From: a virus
Length of the DNA stretch: 37,987 bases
Virus record (IMG/VR): IMGVR_UViG_3300032435_000033
Span: 1 to 37,987 of that record
Strand: one strand, 5' to 3'
Made by a program: the position numbers and the translations under genes. Positions 1 through 37,987 of this stretch are shown here, piece by piece. How positions within the stretch are numbered: the stretch's first letter is position 1; each line of letters starts with the position of its first letter. The notes beneath the pieces are model-generated. The model searched no databases, was not told where the DNA came from, and was given only the letters and a program-made list of their open reading frames with translations.

Positions 1-127
1 ATTGGCAACAAGTATCTGGTCCGCTGGTGGGTAGCAAAAAACATGACGGACCACGACACGCCAAATCTTGAGCGCATTCAGCCGCATACAAGGCAGACCA
101 GCTGGTACAACATTTATCTGCATTGCG
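1..127. repeat. Terminal overlap, copy 1 (identical to 37861..37987)
   Basis: Base-for-base identity read directly: attggcaacaagtatctggtccgctgg...catttatctgcattgcg at both ends. Confidence 0.95.
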
Positions 128-441
128 TTAACACAAGCGACGATGAACGCGCCCTGCATGACCATCCCTGGCTGAATATCAGCGTTATTTTGCGAGGCAG
201 CTACCGCGAAGTTTATGCCGATCGCGCACGCATCCGTAAGCCAGGGGACATCGTTCTCAGATTCGGCCACACCGCTCACCGGCTTGAGGTTGTCGATGGC
301 CCGGTCTGGTCACTTTTTATCACGGGCCCGAAGTATCGAGAATGGGGCTTCCGCTGCGTCTCCGGATGGCGTCACTGGAAACAGTTTACCAGCTACGAAT
401 CAGATGGTGATTCAACCCGGATCGGCAAAGGCTGTGAATGA
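1..441 (+). CDS. C-terminal part of the same junction-spanning protein; cupin-like metal-site residues
   Basis: The open frame runs from nt 1. It contains ...ALHDHPW... and ...PGDIVLRFGHTAHRL..., which resemble cupin HxH / H motifs. The function is not established. Confidence 0.55.
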   Translation: MGNKYLVRWWVAKNMTDHDTPNLERIQPHTRQTSWYNIYLHCVNTSDDERALHDHPWLNISVILRGSYREVYADRARIRKPGDIVLRFGHTAHRLEVVDGPVWSLFITGPKYREWGFRCVSGWRHWKQFTSYESDGDSTRIGKGCE

Positions 442-608
442 AACTCACCGTGATAGACGACCTGCATTACATGGTCGTGCCGGGTTTCATTCTTTACGCC
501 CAGAACCCCGATCTGCTCTGGCCAAGCTATATGGCGCTGGTGCAACACTATCCAGAGCTGGTGAAGGATCGGCGACAAGAAACTGTTTATGTCAAATGTG
601 TTGAGTAG
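438..608 (+). CDS. Small hypothetical protein (56 aa, below the ORF-track cutoff)
   Basis: ATG 438 overlaps the upstream stop (ATGA at 438-441). There are 56 uninterrupted codons (MKLTVIDDLHYMVVPGF...VYVKCVE) ending at TAG 606-608. Confidence 0.4.
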   Translation: MKLTVIDDLHYMVVPGFILYAQNPDLLWPSYMALVQHYPELVKDRRQETVYVKCVE

Positions 609-649
609 CAATTAAGCCAGCCGAATCAACAGAATAAAAGGATAGAAGC

Positions 650-844
650 ATGATTTTTCAAACAAAAATGCTGACGTATTACAAGCCACTAACACGCGAC
701 ATCAAGATTGATCTCGACCTGACCCAAGAAGAAGCGGCTGTCGTGCTGCAGGCTTATGACTATGGCGTCTATGATTTACCGCAGGAGTCGATTCAAATTC
801 TCGACAGGATAATCGCTAAACTTAAACAGCAGATTTGGCCTTGA
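650..844 (+). CDS. Hypothetical protein (64 aa)
   Basis: ATG start with AAAGGA upstream. It lies in the same-strand gene string. Confidence 0.5.
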   Translation: MIFQTKMLTYYKPLTRDIKIDLDLTQEEAAVVLQAYDYGVYDLPQESIQILDRIIAKLKQQIWP

Positions 845-863
845 GTGCGGCGAAGGAGGCAAT

Positions 864-1025
864 GTGACAGACATTGAGACGATTAAAAACGTGATGGCAC
901 CTTGCCTGTTCTGTGGCGGCCCTCCATGTTTACATATCGCGATCCCTTTTCCTGATGACCCAGAGCTTTGTGAATGGGCAGATGCGCACGTCTGGTGCCA
1001 TGAGGAATACCACTATGATCTTTAA
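864..1025 (+). CDS. Small Cys/His-rich zinc-ribbon-like protein, possibly Lar-type restriction alleviation (53 aa)
   Basis: GTG 864 sits 4-5 nt after a strong AAGGAGG. The translation is VTDIETIKNVMAPCLFCGGPPCLHIAIPFPDDPELCEWADAHVWCHEEYHYDL. The PCxFCGG start resembles Lar-family proteins. It is missed by the ORF track (<60 aa). Confidence 0.4.
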   Translation: MTDIETIKNVMAPCLFCGGPPCLHIAIPFPDDPELCEWADAHVWCHEEYHYDL

Positions 1026-1437
1026 AGGGGATTACTTCTTCTTGTCAAACTTCTACCCTGCGAAGGTTAGCTATCAGGGAAGAGTATTCCCCTCAAGTGA
1101 ACATGCGTATGTGTCCATGAAGTTTTCTGAGGAGTTCAGGGATCAGTTTGTTGACCCGATGATGAGCGCAGGTCAGGCCAAGAGAATTGGCAGAACTTCC
1201 AAGCTCAGATTTGGGTGGGCACAAAGAAAAAACAAAATAATGTTTCATGTAGTAGAGGCAAAATTCAGACAGAACCCCGATCTGGCAAATATGTTGATCC
1301 GGGTTCAAGGGGAAATTGTTGAGCACAACACACACCGGGATAGGTACTGGGGAGTGTTTGAGGGAGATGGTAAAAACCATCTTGGGATTATCCTTATGCA
1401 GATCAGACAGAGGCTGATACAGGAGTTAGTTCAGTGA
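1015..1437 (+). CDS. NADAR (YbiA/DUF1768) family protein
   Basis: MIFKGDYFFLSNFYPAKVSYQGRVFPSSEHAYVSMKF...RYWG matches NADAR hallmark segments (FLSNFYP, F.S.EH.Y). ATG 1015 is preceded by GAGGA. The 913 start of the ORF track would overlap the upstream small gene. Confidence 0.7.
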   Translation: MIFKGDYFFLSNFYPAKVSYQGRVFPSSEHAYVSMKFSEEFRDQFVDPMMSAGQAKRIGRTSKLRFGWAQRKNKIMFHVVEAKFRQNPDLANMLIRVQGEIVEHNTHRDRYWGVFEGDGKNHLGIILMQIRQRLIQELVQ

Positions 1438-1566
1438 GAAAAACCCGTGACAAGAAAAGACTTCCCAATAATATCCAGATGACAAAACGGGAAGGCTAAA
1501 GGGCTATGGCAATGCGATCAACGCAAAAGCGGCCGAAGAATTCATAATAACTGCAATGGGGTAAAC

Positions 1567-1947
1567 ATGAAAAATAGCGTGCTGAAAACAGGGGAGCTTG
1601 AATCTGCCGGTGCCTTCTTGTCGAGCGAGGATTTTTCTGTCTTGCTTGGCTTTTACGAGCAGTCTGGGGACTCGGATGCGGACGGGTACACCGCATCCAA
1701 GCAGGAGTTACTCAGGTTAGCAGAGCTAGGAGTTGTGCGGAGTCACGGGAGGAACGTTCACTCTGTCACCACGTTTGGCCACTGGCTGATCGAAACAACG
1801 TTTGCCCAGCATCCATCGCTGCCGCTGCAAACTGCGGAGGATTACAACGCCTCCCAAAAAGCAACCATGGATACAGTGATATACGCCAACAAGGGGGATA
1901 AGGAGCATGATAATGCAATCACCGCAGCAAAGGAGCGCGGACAATGA
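1567..1947 (+). CDS. Hypothetical protein (126 aa)
   Basis: ATG start. The stop overlaps the next ATG (ATGA at 1944-1947). Confidence 0.55.
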   Translation: MKNSVLKTGELESAGAFLSSEDFSVLLGFYEQSGDSDADGYTASKQELLRLAELGVVRSHGRNVHSVTTFGHWLIETTFAQHPSLPLQTAEDYNASQKATMDTVIYANKGDKEHDNAITAAKERGQ

Positions 1948-2273
1948 CGCCAGCCAACAATGCGCCAGTCTACGCGAGCATGTACAAAGAGCTTGCAGAG
2001 ATTGCCAGAGAGCACGGCTATGCGCTTGCTATTCACGGTAGTTTATCGCGGGATTTTGACCTTGTTTGTGTTCCGTGGGCGAACGCTGTCAACTCTCCCG
2101 AGCGAGTTGTTAAAGATATTACAGCCACTTTCGGATTTAGAGAAATCGGCACACCAGAAATCAAAGAACATTCGAGAGTTGTTTACACGATTGGATCGCA
2201 ATGGGGAGACTGCTTTCTGGATATATCTTTTACGCCATCGAGCCAATCTAAAGCAGCAAAGGAATCAACATGA
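1944..2273 (+). CDS. Hypothetical protein (109 aa) with a GS...DxD segment (weak nucleotidyltransferase-like hint)
   Basis: It is translationally coupled on both sides. AIHGSLSRDFDLVCVPW is only loosely reminiscent of pol-beta-type NTase motifs. Confidence 0.5.
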   Translation: MTPANNAPVYASMYKELAEIAREHGYALAIHGSLSRDFDLVCVPWANAVNSPERVVKDITATFGFREIGTPEIKEHSRVVYTIGSQWGDCFLDISFTPSSQSKAAKEST

Positions 2274-2854
2274 GGAATGATCTGCCCGCTTCAAAAAAGA
2301 AATCCAAGTGGCTCGATCGGTTGCCGGAAATCAGGGCGATGGCCGGCAGGATTCCGGCAAGCGAGATCGCTAAAAGAATGGGCACCACGCCCGCCAATCT
2401 GTCGTTTTTATGCTCAACGCACAAGATCAGTTTGCGCATAAGATCCGGCGCCACTCCCCCGCCTCCCGAGCCGGTGATAACTGAGCCCCCTTTGCGGTTT
2501 GTCAACCGGGATCCGATTCCATGGGCGGAACGCGCACCGATCATAAAAGCCATGGCGGGCCAGGCGTCGCCAGATCAGATCGCGGCAAAACTCGATATAT
2601 CCACCGGCAGGCTTTACCAGTTGTGCGCAGTGCATGGAGTGAGTTTAAAAGTGCCGCGACCCGCTGATCCGGTAAGACAGTTGAAGGATGGAAGGTTTAA
2701 GAAGCGCCAGCAGCGAGATCCAGTGCTGGTGAATCAGGATCGCTGCGAGGCAGCCAGCAAGCTGCTGCGCGATGCAGGCTACACCGTATTGCGCCCGGAT
2801 CCTTTCCGCGACCTTATCGATGCCTCGAAACGTCAGAAACAGTCAATCAGATGA
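2270..2854 (+). CDS. Putative DNA-binding protein with two tandem HTH-like repeats
   Basis: Internal duplication: IRAMAGRIPASEIAKRMGTTPANLSFLCSTHKISLRI and IIKAMAGQASPDQIAAKLDISTGRLYQLCAVHGVSLKV. Confidence 0.6.
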   Translation: MRNDLPASKKKSKWLDRLPEIRAMAGRIPASEIAKRMGTTPANLSFLCSTHKISLRIRSGATPPPPEPVITEPPLRFVNRDPIPWAERAPIIKAMAGQASPDQIAAKLDISTGRLYQLCAVHGVSLKVPRPADPVRQLKDGRFKKRQQRDPVLVNQDRCEAASKLLRDAGYTVLRPDPFRDLIDASKRQKQSIR

Positions 2855-3279
2855 TTATGCTACCGCGCTACATCCGCCACCGTGACGCACCCGGCTACCT
2901 CGGAATGGATAAGAACAGATTTTATAAAGAGGTGCGACCCTATCTGATCGTAATCCCGATCGGCAGACAGGGAGTGGCATACGACCGGCTTGACCTTGAT
3001 GCGTGGGCGGACCAATATAAGAGCTGCAACGGACGTCCCGCAAAACTAACAGGAGAAATGCAATGGGGCGAAAAAAGACGCCAGGACTCGTCAAACGAGG
3101 CGACATGTGGCACATCGACAAATCGATCAGAGGGCACGGACGACTTTGCGAAAGCACTGGAACTGATTCGCTCGCAGCAGCCGAAGAATACCTGCGGCAA
3201 CGCATCGAGGAGATCCGGGCGCGCCGGTTCCAGACGCGCCCGGTCCGACTCTGGCAAGACGCAGCGGCAAAGTACCTGA
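2851..3279 (+). CDS. xis: Excisionase/AlpA-type HTH protein (Xis candidate) with a long C-terminal extension overlapping int
   Basis: The N-terminal ~60 aa (LPRYIRHRDAPGYLGMDKNRFYKEVRPYLIVIPIGRQGVAYDRLDLDAWADQYK) look like excisionase-family HTH. It lies directly upstream of the integrase. The last 217 nt overlap int in another frame. Confidence 0.55.
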   Translation: MIMLPRYIRHRDAPGYLGMDKNRFYKEVRPYLIVIPIGRQGVAYDRLDLDAWADQYKSCNGRPAKLTGEMQWGEKRRQDSSNEATCGTSTNRSEGTDDFAKALELIRSQQPKNTCGNASRRSGRAGSRRARSDSGKTQRQST

Positions 3280-4208
3280 TCGACAACCAGGCGCGGGCAT
3301 CGATCGTTGATGACTCGTATCATCTGGAGGATTTAAACCCATACATTGGGCAGCTGAGTTTGCAGCAGGTGCACGATGACACGCTGGCCAGCTTCGTTAA
3401 AGCGCGTCGGGAAAAGGGTAGAAAAACAAAGTCGATCAATCTGGCGCTGGGTTTAGTACGCAAAATATTGAATCTTGCCAGCAGATCATGGCGCCATCCG
3501 GACAGCGGTTTAACGTGGCTGGAAGTGCCGCCAATGATCACCATGCAGCAGCCGCCTAAAGGTATGAGCGATGCGGCAAAGGCGTACCCACTGGACTGGG
3601 ATGAGCAGGACAGGTTGATTATGACCCAACCGGCACATCTTGCCAGAATGACGCTGTACAAAGTCAACACAGGATGCCGGCAGGCGGAGGTTTGCGGGCT
3701 GCGTTGGAAGTGGGAGTGGCATACGGATAATGATGAGCTGAAGGGACGCGTGTTTATCATTCCTGGCGACGAGGAGCTGACGCCCGGCAAAGGAGTTAAG
3801 AACCGACAGGATCGACTGGTGGTACTTAACGACATTGCCAAGTCAGTGGTCGACTCGCAGCGTTCAGTGCATCCGACTCACGTGTTCAGCTATAACGACA
3901 AGCCAGTGAGCAGGATGAACAACAGCAGCTGGAGTAAAGCGTGGATCCGCGCCGGCCTGCCGACTGATGAGAAGCACCTGAAAGGCGTACACAATTTAAG
4001 GCACACATTCGGTCGCCGGTTACGGGCTGCAGGTGTTGCTTTGGAGACAAGGAAGGTGCTGTTGGGTCACAGCAATGGCGACATCACGTCGCATTATTCT
4101 GCCCCGGAAATACAGGAGTTACTCAGCGCTGTGAGCAAGCTTTGCGAAAGGAAATCACGCAAAAATCACGCACTGAATATTGTAAGGCTGAAGGTGGTGA
4201 ACGGATAA
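3063..4208 (+). CDS. int: Tyrosine recombinase / phage integrase
   Basis: The C-terminal catalytic region has HNLRHTFGRRL and LLGHSNGDITSHY (R..HxxR..Y pattern). It is adjacent to a tRNA-derived attP core. Confidence 0.9.
   Translation: MGRKKTPGLVKRGDMWHIDKSIRGHGRLCESTGTDSLAAAEEYLRQRIEEIRARRFQTRPVRLWQDAAAKYLIDNQARASIVDDSYHLEDLNPYIGQLSLQQVHDDTLASFVKARREKGRKTKSINLALGLVRKILNLASRSWRHPDSGLTWLEVPPMITMQQPPKGMSDAAKAYPLDWDEQDRLIMTQPAHLARMTLYKVNTGCRQAEVCGLRWKWEWHTDNDELKGRVFIIPGDEELTPGKGVKNRQDRLVVLNDIAKSVVDSQRSVHPTHVFSYNDKPVSRMNNSSWSKAWIRAGLPTDEKHLKGVHNLRHTFGRRLRAAGVALETRKVLLGHSNGDITSHYSAPEIQELLSAVSKLCERKSRKNHALNIVRLKVVNG
4152..4173 (+). repeat. Tandem 11-mers AAATCACGCAA/AAATCACGCAC; candidate integrase arm-type sites (left arm)
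   Basis: Read directly. The same 11-mer recurs at 4379-4400 on the other side of the tRNA-like core. Confidence 0.45.
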
Positions 4209-4241
4209 GACTTCTAAGCCACTGTTATTACTTACTTTATC

Positions 4242-4291
4242 TGGTGCACCCGGCATGATTCGAACATGCGACCCCCTAGTTCGTAGATAGG
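4242..4291 (-). other. attP core: 3' portion of a tRNA-Arg(ACG)-like gene (anticodon loop to CCA), not a full tRNA
   Basis: The minus strand reads CCTAT-CTACGAA-CTAGG-GGGTC-GCATG-TTCGAAT-CATGC-CGGGTGC-A-CCA. This gives an anticodon loop with ACG, variable loop, T arm, 3' acceptor strand, discriminator and CCA. No matching 5' acceptor strand or D arm lies upstream. Confidence 0.7.
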
Positions 4292-4378
4292 GATTGCGTC
4301 AAGAAGACACTGATTTTAAACAACAAAACGTTGGCGTTCGTTGCAGATTGTCAGCTTAAAGCACTACTAATCGTCACT

Positions 4379-4400
4379 AAATCACGCAAAATCTACGCAA
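4379..4400 (+). repeat. Tandem 11-mers AAATCACGCAA/AATCTACGCAA; candidate integrase arm-type sites (right arm)
   Basis: Read directly. The orientation matches the 4152-4173 pair. Confidence 0.45.
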
Positions 4401-4465
4401 GGTTTATAAGCCAGATTCGGATAAACGAATATTCATTGATCGTCCCGATATTTTCCCTGGCTCTT

Positions 4466-4918
4466 TTACACCCCCAGCGCCGCCCGCTCATCTCTGCCCC
4501 ATTGACGGACCGACTCAACGAACTCGCCAAAAATAGTCATCTCCTGCATCTCCGATTCATCCGGCAGATAAAGGCCCGTTGCAGCCCCGACCCCGATACG
4601 AGCAAAATACATCTCATCATCAATGCTGTACGCAGCGCGGATCTGGTCAATCATGCGCTGCGCGATCAATCTGCAAGATGGGCTGGCCGCCTTTATAGAT
4701 GACCTCAAACTGCTCGTAAGAGTGACAACACTGACGCTTGTGGCTATCTCAGCGGGCTGATCAGCTGAGAGATTGACTCCGTCGGGCAGCGATATGTAAG
4801 TCACTCCATCAACCGTCGCCAGCTCTGTGCCTTGCCGCTCTCCGTTGATGGTTGGCAGATTGATCTCAACTGTACGCTGGCTGTCGATAAATTTCTGGTA
4901 ACTGTAAATAGACGGCAT
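4466..4918 (-). CDS. Hypothetical protein (150 aa) immediately downstream of the DGR RT
   Basis: ATG 4918 has GGAG 9 nt upstream. The first 53 nt overlap the RT 3' end. It is the last gene of the late operon before attP. Confidence 0.55.
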   Translation of the reverse strand: MPSIYSYQKFIDSQRTVEINLPTINGERQGTELATVDGVTYISLPDGVNLSADQPAEIATSVSVVTLTSSLRSSIKAASPSCRLIAQRMIDQIRAAYSIDDEMYFARIGVGAATGLYLPDESEMQEMTIFGEFVESVRQWGRDERAALGV

Positions 4919-5870
4919 AATGATTGCTCCGGAGATTATTAATCAATGATCTTAAAGTATGAGTGTTTTTGGCGTGACCTAGTATTGATATCACGCTATC
5001 AAGTTTGGATTTTTTAGCTGCTTTGGTGAAATTGTACAAACTGTGTTTCCGGATAAATCGCTTGCCGGCCCAGGTGCGGTAGCCGACAAAGTTGATGCCG
5101 CGGCTCACAGGAGCAATGGTGTGCTTAGAGAACTCAAGGTTGAGACGAGACGCAATGAAGTGCTCGATCTGATCCTTGTAATCAACGCACTGCTGGCGGC
5201 TCAGGCCGAACAGCACGAAATCATCAACGTAACGACAGTAAAAATCCACCTTGAGCTCGCGTTTGATAAAATGATCCAACGGATTAAGATAGATCAGCGC
5301 ATAGACTTGGCTGAGCAGATTCCCGATAGGAATTCCCACCGGCTCACCGTATTCGGCAAACGTCATCATCAGATCGACAAAGCGGCGGTCCTTGATCACT
5401 CGCTCCAGTTGGCCGCGTAGGACCACCCTATCAATCCGATAAAAGAATTTACGGATATCCAGCTTGATTGCGCAGCTGTCCCGTGGACATGCTTGCAGGG
5501 CTTCCTGGGCGTAATCAGCCGCCTTATGCGTGCCCTTTCCTTTGCGGCAGGCAAAGGACTGGTCGATAAACGTCTTGTCAAACAGCGGGTAGACCAAGCG
5601 GTAAATAGCATGCTGAACAACCGTGTCCCTGAATGCCGGCGCGAAGATCCGGCGCGGCTTGGGCTCATACACCATAAAGCTGTAGTAAGGCTTGATCGTG
5701 TAGGTGCCTTCGCTTAATTCGTCGTGCAGAGCGCTGAGATTCGATGCCAGTGTCCTCTCAAAATTGAAGCAGGCTCTGGTTGCGCGCTTGCCTCGGCGCG
5801 CATCCAAGTAGGCCCGATACAGCGCCAGGGGTGTAAAGGCCCGCTCATATAAATGTCCGTGACGTTTCAT
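4866..5870 (-). CDS. DGR-type reverse transcriptase
   Basis: It carries the RT motifs PKPRRIFAP, GIPIGNLLSQ (the [I/L]GxxxSQ signature of DGR RTs) and YVDDFVLF. Its size (334 aa) and its position 130 nt downstream of TR also fit. Confidence 0.92.
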   Translation of the reverse strand: MKRHGHLYERAFTPLALYRAYLDARRGKRATRACFNFERTLASNLSALHDELSEGTYTIKPYYSFMVYEPKPRRIFAPAFRDTVVQHAIYRLVYPLFDKTFIDQSFACRKGKGTHKAADYAQEALQACPRDSCAIKLDIRKFFYRIDRVVLRGQLERVIKDRRFVDLMMTFAEYGEPVGIPIGNLLSQVYALIYLNPLDHFIKRELKVDFYCRYVDDFVLFGLSRQQCVDYKDQIEHFIASRLNLEFSKHTIAPVSRGINFVGYRTWAGKRFIRKHSLYNFTKAAKKSKLDSVISILGHAKNTHTLRSLINNLRSNHYAVYLQLPEIYRQPAYS

Positions 5871-6000
5871 TGCGCCTGACCTTCGAGACCGGCATCGGCC
5901 CTACCAGAAAGGCGAATGCACGCCGATTTCGCAGCCAGCAGCTGCCGGAAAACATCTCCCTTGGCTCCACCATCATCCTTCGATGCGTTTGGTAAATCCG
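5871..6000 (-). ncRNA. TR-RT spacer, expected to be part of the DGR template RNA
   Basis: This is a 130-nt non-coding gap between TR and the RT start codon. In characterised DGRs this spacer is co-transcribed with TR and takes part in priming. No structure was verified here. Confidence 0.4.
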
Positions 6001-6118
6001 AGTCCGCGCGAAACCCCACGTTGTTGTTCGAGTTCGTCCGCGAGTTGTTCAGGTTCAGCGCCCAGAGCCCGGCATTCGCGCCATTGTTCCAGTTGCCGCC
6101 CGATAGAGGGCACATATT
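6001..6118 (-). repeat. DGR template repeat (TR)
   Basis: A 118-nt near-copy of 6556-6673 (constant offset 555). Read in the VR frame it holds 12 AAY codons. It abuts and overlaps the avd stop codon (6117-6119). Confidence 0.9.
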
Positions 6119-6527
6119 AAGATGTCTCCCGTTTATCAGGGCCATGCTCGACAGCCATCCAGCCGCCAATCATGCGCCCTAATTCATCGACCATCAGCGA
6201 GATGGTCATGTATCTGTTTTCGGCCAATCGCTCAGGCTGCACGTCACTGGTTTTGCCGTCCCTGAACTGGAAATAGCCCAGCTCAAAGGCCAGGCGCAGA
6301 AACATTCGCAGCTGCTCATGCTTGATATCCAAGTTCGTGAGCGTCGTCTTTTTGTGATAGCGCTTTTGTGCCTCGACGATGTGCCCATACACGTCATAAG
6401 CGGTGCGCCGGATATCTTGAGCCAGTGCGTACTTTTCGTGCCTAGGAAAATGGTTCAAATACACATTCATCAGCTTTGCGAACTCAGTGAATTTTTTGTC
6501 CAGTTTTGCTTCGGAGTGAAGGGCCAT
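6117..6527 (-). CDS. avd: Accessory variability determinant (four-helix-bundle Avd family)
   Basis: A 136-aa protein. ...NHFPRHEKYALAQDIRRTAYDVYGHIVEAQKRY... matches the four-helix-bundle (23S rRNA IVS protein-like) family pattern. It lies between the target gene and TR, as in BPP-1. Confidence 0.85.
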   Translation of the reverse strand: MALHSEAKLDKKFTEFAKLMNVYLNHFPRHEKYALAQDIRRTAYDVYGHIVEAQKRYHKKTTLTNLDIKHEQLRMFLRLAFELGYFQFRDGKTSDVQPERLAENRYMTISLMVDELGRMIGGWMAVEHGPDKRETS

Positions 6528-6544
6528 CGCTATCGCTCAACCCC

Positions 6545-8161
6545 TCAGAGATACAAGGCCGCGCGAAACCCCACGGAGCTGTTCGAGTGCGCCCGCGAGG
6601 CGTTCAGGCTCAGCGCCCAGAGCCCGGCATTCGCGCCAGTGCTCCAGCCGCCGCCCGAGCGAGGGCACATATCGGCCGTGCTGTAATCTGATAAATAGTC
6701 GTTCCCGAACGCATTCGAGCCGCCCGAGAGTAGGGGTACGCCAGCGCCGGTCATTTTCCAGGCGGTTCCGCTGGTCGCTGCGCTGAGCACTTGCCCTGCA
6801 TTGCCGTACGTCAACACGCGATCGCTGAAGTTCAGCGCGTACCCGGCGAACGCGCTCATTAGCCCGAGATCGTCATACAGCGCCGCGTGCCCGGTTGCTC
6901 CCCACAAGTCGGTTGCCAGGGCTGAGCCGCTGGTCAGGTCCTTCATCGAGGCCGTAGTTTTCAGCACATAGAATTTGTCTGCGGTTGTTGAGCCGTCCAT
7001 CGTTAAGCCGGGCGTGATTTCCCACATCGCGCCGTTTAAATCTGCGATGCCGCTATTTTGGCCGTTATGCGTTGTTTTTGCCAGCGTGCTTCCAGAGCCT
7101 GTTTTGCACGCGTTGAGATAGCCATCGCCGATAAAGGACAAGGCGCCGTCGTTCTGGTCGCCAAGCGCGTTGTTATTGCAGCCCTTGGGGAAGTTGTTTG
7201 TTGCGTGATACCAAGCGCAATACGTCGCGTTGGTGCTAGCCTGCGCGTGAGCTAGTGACAGCAGCGCCAAGGCTTTGAAAATAAACAAGCTGCTACAGAA
7301 AAAGCCCACTCCGCGCGTTTTTGCAGACACAATGGCGCCGTGGTGTGCGTTTGCTGGAGCACCCGTCAGCCCCGAGAACGGATTATGCGCCGCATTTGAG
7401 GACAGCGGGTTGCCCAGTTTCAAGCTTGATGCTGTGCCTGCGTTATTGCTGCAAAGATATTTATCAACAAACACGCCGCTCTTGACCACTCCAGCATCGT
7501 AAAACGCCCTGTGGAGCGCGTAGCCCTGCTCTGCTGCCTCGCTAACTGAAACGAAGGAAGCGTGCGGCTTAATGCTGACGATATTAACCGCAAACCCATT
7601 CGCACCGGTGCCGTATTTATAATAAAACGCGGGCACCCAGCACATCACTGACCCGTCTGAAAACTGGTAGTTGCCATAATTGTCGTGCATTGAGTCGCTG
7701 TAGCCTGACATTACCGCCATGCCCGCCGGGAGGGTTTCAGGGCATATCCCAACACCAAAGCCTGCCGCGCCTGGCGTGCCTATATTGTTGAGGACCGCGT
7801 ACCACCCGGGATCAATCGTGCCGTCAGCGCGGGAGATCGGGACATTCGCGCCCTTGGGCGTAGTTGAGTAACCCCCGCCGTAGACGATCATCGCGGCATC
7901 GTTTTTGGCGGCGACAGCATCAACTGCTGCGCTCTGAGCCAGCGCGGCTTGCGCGGCAGCCAGGCCCGCTTGAGTGGATCCGTTGGTTTCGGCAAGCCCT
8001 GCCTGAGCGGTTGCAATACCGGCTTGCGTAGTGGCGTCAACTGCCGCCGCAACAGCGGTGAGTTTTGACGCAGTGAAGGTATCATTAACCTCAACAACAG
8101 TAGTTAATAATGCGTCGGTATTACTGATTAAATCAGCCAGTTGTTCAGCAGTTGTGGGCAT
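6545..8161 (-). CDS. DGR target: tail fibre / receptor-binding protein with C-terminal variable (C-type-lectin/FGE-like) domain
   Basis: The N-terminus is an Ala-rich coiled-coil-like region. The C-terminus is ...CPRSGGGWSTGANAGLWALSLNASRAHSNSSVGFRAALYL, and VR ends 8 nt (6548-6555) upstream of the stop codon (6545-6547). It is the last structural gene of the tail module. Confidence 0.85.
   Translation of the reverse strand: MPTTAEQLADLISNTDALLTTVVEVNDTFTASKLTAVAAAVDATTQAGIATAQAGLAETNGSTQAGLAAAQAALAQSAAVDAVAAKNDAAMIVYGGGYSTTPKGANVPISRADGTIDPGWYAVLNNIGTPGAAGFGVGICPETLPAGMAVMSGYSDSMHDNYGNYQFSDGSVMCWVPAFYYKYGTGANGFAVNIVSIKPHASFVSVSEAAEQGYALHRAFYDAGVVKSGVFVDKYLCSNNAGTASSLKLGNPLSSNAAHNPFSGLTGAPANAHHGAIVSAKTRGVGFFCSSLFIFKALALLSLAHAQASTNATYCAWYHATNNFPKGCNNNALGDQNDGALSFIGDGYLNACKTGSGSTLAKTTHNGQNSGIADLNGAMWEITPGLTMDGSTTADKFYVLKTTASMKDLTSGSALATDLWGATGHAALYDDLGLMSAFAGYALNFSDRVLTYGNAGQVLSAATSGTAWKMTGAGVPLLSGGSNAFGNDYLSDYSTADMCPRSGGGWSTGANAGLWALSLNASRAHSNSSVGFRAALYL
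6556..6673 (-). repeat. DGR variable repeat (VR), last ~39 codons of the tail-fibre gene
   Basis: It aligns to TR without gaps, with 16 mismatches. Fifteen are at positions where TR has A on the coding strand. Confidence 0.9.
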
Positions 8162-8559
8162 TATAAAAGCTCCAGTGCGTGTATGTTTTGTAGGGTGATA
8201 ATCGCGGAGGTGTGGCTCATGAGAAATACATCTATCTCAGAGACATTTGCAGTGGTCACTGCCTGCGCATCTACTGCAATAACTGCCTGCTCAGCAGCAG
8301 TGGTGGCACTGTTACCCGCAGTGCCAGCACTGGCATCTGCCTCAACAGCTTTAATACCTGCAAGTTCCTGTGAAGCTTCTGCTGCAGCAGCAGAGCTTGC
8401 AGCTTCAGAAGCTTTTGTCGTTGCATTAGCAGAATACCCACCAAGCTCAACAAGGCCCGCATTGACGCCGGCTTCCAGCGCATCGACAGCAGCGTTGTGC
8501 TTTTCCGGGTAGTTAGTGGCTCCGATCTCGATCTTCGCCGGTTGTAGATTGATCGCCAT
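8161..8559 (-). CDS. Ala-rich tail-fibre-associated protein (132 aa)
   Basis: TAATG coupling to the target gene at 8161. It has the same low-complexity A/T/S-rich coiled-coil style as the N-terminus of the fibre. Confidence 0.55.
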   Translation of the reverse strand: MAINLQPAKIEIGATNYPEKHNAAVDALEAGVNAGLVELGGYSANATTKASEAASSAAAAEASQELAGIKAVEADASAGTAGNSATTAAEQAVIAVDAQAVTTANVSEIDVFLMSHTSAIITLQNIHALELL

Positions 8560-9429
8560 TTAGTTCTCCAGGAATCGGCCAGCGAGGGTATTGCCATTGT
8601 GATACATGTTTTTGTATGACGCGTCGTTATCACGCCGGAAAATGCTGGAGCCGAGGAACTTGTCATATCCAGTCCAGGACGGATTAGAGATGATGTATAA
8701 ATCACCCCCTTTACCGCGCTCTTCGAGGATTGACATGAACACGTTGCGGTCAGTGTCTGGCAGAAAATTGAAGTCGTAATCAAGCCGGCGGCGAGCTGGA
8801 AGAGTGGTGGTTCTAACGCCCCCGGATCTCATCACTGTGTGCTTGCTATCGTCAGCGATAGTCGCAACGCTGCCGCGATCGAATCCGTACGCTGGGGCCC
8901 AGGCGAAAAATGCGGCCAGTTTGTCTATCTCGACAAAACCATTTGTTGGAGTGGGCACAAAGAGATCAATCTGGACCGACTTCCCGCGAACCGTCGATGT
9001 AAGTGGCAAGCTATAAACCCGATCCAGATTAGACGATGGGTCATAATAATTTCCCCACGGATCAATGCCGGCTATCGACTCGCCCCACGGTTTAATTGTG
9101 TAGATTTTATCGGCGCCTGGAACATCGTCAGAGTCGTAGCTAACATCACCTGTTTGACTCTCTCCTGCGAAAACACGGATTCTAACTGTGGCATCTGACG
9201 CCAGATTGTGCCCCTTTAGGATAAAAGCCGTCAGAGAAAACTGGTTTACTGATGTTCCTTTGATAGACAAAGTACTCTCACCCGTCATATCCCAGCGCGC
9301 AGGTTTACGCTTAATTTGACTCAGCACGTTCAGCAGCGGATGAGCTGCCTCTGCAGCTATCGTGGAGCTTAAAGCCATGCCCACTAATTCATTCTGCCAT
9401 CCAATGTGAAACGTGTCTCTTAAGCTCAT
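8560..9429 (-). CDS. Tail tip / baseplate-region protein (289 aa)
   Basis: ATG 9429 overlaps the upstream TGA (ATGA). It lies between the tape measure-proximal protein and the fibre genes. Confidence 0.6.
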   Translation of the reverse strand: MSLRDTFHIGWQNELVGMALSSTIAAEAAHPLLNVLSQIKRKPARWDMTGESTLSIKGTSVNQFSLTAFILKGHNLASDATVRIRVFAGESQTGDVSYDSDDVPGADKIYTIKPWGESIAGIDPWGNYYDPSSNLDRVYSLPLTSTVRGKSVQIDLFVPTPTNGFVEIDKLAAFFAWAPAYGFDRGSVATIADDSKHTVMRSGGVRTTTLPARRRLDYDFNFLPDTDRNVFMSILEERGKGGDLYIISNPSWTGYDKFLGSSIFRRDNDASYKNMYHNGNTLAGRFLEN

Positions 9430-10847
9430 TTCCACACCGCCAGTTCGCAAACCCTTTGCGTTAGATTTTTCCGGTTTCCAATCACAACAAAGTCATCCTC
9501 AATGCCAGACTCCTGATCAACAACTGAAATTGTTGTCCCGATCCTGTCAAAAATACAGGTAGCATCTCCGGTGAATGACCAACGTGATCGCTCTACTGCA
9601 CGCAGCGCAAAACGACGATCCAGCTCAGCTTGTGCATCCGCTTCCACGAAAATCAGTGTTTCCGTTTTTTGCGGCATACTGAATGGATACGACGGCAACA
9701 ACCGGGAGTCACCCAGGTACGAGTACTCTTTTCCATACAGCGCATAATTAGCAGCGCTCAACGAACCCGCAAGCTCTGTTGATTGCACTGTCCAGTTGCG
9801 CTTATAACCCAGCTCCAACGACAAATAAGGCGGCTCCCTTTCGTAAAGCGCCAGATCTCCCATCGTCATGTTTGAGACTGTAACGGTTCGAGTTGGAGAT
9901 GCGGGCGCGTCGATGCGGATAAACTCCATTTCTCCATCAAGATTAATGCGCGGATTAGCTCCCAGCGATGCGGCCATTTCAGTCAACATCTCTTGGACGG
10001 AAATATAGCTGTAGCAAACGTAACCCAACGGGATTAAATCGAACGCTGAAACGCTGGCGGCGACGGGAAAGGGCCGCTTAACATATGCGTTCACCTGGGC
10101 TAGAATCGATGTCAAATGGGAAGACGAAGCTGTGAACGGAACCGGGTCGCATGTTATGTCGCCGGCAGGAACCGAATTGAGAACGATCCCCATTTCCAGT
10201 CCATCTCCTGATCCATCAACAGACAGATTCAGCGTCCAGTCATCGGATTCACCTAACACCAGGTCAACGCCCGAATCCCTGACGGTGGTATCCGTGTAGA
10301 TCACGACTGCAGGCGTAAAAAAGATGTACATCGTGCTGGTTTTTCGCACAGGCCTGACGTTAAAAGCGCGGCCAAACACAAAGGGCATTCCGACATCCGA
10401 GCCTTTACCGTTACCTTTGATTAACTGGTCGAAGTACTCGCGCCCTGTGTCCTCAAAGGAAAATCGATATGTGCCAGTTTTTGGTCGTAAAAAGTTCTTT
10501 GTTTTGCCGAAACCCTCTTGTCGAAAGTCTAACCGGGGCCAGGCTCGATCACCGTAAAAAATCTTAAAACTAAAACCAACGAACTGATAATCTGCAATCG
10601 TATCCTCGTCATCAAGGATATCGATCGTGGATAAAAGCACTGCGTCAATCTGGTCATCAACAACTATGTCACTATCGATGATCGCTGGATAAAGTGGCGC
10701 ATCAACATCGTATGGATCAATGTACCCCGCGTCGCTTGCATATAAAGTTTTTGCTGACCCGTCATAGTAACCAGCCTCAATTAGCACCACGGGCTGTGTA
10801 TCGTCACTCTCAAGCCACGCCAACCACTCGCTATCCGATAGAGCCAT
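9426..10847 (-). CDS. Tail tip protein (473 aa)
   Basis: It lies immediately downstream of the tape measure gene with a 17-nt overlap. The function is assigned from position only. Confidence 0.6.
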   Translation of the reverse strand: MALSDSEWLAWLESDDTQPVVLIEAGYYDGSAKTLYASDAGYIDPYDVDAPLYPAIIDSDIVVDDQIDAVLLSTIDILDDEDTIADYQFVGFSFKIFYGDRAWPRLDFRQEGFGKTKNFLRPKTGTYRFSFEDTGREYFDQLIKGNGKGSDVGMPFVFGRAFNVRPVRKTSTMYIFFTPAVVIYTDTTVRDSGVDLVLGESDDWTLNLSVDGSGDGLEMGIVLNSVPAGDITCDPVPFTASSSHLTSILAQVNAYVKRPFPVAASVSAFDLIPLGYVCYSYISVQEMLTEMAASLGANPRINLDGEMEFIRIDAPASPTRTVTVSNMTMGDLALYEREPPYLSLELGYKRNWTVQSTELAGSLSAANYALYGKEYSYLGDSRLLPSYPFSMPQKTETLIFVEADAQAELDRRFALRAVERSRWSFTGDATCIFDRIGTTISVVDQESGIEDDFVVIGNRKNLTQRVCELAVWK

Positions 10848-13800
10848 TTGCCCGCCTCACTGTTAATTTTTGCAGCTCAGTAAGTGAGCTGTTATCAATA
10901 GTTTTGAGCGCTTCACGCTGCTCAGCGGCGTGCATGCCCACATTGTATATGGCCTGCTGAACGGTCTCGATGTTGTCAGATACCAGTCTCAAAAGTTTGT
11001 TTTGTCCCTGAATTTCAGTGATCAAGTCGCGGATCCCGCCAGAGCCATTGACCGGCATCACGTCTTCAGTACCGTGCATGAGCGCCAACCAGCCCGACTC
11101 CGGACCTGTGCCCCTGCCCCCGCCGCTGAAAGATGGCAGACCGGCACTTAGAGCTGCATCGATAATTTCCTGCTGAGTAAAACCGGTCGCCTCGGCCAGC
11201 TGTTTTGACCCAATGCCGTTGTCGTTCGCAGCGTCGTAGATCATCTTGATCTGATCTATCCAGCTGGCCCCGCTGCTCATCACGCCGGTTACGTACGATG
11301 CGATCTCCGCGGAAGAAGCGGACTCATTGCGCTTATCCCCATCATTGGCTGCAACCGCTGCAGCGGGTGCAGCGGGTGCAGCGGGTGGATACACGTAGCT
11401 GTTAAATGGAGGCAGCCCCACGCCAACAACGGCGTCAATTATTTCCTGTTGATCATAGCTGGTCGCCTCGGCGAGCTGTCCGGATCCGACACCGTTCTCA
11501 ATTGCCGCCGTATACACTGCAGTTACTTTATCAACCCAGCTGGCGCCGCTGGCCTCGACTTCTGCTACGTACGCTGCAATATCGGCCAAAGGTATTGAAT
11601 CGTTTCGCTTGGAACGATAGTCATCAACCGCCCCTAATCCGAGATTCCCCAGGTAATCATTGGCGCCGGATTCGGCCAAAGTGCCTTTTGGAATTTTGTC
11701 CGCGATTACTTCGGTGTACGTCCCTTTGCTTTCAAGCCCGCGCATGAAAACGCCCATGGTTGCGCTAATTGCCGCAGCCAGATCTGGTGCCAGGTCTTCT
11801 ATAAAACCTTTGATCAGAACCAGCTCATCAACAACTTTATTCGTGCTGTCAGAGGTGATAACAGCCAGCTCAGCACGCAGAGAGTTCAGTTCTGAGATCA
11901 GCGCATTATTCGCGGCAGTCGGATCGAAAGCTGCACCGGGATCCGCGAGAGCCGATGTATTCTCTACAACACCAAGCACTTCCCGGAAAATATCTTTATA
12001 TGCACCCGAGCTTGCAAACATACCTCGCGCTGCATCCAGGTAAGAGTCGCCAGCAGACTTTAATCCCTCACCTGCAGCCAACCTCTCTTCATTCGAAAGC
12101 GTTTCATCGTTGACCGCATCGGATAATTTGCGGAACTGTTTTTGCGCAAGTGTCAGTTGATCAGCCGGGCTCAAAATGCTTTTGTCGCCAATCTGCAGGC
12201 TTATGGCGTAGTCTTTGAGATCTCGTGTCAGAGAAAGGCGACGATTGTAGAGCTCCTGCTCCATGCGCATCTGCTCAGCGTGTGATGCAACGGCCGCCTG
12301 CCTCAACTGCGCGATCTCAGCGATCCTGCCATCCACGTCACCTACAGCGACTTGAGACAGCAGCGCAATCCCCTGCAGTGTGTATATCTGATCTCTGATA
12401 CTGGACTGCAAATTGGCTGCCGCTTTAGTTGTAACTAGCATCAGTTTCACAGACTCCATACGAGTCGACGCCAGCTCAGTCTCAACCGTAACAACAGCCT
12501 GCAGCGCCTCTGCCACAGCCTGCGTGTCTGGCTCACGCAGAGCCAGTGCATCTGCAAACTGTGCCAGTATCTGCTCTGCGGTGCCTGTGGCATTCTGCAG
12601 AACCGACATTAATTCTTCATCCAGCCCTTCTACGTGTTGCAAAATCTGCCGAGTAAACGAGCTTAACAAAGGCAGCAGCGCACCTTCGTCTTCAAGTCCA
12701 TTTTTACCACCGCGCAACCCGAAGAAGTTTCCGTTGTTAACGCCGAAATCTGCATGGGTCCCGGCCAGATCCACATTCTTCAGATTCAGCCGACCGCCGG
12801 CGAGCTCCACAAGTCGCACCGCCTCTGCATCAATCGCCTGAAACATAGTAGCGATGACGTTTGCGGCCTCTTCCGATCCACGACGGTTGATCAGTGTAAT
12901 ATCCAAACCTGATGCGAACTCAGTTTTGCCAAATTCATGCTTATCTTTTACAACGGGTTGCGGACCTACTGAGAAGCCAATGCTCGCTCGCTTCCATCCG
13001 TCACCCTTTGAGATATGATTGCCGAGAAGCGCCAGTCCAGCTAACGCCCAGCCCCAACCAGGAATCGCAGAGAGCACGCCCATCACAGAGCTTGCAGCAG
13101 AGCCAAGTGCGCCAGTTATAGTTCCGCCAAGCCCTGCAGCCGCACCCGCCCCTGTTGGCGCCAAAGGGCCCACAAACGATGCCGAACCCGCAACGCCTTT
13201 CAGCAGGCTGCTGGTAATTGCAGAAACACCGGCGCCGATCAAAGAGTTTGCAGCAATGCCACCGACACCTGTTCCGAGAAGAGAATTCGCAACTGAGCCC
13301 CCGGTTCCCGGAGCAGATAACCCACCGCTCGATGTAACCATCCCCAGCTTCACAAGGATAGGCTGGGTGATTGCCTGGTGAGCAAGCTCTCCGAGCAGGT
13401 CTTTCATGCTCTTTTTCAGATCGCCAGCGAGCTTATCAAACCCTTCGCCAGCACCTGACCAGGCGCGGGCGAAGGATGCGTCTACGCGCTTGAGAGCCTC
13501 TTCATAGGACTTAGCCAGCAGTTCGGACTGACTGCCCAGCACGCGGGTTTTCCTTTCTGCCTCCGCTATACCAAGGGCTGTGGTTCGGTAGCTGTTTTCT
13601 ATGCCCGATAAATACCGGTCGTAATCCGACTGGCTGATGGTTCCATGCAGCATCTTGAGTTTAGCCAGCTCAGCATTGTATTTTGCAGTAGCTGCCTGCA
13701 GAGGGTTGTAGCGACCGATTAACTCATCTTGGATTTTGCCCAGCTCACTGCCTGATCCGGTGATCGCATTAGTCGTGTCTCTGTATGCTTTTTCAATGCC

Positions 13801-15183
13801 TGCCAGTATCCGCGCATAGTCCTCATCAGCTATCTGGCCTTGCACTTTCGCCAGCTTCGCCAACTCATCTTCGTATTTTTTAGTAGCGGCCTGCAGCGGA
13901 TGATAGCGACCAATAAGTTCATCCTGTATTTTTGTCATCTCGGCACTTGAGATGGTTATCTCATCAGATGATTCCGCCATCCGAACGTTGCTATCTATCA
14001 CAGCCTCAGCCGCCGAAACGGAAGCGCGAGTAACATCAGCAATGTACGCATCAAGCTTTTGAGACGGGATCTGTGCGAGCATCAAATCATTAAGCTCGCT
14101 GGTTAACGTTGTAAACGTGTGAGAGACAGCCTGCTCAAGCCGGCCGAAACCAGTCTCTTCGTAGTTAATTTTTATGCCTGGTATCAGGTTTGCTAATTCC
14201 CTGTACCCCTCGATCACCATACCAAAGCTGTTGATTGCAGCTGTTGCAATGCCGGCAACCACAACCTGGATGCCTTTTACAATAATCTGCACACCACGAA
14301 ATGCGTCACCTACAAACCCAGCAGCAGTTATAACGTAGCCGAACACTTTCTCAGCGACAGATGCCATGCCCCCCATCTCTTCAGCGACACCAAAAACGCG
14401 AGTCGCCAGATCGGTAATCACCGGTGAGACCGCGACCGTTATCTGCTGCGCAAAACCAGTGCCCAGCATTTTCGCAGTTGAAAGCGCATCACTCGCCTGC
14501 TCGACTTTTGCCGCATCGATTCGGGTTAATGCCGTGCCGGCGATATCTGTTTGCCTAGCGAGCTCAGCGATCCCGGCGCTACCCAGGTTTAACGTATTAA
14601 CCAGATCAATACCGGCGTCACCGAAAATTTTTGAAGCGATGGCCGCTTTCTGCTGAGCTGAATCCAGACCGGCTATTTTGTCTGAGATCAGTTCATACTG
14701 CTGATCTGTGTTGAGCTTAAAAAACTCATCGCTAGAAAGTCCAAGCTCATCAATGGCGACTCGCGCCCGGCCAATGCCCATAGAGGCATCACCGATGTTT
14801 TTAGTCATCGTTTGCATGGCTTTTACAAACTGCTCATTACTGACCCCGCCCATGTTGGCCGCATGCTGGTACCCAACCAGCTTCTCCGTGGCCATGCCCA
14901 ACTGGTCAGAAACTTTTGCCAGACGATCAATCACCGGCATCTGGCTGACAACCATGGCGACGCCGGCAGCAACTACCGCACCGCCGGCCACCATGGCATA
15001 TTTAGACAGGCTTTGAGTAACCTTCCCGTAGCCTTCGGACATTTGTTTGCTGACAGAGATAGTTTTATTTTGCTTGGCGAGCAGAGAGTCCAGCTCTTTG
15101 CCGGTCAGATTTAATTGACGTACGCCGTCCTTCGAGTCACCTTTTATGACCAGCGTTGTCTGTATTTTCTTTTCCGTTGCCAT
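10831..15183 (-). CDS. Tail tape measure protein (1450 aa)
   Basis: It is the longest gene, follows the G/T chaperone pair, is helical and Ala/Gly-rich, and has internal repeats and a Gly-rich hydrophobic block. Confidence 0.9.
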   Translation of the reverse strand: MATEKKIQTTLVIKGDSKDGVRQLNLTGKELDSLLAKQNKTISVSKQMSEGYGKVTQSLSKYAMVAGGAVVAAGVAMVVSQMPVIDRLAKVSDQLGMATEKLVGYQHAANMGGVSNEQFVKAMQTMTKNIGDASMGIGRARVAIDELGLSSDEFFKLNTDQQYELISDKIAGLDSAQQKAAIASKIFGDAGIDLVNTLNLGSAGIAELARQTDIAGTALTRIDAAKVEQASDALSTAKMLGTGFAQQITVAVSPVITDLATRVFGVAEEMGGMASVAEKVFGYVITAAGFVGDAFRGVQIIVKGIQVVVAGIATAAINSFGMVIEGYRELANLIPGIKINYEETGFGRLEQAVSHTFTTLTSELNDLMLAQIPSQKLDAYIADVTRASVSAAEAVIDSNVRMAESSDEITISSAEMTKIQDELIGRYHPLQAATKKYEDELAKLAKVQGQIADEDYARILAGIEKAYRDTTNAITGSGSELGKIQDELIGRYNPLQAATAKYNAELAKLKMLHGTISQSDYDRYLSGIENSYRTTALGIAEAERKTRVLGSQSELLAKSYEEALKRVDASFARAWSGAGEGFDKLAGDLKKSMKDLLGELAHQAITQPILVKLGMVTSSGGLSAPGTGGSVANSLLGTGVGGIAANSLIGAGVSAITSSLLKGVAGSASFVGPLAPTGAGAAAGLGGTITGALGSAASSVMGVLSAIPGWGWALAGLALLGNHISKGDGWKRASIGFSVGPQPVVKDKHEFGKTEFASGLDITLINRRGSEEAANVIATMFQAIDAEAVRLVELAGGRLNLKNVDLAGTHADFGVNNGNFFGLRGGKNGLEDEGALLPLLSSFTRQILQHVEGLDEELMSVLQNATGTAEQILAQFADALALREPDTQAVAEALQAVVTVETELASTRMESVKLMLVTTKAAANLQSSIRDQIYTLQGIALLSQVAVGDVDGRIAEIAQLRQAAVASHAEQMRMEQELYNRRLSLTRDLKDYAISLQIGDKSILSPADQLTLAQKQFRKLSDAVNDETLSNEERLAAGEGLKSAGDSYLDAARGMFASSGAYKDIFREVLGVVENTSALADPGAAFDPTAANNALISELNSLRAELAVITSDSTNKVVDELVLIKGFIEDLAPDLAAAISATMGVFMRGLESKGTYTEVIADKIPKGTLAESGANDYLGNLGLGAVDDYRSKRNDSIPLADIAAYVAEVEASGASWVDKVTAVYTAAIENGVGSGQLAEATSYDQQEIIDAVVGVGLPPFNSYVYPPAAPAAPAAAVAANDGDKRNESASSAEIASYVTGVMSSGASWIDQIKMIYDAANDNGIGSKQLAEATGFTQQEIIDAALSAGLPSFSGGGRGTGPESGWLALMHGTEDVMPVNGSGGIRDLITEIQGQNKLLRLVSDNIETVQQAIYNVGMHAAEQREALKTIDNSSLTELQKLTVRRANGSIG

Positions 15184-15568
15184 TTAAAATACTCTTAGCC
15201 CCATCGATGACATATTTAATATGCCGGAATATCCGCTTGCGCTGACTTGATCGGACGTTAAAACAGCGAAGTGCAGACTCTACCGATTGCAGATTGAACG
15301 ACTGATAAATTGGCAGGCTGCCACCCCCGGCCGTTGGCACAAAAACCAAATGCCATTGATCACAGCAGTGCTGAAAAATCTGCCATGTCGGCCAGTTTTC
15401 GTGCATCACAACAAATTGATCAGGCAGATCCCAGTACGTATCTCTGCCGGCATCATCCGGGCGATCCGGAAGGCGTATCATTGACGCACCTTTCCCGGTG
15501 GCGCCAGGCGCAGATCGGTGCTTAGTCGACACTGTCTGCGCCCGAGCCCAGTAGCGGCCCACCTCCAT
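15137..15568 (-). CDS. Tail assembly chaperone, T-like part (expected to be expressed as a G-T fusion by -1 frameshift)
   Basis: The ORF lies in the -1 frame relative to the upstream chaperone, with a slippery heptamer immediately upstream. It sits directly before the tape measure gene. Confidence 0.7.
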   Translation of the reverse strand: MEVGRYWARAQTVSTKHRSAPGATGKGASMIRLPDRPDDAGRDTYWDLPDQFVVMHENWPTWQIFQHCCDQWHLVFVPTAGGGSLPIYQSFNLQSVESALRCFNVRSSQRKRIFRHIKYVIDGAKSILNGNGKENTDNAGHKR

Positions 15569-15915
15569 CAGTTTTTTAGTTTTTGGTTTAACCTCTTGCC
15601 AAAAACGCCTTCTTTTACAGCCTCAAGCAACGCTTCGTAATAAGGCCCGACTTCGCAAACGTCTTCAACATTTGCCTCTGTGAACGCAATTGTCTTCCCT
15701 TCTGCGTCTACAAATTCGTCCCACTCAATCAAGTGCTCTTTAATAAAATCAATGCCTTTAACGCCATCGATTTCATTCAAAAGCTTTGTCTTCTCGCTTA
15801 CTTTATATGTCCTGACCTTGATCACCAGCTTGTCGCGGATGATTCGACCTTTGTCACTTTCAGCGTCAACATTCACAACAATTTGTATTTCGTCTTTCTG
15901 GCCTTTCAATATCAT
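15568..15915 (-). CDS. Tail assembly chaperone, G-like
   Basis: A 115-aa acidic protein between the major tail protein and the tape measure gene. It ends in the slippery heptamer. Confidence 0.75.
   Translation of the reverse strand: MILKGQKDEIQIVVNVDAESDKGRIIRDKLVIKVRTYKVSEKTKLLNEIDGVKGIDFIKEHLIEWDEFVDAEGKTIAFTEANVEDVCEVGPYYEALLEAVKEGVFGKRLNQKLKN
15571..15577 (-). promoter_or_regulatory. Candidate -1 programmed frameshift site A_AAA_AAC
   Basis: The minus strand reads CTA AAA AAC TGA at the end of the G-like ORF, an X_XXY_YYZ heptamer in the correct phase. The -1 frame continues as LMEVGRYW... (the T-like ORF). Confidence 0.65.
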
Positions 15916-15999
15916 TTTTTTATCGTCCGTATTGAGCCCGTAAGTTTGAAAGGCACCCGGCGCGGTACGGACGGAACCAACGCCGGGGCCTAACTTGCA

Positions 16000-16941
16000 T
16001 CAAGTGAACGCAATGCTCCACTCATCGTCGCCGGCACTGGGTATCAGCAACATGTCCATATCAAGCTTTTCACGGCCGTTGTCTTCCCCCAAAGCGAGGT
16101 TGTGCAGCTGAACTTTGCCGGCTGTAATCGTTTCGATCTGACCCGCAACTGTACCGCGCACGATGCTTAGCGGCCCGGTCACAATCGCATTGTAGGATTC
16201 CACGCTGGTGAAAAAGTTCTTCGTGCCCAGTGTTGGAGCCAGCACGGATAGAGAGCCAACGGATTTACGTGTAACAAAATCAACACCCTTGAAACCAACC
16301 AGGTTTCGTGGCTTGATTTCAACGCCGGGCTTGACTGAATACGAAAGTACGATCGGTGAAAATCCATGAACTTCAAAGGTCGGTACGTTGTCTTCATCAA
16401 ACGTTTTGCCGGTCAGGAATGAAGTCAACACTGGGGTAATCTCAGTAGCTGTCGCTGGGCGCGTGTAAAAACCAGTCATCGTGTAAGTCAGCACGCCTTT
16501 TTGGTTTGCGGTTTCGTCCAGAGACACATCACCCTTACAATCGCTGATAGTGTGCCGCTGAGTGTTAGCGCCATTACCGATGTCGTAAAACATGGTCACT
16601 GGCACAGCTGTAACCGCAGGCGCGTAGGTGACGCTGGTACCCTCAACAATTGTCTCTGAACAGTGACAAGCCACGAGCAAAACACCGAACGCAGGCGGTG
16701 TCCCAGCCGTGCCAGAATTCGAAAGATAAGTTTTGAAGGTGATGTTAACCAACTGCTCCAACATGATCTCTTCGCCCGCGCCATGAAAGCCACGCGCAAT
16801 ATTGTCGCGGGAAAGTACAGGTCCGGTCAGCGGTGTGATATTAATATCAAATGCTTCGATTGCATTGACGCCGACTGGCGCTTCGGCAACATGCGCAACA
16901 GCCTGCGCTTTAGCCAGTAAGTAGTGCTCTTTTATGTACAT
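16000..16941 (-). CDS. Major tail (tube) protein
   Basis: It sits immediately upstream of the G/T chaperones (the lambda V position). Its composition is beta-rich. Confidence 0.7.
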   Translation of the reverse strand: MYIKEHYLLAKAQAVAHVAEAPVGVNAIEAFDINITPLTGPVLSRDNIARGFHGAGEEIMLEQLVNITFKTYLSNSGTAGTPPAFGVLLVACHCSETIVEGTSVTYAPAVTAVPVTMFYDIGNGANTQRHTISDCKGDVSLDETANQKGVLTYTMTGFYTRPATATEITPVLTSFLTGKTFDEDNVPTFEVHGFSPIVLSYSVKPGVEIKPRNLVGFKGVDFVTRKSVGSLSVLAPTLGTKNFFTSVESYNAIVTGPLSIVRGTVAGQIETITAGKVQLHNLALGEDNGREKLDMDMLLIPSAGDDEWSIAFT

Positions 16942-17138
16942 CAGATGTTACCTCGCGTTGATTTTCGGCCGCGGCCGGTGGTGGTTGCTGGTGCGGCCGA
17001 GACTGAGGTATCCAGATCTTCGCCCTGCGGTTCTTTTAATGCTCTATTCTCACGATCCAAAAACGTCTGCCGCTGCCCCGGCGTCAATTGGCTTTTTTTA
17101 CCGTTCTTAATCAGATAGGTACCGCCACGATTGTGCAT
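16941..17138 (-). CDS. Small basic hypothetical protein (65 aa)
   Basis: The ORF is coupled to the major tail gene start (shared nt 16941). Confidence 0.45.
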   Translation of the reverse strand: MHNRGGTYLIKNGKKSQLTPGQRQTFLDRENRALKEPQGEDLDTSVSAAPATTTGRGRKSTRGNI

Positions 17139-17148
17139 AGTCTCTCCG

Positions 17149-17535
17149 TTAATTTTGGTTGTATGAGGTTTGGTAAGTTTCCACCCACCACATGTCGCCT
17201 TTTATTTCCCAGGGATTTCCTTCGGCGAGTGTCAGCCGTGAGTGCTGAGGTGAATGTTTGTAAGTCAGTATCACCGGCCTTAGCGCATCAACAAGATCCT
17301 GCATGTCCTCCACAGGGCCAACAACGTAGCAGTTAACGAGTCGCGTGATTTCCTGATTGACAGGGTTATGAGAGATCGCACGACCACCGGAATCTTTGCC
17401 TGGGAAAAAAAATACAGCAGGGTATTCGTGCGCAGTATCCGCAGTGGGTTCCAGATCCTCTGCAGCCTTGACGGTCTTAAACACAGCGGGATAAACCGCC
17501 GACGCTTTGAGCAGTGCTATCAATTGATTTATCAC
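17149..17535 (-). CDS. Tail terminator / tail completion protein (lambda U position)
   Basis: Assigned by synteny only; it overlaps the upstream gene by 4 nt. Confidence 0.5.
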   Translation of the reverse strand: MINQLIALLKASAVYPAVFKTVKAAEDLEPTADTAHEYPAVFFFPGKDSGGRAISHNPVNQEITRLVNCYVVGPVEDMQDLVDALRPVILTYKHSPQHSRLTLAEGNPWEIKGDMWWVETYQTSYNQN

Positions 17536-18137
17536 CGTACACCTCTGTGTTTTTGCAGAAAATGGTAAATGTTCTGCTGCAGTATCCTGTCCCGGTTCTC
17601 CTCAAGGAATTTATCCACGGCCGCGATAACGTGCTTGCCTCTGACCATTTGAGAGGCACTTGGACCAGTCAGCTTTTTTAGTTTCGAAGCGCTGTTGTTT
17701 TGGTCAATACGTGCAAAAATCTGCTCAGCCCCGCCGCCGTCAATATCACCTGCTCGCGACTTTCCCTTGAACGCTGTACGCTTAATCTTTAGGGGTGCGC
17801 TCTTGCGGATCTTGACCTTGACGCCATAGCGAACACCACGAGCTGTTTTAATTTTGGGTGACGCCTTGCTGGCGAAGTGTCGAAGTGACACCCTGGCTGC
17901 GTAATAACTAAGAATTCTCTCGGGCATTGCCCCTGTCGCTTTAAACCCGCGCCTGAGAACTTTATTGATATCTGATTGCTTGAGAGGATAGTTTGCGCGA
18001 ACCTCCCGACTGATCACCGTGGCCACCTGATCAGATAACCGTTTCACGGTTGCATTCAGAGCATTTTGATAAACTTCCGGTGCAATCAAAGCCCGTACCG
18101 CAGCCAGATCATCAAAGCTGAACTTAAGACTTATCAC
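17532..18137 (-). CDS. Minor tail protein, lambda Z-like
   Basis: Its position and size (201 aa) fit gpZ-type tail completion proteins. Confidence 0.55.
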   Translation of the reverse strand: MISLKFSFDDLAAVRALIAPEVYQNALNATVKRLSDQVATVISREVRANYPLKQSDINKVLRRGFKATGAMPERILSYYAARVSLRHFASKASPKIKTARGVRYGVKVKIRKSAPLKIKRTAFKGKSRAGDIDGGGAEQIFARIDQNNSASKLKKLTGPSASQMVRGKHVIAAVDKFLEENRDRILQQNIYHFLQKHRGVR

Positions 18138-18457
18138 GGCTGAACACTCGCGTTTCTCTGCACTAACAGCCGGATCCGGATGTTGTTATCCTGAAGTGTT
18201 TCCAGATACCTGAAAACATCCCCCGCTCCGTCCTCAAACGTTGACGATTTACTCAGTGCAGCAACATCGCTTTTTATCGCGCTTAGAATGGTGACTCGCT
18301 TAGTTCTTCCCTCAGCATCGTAGATCTCAACGCCGTGCTTTATCTTCGCCTGAATCGTAGTCACGGCGGCATTTGCTGTAGCCCGGAAAGAAACAGGTTC
18401 GCCCGCGATATCAAGCGCATCGCGGGCTGCCTGTATTTGCTCATCACGAAGCGACAT
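18134..18457 (-). CDS. Head-tail joining protein (lambda FII position)
   Basis: Assigned by synteny; 107 aa; 4-nt overlap with the next gene. Confidence 0.5.
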   Translation of the reverse strand: MSLRDEQIQAARDALDIAGEPVSFRATANAAVTTIQAKIKHGVEIYDAEGRTKRVTILSAIKSDVAALSKSSTFEDGAGDVFRYLETLQDNNIRIRLLVQRNASVQP

Positions 18458-18459
18458 AA

Positions 18460-18801
18460 TTACTCGCCGGCACCTTGTCCGGATTCATCACCAGCATCAT
18501 CACCATCGTCACCACCAGCATCATCACCATCGTCACCACCAGCATCATCGCCGTCGCCACCATCCAAGCCGTCATCATTCAGCAAACTGGATTGGTTGCC
18601 GGTTTTAGCCGGACTTACAGGACCCTTCCCTTTTTTAGGTGTCAACTTGGCATCCGATTGTTCCGGCACCAGCATGTACAAACCGTCTGAGCCGAGTGCT
18701 ATTTTCTTCGATACCTCAACAACAGTTCCGGCTGGAATGATTGTTTTTGATTTATCAGCGGCACGTGTTTCAATTCTTTTCGTTGTTATATACTTTGGCA
18801 T
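18460..18801 (-). CDS. Protein with an acidic repetitive C-terminal tail (lambda FI position)
   Basis: ATG 18801 (MPKYITTKR...) lies downstream of the terminator hairpin; the ORF-track TTG start at 18837 would lie inside the hairpin. The C-terminus is (GGDDGDDA)x3. Confidence 0.55.
   Translation of the reverse strand: MPKYITTKRIETRAADKSKTIIPAGTVVEVSKKIALGSDGLYMLVPEQSDAKLTPKKGKGPVSPAKTGNQSSLLNDDGLDGGDGDDAGGDDGDDAGGDDGDDAGDESGQGAGE
18490..18561. repeat. 24-bp tandem repeat x3 (two identical copies, third with 3 mismatches)
   Basis: accagcatcatcaccatcgtcacc at 18490-18513 and 18514-18537, and a degenerate copy at 18538-18561. Confidence 0.9.
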
Positions 18802-18821
18802 TTTTTTCCATCCATATTGAG

Positions 18822-18855
18822 AAAAGCCCGCCTCCAAAGCTGGTGACGGGCTTTT
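18822..18855 (-). terminator. Hairpin with flanking A/T runs after the major capsid gene (candidate partial terminator)
   Basis: AAAAGCCCG (18822-18830) pairs with CGGGCTTTT (18847-18855), with a 16-nt loop. It lies in the capsid/next-gene intergenic region. Confidence 0.5.
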
Positions 18856-18889
18856 AATTGGCTATCTTTACTAAAGGTTTTATTCCCGA

Positions 18890-19900
18890 TTAAGCGGCTG
18901 CAGTTACCTTCGCGCAAACACTGGCGTTGATCAGTGGTAGTACAGGCAAAGGCGCCGACTGAGTCATGATGTACTCAAGCGCTGGGTCGTCGCTGACCCA
19001 GTTTTTGGGGAACATTTCCAAGGCTTGATAATTGGCCTTCCCATCCAGGATCGCGCCATACGCGCGCACACCAGGCGCACCCGTTGAGACCAGCAGCACT
19101 TCGTCTTCAGCGATGAACGTTGTCTTCTCGCCCGCCTCGTTGTGGTACCAGCCAGAGTACTCCCAGATCTCCGGGCCACCGGCGCCAAGGCGACCCACAA
19201 AAGTGGCAAACATTTGAGATGGGGCCATCTCAAGCACAGTCGCGGAACCTCTACGAGAGTCAATCAGTTTTTGGGTTTTCTCGTCAGACAGATACAGGCT
19301 TAGCGCCTCCCCGCCCATGATGATGTGCGTACATGGCGCGTCCATCAATCTCATCCAGTCGCGCAGGTCCGCATTAGGATCACGGCTGGCCTCCACTGTC
19401 CAACGAGCACCACCTGAAAGCGCAATCGTATTATCGGAATCACGCCCAAAATCAACTTCAACAGTTGGGTAATCGTCACCAGAGACCAATATCTTTCCAG
19501 TGCGCAGCAGTTGCGCCGCCATCCACTCCATTCGGCTCATGATCTGCCGCCGCTGTTGATCAAGGATATCGACACGAATCGCATTGGCGCGCTGCTCAGA
19601 CGTCAGACTGCCCGCCACAGCTTCTCCAGCTTTACGCACCAGAACGCGCTCAGGATCCACAACGTTTTTGGGTTTCACATAAGCTGGTTTTAGTTTTCTC
19701 AAAACGCTACCTTCAGAGGACCGCGCCTTACCTGCCACGTACGGAGATACAAAAGGAGCCAGTTTGTGTGTTTCATCCAGCTGATCAAAAGCGATTTCAC
19801 TGGTACCAAATGTCACAACATTTGGGAATATCAGGTTAAGAAGAAACGTGTCATGTCTCATCAGTCCGGCGATCAAAGCGAGCAGGGTCGTGGTATCCAT
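18890..19900 (-). CDS. Major capsid protein, lambda E family
   Basis: ...PAYVKPK..., ...YPKNWVSDDPALEYIMTQSAPLPVL at the C-terminus parallel lambda gpE. It follows the decoration protein gene. Confidence 0.9.
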   Translation of the reverse strand: MDTTTLLALIAGLMRHDTFLLNLIFPNVVTFGTSEIAFDQLDETHKLAPFVSPYVAGKARSSEGSVLRKLKPAYVKPKNVVDPERVLVRKAGEAVAGSLTSEQRANAIRVDILDQQRRQIMSRMEWMAAQLLRTGKILVSGDDYPTVEVDFGRDSDNTIALSGGARWTVEASRDPNADLRDWMRLMDAPCTHIIMGGEALSLYLSDEKTQKLIDSRRGSATVLEMAPSQMFATFVGRLGAGGPEIWEYSGWYHNEAGEKTTFIAEDEVLLVSTGAPGVRAYGAILDGKANYQALEMFPKNWVSDDPALEYIMTQSAPLPVLPLINASVCAKVTAAA

Positions 19901-19962
19901 AATGGGTCCTTATTCAAGTAAAGTTATACGTTTGATTGATTGAGAGTTACAAGTTGTTGCGG

Positions 19963-20331
19963 TTATGCCAGGGTCTTAACTGCGATTGGCGTGCCATCAA
20001 ATGCGGAGGCCTGGAGTGCAGCTGTGAAGCCGGCTTCCCATACCAGATTTGCGCTGTTAAATTCGCCGCTGTAGTAATACTGACAGATAGCATCGGCAGC
20101 AGCGGCATTGTAGTCATGTGCCAGAATGCCAACTGGCTTCTGCTGTCCGGTTTCGGCAGCCTGTACTGCTTTTGTCAGCTTTCCGCTTGCTGTAATTCTT
20201 CCAAGCACTGTGCCTGCGGTCAGGTTCTGACCTGTGATAAGCGTGCCTTTATTTGTTGCAATCGTGCCACCTATAACCAGCGGGTTATCCGCTGAGGTCT
20301 CAGTGCTGGATCCGGCTAATGCAGTGTTCAT
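19963..20331 (-). CDS. Head decoration protein, lambda D-like
   Basis: ...PVGILAHDY...YYSGEFNSANLVW... resembles gpD. ATG 20331 is preceded by AAGAGGA. Confidence 0.8.
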   Translation of the reverse strand: MNTALAGSSTETSADNPLVIGGTIATNKGTLITGQNLTAGTVLGRITASGKLTKAVQAAETGQQKPVGILAHDYNAAAADAICQYYYSGEFNSANLVWEAGFTAALQASAFDGTPIAVKTLA

Positions 20332-20392
20332 ATTGATTCCTCTTTCCGACAATTAAATAAGTTGGGGTTATCTTTCTTGTTGCAGTTGTTTG

Positions 20393-21766
20393 TTACTTTT
20401 TGCTTTTTCCTGTTGCTGCGTGATAGTCACCCATAATCGCAGCAGCTTGTGATGCAGAGTCACCCAATGGCACGGCAATCAGTCCGGCATTAGGTTGTCT
20501 CGTTGATGCCATCGCCGCATCAAGCAGCGTGTTATCACCGGACACACTGCCATCTGCGGCGGCCTCTGCCATCACGGCGATTGCAGCATCAGCACTAAGA
20601 TCGGTCTTGAACGCCAGATGATTGGCAAGTTTTGCTTTACCCTTTGACTCATCCGAGCCAAGGATCTGCTCAACCCGAGCGCGCTCAGCTGTTGCACTGG
20701 TCGCAATGGCGCCAGGATCAACGGCTCCAACACTGCCGAAAATTTCTGTTGCTGTGGGTGGATTCTCGGCTGTTGCCGATGCGGTTTCGGGTTGCTGGGC
20801 GGCAACGGGTTGCTTTGTATCTTTAGACATGGACGGTCCTCCGAGAGTTAATGTGCTGCCTTGGTTGGACAGGTAATCTATGAATTCATCAACAGCGTCA
20901 TTGCCGTTGACAAGCTGATCAGCAAAACCTATATCGATAGCGTCTTGCCCTCGATAAGTGCCTGCCTCCGTTGCCAGTATTGCTGCAATATCCATGTTGA
21001 GCATGGAGGCAACAAGTCCGGCAAATTCGTTCCGTAGAGCATCGGATTTTGATTGGAATTTGTTTAATACATCTGCGGGCAGATCCTCGTACGGGTTGCC
21101 ATCAACTTTGAATTGGCCTGAATGAATAAGCGTGACTTTTATACCCTCATCCTCCAGTTGCTTTTGAAAGCTCGCGTGCGCCATCAGCACGCCCACCGAG
21201 CCAGCAACCGCCGTTTGTGTGATCAACCGGCGACTGCCAGCACTGGCAAGGGCCATACCCGCAGAGCAGTGCATGTCGTAACACAGTGACCACAGTGGCT
21301 TGCCGGCAGCAGAGGCGATCGAGCGAATCTTCTGCGCGGCATCGAAGCAGCCAGCCACCTCGCCGCCCGGCGTGTCAAAATCAAGCAGAATGCCTTTCAC
21401 CTGGTGATTGCCTGCTGCATGGGCAACTCTGGCTACTACGCCGTCATACCCTGTCATGCCGCTATACGGCCTCAGATAGCCGTGCTTATGTACCAGCGTG
21501 CCGCTGATTGGCAGTACTGCCACACCGGCGTGCAACGTATAAGGAGCATCTACGTTATGCGCCGAGCCACCAAACCCATCAGCCATCAGATCACCACCCC
21601 GTGTGACCTTGAGCGTCTCTTGTTCAGTGACAAGCCCGGCATGATCCTGTATCTGCGTTATGCCAAGTCGCGAAGAGAGCGCATTGAAGAACACTCGAGC
21701 ATAGGACGGCTCCAGGAGCAATGGAGTGTTGAGCACGCGAGCCGCTAAATGAGAAAAATTCTGCAT
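20393..21766 (-). CDS. Head maturation protease (S49/ClpP-like) with C-terminal scaffold-like region (lambda C position)
   Basis: It follows the portal gene. The N-terminal ~280 aa are peptidase-like and the C-terminal part is Ala-rich. Confidence 0.8.
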   Translation of the reverse strand: MQNFSHLAARVLNTPLLLEPSYARVFFNALSSRLGITQIQDHAGLVTEQETLKVTRGGDLMADGFGGSAHNVDAPYTLHAGVAVLPISGTLVHKHGYLRPYSGMTGYDGVVARVAHAAGNHQVKGILLDFDTPGGEVAGCFDAAQKIRSIASAAGKPLWSLCYDMHCSAGMALASAGSRRLITQTAVAGSVGVLMAHASFQKQLEDEGIKVTLIHSGQFKVDGNPYEDLPADVLNKFQSKSDALRNEFAGLVASMLNMDIAAILATEAGTYRGQDAIDIGFADQLVNGNDAVDEFIDYLSNQGSTLTLGGPSMSKDTKQPVAAQQPETASATAENPPTATEIFGSVGAVDPGAIATSATAERARVEQILGSDESKGKAKLANHLAFKTDLSADAAIAVMAEAAADGSVSGDNTLLDAAMASTRQPNAGLIAVPLGDSASQAAAIMGDYHAATGKSKK

Positions 21767-21772
21767 TGATTG

Positions 21773-23377
21773 TTACCTCTGATTACCAGCTTCGGCTGAT
21801 TCGTTTTGATCCGGATCCAGTGCCATCACATTCATCCAGGATGGAGGCGGCAGGCCTGCAGTTCGTCGCTCAGCAACCTCGCGGACTTGCTGCGCAAATA
21901 TCTCCTGATAGTCATCACCTAACAGGGCGATCTCTTTCTCGTAAGTGCTCAAGCCAGACTCAATTTTCAGCACCGCCTCTTTGACTTCTTTGAGTCCGTC
22001 AATGGCTATCCGTCCGGAACCAATCCACTCAGCATTTGACCAGGCGGATTTAGCTTCGTAGAAATTGCGAGTCGCTTTTCTGGGCAGCGTTATCCATTTG
22101 CGCTGAATCATCTCTTCGAGCACCAGCGTATAGATCATGCTCGCATATCGGGACGCGATCACTTTTCGCTTACCCGTGAAATAGCGCCAGGACTCCATGA
22201 TTGACGCACGAGCCGATGAGTAGTTTGTCTTGCTGTAATCTCTCGCGAGCTGCTCATAGCTCACGCCCAGCCCTGCAGCCACATACCGCAGCAGTGAGGC
22301 TTCAAAATCCGAGTAGCCATTATCAGCCTGTTGCGAGGTCTTCAGATCCAGGTGCTCTCCTGGCAGTAGGTGTGGCACCTTGACGCCGTTCATTCGTATG
22401 TTCGCGCCCTCGTGGTATGCGTTTATCTGCGTGAGATAGTTTGTCAGCTTGCCCTCGTCCAGCCCGTTTTCGCCACCTATCATTTCCATTGCGGCATCAC
22501 CACCGAGTTCGGTCTCGATGGTCGCAGCGTACATTGCGTTAACGATCGCATTTTGCAGCTTGGTGTTCTGCAGTTTGCTGAGCATATGCAGCTGTTCCAT
22601 GATGCTCAGGAACTTATTTGCGCCCCGACTTTGGCCATCATCAGTTGGCTCGAACACATGCAGAAACTGCTGGCGACCCCAGGATGTTTCACGTGAAACT
22701 TCGTTCCAGTTATAACCAAGCCCATCACCAAAACCAAGCGCGTTTTCTGCCATGCTCTGAATAAAATACGACACAGCAGCGCCATTGCTATCGTGCCGCA
22801 CACCCCCGCGAACCGAAGCGCTGTCTGGCAAGTTATTCGGGTTAGAAATCCGGTGCGCGCTTACTACCTTGATAGCAGTGCGAGGCACTGATAACGGACG
22901 GTCTACTATCCATTCCGCGGCAGATGTAATTTCTCCGTGCGTAGTGTGTGTGCCGATGCCTTCGCGAACCAGCATTGTGAACGTTCGCTTGCGCTCGGCA
23001 TCCAGCCAGCAGCCCACTGGATCCTCTGCGATTTCCATCCAGACTGCTTCGATGTCATCAGCCAGCATCCGGCCATCAGATTCGGATATACCCAGCGATC
23101 TCCAGCGCGGCTTTGAGCTCAATCGAAAAAGATGCCCAACGATGTTATCGATGTGCAGTTGCACACCACCTTGTGCGATTCCGTGATTACGAACCAGGTC
23201 ATCAGCACGGGCATTGCCTGTCTTAAGTGTCGGCAGCAGTGCGGAATCGACAGTGCGAGCGCTGGTTGACCAGCCGCGTAATTGCCCACCGAACCCAGCC
23301 CCGGCGCCAGTAAACGCGCTGGCAGAAAACGACTTGTTTGTTGTTGGGTTTATAATGTTGATTTTGGGCTGCTGCAT
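21773..23377 (-). CDS. Portal protein, lambda B family
   Basis: A 534-aa protein between the gpW-like gene and the protease, in lambda order. Confidence 0.85.
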   Translation of the reverse strand: MQQPKINIINPTTNKSFSASAFTGAGAGFGGQLRGWSTSARTVDSALLPTLKTGNARADDLVRNHGIAQGGVQLHIDNIVGHLFRLSSKPRWRSLGISESDGRMLADDIEAVWMEIAEDPVGCWLDAERKRTFTMLVREGIGTHTTHGEITSAAEWIVDRPLSVPRTAIKVVSAHRISNPNNLPDSASVRGGVRHDSNGAAVSYFIQSMAENALGFGDGLGYNWNEVSRETSWGRQQFLHVFEPTDDGQSRGANKFLSIMEQLHMLSKLQNTKLQNAIVNAMYAATIETELGGDAAMEMIGGENGLDEGKLTNYLTQINAYHEGANIRMNGVKVPHLLPGEHLDLKTSQQADNGYSDFEASLLRYVAAGLGVSYEQLARDYSKTNYSSARASIMESWRYFTGKRKVIASRYASMIYTLVLEEMIQRKWITLPRKATRNFYEAKSAWSNAEWIGSGRIAIDGLKEVKEAVLKIESGLSTYEKEIALLGDDYQEIFAQQVREVAERRTAGLPPPSWMNVMALDPDQNESAEAGNQR

Positions 23378-23580
23378 CAGTAAACCCCTGCTGGCCTGCG
23401 ACGACCTGTGGTAGTGCCAATCTTTCGTTCCAGTGTTTCTATGTATGATTTGAGAGCTGCTCGGTCAGCCTGACCATACTGTGTTACTTCGCCGTCAACG
23501 GTAATGCTGACGATGGCGCGACCGGTCAGCAGCTTGTGATATGCCGCGCTTGCTTCGGCCAGATCGGTTGCTGTACTCAT
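23377..23580 (-). CDS. Head-to-tail joining protein W
   Basis: A 67-aa protein, ...AYHKLLTGRAIVSITVDGEVTQYGQADRAALKSYIETLERKIG...RRRPAGVY, which aligns by eye with lambda gpW. Confidence 0.85.
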   Translation of the reverse strand: MSTATDLAEASAAYHKLLTGRAIVSITVDGEVTQYGQADRAALKSYIETLERKIGTTTGRRRPAGVY

Positions 23581-23592
23581 GTTTTTCCCTGA

Positions 23593-25776
23593 TTAATTAT
23601 TCATCCGGCGCGCTAAATCAGCCAGCGACGAACGTGGTGATGGGTCTGGTTTTACTTGTATTCGGATTGACGGCATCTGTTGTGCGGCAATCGGTTGCTG
23701 CATAACGACTGGCTTTTTGGTTGTTACTGTCTGAGATGGCAGCTCTGTTGCTGGTGATTCATCTACTAGCTCCTTGACCTCGGCAACCGGCTCGCTGAAA
23801 AGATCAGATTGCAGTAGCTTTTGCTCAATTAAATTCCAGTCATCTGGTGATTTCAAATGCACTCTGCGAGCTCGCGCTGCATGCAAGGCATAAACTTCGC
23901 AATCCCACGCCTCAACTGCGCTGCCAGATTTGCGTTGCCAGACCTTGCGGTTTCTCAATGTTCTATGTGGCGCTTTAACTTCTCCTGTGACCTGGTCGAA
24001 GTAATCTGCCCTGACATGTTTTGATATGTGATAGCGACCAGATCCGACACCGTCAAGCCTCATGTGTGCCGCAATATAATCCTTCGCTTTCCCGGTACCG
24101 ACCAGGTAAATCTTAAGCCCCCACCGATCAGCCTTAATCTGCCTCTTCGCGTTTTTATGATCCACGCTTTTCACGCGAGGCGTTGAAAAAATCTCCGGGT
24201 CCGCCTGGTCAGACGAGCCTTTAATTGCCATGGTCAGGATGTGCGAATATTTCTCACTCATCGCACGCACCCAGCTGTAAACCGCATCGTTGGTATTACC
24301 ATCCGAGCTATCTATCGACACCGCAGAGGGATAAATGCTCACGCCACGCTCGTGTTCTACCGGGCCATACACAACCCTTTCAAGCTCACTCCAAACTGGG
24401 TCGCTCTTATCTGCTGTCGATGTCTCAGCGTAGATCTCTTGCCAAGTGATACCCCAAGACTCTTCCTGACGGCCAAACGCGCGTTTAATAACAGCAATTC
24501 GATTGTGTTGAACATCGATGCCGATCGTTAACAGCAGCCCACCTGCAGGACAAATATTTTCCGGGTAATCCAGCGCCTTGTCGCGCAGCTGATCAGCTGT
24601 AGCGTGATTGCCTTGGTACTCATAGCACTTGGCCATTTTGGAGTTCTGGAAAACAATACGTTCGGTCTCATCGCCGCGGGAGGCTTTGTATTCTGCAGCC
24701 AGATAGTCACGCACAAGATCCGGCACACCGGCACCGGGCAGACAGCTGTACAGCTCTGAGAGATCAACGAATCCTGCTATGCCGTGAAAGCTGCCCGTAG
24801 CCACCCAGCCGTAGTTTGGATCGCCGTCATCTTCTGCTTTACGTACCGTTGAGCGCACGTTTGACTTGCGCTGATAGTCATCCCACGCACTGCCGCAATA
24901 AGGACAAACGTAGACAGCTGTGTCAGGCAGTGCTTTACCGTACACTTCGTGGTTTTCATCTGACGCGTCAGAGAACAGATAACTGACATTGCCCCAATCC
25001 AGCACATGTGTTTCGTTGCAGTCATGGCACGCAATCGGTAGTTGTCTTTTATCAGACTGCTTAATGTGATCTTCGATCTTTGACAAGCCGGTGATTGATG
25101 GTGTACCACCCATCACACGTTTGCTGTTCTTCTGCCTTTTGGTTCGCTCCCACAGCAACTTAATCGCGTTGCCCTGTGCTTTCAAATTGTCGATCGAATC
25201 ATCCGGTTCTTCAACAAACACCACCTTTGCCGGCGTTGATTTAACGGAGCTGATCGATCTGGATCCAACCAGTTTTAGAAAGCCGTTTGCGAACGATTTG
25301 TATAACGTTGTATTTGTTGCTGATCGAGATTTCGATACATCAATTAAAGTACTGATTGCTGGCGTTGATCGTATACATGGCACCAGTTTTTCGTCGTTAA
25401 ACTCCTTGCCGGCTGACTCCTTAGCGAACATGCCAACGATGGCGCAGGGTGCGGTCCGAATCACCTTGAACAGCCAGGCGATAAGCGCAAACGTCCAACC
25501 CATTTGGGCGGCTTTCATAACCACGACTTCTTTTACTTCAGGGTCATCAAGCGCAGCGAAAATGCCGAGCATGTACGGCACGAATTCGTGTAGATCATAC
25601 AGCCCGATGACTGCCCCGCTTTCAGGCGGCAAACGAAATTCAGATTCAGCCCACTCAGCGGTTGGTGGTATCGGCTTCGGTGTCAACTCCTCGACTATCG
25701 CTATCAAAAGATTTGCGAAGTTGTGCTGCACGATCTGCAATGTGTCGCAGGGCAGCACGTATGGGTTCATCGACAT
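23593..25776 (-). CDS. Terminase large subunit, lambda A (GpA) family
   Basis: A ~727-aa protein with PPTAEWAESEFRLPPESGA near the N-terminus and KAAQMGWT (gpA-type Walker-like segment). ATG 25776 is preceded by GAGGA. The maximal ORF starts at TTG 25788. Confidence 0.9.
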   Translation of the reverse strand: MSMNPYVLPCDTLQIVQHNFANLLIAIVEELTPKPIPPTAEWAESEFRLPPESGAVIGLYDLHEFVPYMLGIFAALDDPEVKEVVVMKAAQMGWTFALIAWLFKVIRTAPCAIVGMFAKESAGKEFNDEKLVPCIRSTPAISTLIDVSKSRSATNTTLYKSFANGFLKLVGSRSISSVKSTPAKVVFVEEPDDSIDNLKAQGNAIKLLWERTKRQKNSKRVMGGTPSITGLSKIEDHIKQSDKRQLPIACHDCNETHVLDWGNVSYLFSDASDENHEVYGKALPDTAVYVCPYCGSAWDDYQRKSNVRSTVRKAEDDGDPNYGWVATGSFHGIAGFVDLSELYSCLPGAGVPDLVRDYLAAEYKASRGDETERIVFQNSKMAKCYEYQGNHATADQLRDKALDYPENICPAGGLLLTIGIDVQHNRIAVIKRAFGRQEESWGITWQEIYAETSTADKSDPVWSELERVVYGPVEHERGVSIYPSAVSIDSSDGNTNDAVYSWVRAMSEKYSHILTMAIKGSSDQADPEIFSTPRVKSVDHKNAKRQIKADRWGLKIYLVGTGKAKDYIAAHMRLDGVGSGRYHISKHVRADYFDQVTGEVKAPHRTLRNRKVWQRKSGSAVEAWDCEVYALHAARARRVHLKSPDDWNLIEQKLLQSDLFSEPVAEVKELVDESPATELPSQTVTTKKPVVMQQPIAAQQMPSIRIQVKPDPSPRSSLADLARRMNN

Positions 25777-26185
25777 CAGTTTCCTCAAGGGATAATTTGT
25801 ATTTCGTCTCGATTCCTTCCTGTATTTTTTCTGCGCATTGCAGCATCTGGGTTCGGACGACGGTAGGAAGCTCGAGCAGCAGGTGCTGCACGTCAGCCAG
25901 TTGCAGCAGTTGTCCGGCCGCTACCAGGCGACGTTGTTTTTTCTCTGCCGCATTTTCTTTTGACTCTTCGATTCGGGCGAACGTCAGTTGACCTTGCGCC
26001 TCACCTGATCGACCAGCTGCCTCTTTGCGCAACTGGTCACAATACAAGTACAGCCACTCGCCAACTGTCCCATCGCGAGTCAGCACACCTGACTTGACCC
26101 TGTCCGCGATCGCTTGCTGGCTGACTCCAACCAGTGCAGCGAAGTTGGTCTGCGTAGAGGTTGCGCTAAGATCAACAGTGGACAA
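25655..26185 (-). CDS. Terminase small subunit (HTH-containing)
   Basis: It lies directly upstream of terL. The N-terminus has the HTH-like NFAALVGVSQQAIADRVKSG. The start is TTG with AAGAGG 8 nt upstream. Confidence 0.65.
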   Translation of the reverse strand: MSTVDLSATSTQTNFAALVGVSQQAIADRVKSGVLTRDGTVGEWLYLYCDQLRKEAAGRSGEAQGQLTFARIEESKENAAEKKQRRLVAAGQLLQLADVQHLLLELPTVVRTQMLQCAEKIQEGIETKYKLSLEETDVDEPIRAALRHIADRAAQLRKSFDSDSRGVDTEADTTNR

Positions 26186-26302
26186 GTTAATACCTCTTAT
26201 AATTCATATGAATACAGTAACAACCCCCTATAGAGCTGCAAAACTAGGCGAAATCTGCGAGTCTACCGCCCGTATGCCTGTAGGGTGCTGGGAAGGACCC
26301 TT

Positions 26303-26584
26303 TTAGTTTTGCGCCGAACCGGACCCGGAAGCCGATGGCGCAACTTCTGAATCGACAATCACATCGATGACTTTGCAAACGTCCAACACAGGAACGCCGA
26401 CTGATCTCAGCGCGAACCGAGCTGCTGCTCGAATACCCATCAAGCCATCACCACAATACCAGGCTCTGTCGTCCTGCAGGCCAGCGGTAATATCTCCGGG
26501 CTGGTATCCATCTTTAAGGTTCTGCGATACAAAACCGCAAGCAGTCGTCAGGCTCAAAGCAATTAACATCAGTGCTATACGCAT
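26303..26584 (-). CDS. Putative lipoprotein (o-spanin candidate or other periplasmic lipoprotein)
   Basis: It has a signal peptide, MRIALMLIALSLTTA|C, with a lipobox-like end. It is the last gene of the lysis cluster. Confidence 0.55.
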   Translation of the reverse strand: MRIALMLIALSLTTACGFVSQNLKDGYQPGDITAGLQDDRAWYCGDGLMGIRAAARFALRSVGVPVLDVCKVIDVIVDSEVAPSASGSGSAQN

Positions 26585-27246
26585 CGCTCATACTCCATCA
26601 TGCAATCAACCATGTCGTGATCACTGACCCGTTGGAACAGCGTGGGTAAGCGATCGAAGAACCGGAATACGCTGCCGGGATCCATCAATTTCTTTTGTCT
26701 ATTTGATAGGTAAAGCAATGAACCTGCATGGCTATAACCCAGCATGGGTTTTCTCGGAACCACATCAGAGCCATTCACCACGCGCAGATATTCACCGTAA
26801 AGCGCCAGGCGCAATTCAGCAGTAGTGCTGACACGCGGCTGACCAAATGTAATGACTTTGATTGGCGCTGGTCTCAACGCAACAGCAACCAGCACCGCGA
26901 TTGCTCCACCAAGTGAGTGGCCGGATAGCACCGGTGTCTGGTTTGGAAACTCAGCGATCAGTGAGCGCACCTGATCCATCACTGATTCGGAGGCTTCCGA
27001 AAATCCTTTGTGCGCTCGGATACCAAAATGGTTTTTCTTTAGAATTTTGAAATTGCTTAGCCAGTGCTTTTTGTTCTGAGACCCACGAAAAACTAAGTAC
27101 AAATTATCAGCCGTGATATAAGCCATGCCGAAAGTTTCTGTCTTTCTATCAGAGATTCGCTCATAACCAATCACGCCAACGTTATCGGGAACAGTTTCAC
27201 TGTAGACCGCCAGACTTAGATGCGCGCATGTCTCAATGATGTCCAT
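26575..27246 (-). CDS. Class 3 lipase / alpha-beta hydrolase
   Basis: It has the nucleophile elbow VLSGHSLGGAIAV, NGSDVVPRKP (acid residue motif of Lipase_3) and YSHAG. It is translationally coupled (TAATG) to the upstream membrane protein gene. Confidence 0.8.
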   Translation of the reverse strand: MDIIETCAHLSLAVYSETVPDNVGVIGYERISDRKTETFGMAYITADNLYLVFRGSQNKKHWLSNFKILKKNHFGIRAHKGFSEASESVMDQVRSLIAEFPNQTPVLSGHSLGGAIAVLVAVALRPAPIKVITFGQPRVSTTAELRLALYGEYLRVVNGSDVVPRKPMLGYSHAGSLLYLSNRQKKLMDPGSVFRFFDRLPTLFQRVSDHDMVDCMMEYERCV

Positions 27247-27536
27247 TAGTGAGAGCTGTCTGGTATTGTAATGTTCAAAGTCCCAAGCAACCGGCTCAGT
27301 ACTCTGTCGTGCGTACCCAGTGTAATGCTGTGTTTGTTAAGTTGCCGGGTAAGCACATCAATATCTTCTTTATGTTCTCTGTCGTACCGAGCGAAATCCG
27401 CAGCAATATGATCAGTAGTTTGTTTTACTGATCTCAACATAAGAGCCTGATGCCACAGGAATATAAAAAACACTATTACCTGCGCCAACAGAAACAGCAT
27501 TACTGCAACCATCGGACCTATCAGGTATTCGGGCAT
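27246..27536 (-). CDS. Single-pass membrane protein with helical tail (holin or i-spanin candidate)
   Basis: A hydrophobic N-terminal stretch (IGPMVAVMLFLLAQVIVFFIFLW) is followed by a charged helical region. The gene lies in the lysis cluster. Confidence 0.55.
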   Translation of the reverse strand: MPEYLIGPMVAVMLFLLAQVIVFFIFLWHQALMLRSVKQTTDHIAADFARYDREHKEDIDVLTRQLNKHSITLGTHDRVLSRLLGTLNITIPDSSH

Positions 27537-28039
27537 TACGCGATATCCTCAACCGTCAGATAAACTTGTCGGCCGCCATTTATCTCAGCGACCATCTCCT
27601 TGTAAATCTCCTCATACGCAGCAACGCTATCCTGCAAAAATCCAGCACGCCATCGGTTGTCGCGCACACCTCTCCCAACAAGAATGCAGCCCTCTGTGTG
27701 CGTATGCTCATTGCCTGGGTGGATATAGATCCACTCGAAGCCGGGAACGTTTTGCAACCACAGCATGCCCTCATGAAACGGGTACCGCTGTGCATACTTT
27801 GGATGCATACCACCAGCAGTTCGCAGTTTGATCTGATAGCTGCCCGCAGGTATTCGTGTCTGGCCGTTGACCTTTTTATCTCGATGCTCATCTTCCAGCG
27901 TGAAGCAGCGGAACTCCAAGCGATCGCCGATCATCCGGTGCATCAGACCCAGTGTGCATTGATCGCCAGAGGAGAACCGGTGCAGCTTGAAATCTACTCG
28001 CATACCCATTCTCCTTAGTAAGCTGATCAAGCGTTCCAT
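27536..28039 (-). CDS. DUF5675-like protein with YkuD (L,D-transpeptidase)-like H..G...GC motif; endolysin candidate
   Basis: ...TLEDEH...RIPAGSYQIKL...VPGFEWIYIHPGNEHTHTEGCILVG.... It is the first gene after the late-operon terminators, where an endolysin or holin is expected. Confidence 0.5.
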   Translation of the reverse strand: MERLISLLRRMGMRVDFKLHRFSSGDQCTLGLMHRMIGDRLEFRCFTLEDEHRDKKVNGQTRIPAGSYQIKLRTAGGMHPKYAQRYPFHEGMLWLQNVPGFEWIYIHPGNEHTHTEGCILVGRGVRDNRWRAGFLQDSVAAYEEIYKEMVAEINGGRQVYLTVEDIA

Positions 28040-28068
28040 TGCTGGTCCGTTTATTGGAAATCAGAAGT

Positions 28069-28090
28069 AAAAAAGCCCACCGAAGTGGGC
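28069..28090 (-). terminator. Rho-independent terminator (minus strand)
   Basis: GCCCAC-CGAA-GTGGGC, followed on the minus strand by six T (the A-run at 28069-28074 on the + strand). Confidence 0.6.
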
Positions 28091-28116
28091 AATCAAAGAG
28101 TTACTTTCCCTGTCGC

Positions 28117-28153
28117 AAAAAAAAACCGGCTTGGATTACTCCGGCCGGTTTTT
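28117..28153 (-). terminator. Hairpin flanked by A9 and T5 (bidirectional-type terminator)
   Basis: AAAAACCGGC (28121-28130) pairs with GCCGGTTTTT (28144-28153), with a 13-nt loop. Confidence 0.5.
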
Positions 28154-28237
28154 CGCACAATGGGAATTCTAGTCTCAAATCCGCGCACGTCAATGGCGAC
28201 AAGGCGTTAATCAATCTTTGCTTGGCGCTTTTCAAGG

Positions 28238-28503
28238 GGTGTCCCATGAATGGGTCACTTTTTTAATGCAATGGGTCGCTGGGTAGCCAGCAACCATGCA
28301 GGGTGTCCCAGGTGTCCCATGTGTCCCATCTATTTTTGTAAAGTGTCAGGATTCACAAAGATTTAAAGATTATTCGCTTTTGAACTTAGTAACATTCTAT
28401 TTATGGAAGGTTTTAGTATTTACAGAGAACACATGGGACACCTGGGACACCCCGCGCAACTACTGGGTTGTGGGCGTCCCAGTCGGGAACGAGGTTGGGA
28501 CAA
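28238..28503. repeat. Iteron array: ~10 copies of GGTGTCCCA in direct and inverted orientation around a ~100-bp AT-rich core
   Basis: Direct copies: 28238-46, 28302-10, 28311-19, 28320-28 (1 mismatch) and 28473-81 (1 mismatch). Inverted TGGGACACC copies: 28434-42 and 28443-51. Degenerate inverted copies: 28251-58, 28272-79 and 28496-502. The AT-rich core is 28329-28433. Confidence 0.75.
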
Positions 28504-28620
28504 AACATCGATTGCAAAAATTAGGCGCAAAGAAAAACCTTCCCAGATAAGGGAATTTTAAAAAACATCCATGTAGACGTGCCGCAGCCTGTGCTTCCGT
28601 TGCAGTGCTACAGCAGCTTG

Positions 28621-29217
28621 TCAGTCATCCACTTCTTTTAACTCGGCCTCCAGATGCGAAGTGAGATCGCATTGCCAGGCCCGCACGGCACGCAACCCTG
28701 CAGAACGCGCTGCAGAATAACGCCGGGAATAGGATCTACCGTTCAAGCCAGCAGCCTTTGCTCGCTTGAAGTCGGACCACTTACCGACCCCGTGACCTTC
28801 ACACTTCAGGCACGTCGTCAGCACCCGTCTCTGCTTAGTACAAGAGACCACTGCCCCATGGGTCTCACCAGTCTTTAGGGGCACGCTATAGACCATACCT
28901 GAGCCGTTGCACGTGCTGCATCGAGTATGATCAAACAGTTCGCCCATAGCGGAACGAACCAAACCATCAAGCACCACGGGGTCCATAGTGGATCCCTCAC
29001 AAATGATTGCCTGACGAACACCGTACTCTAAAACCGCTCGGGCCTTAGAGTCTCCTGTGTACAGATATAAAGCTAAATTCACGGGGTAGGAGCCTAACCC
29101 GTTTGCCAGGGCGGCCGCAACCACGCTGGGCGTAATGTCAGGGACGCCACCGCGCCCGGTGGACTGGAAATCAATTCCGCGTGGTGAAAGTAAACGTAAC
29201 ACTGATATCCCCATCAC
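28621..29217 (-). CDS. Q-like late-gene antiterminator candidate (zinc-finger protein)
   Basis: CSTCNGSG...(34 aa)...CLKCEGHG parallels the CxxCxGxG...CxxCxGxG of lambda Q. It is the last early gene, directly upstream of an intergenic region with terminators and then the lysis/late genes. Confidence 0.45.
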   Translation of the reverse strand: MMGISVLRLLSPRGIDFQSTGRGGVPDITPSVVAAALANGLGSYPVNLALYLYTGDSKARAVLEYGVRQAIICEGSTMDPVVLDGLVRSAMGELFDHTRCSTCNGSGMVYSVPLKTGETHGAVVSCTKQRRVLTTCLKCEGHGVGKWSDFKRAKAAGLNGRSYSRRYSAARSAGLRAVRAWQCDLTSHLEAELKEVDD

Positions 29218-31397
29218 TTTTCTCCTAAGTTGTTTACGCGCTCATACTTCCAAACCCGGTCATGCTTGCCGCTGGCAGGGGTTCTTCCTCGTTTGACTCG
29301 ATGCCAGTTAAGCTTCTGCATGATCTGCGCCAGCCTCAGCTGCTCAGGCTTTCTGAATTGCGCGGGCTCCATTCTCAACGCCCCCATAAATATTTCAGCC
29401 AGAGTAAAAGCAGATGTTTGAATCTGGCCGGCATCCTCAACCCAGTCCTGAATCAATGTTTCCCAACTGTCAACTTCCAGCCGGTCTTCCTGCTCTGCCT
29501 GGAACAAATCAACCTCATTAGGCAAAACGTGCCATGCCACACCCATCTGATACCAGTGATAGGCTTCCGCCCAAAGCTGGTCACGATCAGCCTGCAGGGA
29601 CTCCAGATCAATCTCAGTACATTTGATTGGCCAGTAGCGTCGATTGCCAGTGAAGTCTTTGAAGTAAGCTTCCTGATTCGTGGTCCCACCAAAGACACAT
29701 TGCCTGGGAAAATCCTGCGCACGTCGATCATAAACCGGCCGGTACCGGTCAGTCGCTGAGCTGAAAAAACCTTTAGCACGACTGCTTTCGGCCTTGTTAA
29801 ATGAATCAAGTTCCGCCAGCTCGCAGATCCAGACACCCTGCATCTGTTGGTACCCATCTTTGTCGCCCAGTTGAAAGTGCGTGTCTGAATACCAGTCGCC
29901 GCCAAGTATGGAAAACACGGTTGACTTACCAAGGCCCTGGTCGCCTTCAAGGATCAGCAAATTATCTACCTTCACCGGATGCATCATTACCCTGGCCACG
30001 GCACCCAAAAACCATTTGCGGCTGACTGCTGACGCGTATGCGTTATCCTCAGCGCCCAAGTAATCGGCAGCAAATCCATGCAGTCTCATTTGCTTATCCC
30101 AACGCAATGACTTTAGGAAATTCTTTACTGGATGAAAGGCATTATCACGGGCAACCATATCGATTGCCTTTTCCAGCGCGCTGTCATGAGCGGATATGCC
30201 ATAGTGCTCAGCAAGCCAAACGTCAGTGCGATTCGTATCATCAGTGATCCATTCGTTGTTGGCTGGCTTGTGCGCCCCCTGTGGGAACGGTGGCGTTTTT
30301 CGCTTGATTACTCGATATGAAAGCTGACAGAAGCCAAGCACGTCAGCCCATGCCTGATCGTTAGAGAGAATCATATAGATATTGCGAGGATCCGCGCACA
30401 GAGTCCCTGTACCAGTGCGTTTTAGTTTCTGCCGCCAGTGGTTGAGCTCCGATTGCACCTGCTTAAAACACTCACGAACCGCCTGCTGGCCTTCAGATAC
30501 ATGCAGATCGTTGAAATCAACATCAGCATCTTTGCGGTTTTTGAACTTAGGTTTTACTAAATAGCCCTTGAGATCCAGTGTGGCTTTTGTTGCCTGACCG
30601 AGCCCTGGATTGTACGGCAGCCCTTTGGGGTCGGTAGTGCGCCAGTCGTCGTCAGCACAGAAGAGCATTGGGCAATCTGGATGTAATGAGCGGATAGCAT
30701 GTGATGCCGGCACAATGTTTCCGCTGTTAAAAACCACTGCAACCGGGTACCCAGTCGATTCATGTATGCTGGCCGCGGTGGCATATCCTTCGGCGATACA
30801 GATTGGTTTGCCAGATTTAACTTCACCAACCATGAAGAAGTTTCCAGCCACCGACATACCTGGAGGCCAAAAGAATTTATCGCGCCCCCCTTCATCCTTT
30901 TTGTTATTGATGAACTGCAAACCCATCACGGATCCGTAGACATTAAAAAGGGGCACCACTACGGCCCCTGCTTTGCTGTACCTGACTCCGTGGCCTTTCA
31001 CCATTTTGCGTGCCAGGTAATCGGAATCACCGGATGATAGTGCCGATCGCTCCCAGTATCTCCATGCGGATTTTGCAGCCTTGCCGGCAGCTTCAGTGCG
31101 AAGATTTTCCGCGATCCGTTTGTTCTCAGCTATGCGCGCATTTATCTGTGCCCGTTCGTCTTTCGTTGCCCCCAGTCCTTTAAGCCAGACCTTTTGAGAA
31201 TCGCCTTTTTTCCAGCTGCCATACGCGCCGGTGATGATCGTTTTACCTGTTGATATCCCGAATTCGAACAATGAGTACCAGCCATTTTTACTGTGAGGTC
31301 TGTCCCCTTTGACATCAACACGCTTGAGCTTGCCGATCTCCGGTTGATCGATGATCAATCCATAGTCACGCAGTTGGCTCAGTACATCATCAATCAT
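29214..31397 (-). CDS. Primase-helicase (TOPRIM primase + P4-alpha/D5-type P-loop NTPase)
   Basis: It has a TOPRIM-like ICIAEGYATAASIHE...LFCADDD and a Walker A LILEGDQGLGKST. ATG 31397 overlaps the upstream TGA (ATGA). Confidence 0.85.
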   Translation of the reverse strand: MIDDVLSQLRDYGLIIDQPEIGKLKRVDVKGDRPHSKNGWYSLFEFGISTGKTIITGAYGSWKKGDSQKVWLKGLGATKDERAQINARIAENKRIAENLRTEAAGKAAKSAWRYWERSALSSGDSDYLARKMVKGHGVRYSKAGAVVVPLFNVYGSVMGLQFINNKKDEGGRDKFFWPPGMSVAGNFFMVGEVKSGKPICIAEGYATAASIHESTGYPVAVVFNSGNIVPASHAIRSLHPDCPMLFCADDDWRTTDPKGLPYNPGLGQATKATLDLKGYLVKPKFKNRKDADVDFNDLHVSEGQQAVRECFKQVQSELNHWRQKLKRTGTGTLCADPRNIYMILSNDQAWADVLGFCQLSYRVIKRKTPPFPQGAHKPANNEWITDDTNRTDVWLAEHYGISAHDSALEKAIDMVARDNAFHPVKNFLKSLRWDKQMRLHGFAADYLGAEDNAYASAVSRKWFLGAVARVMMHPVKVDNLLILEGDQGLGKSTVFSILGGDWYSDTHFQLGDKDGYQQMQGVWICELAELDSFNKAESSRAKGFFSSATDRYRPVYDRRAQDFPRQCVFGGTTNQEAYFKDFTGNRRYWPIKCTEIDLESLQADRDQLWAEAYHWYQMGVAWHVLPNEVDLFQAEQEDRLEVDSWETLIQDWVEDAGQIQTSAFTLAEIFMGALRMEPAQFRKPEQLRLAQIMQKLNWHRVKRGRTPASGKHDRVWKYERVNNLGEK

Positions 31398-31612
31398 CTG
31401 CGAAGCTCCACAAATGACTGACAATCAAAGCAAAGGAGAGTCCACGGTAAAAGTTTTAAGCGCTGCGCGGGAATTGGATAGCCGCAATCATTGCAATCGC
31501 GCTCTGTGCATCTGGGTGCAGCATCCTGCAGCTCTCTGCGCCGGCGGATGCCCTGCTCCATTCTGTCAGTCTGTGCCTGCAAGCTCTCATTTGCGCGATC
31601 AATGTCATCCAT
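31394..31612 (-). CDS. TraR/DksA-family C4 zinc-finger protein
   Basis: CNDCGYPIPAQRLKLLPWTLLCFDCQ matches the CxxCGxxIPxxR...CxxCQ of the phage/plasmid TraR family. ATG 31612 (MDDIDRANE...). Confidence 0.75.
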   Translation of the reverse strand: MDDIDRANESLQAQTDRMEQGIRRRRELQDAAPRCTERDCNDCGYPIPAQRLKLLPWTLLCFDCQSFVELRR

Positions 31613-31622
31613 AATCTGGCTC

Positions 31623-31754
31623 TCAAAACTTAAACAGAGGTAACGCAGCGAGGGCATTATCGAAAAAGCTACTAAGCAGCTTTTTCGCATGACATACCGG
31701 CCGAACCCCTGCGCCTAACCAATCAGAGCAAAAGTTGTTTTGGTTGGTGTCCAT
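31623..31754 (-). CDS. Small hypothetical protein (43 aa, below the ORF-track cutoff)
   Basis: ATG 31754 lies 6 nt after AAGGAG. The translation is MDTNQNNFCSDWLGAGVRPVCHAKKLLSSFFDNALAALPLFKF, with stop TGA at 31623-25. Confidence 0.4.
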   Translation of the reverse strand: MDTNQNNFCSDWLGAGVRPVCHAKKLLSSFFDNALAALPLFKF

Positions 31755-32321
31755 GCGCGTCTCCTTGCGTGTCGGCTTTTGCCGTTATTTTTAGTAAAAC
31801 TTTCAGGGTTTACCCTGGTGTTAACCCGCTGCTTCTATCTGTACTTTCTGATCTACTGCTAACGCTATATGCTGCGATTTCATCAATTCAATGTGTGGCC
31901 GGCGGTTATCCCGGCGCTAGTGAGTTCAGGGCTCGTCACGGTCTTTCGACTTTCGTGTCCCCATGGCACCAACCAGCACAGGGCTTGATTAATGTCTGAG
32001 CCCCGCAGACAACTTCACGAATTACCACTTCGCATTTACACATCTAAGAGAGCCCTGCCACCTACAACTTATCCGGTGTGTTAATGAGTCTGACCGCAAA
32101 AACTGCAGGACCCTCTTAGATACGCCCTGCCTTCGCAGGTCAGCTGGATTCTGTTCCGAGGCTCCAGCAGCCCGACTTGCTCCGATTCACATGGCTCACC
32201 CTCCTTGCTGTTACCACTCTGTTGCGGTGAGAGCGGTTTCACCGTACCTCAAGACTTTTCGTGTAATTTTTCCAATGTTTACGGTGCGAACGAACAGCCA
32301 AAATTTAACCAACTGAAGCAG
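31755..32321 (-). other. ORF-free, hairpin-rich region downstream of cro (candidate structured ncRNA or cis-acting region)
   Basis: No ORF over 36 codons is seen on the transcribed strand across ~570 nt, in an otherwise tightly packed genome. There are multiple GC-rich local hairpins and one long-range pairing (see findings). Confidence 0.35.
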
Positions 32322-32573
32322 TCACGATCCACCAGATAAAAAATTGTAATCGCACGGCGGGTAAAGGTCTGGTCTTAGCTGATGCCTAAAAACCAAATCT
32401 ACGCAGACTTGCTCAATTGGTATGCAGTATTCAGCCGGCACACCCCGTGTAACCCATTGGCGAACAGCCATAGGAGTGAGCGGTTTTGACAAAGACATGT
32501 GATCCGACAACTTTGCAGCTAATGCTGCTGGTCCGCCGGTGATGCTTATAGCTCTGGAAATTTCTTTATTCAT
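32322..32573 (-). CDS. cro: Cro/YdaS-like HTH regulator
   Basis: A small protein divergent from the cI-like repressor. ISITGGPAALAAKLSDHMSLSKPLTPMAVRQWVTRGVP is HTH-like. The start is ATG 32573 (or GTG 32579). Confidence 0.6.
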   Translation of the reverse strand: MNKEISRAISITGGPAALAAKLSDHMSLSKPLTPMAVRQWVTRGVPAEYCIPIEQVCVDLVFRHQLRPDLYPPCDYNFLSGGS

Positions 32574-32584
32574 GGGCACAGATC

Positions 32585-32601
32585 ATAAACATGATGTTTA
32601 T
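32585..32601. promoter_or_regulatory. Operator candidate: perfect 17-bp palindrome ATAAACAT-G-ATGTTTAT
   Basis: Read directly in the cI/cro intergenic region. Confidence 0.6.
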
Positions 32602-32643
32602 CTAAAGCAAACTTTTTGAATATAGCCAACTTGGAAAAGGCGT

Positions 32644-32660
32644 GCAAACATATTGTTTAT
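32644..32660. promoter_or_regulatory. Second, imperfect operator candidate GCAAACAT-A-TTGTTTAT overlapping the cI start codon
   Basis: It has the same 8-1-8 architecture and 3 mismatches to the 32585 palindrome. Confidence 0.4.
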
Positions 32661-33300
32661 GGATACAGATCAGTTATTTACAGAAATCGAGCGACACCTA
32701 GCCTCTATGGATAGGAGCAAAGCATGGCTGGCCGAACAATTAGGAACCACAACTCAAGTAATCAATAATTGGCGCAATCGGCGAATACCAAAAGATCGAA
32801 TTGAAGAAATTGCGGGCGTTTTTGGCTGGAGCTATTCGGATTTACTCAAAGGGCTGATCTGCCAAGAAGAGGATAATGTTCAAATTCCTTTGTATAACGT
32901 CGAAGGAGGCATGGCCGGCGGGAAAGTCGCCCCAGACCATGAAATCGTGATTTCAAGTCTACAACTATCACGTCGCTGGCTTGCCGCCAGTCTCATTTAC
33001 ACCAAGCTCTCTAATTTGAAACTTATGACCGGCAGAGGAAACTCCATGCACCCGACGTTTTCGGATGGAGCCGCATTGTTGGTTGACGTAGGAATAAACA
33101 CAATTGACGGGGATGGGGTGTATGTCCTACTACGTGACGGAGAAATATTCATTAAACGACTAGAGAAAATGGTGAATAACCGCATCCAGGTAAGCAGCGA
33201 CAACCCCGATTACAAAGCCTACACCATCTTAAAAAGTGAACTCTTTGAGATCAGTATTGTTGGCAAAGTAATATGGGCATTCACAGGAAAACCACTATAA
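32659..33300 (+). CDS. cI: CI-like repressor (XRE HTH + S24/LexA-type autopeptidase domain)
   Basis: HTH: KAWLAEQLGTTTQVINNWRNRR. S24 motifs: GRGNSMHPTF and ...IFIKRL. It is divergent from the cro-like gene. The start is ATG 32659 (the ORF track uses TTG 32653). Confidence 0.85.
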   Translation: MDTDQLFTEIERHLASMDRSKAWLAEQLGTTTQVINNWRNRRIPKDRIEEIAGVFGWSYSDLLKGLICQEEDNVQIPLYNVEGGMAGGKVAPDHEIVISSLQLSRRWLAASLIYTKLSNLKLMTGRGNSMHPTFSDGAALLVDVGINTIDGDGVYVLLRDGEIFIKRLEKMVNNRIQVSSDNPDYKAYTILKSELFEISIVGKVIWAFTGKPL

Positions 33301-33319
33301 CTTACGAAAGGAATCAACC

Positions 33320-34129
33320 GTGATTGAGATAATTATTTTAGTCTTGATAGTATCGTTGCCAGTTTACTATTTCGTTAGTCGGTCGAAGAGCTCCGATCCA
33401 GTGCGATCCCACTTTCGCGGCCTGACACCTAGCACAAAGGTTGCGCTTGCCAGACACAAAGAGTTGCTATTAAAACGATGGGAGCCAAACGAACCAAAAC
33501 CCTTCACCAGCGAACCATGGCGTCATGAAGCTGTTACTCAGAATCAATTACAGCGATTAAAAGAAGACGGCTTCAAAGTAAGCAGCAAGCGCAGCATAAC
33601 CAAAGGAATGGCGTCAGACGTGATTGGAACGATACAAAGCGTAGATGAACATGATCAGATGATACTTGCATTCTTTGAAGTCGAATGCGAAAACAAGAGT
33701 GAAACCGAAGGCCTCGACCTTGTCGCACGATTGATGGCTGATACAATCAACCAAGAAAGATGGAGAAGCGGACCAACCACAGAAGTGGAAATTTATTTTT
33801 GTGAATTAATAGATCCCCAGGCAGCAAAGAATATTTCTTCGCGTGACGCGAAAAACTTCATTGAAGTGAACTCTGAAAGACTTCCAGAGCCATTACGCAA
33901 AGCGATCCCCGCAATAGAGAGTTGGTGGGCTGTGATCCAAAATGAGGAAGATCGCAGGCAGCTAGGAATAAGAAAACCCACAGCCCGTGAATTCATCGAT
34001 GCCGCAGTTGAAGCTCTCATCGCGCCAGAGGCCAAACAAAGAAATGTCTATATAGAAGAAATCGTACTTAAATTGATTGATAAGAAACTCAGAGCTAGAA
34101 GACAGACGGCCTTCGCATCAATCGAATAA
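33320..34129 (+). CDS. Membrane-anchored hypothetical protein co-oriented with and 20 nt downstream of cI (exclusion/defence candidate)
   Basis: GTG start after AAAGGA. It has an N-terminal TM helix (IEIIILVLIVSLPVYYFV) and no recognisable domain. Confidence 0.6.
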   Translation: MIEIIILVLIVSLPVYYFVSRSKSSDPVRSHFRGLTPSTKVALARHKELLLKRWEPNEPKPFTSEPWRHEAVTQNQLQRLKEDGFKVSSKRSITKGMASDVIGTIQSVDEHDQMILAFFEVECENKSETEGLDLVARLMADTINQERWRSGPTTEVEIYFCELIDPQAAKNISSRDAKNFIEVNSERLPEPLRKAIPAIESWWAVIQNEEDRRQLGIRKPTAREFIDAAVEALIAPEAKQRNVYIEEIVLKLIDKKLRARRQTAFASIE

Positions 34130-34134
34130 ACAAA

Positions 34135-34167
34135 ATGTTTGACTTATGCAAACATAGCGTATATTTT
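34135..34167 (+). promoter_or_regulatory. Candidate sigma70 promoter (early-left, pL-like) with AAACAT half-sites
   Basis: TTGACT (34139-44), then TATATT (34160-65, 15-nt spacer) or TATTTT (34162-67, 17-nt spacer). It is embedded in the inverted repeat ATGTTTG-N7-CAAACAT (34135-34155). Confidence 0.4.
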
Positions 34168-34198
34168 CACTCGCACTTACTTAATTGCGGGTGGAACC

Positions 34199-34648
34199 AT
34201 GAACAAACCCCAACCGATCCAGCTTCAAAACCTGCTCATTACGGGTTTTCCCCCAAGGGAAGGCCTGGTTGTTGGTTATACCGCACTGGGATTATGCTCT
34301 AAGCGCATAGCCAGAGAGATAAACTGCACGCCTCGCAACGTCGAAAACCTGCGCGAATCCGCCAAGGGCCGACTACACGCACACAACACCCCTCACCTGA
34401 TCAGCAAAGCCTTCCAGTCCGGGTTTCTGCGTTTTCTTTCACTCATGCTGATCACCTGGCTGGGCACAGGCCTGCAGCCCGTGCTGGCTGAACACTTTGC
34501 GATCGACAGCGACGAGCATCTGCGCAGGCAAGGCAGGTCAAGCCGAAATCGCGGACGCAGTCGCACACAAGGCCGGCGCAATGAGTTTGTTCTGTTGTGG
34601 GATCCGGATCTGGGCCGTTTTATCGCCGATGAGGAGACCATCCTGTGA
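34199..34648 (+). CDS. LuxR/GerE-type HTH protein with a hydrophobic segment and Arg-rich tail
   Basis: FPPREGLVVGYTALGLCSKRIAREINCTPRNVENLRESAKGRL is a LuxR-type HTH pattern. It is followed by FLSLMLITWLGTGLQPVLA and RRQGRSSRNRGRSRTQGRRN. ATG 34199. Confidence 0.55.
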   Translation: MNKPQPIQLQNLLITGFPPREGLVVGYTALGLCSKRIAREINCTPRNVENLRESAKGRLHAHNTPHLISKAFQSGFLRFLSLMLITWLGTGLQPVLAEHFAIDSDEHLRRQGRSSRNRGRSRTQGRRNEFVLLWDPDLGRFIADEETIL

Positions 34649-34838
34649 TCTGTGTACAGATTCGCCCCAACCTGTTTACCGCCACCGTGCATAACATCAT
34701 CTTTTACGGCCCAACGAGATCTCAGGCGCTGTGCAGCGCCTACCGTTGGGTGTTCCATTCGGAGGTCAAAGCGAATGAGAGCTAACCTTGCTCCCGAATA
34801 CCTCAGATCCCTGCCTGCATGGGATGGCGTCAGTCGCT

Positions 34839-35087
34839 TTAATGCGATGGTTGCGATTGGTGCAAAAATTCAGCCTCAGCAGCCGCAAGCGACTCGCACG
34901 CAATCCGGATTGCCAGCGAGTCAGGATCCGGGCCCACCAGCTGCGCTGCCTGAATCTGATGACGGAGGTTCTCAGTGACCGTCTGCGCATCCATGCTGCG
35001 AACCATCCCCGCGACAACGATCGCCAGCGCCTCTGAAAATGAAACGATCATTTCAGCGTGTATCTGTTCAAGAAATTCCCTATCCAT
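34839..35087 (-). CDS. Hypothetical protein (82 aa), lone minus-strand gene in the + strand block
   Basis: MDREFLEQIHAEMIVSFSEALAIVVAGMV... has protein-like composition, unlike the overlapping P/R/S-rich + strand ORFs. The RBS is weak. Confidence 0.35.
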   Translation of the reverse strand: MDREFLEQIHAEMIVSFSEALAIVVAGMVRSMDAQTVTENLRHQIQAAQLVGPDPDSLAIRIACESLAAAEAEFLHQSQPSH

Positions 35088-35143
35088 AAGTTCACCGTTC
35101 CAATTTTTATACACCCTAAAAGGTTAGCACAGGAGCAAATCCC

Positions 35144-35437
35144 ATGCGTAACGCAGTGATGATAAAAGATGCAGCAGAGATCCTGAACATAGGCTCGCAC
35201 ACCCTTTTCCGCACACTGAAAGACAAGGGCATTATCGGCGCGCTGAACAAGTTGCCCCGTCGGGACCTGGTGATGCAGGGACTGTTTGAAGTGGATATCA
35301 GAGAGTTTCAGAAAGGCAGATCCGGTGTGAAAAAACAGTATTCAGTAACGCTCGTTACACCTGCAGGGCTGTCATATCTGCGCGAAGTGATTGAGCAAGT
35401 AAAAACCGACGAGGCAAGCAATGAGTCTACTAAGTAA
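35144..35437 (+). CDS. KilAC/ANT-like DNA-binding domain protein
   Basis: IKDAAEILNIGSHTLFRTLKDKGIIG...LPRRDLVMQGLFEV resembles the C-terminal domain of phage antirepressors. AGGAG lies upstream. Confidence 0.5.
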   Translation: MRNAVMIKDAAEILNIGSHTLFRTLKDKGIIGALNKLPRRDLVMQGLFEVDIREFQKGRSGVKKQYSVTLVTPAGLSYLREVIEQVKTDEASNESTK

Positions 35438-35606
35438 AACCCGAGCGATGGGGATATTGAACTTCAAATTAGGCTCGGAGCCCGCTACGCGATCAGGTGA
35501 TTATCTGATAATTAATGCAGAGGGTTCATACATAAATGTCGCGCGATATTCACTGATGACGGTGTTTTCAGAGGCTTTTCCAATAGCCACGCGCACTCCA
35601 CTCTGA
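35421..35606 (+). CDS. Hypothetical protein (61 aa)
   Basis: ATG ORF overlapping the upstream gene by 17 nt. There is no other support. Confidence 0.3.
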   Translation: MSLLSKTRAMGILNFKLGSEPATRSGDYLIINAEGSYINVARYSLMTVFSEAFPIATRTPL

Positions 35607-35681
35607 TGCCTGCCAGCGCAGTCTTGGCGTACTCGATACTGCCCGCTCCGTCCGCGATTTTAAGAGCAATGTGAGGTCTTT

Positions 35682-35837
35682 ATGAGCCCGACAAAAAAGA
35701 AATTACGACTGGCTATGATTCTCTGCCTCCCTTTGATCGGGTTCCTGAGCGCAGCTCCTGCCGTATTAGTAGCGTGCCTGTTTGCCAGCGCCCTGCTTTG
35801 TTGTCCCATTTATAAAAAAACGTTTGATCAGCCATAA
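35682..35837 (+). CDS. Small hydrophobic membrane peptide (51 aa, below the ORF-track cutoff)
   Basis: ATG 35682 lies 5 nt after GAGG. MSPTKKKLRLAMILCLPLIGFLSAAPAVLVACLFASALLCCPIYKKTFDQP has a basic N-terminus plus a ~30-aa hydrophobic stretch. Confidence 0.4.
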   Translation: MSPTKKKLRLAMILCLPLIGFLSAAPAVLVACLFASALLCCPIYKKTFDQP

Positions 35838-35857
35838 CAATTACTGAGGATAGACCC

Positions 35858-37777
35858 ATGGGTACGTTGACCACCATACCGCACAACAAGCTCAGGCTCT
35901 GCCCTGAAAACATTCGTCGATCAAGTGTCGGCGTCGCTGCTGAGCGAGAGCTCAAAGCGAGCATTGCCAGCCACGGCATCCTGATGAATCTGATCGTTAC
36001 AAAGGAGCCACGTGGTCTTTATAAAGTGCGCGCCGGAGCACGTCGATTCAGTGCCAGTTCTCAGCTGATTGCCGAGAACGCGCTGCCTAAAGATTATCTA
36101 GTGCCGTGCTACATCCTGGATAAAACGGAGAATCCAGAAGAGGCCGCGCTGATCGAAAATACGCTGCGCGAGGCGATGCACCCAGTCGATGAATTTGAAT
36201 CGTATCACCGCCTGCATTTCATTGAGCAGTTACCGATCGAGTCGATCGCTGGGCGCTTCGGAAAATCAACCATTGATGTCAAAAAACGTCTTTCTTTAGG
36301 CGGCGTTGCGCCCGAGCTGCGCGAGCTTTGCCGTGCCGGCGAGCTTAGTATCGACAGTCTGTCAGCATTCACCCTGAGTGATGATCACACTGAGCAGCTC
36401 GAGTGCTATCACGCCCTAAACAACGGCCATAATTTATACGCTCAGGCGATCCGCGAAAATCTTACTCAACGAGGCTACAAATCCAACCATAAGTTAGTGC
36501 AGTTTGTTGGTATTGACGCCTACACGGCTGCTGGCGGAACTATAACCAGCGACCTGTTCAACGATATCAGCTACCTGCACAGCGCGGATCTGATCGAGCA
36601 GCTGGTGACGGAGAAATTTGAAGCGGAATCGGAAAAGCTGGTCGACGCTGGATGGAAATGGGCTGATGTGAATCTGAATTTTTACAATGCGCCGATTAAG
36701 TTTCCACTTCGACTTTCTCCGGAGTTCACAGCTGAGCCAGTCGCGCTGCAGGAGGCGCTGATTGTACTTGAAAAACGCCATACCGCTGCTTACGTCAGGA
36801 TGGAAGATCTCGATGAGAAAGCAGCGGACTATGAAGAAGCTGAAAAGGTACTGCTCAATGAGCTGGACGCGCTGGAGGATGAAATTTCCAACAAAGAGGA
36901 AGAGATTGAGACCGCGATTGAGCAAGGATCCAGTTTTTCTAAAAAGCAGATGGCTTATGCCGGCTGCGTGCTGACACTTAATTATAAAGGCGAGCTGTTC
37001 ATCGAGCGCGGCTTCGTTAAAAAAGACGAGATTGCCGAAATCGACGTGAAAGCGCCGAGCAATGCCGGTGATGATGATAATGATTCGGATAGCAGCGAAG
37101 ACGACCCCGGTGTGCCTCAGCCGTTGAAAATAGAATACAGTCAGGCACTCACCAGCGATCTGATTGCTGCGCATCTGGCAGCAGTTCAGATTGATCTTGC
37201 GTACAGCTCCGATATTGCTTATGAGCTGATGATGTTCTCGATAGCGTGGGCCAGTCTCACCAACGCTGGATTCCTCGCACCTCTGGCCATCAGCATTACA
37301 GAAACCGCAAAAGGATCACTGGATTTTAGAGCCAACCAAGCCTTTGAAGAGCTCAATGGTCTGCGCAAAAAGCTCAACCTTGACTGGCTGCACACCGATG
37401 ATGAGGTGAACAGCTTTATCGAGTTCCGCGCACTGGATGAAAAATCAAAACAGAAAATAGTAGGGTGGTGCGCTGCGCGCTCATTGAACCCGCGACGATC
37501 TGTGTATCAATCCGTTGAGATTCTTGATCACGTGATGGAGCTTTGCCAGACGCGAGTTGCAAAATACTGGAGACCCACGCAGGAGAACTTCTACAACCGC
37601 ATTAATGTGCCCACCGCTCTGGCTGTCGGTGCCGAGCTTTACGACAACGAAGACTTTGCTTATGACCACCGCGGGAAAGCAAAACGCGATCTGGTAATCC
37701 TGCTCGATGAAAAAACCGAAGCAGCTCCCATCGATGAGTGCTGGATTCCTCAGCTTATGCGATCACGGGTTATCTGA
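35858..37777 (+). CDS. Large ParB/Srx-domain protein (639 aa)
   Basis: The N-terminal ParB-like domain has IPHNKLRLCPENIRR, KVRAGARRF (GxRR box) and LIENTLREAMHPVDE. An acidic linker is present (DDDNDSDSSEDD). Confidence 0.8.
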   Translation: MGTLTTIPHNKLRLCPENIRRSSVGVAAERELKASIASHGILMNLIVTKEPRGLYKVRAGARRFSASSQLIAENALPKDYLVPCYILDKTENPEEAALIENTLREAMHPVDEFESYHRLHFIEQLPIESIAGRFGKSTIDVKKRLSLGGVAPELRELCRAGELSIDSLSAFTLSDDHTEQLECYHALNNGHNLYAQAIRENLTQRGYKSNHKLVQFVGIDAYTAAGGTITSDLFNDISYLHSADLIEQLVTEKFEAESEKLVDAGWKWADVNLNFYNAPIKFPLRLSPEFTAEPVALQEALIVLEKRHTAAYVRMEDLDEKAADYEEAEKVLLNELDALEDEISNKEEEIETAIEQGSSFSKKQMAYAGCVLTLNYKGELFIERGFVKKDEIAEIDVKAPSNAGDDDNDSDSSEDDPGVPQPLKIEYSQALTSDLIAAHLAAVQIDLAYSSDIAYELMMFSIAWASLTNAGFLAPLAISITETAKGSLDFRANQAFEELNGLRKKLNLDWLHTDDEVNSFIEFRALDEKSKQKIVGWCAARSLNPRRSVYQSVEILDHVMELCQTRVAKYWRPTQENFYNRINVPTALAVGAELYDNEDFAYDHRGKAKRDLVILLDEKTEAAPIDECWIPQLMRSRVI

Positions 37778-37987
37778 TGCGCAAACTCATACTGAAAATA
37801 ATAAATCGCTACCTGCCCGCTGCGCTTAGCTGGGCCAGTACCACCAGTCCCGATCTGGTAATTGGCAACAAGTATCTGGTCCGCTGGTGGGTAGCAAAAA
37901 ACATGACGGACCACGACACGCCAAATCTTGAGCGCATTCAGCCGCATACAAGGCAGACCAGCTGGTACAACATTTATCTGCATTGCG
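37777..37987 (+). CDS. N-terminal part of a junction-spanning cupin-like hypothetical protein (full gene 37777 -> 441 after circular closure, 174 aa)
   Basis: ATG 37777 overlaps the TGA of the upstream ParB-like gene (cTGATGc). The frame is continuous with ORF 43..441 once 37861 is equated with 1. Confidence 0.6.
   Translation, partial: MRKLILKIINRYLPAALSWASTTSPDLVIGNKYLVRWWVAKNMTDHDTPNLERIQPHTRQTSWYNIYLHC
37861..37987. repeat. Terminal overlap, copy 2 (identical to 1..127)
   Basis: Same 127 nt as the window start. It lies inside a CDS, so it is a circular-closure/assembly overlap rather than a biological repeat. Confidence 0.95.

Follow-up and report, generated by a model that had tools for sequence, protein, structure and literature searches.

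Organization of the locus

The window considered here, namely, the whole 37,987-nt stretch of DNA to which all coordinates refer, carries on its minus strand, in order, a target gene containing a VR, a candidate hairpin with a GATA loop, avd, a TR, a structured spacer and a gene encoding a 334-aa reverse transcriptase (RT). The target ORF, encoding a putative tail-fibre or receptor-binding protein of 538 aa, spans positions 6545 to 8161; the VR makes up its last ~40 codons, much as had been predicted (~39). Following a gap of 17 nt (6544-6528) comes avd (accessory variability determinant; 6117-6527, minus strand), encoding a four-helix-bundle protein of 136 aa, and, beyond the TR and the spacer, the RT gene (4866-5870, minus strand). 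A further conserved minus-strand gene (ORF150; 4466-4918), encoding a 150-aa protein with no family match in Pfam, NCBIfam or PHROG searches, overlaps the 3' end of the RT gene by 53 nt. The original prediction had described a complete diversity-generating retroelement (DGR) in the target-avd-TR-RT order of Bordetella phage BPP-1, and all of the elements it listed were found where it had placed them, to within a few bases.

Following the tape-measure gene, the target gene occupies the distal end of the tail module. The length of the tape measure (1450 aa) suggests that the phage is long-tailed; BPP-1 is short-tailed. Some 180 bp from ORF150 is a 45-bp attP core (4242-4286) identical to the 3' end of the host tRNA-Arg(ACG), as seen at both junctions of an integrated copy, and a tyrosine integrase gene (3063-4208, plus strand; Pfam Phage_integrase) belongs to the context outside the DGR. 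Within the window itself, ARAGORN found no tRNA genes. The phage was thus rightly described as tRNA-integrating. As a point of contrast with BPP-1, however, this trait does not hold, since the BPP-1 record annotates an attP that matches the 3' end of tRNA-His exactly. The cassette of each phage stands beside a tRNA-derived attP (~1.7 kb from brt in BPP-1), from tRNA-His in BPP-1 and from tRNA-Arg in the window, and the contrast that does hold is that of tail type.

The reverse transcriptase and Avd

The RT, recognized by Pfam RVT_1, contains IGNLLSQ at residues 182-188 (within GIPIGNLLSQ) and YVDD at residues 214-217. In DGR RTs, the signature [I/V/L]GxxxSQ replaces QGxxxSP (PMC7826257). Moreover, R73 and I182 of the window enzyme correspond to R74 and I181 of bRT, the RT of BPP-1. 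When compared with proteins of known structure, the best match was bRT (PDB 8ub7, 328 aa; 183.7 bits), 110 bits ahead of the group II RT GsI-IIC (73.5 bits), with no group II, retron-type or AbiK RT scoring above the latter value. The annotated BPP-1 Brt, also of ~330 aa, is 37% identical to the window protein (E = 4e-61). The prediction of a DGR-type RT was borne out, with signature motif, YxDD and best match pointing to membership of the DGR clade. Likewise, the predicted Avd-type ORF passed Pfam bAvd (65.6 bits; cut-off 40), while its score with NCBIfam DivGenRetAVD (79.5 bits) fell just under the cut-off of 80.

The TR and VR differ at adenines

A repeat search revealed a 122-nt direct repeat of 86% identity on the minus strand, comprising the TR (5996-6117) and the full VR (6551-6672), with a well-matched core of 115 nt at 6003-6117 and 6558-6672, respectively. 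The VR core encodes MCPRSGGGWSTGANAGLWALSLNASRAHSNSSVGFRA, while the TR, read in the VR frame, encodes MCPLSGGNWNNGANAGLWALNLNNSRTNSNNNVGFRA. Earlier estimates of 118 nt for the TR and 130 nt for the spacer were about right, the latter measuring ~125-132 nt depending on the TR end chosen. Position 6117 is both the first base of the TR and the final base of the avd TAA, such that the TR does touch the avd stop codon.

Of 15 mismatches in the core, 14 fell on TR adenines, which number 27 (hypergeometric P = 7.4e-10); the exception, T6105 in the TR and G6660 in the VR, is close to the 5' edge of the repeat. At the same time, 87 of the 88 non-adenine TR positions matched the VR, as compared to a background maximum of 37/88 elsewhere in the window. 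Because neutral drift would erode such identity, recent homing is implied. In the VR frame, the TR presents 13 variable codons (11 AAY, one ACG and one ATG), and no stop is reachable from the TR by mutation of adenines.

The same pattern was seen across 49 related phage loci, where 735 of 847 TR/VR mismatches (87%) were on TR adenines, such that 54% of adenines differed versus 2.5% of other bases. Family-wide, the non-adenine mismatches were concentrated in the final 2-6 nt of the repeat. In each of four sets of loci, one and the same TR is accompanied by unlike VRs, with the differences between VRs falling on TR adenines in 18/18, 11/11, 7/7 and 14/16 cases. These sets are direct evidence that repeated retrohoming has occurred in the family.

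Candidate target-site elements

The 3' end of the VR includes the GC-rich block GTGGGGTTTCGCGCGG (6559-6574, minus strand), which is the same in the TR (6004-6019). Past this block, the tails diverge, reading CCTTGTATCT in the VR and ACTCGGATTT in the TR. Such an arrangement resembles that of IMH and IMH*, by analogy with the IMH of BPP-1 (PMC3240598).

The hairpin found downstream of the VR in DGR target sites has a stem rich in GC, closed by a GRNA loop of 4 nt (PMC3240598). A candidate hairpin or cruciform at positions 6521-6544 (minus strand; core GAGC-GATA-GCGA) has a GATA loop (6531-6534) that conforms to this rule, and its position is conserved across the family. Its core is unchanged throughout the close subfamily, with the outer stem varying with compensation, and distant relatives present perfect GC stems of 6-10 bp capped by GATA, GAAA or GAGA loops. 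Of the hairpins folded, that of the window was the least stable (-4.2 kcal/mol; z = -0.9), in contrast to the strong ones of distant relatives. Unlike its BPP-1 counterpart, it contains tandem G.A mismatches and overlaps, through its 3' arm, the avd start codon. Through this overlap, recognition of the target might be coupled to the expression of avd.

Conserved pairing in the spacer RNA

Covariation points to a structured spacer (Sp; 5871-5995, minus strand) forming the 3' part of the DGR RNA, with 18 of 26 predicted pairs showing compensatory changes. Predicted on this strand are a hairpin P1 with a GAAG loop (5967-5992), a second hairpin (5931-5945) and a long-range helix, formed by 5910-5914 and 5873-5877, around a further hairpin at 5887-5900. 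An invariant segment, GCGAAAUC, occupies positions 5925-5932. Hairpin and invariant segment may be analogous to the stem-loop and unpaired adenosines of BPP-1. The analysis identified no promoter for this RNA.

The spacer also pairs outside its own limits. The avd strand CGGGAGACAUCU (6120-6131, minus strand), which ends at the avd stop codon, forms a 12-bp duplex with Sp 5946-5957. Over 29 distinct sequences, 343 of 348 cells of this duplex (98.6%) were paired, while shifted registers were 39-59% paired and 0 of 2000 strand swaps reached the observed value. The TR 3' segment ACUCGG (5998-6003) pairs with CCAAG of the spacer (5960-5964), where pair 32:74 was GC in 21 cases, UA in 7 and GU in 1, and pair 33:73 was GC in 20, AU in 8 and GU in 1, amounting to 7-8 compensatory changes in which TR and Sp variants match. 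Cryo-EM of the BPP-1 system described both an avd:Sp duplex ('cPRT Stop') and a TR:Sp (template:primer) duplex (bioRxiv 10.1101/2023.10.23.563531). By analogy, the first duplex of the window would correspond to 'cPRT Stop', with the second being a candidate template:primer duplex.

The target adopts a predicted C-type lectin fold

In the target protein, a helical N-terminal extension (residues 1 to ~123) precedes a conserved domain (residues 124-538), modelled using AF2 at a pLDDT of 95. Foldseek returned TaqVP of Thermus aquaticus (PDB 5VF4) as the best structural match to this domain (TM 0.56-0.63; E = 1e-16), together with Mtd (probability 0.97-0.99), FGEs, TvpA and viral tail collar fibre proteins. 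The fold comparison that had been proposed thus matched the target to C-type-lectin/FGE-fold DGR targets. A profile search against the PDB also gave TaqVP, as the only match (E = 1e-5). The GxxDLxGxxWE motif and the VR segment GGxWxxxxxAGxxAL...vGxRxA of TaqVP align with the target, but the two proteins are only 16-17% identical, TaqVP is the target of a cellular (bacterial) DGR and not a phage fibre, and the window protein has the extra helical extension of ~120 aa. The target is further still from Mtd, to which it is related in fold only (TM ~0.33; 11% identity).

The target matches PHROG 5302 ('tail protein') and belongs to a family of >2659 homologues that occurs in prophages across Proteobacteria and Campylobacterota; profile searches yielded no Pfam or NCBIfam annotation for this family. 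In a large survey of metagenomic DGRs (Roux et al. 2021, PMC8144416), most targets from viruses were tail proteins that end in a VR domain of C-Lec fold. In the model of the window target, the VR sits at the C-terminus of a C-type-lectin-fold protein. In the available part of the supplementary files of PMC8144416, no match to the identifiers of the window contig was found.

Comparison with known phage DGRs

The DGR prototype, BPP-1 (mtd-avd/bbp7-TR-brt), presents the same gene order as the window. The likeness includes a VR at the very 3' end of the fibre gene, a short gap before avd, a TR that begins on the stop codon of avd, a spacer of ~125-145 nt before an RT with [I/V/L]GxxxSQ, an AAC-rich TR, a GRNA-loop hairpin (a candidate in the window) past the VR, the avd:Sp and TR:Sp RNA duplexes and a target of C-type lectin fold. 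By contrast, the spacer and TR of the window cannot be aligned with those of BPP-1 at the nucleotide level, the BLASTP similarity between the window Avd and Bbp7 is marginal, and the BPP-1 TR is of 134 nt, as opposed to ~115-122 nt in the window.

The closest cultured phage is Pseudomonas phage Bise (OR683401), with a genome of ~38 kb in which a four-helix-bundle gene, a TR and an RT (59% identical) appear in the same order. The Bise TR/VR pair is of 116 nt, with nine mismatches, 9/9 of which are at TR adenines. The Bise target is, however, of 364 aa and only 30% identical to the window target, over the C-terminal 260 aa alone. The DGR is unannotated in the Bise GenBank record.

Alternative explanations

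One alternative would have the RT belong to a group II intron, a retron or an abortive-infection system, with the 122-nt repeat having arisen by chance duplication or as an artefact of assembly. The top NCBIfam model for the RT was group_II_RT_mat, at 110.8 bits far under the cut-off of 300, and no DGR-RT model was among the NCBIfam matches. Nonetheless, bRT outscored every other RT of known structure, the DGR-specific motif stands where QGxxxSP would be, Avd is present, and an Rfam search gave neither an intron RNA nor a retron family. Moreover, the same repeat and architecture were assembled independently in at least six contigs and in ~50 related loci, and the adenine bias has a P of 7e-10. 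This explanation is effectively refuted, retaining a vanishingly small probability. The affinity and motif of the RT, the Avd family, the adenine-specific divergence of TR and VR, the candidate hairpin and the RNA duplexes instead support a complete DGR of BPP-1 order, and the copy in the window is genuine, complete and apparently intact.

Whether this DGR still acts is a separate matter. It had been predicted that the phage should be able to rewrite its receptor-binding tip; the parts look intact and the VR bears traces of past activity, while present ability can only be deduced. A structurally intact yet silent or fossil DGR, which formerly diversified the fibre and now leaves the VR effectively fixed, would account for the VR consensus being the same in all six available assemblies, in integrated and circular forms alike. 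Indeed, the 4.4-kb DGR region was base-identical in five assemblies and differed by two SNPs, none in the VR, in the sixth. Fragments of the window phage bearing variant VRs were sought and none were found. Silence could stem from the weakened target hairpin, from the mismatch at the TR/VR edge or from lack of expression, and the cassette does decay in related loci, as described below. Set against this are the three full-length ORFs with catalytic and signature motifs intact, the preserved RNA pairings (12/12 in the avd:Sp duplex) and the near-complete TR/VR identity outside adenines, which implies recent homing. The comparison of VRs is in itself a weak test, because the assemblies may come from the same or related samples, and minority variants are invisible in consensus assemblies. 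A silent DGR is considered improbable.

Proposed mode of action

Most probably, the minus-strand element is a complete BPP-1-type DGR, which uses mutagenic retrohoming to diversify the ligand-binding face at the C-terminus of a phage tail fibre. As in the Bordetella phage system, an RNA covering the 3' end of avd, the TR and the spacer would be transcribed. Covariation shows the spacer to pair both with the terminal 12 nt of avd and with ACUCGG, which lies immediately 3' of the copied TR; on the strength of the BPP-1 cryo-EM work, these duplexes would serve as stop element and template:primer, respectively. The RT-Avd complex would self-prime from the spacer, copy the TR into cDNA and misincorporate opposite adenines, a mode of copying supported by the [I/V/L]GxxxSQ motif, the equivalents of R74 and I181, and TR/VR differences confined in the core, but for one, to adenines. 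The cDNA would replace the VR, with the GC-rich, IMH-like 3' end of the latter and the downstream GATA-loop hairpin presumably directing it there. The 11 AAY codons, ACG and ATG would vary without introducing stops, for a computed ~1e14 possible fibre proteins. The outcome would be a library of receptor specificities carried on a C-type lectin scaffold, the presumed user being a long-tailed temperate phage that integrates at tRNA-Arg in a cold-environment proteobacterium.

Possible gain and loss of the cassette

DGRs have been catalogued by the tens of thousands, and the copy in the window is an ordinary example of a well-known device. In the family, homologues of ORF150 follow the RT gene in ~50 loci and come directly after the target gene where avd and the RT are missing. 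The related loci include five with remnants of in-frame avd-RT deletions and ~10 that lack the cassette altogether. By gene order, ORF150 thus goes with the fibre gene and not with the DGR, being kept whether the latter is there or not, and could help in folding or assembling arbitrary VR variants. A tentative and, on balance, doubtful proposal is that avd-TR-RT is a discrete cassette gained and lost between the fibre gene and ORF150, with the latter encoding a fibre chaperone or a factor for diversified fibres. If true, the repeated and independent decay of the DGR would make this family a natural system for addressing when phages keep and when they discard hypermutation.

Identification of a BPP-1-Type DGR

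The minus strand between positions 4866 and 8161 had originally been predicted to carry the ordered components of a diversity-generating retroelement (DGR), and all of these, including the ORFs, the repeat and the stop-codon junction, were indeed present as described. ORF analysis revealed a 538-residue tail-fibre ORF (the target; 8161->6545), followed after a gap of 17 nt by a 136-residue ORF corresponding to avd, the accessory variability determinant (6527->6117). Downstream lie a template repeat (TR), the first base of which is the last base of the avd TAA stop codon, a non-coding stretch of ~125 nt and a 334-residue reverse transcriptase (RT) ORF (5870->4866) containing the GIPIGNLLSQ and YVDD motifs.

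A repeat search of the window reported a single long direct repeat (5996-6117 versus 6551-6672; 122 nt, 86% identity). Upon coding-strand alignment, the well-matched core of the TR and the variable region (VR) comprises 115 nt (6003-6117 versus 6558-6672) and contains 15 mismatches; the downstream copy has 27 adenines, and 14 of the mismatches are at these (hypergeometric P = 7.4e-10). The sole non-adenine difference (T6105 versus G6660) lies 12 nt from the 5' edge of the repeat. At non-adenine positions, the upstream copy matches the TR at 87/88 sites, as compared to a maximum of 37/88 in the rest of the 38-kb window, and scanning the window at these positions uncovered no second VR. As such, there is exactly one VR, with a similarity far beyond chance. 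Gene callers annotate an ORF of 82-100 residues over the TR and spacer (5867-6169, minus strand); this is the translation of the TR in the frame of the VR (MCPLSGGNWNN...), and a genuine gene is unlikely here.

The RT matches Pfam RVT_1 and, among solved structures, is best matched by the 328-residue reverse transcriptase of 8ub7-8ube (183.7 bits; E = 4.5e-53), followed by the group II RT GsI-IIC (73.5 bits), LtrA (56), 'retron-type' RTs (~52) and AbiK (28.7). It shares 37% identity with the annotated BPP-1 enzyme, Brt (E = 4e-61). The [I/V/L]GxxxSQ signature of DGR RTs (PMC7826257) appears as IGNLLSQ, and the alignment contains counterparts of Brt Arg74 and Ile181, both of which have been shown to favour mutagenesis at adenines (PMC7826257). 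The top NCBIfam model was a group II maturase, scoring 110.8 against a cut-off of 300, with no DGR-RT model being found among the NCBIfam matches, while no Rfam families were found in the window. On the basis of the structural-match scores, the sub-cut-off NCBIfam score and the blank Rfam search, assignment of the RT to the group II intron, retron or Abi types was rejected. The 136-residue Avd clears Pfam bAvd (65.6 versus a cut-off of 40) and falls just 0.5 bit short of the NCBIfam DivGenRetAVD cut-off (79.5 versus 80). The cassette is thus a canonical DGR of the type described in Bordetella phage BPP-1 (mtd-avd-TR-brt).

The Target Protein

Direct sequence searches with the target were nearly blank, yielding no match in Pfam or NCBIfam and only E = 0.14 against the PDB, such that a profile search was needed. 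A profile of 32 target homologues matched one PDB sequence, 5VF4 (E = 1e-5), the Thermus aquaticus DGR variable protein (TaqVP), which adopts a C-type-lectin fold; the alignment covers a GxxDLxGxxWE motif and the VR itself. An AF2 model of the full-length target built with 32 sequences was unusable (pLDDT 48). When only the conserved domain (residues 124-538) was modeled, using 118 homologues, pLDDT was 95 and pTM 0.95. When the latter model was compared to the PDB using Foldseek, TaqVP ranked first (E = 1e-16; TM 0.56-0.63), followed by five variants of Mtd, the BPP-1 variable protein (prob 0.97-0.99), and then formylglycine-generating enzymes and TvpA, as anticipated for a target with a C-terminus of the C-type-lectin/formylglycine-generating enzyme fold. 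Among viral models, the matches were mostly 'tail collar fibre' proteins, some from crAss-like phages.

The target family comprises >2659 matches, typically ~450 residues long, and is given a name by no source. In the family alignment, the last 40 residues read MCPxxGGxWxxxxxAGVWALxLxxxRxxSxxxVGFRAALYL, with the variable columns coinciding exactly with the adenine-containing codons of the TR in the window. The target also bears a helical Ala/Gln-rich N-terminal extension of ~120 residues (7793-8161), absent from most of the ~450-residue homologues, while the 132-residue ORF immediately upstream (8161-8559), the stop codon of which overlaps the target ATG, is likewise Ala-rich. The extension and this ORF could possibly serve as a coiled-coil shaft or adaptor.

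RNA and Target-Site Elements

The BPP-1 spacer (Sp), which follows the TR, wraps around the RT; it pairs with the TR 3' end as a template:primer duplex and with the avd 3' end over 11 bp (the 'cPRT Stop' duplex), after which come a short stem-loop and unpaired adenosines (bioRxiv 10.1101/2023.10.23.563531). Attempts to align the BPP-1 spacer with those of the present family failed, the sequences being too diverged, and the comparison accordingly rests on architecture. This architecture is the same, with TR:Sp and avd:Sp duplexes followed by a hairpin. Specifically, ACUCGG, adjoining the copied TR on its 3' side (6003-5998), forms base pairs with CCAAG (5964-5960), which is invariant; two of these pairs switch from GC to UA in 7/29 sequences and from GC to AU in 8/29. 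The 12 nt before the avd stop codon (6131-6120, CGGGAGACAUCU) pair with Sp positions 5957-5946 (AGAUGUUUUCCG). Across 29 distinct sequence combinations, 343/348 cells of the latter duplex are paired, as compared to 39-59% in shifted registers, and none of 2000 strand swaps between loci reached the observed pairing. A local GGAGA/UUUCC hairpin proposed by RNAalifold was rejected, as it showed no covariation, whereas the long-range avd:Sp duplex covaries. Beyond the avd:Sp strand lie a hairpin (5945-5931) and then an invariant GCGAAAUC, and further helices present 10-17 compensatory changes. One covarying long-range helix (5873-5877 with 5910-5914) uses AGGCG, 3-7 nt upstream of the RT start codon, and the RT ribosome-binding site may hence be occluded by the DGR RNA fold. 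A promoter and terminator scan returned nothing above chance.

The VR ends at its 3' side in a GC-rich block (GTGGGGTTTCGCGCGG) that is identical in the TR, beyond which the copies diverge (VR, CCTTGTATCT; TR, ACTCGGATTT); judging by sequence, this arrangement resembles IMH and IMH*, the GC-rich 3' ends of VR and TR, respectively. Some 7-14 nt farther on is a candidate hairpin (6544-6521), the GATA loop of which fits the GRNA rule for target-site hairpin loops (PMC3240598). Within the close subfamily, the GAGC-GATA-GCGA core does not vary and the outer stem shows compensatory changes, while distant relatives present textbook GC stems of 6-10 bp with GATA, GAAA or GAGA loops. With nearest-neighbour parameters, the window hairpin is weak (-4.2 kcal/mol; z = -0.9), and in this copy it is thus a candidate target-site element. 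In the subfamily hairpin (window 6521-6544), tandem G.A mismatches flank the GC-closed GATA loop. Since its 3' arm holds the avd start codon and its 5' arm the likely ribosome-binding region, hairpin formation and initiation of avd translation could interfere with each other.

The Phage Genome and Its Integration

The window sequence is JGI contig Ga0209491_10001976 (37,987 bp). Other data sets yielded near-identical contigs (37,977-37,983 bp) with different start points, and the same phage sequence is integrated in contigs of 119.8 and 76.2 kb, such that the window is probably a complete, circularly permuted temperate-phage genome. The order of the structural module, namely, TerL, portal, HK97-type capsid, 1450-residue tape measure, distal tail proteins and fibre, is consistent with a long-tailed phage. 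The non-structural arm (~35858-37777, ~1567-2854 and neighbours; gene tables of contigs L083 and L088) encodes a 639-residue ParB_N-domain protein, an ANT-domain protein, a NADAR-domain protein, a VapE-like primase/helicase, an S24 repressor and a YdaS-like protein.

Comparison of both junctions of the integrated copy (L087 11180-11256 and L082 about 13875-13920) defined a 45-bp attP core (window 4242-4286) that is identical to the 3' end of the host tRNA-Arg(ACG). The earlier description of the phage as tRNA-integrating was thus borne out, even though ARAGORN detected no tRNA gene within the window. The implied contrast with BPP-1 did not hold, as the BPP-1 DGR also adjoins an attP that exactly matches the 3' end of a tRNA, in that case tRNA-His. 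A gene encoding an ice-binding domain adjoins the integrated copy on one side and a Suf operon on the other, suggesting a cold-environment proteobacterial host.

Retrohoming in Related Loci and Activity of the Present Copy

Eighty related loci were taken from IMG/VR. A downstream avd homologue was found in 61 and a downstream RT homologue in 59, in the same order. Ungapped TR/VR pairs (114-134 nt) were available for 49 loci, and of their 847 mismatches, 735 (87%) fall on TR adenines; 54% of TR adenines differ, as opposed to 2.5% of other bases, and the non-adenine mismatches lie mostly at the extreme 3' or 5' repeat ends. In four sets of loci, identical TRs accompany different VRs, with differences between VRs falling on TR-adenine sites in 18/18, 11/11, 7/7 and 14/16 instances. 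These sets are direct evidence of retrohoming in the family, whether current or recent. Target family members were seen in prophages of Gamma-, Beta-, Alpha- and Zetaproteobacteria, Campylobacterota and others, the nearest genome match in the family search being Spongiibacter marinus (66%); a megablast search of phage and E. coli collections with the cassette returned no match.

Several loci carry decayed DGRs (L001 1495-1980, L016 2717-3025, L038 7251-7424, L055 3226-3558 and L056 2316-2565), in which independent in-frame deletions join avd codons 1 to 4-82 with the last ~40-130 RT codons. The TR and the RT catalytic domain are lost, while the fibre gene, with its frozen VR, and a homologue of the neighbouring 150-residue ORF (ORF150) are intact. 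In the window, ORF150 (4466-4918, minus strand) shares 53 nt with the 3' end of the RT gene and could be assigned to no family. Its homologue directly follows the RT in ~50 related loci (among them L034 4943-5350, L047 4974-5435 and L044 7627-8064) and the fibre gene in loci lacking avd and RT. ORF150 is thus a partner of the fibre gene, with avd-TR-RT behaving as a cassette inserted between these two genes.

As for the present copy, all DGR parts are intact in the window and the near-perfect TR/VR identity outside of adenines argues for recent homing; on such sequence grounds, it is quite probable that the DGR would be active or have recently been so. Both points speak against an intact but silent DGR, a considerably less probable reading, which would nonetheless fit the fact that the 4.4-kb DGR region is base-identical in five assemblies. 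The sixth differs by two SNPs, at 6682 (A->C, S494R, 10 nt upstream of the VR) and at 6101 (G->A inside the TR), and another copy presents a single SNP in avd (6298, L77P); none of these differences (loci L081 and L086) lies inside the VR. The SNP at 6101 adds one mutable adenine to the TR. A silent DGR would likewise fit the fact that no VR-variant fragments of >70% identity were recovered with the C-terminal 200 residues as query, in a search of doubtful sensitivity that missed the full-length self match. As the assemblies are possibly not independent and a consensus hides minority variants, their identity is only weak evidence against current activity. That the cassette is not a DGR at all is given next to no credence.

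Relation to Known DGRs

In surveys, most viral DGR targets proved to be tail proteins carrying a C-type-lectin VR domain at the C-terminus (PMC8144416), and conservation of the RNA elements across 207 DGRs was already reported (bioRxiv 10.1101/2023.10.23.563531), such that the cassette adds to a known type. The contig identifiers were not found in the accessible part of the supplementary files of Roux et al. (2021; PMC8144416). An unannotated DGR was also noted in Pseudomonas phage Bise (L093; OR683401), a cultured P. aeruginosa phage. As in the window, Bise contains a four-helix-bundle gene and an RT, the latter 59% identical to that of the window, and its TR/VR pair (L093 3510-3625 and 4224-4339; 116 nt) contains 9 mismatches, all 9 at TR adenines; in OR683401, the VR occupies 34615-34730. 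As a cultured relative, Bise could serve for experiments.

The current understanding of DGRs is unchanged by these findings. They offer a cleanly resolved, probably complete DGR-bearing temperate phage, in both circular (permuted) and integrated forms, with attP/attB at tRNA-Arg. The family-level data are the more useful by-product, with ~50 related cassettes independently supporting, through covariation, the avd:Sp and TR:Sp duplexes of the BPP-1 cryo-EM structure and the relatives displaying a variant target hairpin with tandem G.A pairs, together with the natural presence, absence and decay of the cassette.

What the first reader, a model, noticed from the sequence alone, without database searches (positions are those of the whole stretch)
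6001..6673. TR/VR pair: 15 of 16 mismatches fall on TR adenines; TR encodes 12 AAY codons
TR 6001-6118 and VR 6556-6673 align without gaps at a constant offset of 555, which is divisible by 3. On the + strand, the differences at TR positions 6003, 6021, 6022, 6024, 6034, 6037, 6045, 6046, 6054, 6084, 6087, 6093, 6094, 6104 and 6118 are all T in TR, meaning A on the coding strand. In VR these become G, C or A. By my count, 15 of about 28 TR adenines differ, against 1 of about 90 non-adenine positions. In the VR reading frame TR reads NMCPLSGGNWNNGANAGLWALNLNNSRTNSNNNVGFRAD, and VR reads DMCPRSGGGWSTGANAGLWALSLNASRAHSNSSVGFRAA. AAY codons are the classic DGR design, because adenine substitutions reach many amino acids and never produce a stop codon.
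Basis: seen in the sequence. Interest (0 to 1): 0.8.

Follow-up and report, generated by a model that had tools for sequence, protein, structure and literature searches.

The report
Phage tail-fibre hypermutation cassette (DGR)
This is a complete and apparently recently active diversity-generating retroelement in a temperate phage, which rewrites the tip of a tail-fibre protein by copying a template through an error-prone reverse transcriptase; it is a clear example of a well-known system, not a new one.

Summary
TR 6001-6118 and VR 6556-6673 align without gaps at offset 555. There are 16 mismatches: 15 of 28 TR adenines (coding = minus strand) and 1 of 90 other bases (Fisher p = 1.5e-10). The TR has 12 AAY codons.

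The interpretation also holds. On the minus strand lie a 538-aa tail protein with the VR at its C-terminus, a bAvd gene, the TR, a 130-nt spacer and a DGR-type reverse transcriptase. This matches the Bordetella phage BPP-1 layout, where the VR-TR offset is 556.

The target is predicted to have the C-type-lectin fold of solved DGR variable proteins. The RNA around the TR shows strongly covarying counterparts of the BPP-1 priming and stop duplexes.

Across 46 related elements, 614 of 1149 TR adenines are substituted, against 36 of 3934 other bases.

An independent assembly of the same phage is identical over 2,299 flanking bases. It differs at 10 VR positions, all opposite TR adenines, which points to recent diversification.

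Three refinements apply:
- Mismatches 6003 and 6118 are boundary positions, not clear mutagenesis products.
- The offset being divisible by 3 is incidental.
- The hairpin after the VR is weak in this copy.

Verdict: a new member of a known kind.

The parts
6545..8161 (-). DGR target gene: 538-aa tail (receptor-binding-type) protein. N-terminal long helices (res. 5-91), conserved body 124-538 with predicted C-type-lectin fold, VR at residues 497-535.
   Evidence: ORF, translation. Last gene of the tail module after the tape measure. PHROG tail-protein hits. AF2 model pLDDT 73.5. Foldseek top hits are TaqVP 5vf4 (E 2.4e-12), Mtd and FGE.
6556..6673 (-). Variable region (VR), the last 39 codons but three of the target gene.
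   Evidence: Homolog columns encoded by TR AAY codons have 2.9-3.4 bits entropy against a near-invariant scaffold. A second natural allele differs at 10 TR-A sites only.
6545..6574 (-). IMH-like 3' end of the VR: a GC-rich stretch identical to the TR (6559-6574), then GGCC/TTGTATCTCTGA, which diverges from the TR tail (IMH versus IMH*).
   Evidence: fixed GGCC vs GGAC in all 46 pairs. Same logic in BPP-1.
6520..6544 (-). Candidate DNA hairpin after the VR stop. Core GAGC-GATA-GCGA (6527-6538) overlaps the avd start codon. The outer stem is only 3 bp in this copy.
   Evidence: Conserved core in most relatives and perfect GC hairpins with GATA-type loops in others. Own-arm complementarity 4.23 vs 3.54 bp when permuted, 0/5000. 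The window copy does not fold better than shuffles. BPP-1 has an 8-bp/GAAA hairpin at the same place.
6117..6527 (-). avd: accessory variability determinant, 136 aa.
   Evidence: Pfam bAvd PF22296, E 6.7e-18, above cut-off.
6120..6130 (-). avd-side strand (GGGAGACAUCU) of the long-range avd:Sp RNA duplex, counterpart of the BPP-1 'cPRT Stop' duplex. It abuts the 5' end of the TR.
   Evidence: 11 bp with Sp 5947-5957. 5 of 11 pairs show compensatory changes and 98.7% of cells are paired across 21 loci. BPP-1 element described in bioRxiv 10.1101/2023.10.23.563531.
6001..6118 (-). Template repeat (TR): non-coding, 28 adenines, 12 AAY codons in the VR frame. Starts at the avd stop codon.
5998..6002 (-). 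[quoted passage not shown]
   Evidence: Pairs with Sp CCAAG 5960-5964. 2 of 4 pairs covary (GC to UA/AU) and 100% of cells are paired. The position relative to the TR/VR homology end mirrors BPP-1 G117. The initiation site itself is inferred.
5871..6000 (-). Spacer (Sp) RNA between TR and RT. Contains stem-loop 5970-5992 (tip CAUC-GAAG-GAUG 5974-5985), primer strand 5960-5964, a 2-nt linker, the Sp strand of the avd:Sp duplex 5947-5957, stem-loop 5931-5946 followed by GCGAAAUC (5925-5932), and 3' helices 5873-5914.
   Evidence: Alignments A3/A4 and covariation: 97.9% paired vs 37-50% in slid controls, and 19/33 pairs with changes on both sides. Coordinates. No Rfam family matches.
4866..5870 (-). 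DGR reverse transcriptase, 334 aa.
   Evidence: Pfam RVT_1. Best PDB match is Bordetella bRT 8ub7, E 4.5e-53. 37% identity to Brt, with I182-G-N-L-L-S-Q188, R73 (= bRT R74), D138 and Y-V-D216-D217. The motif and the role of R74/I181 are from PMC7826257.
4466..4918 (-). Conserved 150-aa ORF overlapping the RT 3' end. It is linked to the tail-fibre gene and is not part of the DGR.
   Evidence: Homologs in 48/50 DGR loci, but also directly after the target gene in DGR-less relatives. The Roseovarius homolog carries DUF4376 and tail-fibre PHROGs.
4237..4286 (.). Phage attachment core (context): identical to the 3' part of a host tRNA-Arg(ACG). The integrase gene lies at 3063-4208(+).
   Evidence: The integrated copy on a 76-kb contig diverges from the window at 4286 on one side and 4237 on the other. 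tRNA-Arg at the junction. Integrase PHROG hit.

Best explanation
The interval is the core of a diversity-generating retroelement (DGR) carried by a ~37.9-kb temperate siphovirus-like phage of an uncultured gammaproteobacterium. All parts are on the minus strand.

Proposed mechanism:
1. A transcript spanning the 3' end of avd, the TR (6001-6118) and the spacer (5871-6000) folds so that the spacer pairs with the TR tail (primer duplex) and with the end of avd (stop duplex).
2. The RT (4866-5870), together with Avd (6117-6527), self-primes from the spacer and copies the TR. It inserts random nucleotides opposite adenines and copies the other bases faithfully.
3. The cDNA replaces the VR (6556-6673) at the C-terminus of the tail protein (6545-8161). 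Direction is set by the GC-rich identical stretch and the diverged tails (IMH-like in the VR, IMH*-like in the TR).
4. Twelve AAY codons on a C-type-lectin-fold surface can give about 1e14 receptor-binding variants without ever making a stop codon, which allows host-range switching.

Shown here: the repeat pair and its adenine bias, the gene content and order, the RT motifs, the predicted fold, the covarying RNA structure, and natural VR alleles differing only at TR-adenine sites.

Inferred from BPP-1: self-priming, the exact cDNA start and stop, the need for Avd, retrohoming, and a receptor-binding role.
For: - Adenine-specific mismatches: 15/28 vs 1/90, p = 1.5e-10.
- AAY design with no reachable stop codon; 1.0e14 protein variants.
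- bAvd.
- RT closest to Bordetella bRT (E 4.5e-53), with IGxxxSQ, R73 and YVDD.
- Same order and spacing as BPP-1: VR-TR offset 555 vs 556, spacer ~130 vs 144 nt.
- Target model matches the solved DGR variable proteins TaqVP and Mtd, and FGE.
- Tail-module position.
- 46 related TRs: 614/1149 A vs 36/3934 non-A substituted.
- Hypervariable protein columns coincide with the AAY codons.
- DGR RNA structure: 97.9% of cells paired, 19/33 pairs with compensatory changes, covariation score 0.467 vs 0.05-0.08 in slid controls. It maps onto the published BPP-1 elements. Both ends of the TR/VR homology coincide with those duplexes.
- Independent allele L094: 10 differences, all at TR-A sites (10/16 vs 0/58, p = 1.1e-8), and 0 differences in 2,299 flanking nt.
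Against: - No biochemical or read-level evidence of ongoing mutagenesis.
- Eight other contigs from several, possibly related, samples carry exactly the window's VR allele, so diversification is not frequent at consensus level.
- The second allele is known only for the 3' 74 nt of the VR, from one short contig.
- One non-adenine TR/VR mismatch exists (6105).
- The post-VR hairpin is weak in this copy.
- The target has no Pfam hit, and its receptor-binding role is inferred from position and fold only.
- The AF2 model has moderate confidence (pLDDT 73.5, lower in parts of the VR).
Confidence: 0.95

Rival explanations
1. A DGR that is structurally complete but now inactive (a relic). On this view the TR/VR differences and the second allele record past activity only.
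For: The same VR allele appears on 8 contigs from several samples. There is one non-adenine mismatch. The hairpin after the VR is weak. Relatives show DGR decay scars, so loss is common in this family.
Against: The RT, Avd and all RNA elements are intact and match family consensus. Two alleles differ at 10 adenine sites while 2,299 flanking nt are identical, so the switch happened before any neutral change accumulated. TR/VR non-adenine divergence is minimal (1/90).
Confidence: 0.1
2. The two VR alleles arose by recombination or selection among pre-existing phage variants, not by reverse-transcriptase mutagenesis in this lineage.
For: Only consensus assemblies were compared. The second allele comes from a different sequencing run.
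Against: All 10 differences fall on TR-adenine sites and none on 58 other VR sites or 2,299 flanking sites. Recombination with a diverged relative would bring flanking differences. The closest other relatives are at most 85% identical in protein.
Confidence: 0.03
3. An ordinary dispersed duplication of a gene 3' end whose divergence looks adenine-biased only by chance or composition.
For: None beyond the existence of a repeat.
Against: Fisher p = 1.5e-10 in the window. The same bias appears in 46 independent relatives. DGR RT and Avd lie adjacent. The A-rich copy is always the non-coding one.
Confidence: 0.01

Closest known systems
Bordetella phage BPP-1 DGR (mtd-avd-TR-brt), the prototype
   Same: - Same gene order on one strand, with the VR as the last ~40 codons of a tail-fibre protein.
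- VR-TR offset 556 vs 555; the TR starts at the avd stop; spacer of 144 vs ~130 nt before the RT.
- RT 37% identical with the same catalytic and mutagenesis-linked residues.
- bAvd present.
- GC-rich identical stretch, then diverged tails at the 3' end.
- Counterparts of the TR:Sp primer duplex, the 11-bp avd:Sp stop duplex with a 2-nt linker, and a stem-loop followed by GAA(A).
- Temperate phage integrating at the 3' end of a tRNA gene.
   Different: - The target is not detectably similar to Mtd in sequence (11-12% identity in structural alignment). It is larger (538 vs 381 aa) and has a long N-terminal helical region.
- The spacer sequence differs, and the nucleotide at the predicted priming position is G or A within CCAAG rather than the A56 context.
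- The hairpin after the VR has a GATA loop with an imperfect stem that overlaps the avd start codon, rather than a perfect 8-bp/GAAA hairpin.
- Lambda-like head genes with a siphovirus-type tail module, whereas BPP-1 is a podovirus (the latter from my own knowledge).
- Gammaproteobacterial host.
TaqVP, Thermus aquaticus DGR variable protein (PDB 5vf4)
   Same: Best structural match of the predicted target (Foldseek E 2.4e-12, probability 1.0, TM 0.54-0.57 on the target). Weak sequence echo in the VR-bearing C-terminus. C-type-lectin fold with the VR at the C-terminal end.
   Different: Only 17-18% identity. TaqVP is a cellular, not phage-tail, protein (my own knowledge). The window protein has an added N-terminal helical domain.
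Pseudomonas phage Bise (OR683401) RT / four-helix-bundle cassette
   Same: Closest RT in cultured phages (59% identity over 99% of the query), with an adjacent four-helix-bundle (Avd-like) gene and a similar genome size.
   Different: Its upstream tail gene is not a homolog of this target (no hit). It has a baseplate-J type tail module, so a different virion architecture. I did not analyse TR/VR in Bise.
Uncharacterised family of ~450-aa phage/prophage tail proteins (>2,600 homologs; >=555 loci in IMG/VR), e.g. in Spongiibacter marinus, Zhongshania, Propionivibrio, Roseovarius prophages
   Same: 55-85% identity over residues 124-538. Same VR-avd-TR-RT-ORF150 layout with spacing 542-611 nt, the same adenine bias and the same spacer RNA.
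   Different: The window protein has a longer N-terminus (538 vs ~449 aa). No copy closer than 85% exists apart from the same phage. About 16 relatives lack a TR, and some keep only avd/RT fragments.

Membership tests
Diversity-generating retroelement (DGR) | Two near-identical repeats (TR and VR) whose differences fall almost only on TR adenines | tested here: met
   15/28 A vs 1/90 non-A, p = 1.5e-10. In the family, 614/1149 vs 36/3934.
Diversity-generating retroelement (DGR) | Reverse transcriptase of the DGR clade with the signature motif [I/V/L]GxxxSQ in place of QGxxxSP | tested here: met
   IGNLLSQ at residues 182-188, YVDD, and R73 equivalent to bRT R74. Best PDB hit is bRT 8ub7, E 4.5e-53. 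Motif definition from PMC7826257.
Diversity-generating retroelement (DGR) | VR lies at the 3' end of a protein-coding target gene; TR is non-coding and next to the RT | tested here: met
   The VR covers residues 497-535 of 538. The TR lies between the avd stop and the RT. The ORF read through the TR (5867-6169) is a by-product of TR/VR similarity.
Diversity-generating retroelement (DGR) | Accessory protein (Avd or HRDC type) | tested here: met
   Pfam bAvd PF22296, 65.6 bits against a cut-off of 40.
Diversity-generating retroelement (DGR) | IMH at the VR 3' end versus IMH* at the TR 3' end (a GC-rich identical segment followed by diverged sequence that sets direction) | tested here: met
   16-nt identical GC-rich stretch, then the fixed GGCC/GGAC difference and diverged tails in all 46 pairs. 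Same pattern in BPP-1. Its function in homing is not testable here.
Diversity-generating retroelement (DGR) | DNA hairpin/cruciform just downstream of the VR (BPP-1-type target recognition) | tested here: inconclusive
   Supported at family level, but the window copy has only a 3-bp outer stem plus a GC-GATA-GC tip and folds no better than shuffles.
Diversity-generating retroelement (DGR) | DGR RNA architecture: TR:Sp primer duplex, avd:Sp stop duplex, stem-loop after the TR | tested here: met
   Covariation on 21 loci: 97.9% paired, 19/33 pairs with compensatory changes, 0/500 shuffles reach the observed value. Elements defined.
Diversity-generating retroelement (DGR) | Variable protein displays the VR on a C-type-lectin (or Ig) fold | tested here: met
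   Predicted structure (pLDDT 73.5) matches TaqVP, Mtd, FGE and TvpA. This is a prediction, not a solved structure.
Diversity-generating retroelement (DGR) | Actual adenine-directed diversification of the VR | tested here: met
   Two natural alleles differ at 10/16 TR-A sites, 0/58 other VR sites and 0/2,299 flanking sites. This is indirect; RT dependence was not tested.
Mtd (Bordetella major tropism determinant) sequence family | Detectable sequence homology to Mtd | tested here: not met
   No Pfam hit. No Mtd hit by phmmer against the PDB. 11-12% identity in the structural alignment. Same fold class, but not the same sequence family.
Rfam-described RNA families | Spacer/TR RNA matches a curated covariance model | tested here: not met
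   No match at gathering thresholds anywhere in the window.

The most novel reading that the evidence does not exclude
This widespread DGR lineage of Pseudomonadota phages may use two features not described for BPP-1. First, the post-VR DNA element with a conserved GAGC-GATA-GCGA core (possible tandem G.A pairs) overlaps the avd start codon, which could couple target recognition to avd expression. Second, priming may start from a nucleotide within an invariant CCAAG motif, placing the first templated base on the fixed GGAC adenine. Either would be a mechanistic variant of DGR initiation or targeting.
Probability: 0.15. Interest if true: 0.5.

Novelty: new member of a known kind. Interest (0 to 1): 0.3.

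Why it matters
For the scan, this is a true positive: reading the raw sequence was enough to recognise a DGR correctly.

Biologically it adds three things:
- A complete, well-delimited DGR in a temperate phage with no close cultured relative.
- A natural pair of VR alleles in otherwise identical cassettes, which is unusually direct evidence of recent activity.
- A large, unannotated family of C-type-lectin-fold tail proteins. In this family the RNA elements recently defined by cryo-EM for the Bordetella DGR are independently supported by covariation. This backs the claim that the self-priming mechanism is conserved across distant DGRs.

None of this changes what is known about how DGRs work.

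Tried and rejected
- Megablast of the cassette and of 24 kb of the phage against GenBank phages and E. coli genomes gave no match.
- Scaffold-pattern scans of IMG/VR and the JGI metagenome collection gave 0 hits, although the pattern hits the TR and VR in the window. Those collections do not hold this element, so no further alleles could be harvested that way.
- Rfam and tRNA scans of the window found nothing.
- The post-VR region of the window alone is not more stable than shuffles.
- Column-wise covariation of that hairpin was abandoned because the internal-loop register shifts between loci. I replaced it with a partner-permutation test.
- A second VR in the window: none found.
- The 150-aa ORF overlapping the RT end as a fourth DGR component: rejected, because homologs sit directly after the target gene in relatives that have no DGR.
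- The 100-aa ORF through the TR (5867-6169) as a real gene: rejected. Its only family hits are to VR-bearing tail proteins and an RT-neighbour family.
- 'Offset divisible by 3' as a meaningful feature: rejected.
- The first translation of the host-flank gene was out of frame and was fixed.
Full report
**1. Observation**

An independent repeat search finds one 122-nt direct pair at 5996-6117 and 6551-6672 with spacing 555. Over 6001-6118 versus 6556-6673 the alignment has no gaps and 16 mismatches. All fifteen are T on the + strand of the upstream copy, which is A on the minus (coding) strand. The sixteenth is at 6105.

The TR holds 28 such adenines and 90 other bases, so the counts are 15/28 against 1/90 (one-sided Fisher p = 1.5e-10). 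Both translations and the count of 12 AAY codons are reproduced exactly. All TR adenines but one lie in codon positions 1 or 2. No adenine substitution can create a stop codon. The TR can encode about 1e14 protein variants (6e15 if the two boundary codons are counted). No further VR-like copy exists in the window.

**2. Genes around the repeat**

Everything relevant is on the minus strand, in this order:
- a 538-aa ORF (6545-8161) whose residues 497-535 are the VR;
- a 136-aa ORF (6117-6527) that matches Pfam bAvd above its cut-off;
- the TR, which begins at the avd stop codon;
- about 130 nt of non-coding spacer;
- a 334-aa reverse transcriptase (4866-5870).

The RT's best match among solved structures is the Bordetella phage DGR RT (8ub7, E 4.5e-53), far ahead of group II intron and retron RTs. 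Aligned to BPP-1 Brt it is 37% identical. It carries IGNLLSQ, an instance of the signature DGR motif [I/V/L]GxxxSQ. It also carries the equivalents of bRT R74 and I181, the two residues shown to promote adenine mutagenesis, plus the catalytic D138 and YVDD.

The annotated BPP-1 locus has the same order and nearly the same spacing. Its VR-TR offset is 556 against 555 here. Its TR follows the avd stop directly, and 144 nt of spacer precede brt.

The window as a whole is a temperate tailed phage. It encodes integrase, CI-like repressor, primase-helicase, large terminase, portal, protease, major head protein and tape measure. Three tail genes and then the target gene close the tail module.

**3. 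The target protein**

The target has no Pfam hit. It belongs to a very large unannotated family: more than 2,600 hits, mostly ~449 aa, and at least 555 loci in IMG/VR.

An AlphaFold2 model built with 53 homologs (pLDDT 73.5, pTM 0.71) has long N-terminal helices and a mixed body. Its best structural matches are solved DGR variable proteins: TaqVP 5vf4 (E 2.4e-12, probability 1.0), then Bordetella Mtd. Formylglycine-generating enzymes and TvpA follow. Together these indicate the C-type-lectin fold that DGRs typically diversify.

Across 120 homologs, the columns this TR encodes with AAY have 2.9-3.4 bits of entropy. They are filled with N, S, G, D, Y, T, A and H. The scaffold columns (W506, G513, W515, R523, G531, R533 and others) are invariant or nearly so.

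**4. Family-wide test of the adenine rule**

I detected TR/VR pairs de novo in the fetched loci. There were 46 distinct TRs, with spacing of 542-611 nt. Of 1149 TR adenines, 614 are substituted, against 36 of 3934 other bases. Loci in named genomes (Spongiibacter marinus, Roseovarius nitratireducens) and in MAGs (Propionivibrio, Nitrosomonadales) behave the same way.

Only 39% of spacings are divisible by 3, so that detail of the finding is incidental.

**5. Boundaries**

- Position 6118 is the first base of the homology and lies within the avd stop codon.
- Position 6003 (TR GGAC, VR GGCC) is the same A-to-C difference in every one of the 46 pairs. The encoded Ala is kept in 118 of 120 proteins. 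It also stays C in the second allele of this phage.

Just 3' of 6003 the two copies diverge. BPP-1 behaves the same way. Its TR and VR are identical through the GC-rich stretch up to the known initiation nucleotide TR G117. The non-adenine differences (positions 120, 124, 126-128) fall in the TR tail that pairs with the spacer. So 6003 and what follows is the IMH/IMH*-type distinction, not mutagenesis.

**6. The RNA**

Published work on BPP-1 shows the following (PMC6182149; bioRxiv 10.1101/2023.10.23.563531):
- cDNA synthesis is primed from the 2'-OH of spacer A56, which is paired in a TR:Sp duplex.
- An 11-bp avd:Sp duplex, a short stem-loop and unpaired adenosines form a stop element.
- A stem-loop just after the TR binds Avd.

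The window has counterparts of each (coordinates):
- TR tail CUCGG (5998-6002) pairs with Sp CCAAG (5960-5964).
- After a 2-nt linker, Sp AGAUGUUUUCC (5947-5957) pairs with GGGAGACAUCU (6120-6130) at the very end of avd, giving 11 bp.
- A stem-loop lies at 5970-5992 with tip CAUC-GAAG-GAUG.
- A second stem-loop (5931-5946) is followed by GCGAAAUC. BPP-1 has GCUUCGGC-GAA at the matching place.

I aligned avd 3' end + TR + spacer from 21 distinct loci and counted pairs for this structure:
- 97.9% of cells form standard pairs, against 37-50% when partners are slid by 1-3 columns.
- 19 of 33 pairs keep pairing through changes on both sides.
- The covariation score is 0.467, against 0.05-0.08 in the slid controls.
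- No shuffle of 500 reaches the observed values.

Both ends of the TR/VR homology coincide with these duplexes. The 5' end (6117/6118) abuts the stop duplex, and the 3' end (6001-6003) abuts the primer duplex. This is what is expected if the duplexes delimit the cDNA. The exact priming nucleotide is inferred, not shown.

**7. The DNA element after the VR**

BPP-1 has a perfect 8-bp hairpin with a GAAA loop two bases after the mtd stop. In this family, some loci have perfect GC-rich hairpins with GATA, GACA or GAAA loops at the same place. Most have a conserved GAGC-GATA-GCGA core flanked by short arms. Each locus's arms are more complementary to each other than to arms from other loci: 4.23 vs 3.54 bp, with 0 of 5000 permutations reaching the observed value.

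The window's copy (6520-6544) has only a 3-bp outer stem and does not fold better than shuffled sequence. I therefore score this feature as inconclusive for this element.

**8. Direct evidence of diversification**

The same phage occurs on at least 11 contigs. Most carry the window's VR allele. One JGI copy differs at 6 of 13,920 positions, including one in the TR (6101) and one just upstream of the VR (6682).

A short contig from a different run (Logan SRR18682720, locus L094) starts inside the VR and covers window 6629 down to 4257. It differs from the window at 10 positions. All 10 are in the VR, and all are opposite TR adenines. That is 10 of 16 adenine sites against 0 of 58 other VR sites (p = 1.1e-8). 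There is no difference in the remaining 2,299 nt of avd, TR, spacer, RT and the next ORF (p = 4.7e-16).

The encoded tips read SLNASRAHSNSS and TLFHSRTNSSTT, from the TR-encoded NLNNSRTNSNNN. This is what a recent round of mutagenic homing would produce. It is hard to explain by recombination with a diverged relative.

**9. Context**

- The window's first and last 127 nt are identical, which is the signature of a circular assembly. The unique length is therefore 37,860 nt.
- On a 76-kb contig the phage is integrated into a tRNA-Arg(ACG) gene. The att core is window ~4237-4286.
- A flanking cysteine desulfurase is about 80% identical to proteins of Cellvibrio, Pseudohongiellaceae, Halopseudomonas and Marinimicrobium. 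The host is therefore an uncultured gammaproteobacterium.
- No close relative exists among GenBank phages. The nearest RT is in Pseudomonas phage Bise (59% identity), which has a different target and tail.

**10. Verdict**

The element is a new member of a well-known kind. It has good comparative support for a BPP-1-like mechanism and indirect but specific evidence of recent activity. Interest is modest for a specialist. The case does not make a new question testable, although the family is a convenient natural data set for studying DGR RNA structure.

Noticed in passing
window 1-127 and 37861-37987: The first and last 127 nt are identical, the signature of a circular assembly (k-mer overlap). 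The unique genome length is 37,860 nt. Other assemblies of the same phage are rotated copies of 37,977-37,987 nt.
   Followed up: partly
window 4237-4286; L090 6180-6256; L099: The phage is found integrated on a 76-kb contig (ENA ERZ27247432 k141_1147263) in a tRNA-Arg(ACG) gene, next to Suf/Fe-S cluster genes. The att core equals the 3' part of the tRNA. Host-flank proteins point to an uncultured gammaproteobacterium.
   Followed up: yes
window 6101 and 6682 (also 9998, 13089, 15503, 15515); L007/L093/L096: The copy from JGI sample 3300007522 differs at 6 of 13,920 positions. One is a TR polymorphism (coding-strand A instead of G at 6101, which adds one more A-to-G TR/VR mismatch there). One is a Ser494Arg change 9 nt upstream of the VR, outside the TR homology.
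   Followed up: partly
window 4466-4918 (-); L039, L041, L049-L051, L066: The 150-aa ORF overlapping the RT stop is conserved in 48 of 50 DGR loci. It also follows the target gene directly in relatives with no DGR. The Roseovarius homolog has DUF4376 and tail-fibre PHROG hits. It looks like a tail-fibre-associated gene, with the avd-TR-RT block lying between it and the fibre gene.
   Followed up: yes
L008, L022, L054, L057, L060, L067: Several relatives keep only fragments of avd and/or the RT after the target gene and have no TR. These look like deletion scars of lost DGRs. About 16 of the fetched loci with enough flank have no TR within 4 kb.
   Followed up: partly
window 5867-6169 (-): An ORF reads through the TR in the VR frame and is called as an 82-aa gene in public annotations of this phage. 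Its only family hits are to VR-bearing tail proteins and an RT-neighbour family, so it is most likely an artefact of TR/VR similarity.
   Followed up: partly
L094 (Logan SRR18682720_2641770), start of contig = window 6629: The only short contig of this phage begins inside the VR. This is what assemblers do when reads disagree there, and it hints at VR heterogeneity within that sample.
   Followed up: no
window 4152-4172 and 4379-4399: Direct repeats AAATCACGCAAAA(A)TC(T)ACGCA flank the att core on either side, at the integrase gene end and before ORF150. They are possible integrase arm-type binding sites.
   Followed up: no
target residues 131-423; Campylobacter phages CP220, CPt10, CP21 and others: Large Campylobacter myoviruses encode a protein similar (27-28% identity) to the body of the target but not to its VR-bearing C-terminus. 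The scaffold is therefore also used without a DGR in distant phages.
   Followed up: no
window 6105 / 6660: The single non-adenine mismatch turns the TR codon CTA (Leu) into VR CGC (Arg), next to an adenine substitution. It could be a later G-to-T change in the TR (ancestral CGA) or a point mutation in the VR. The second allele does not cover this position.
   Followed up: no
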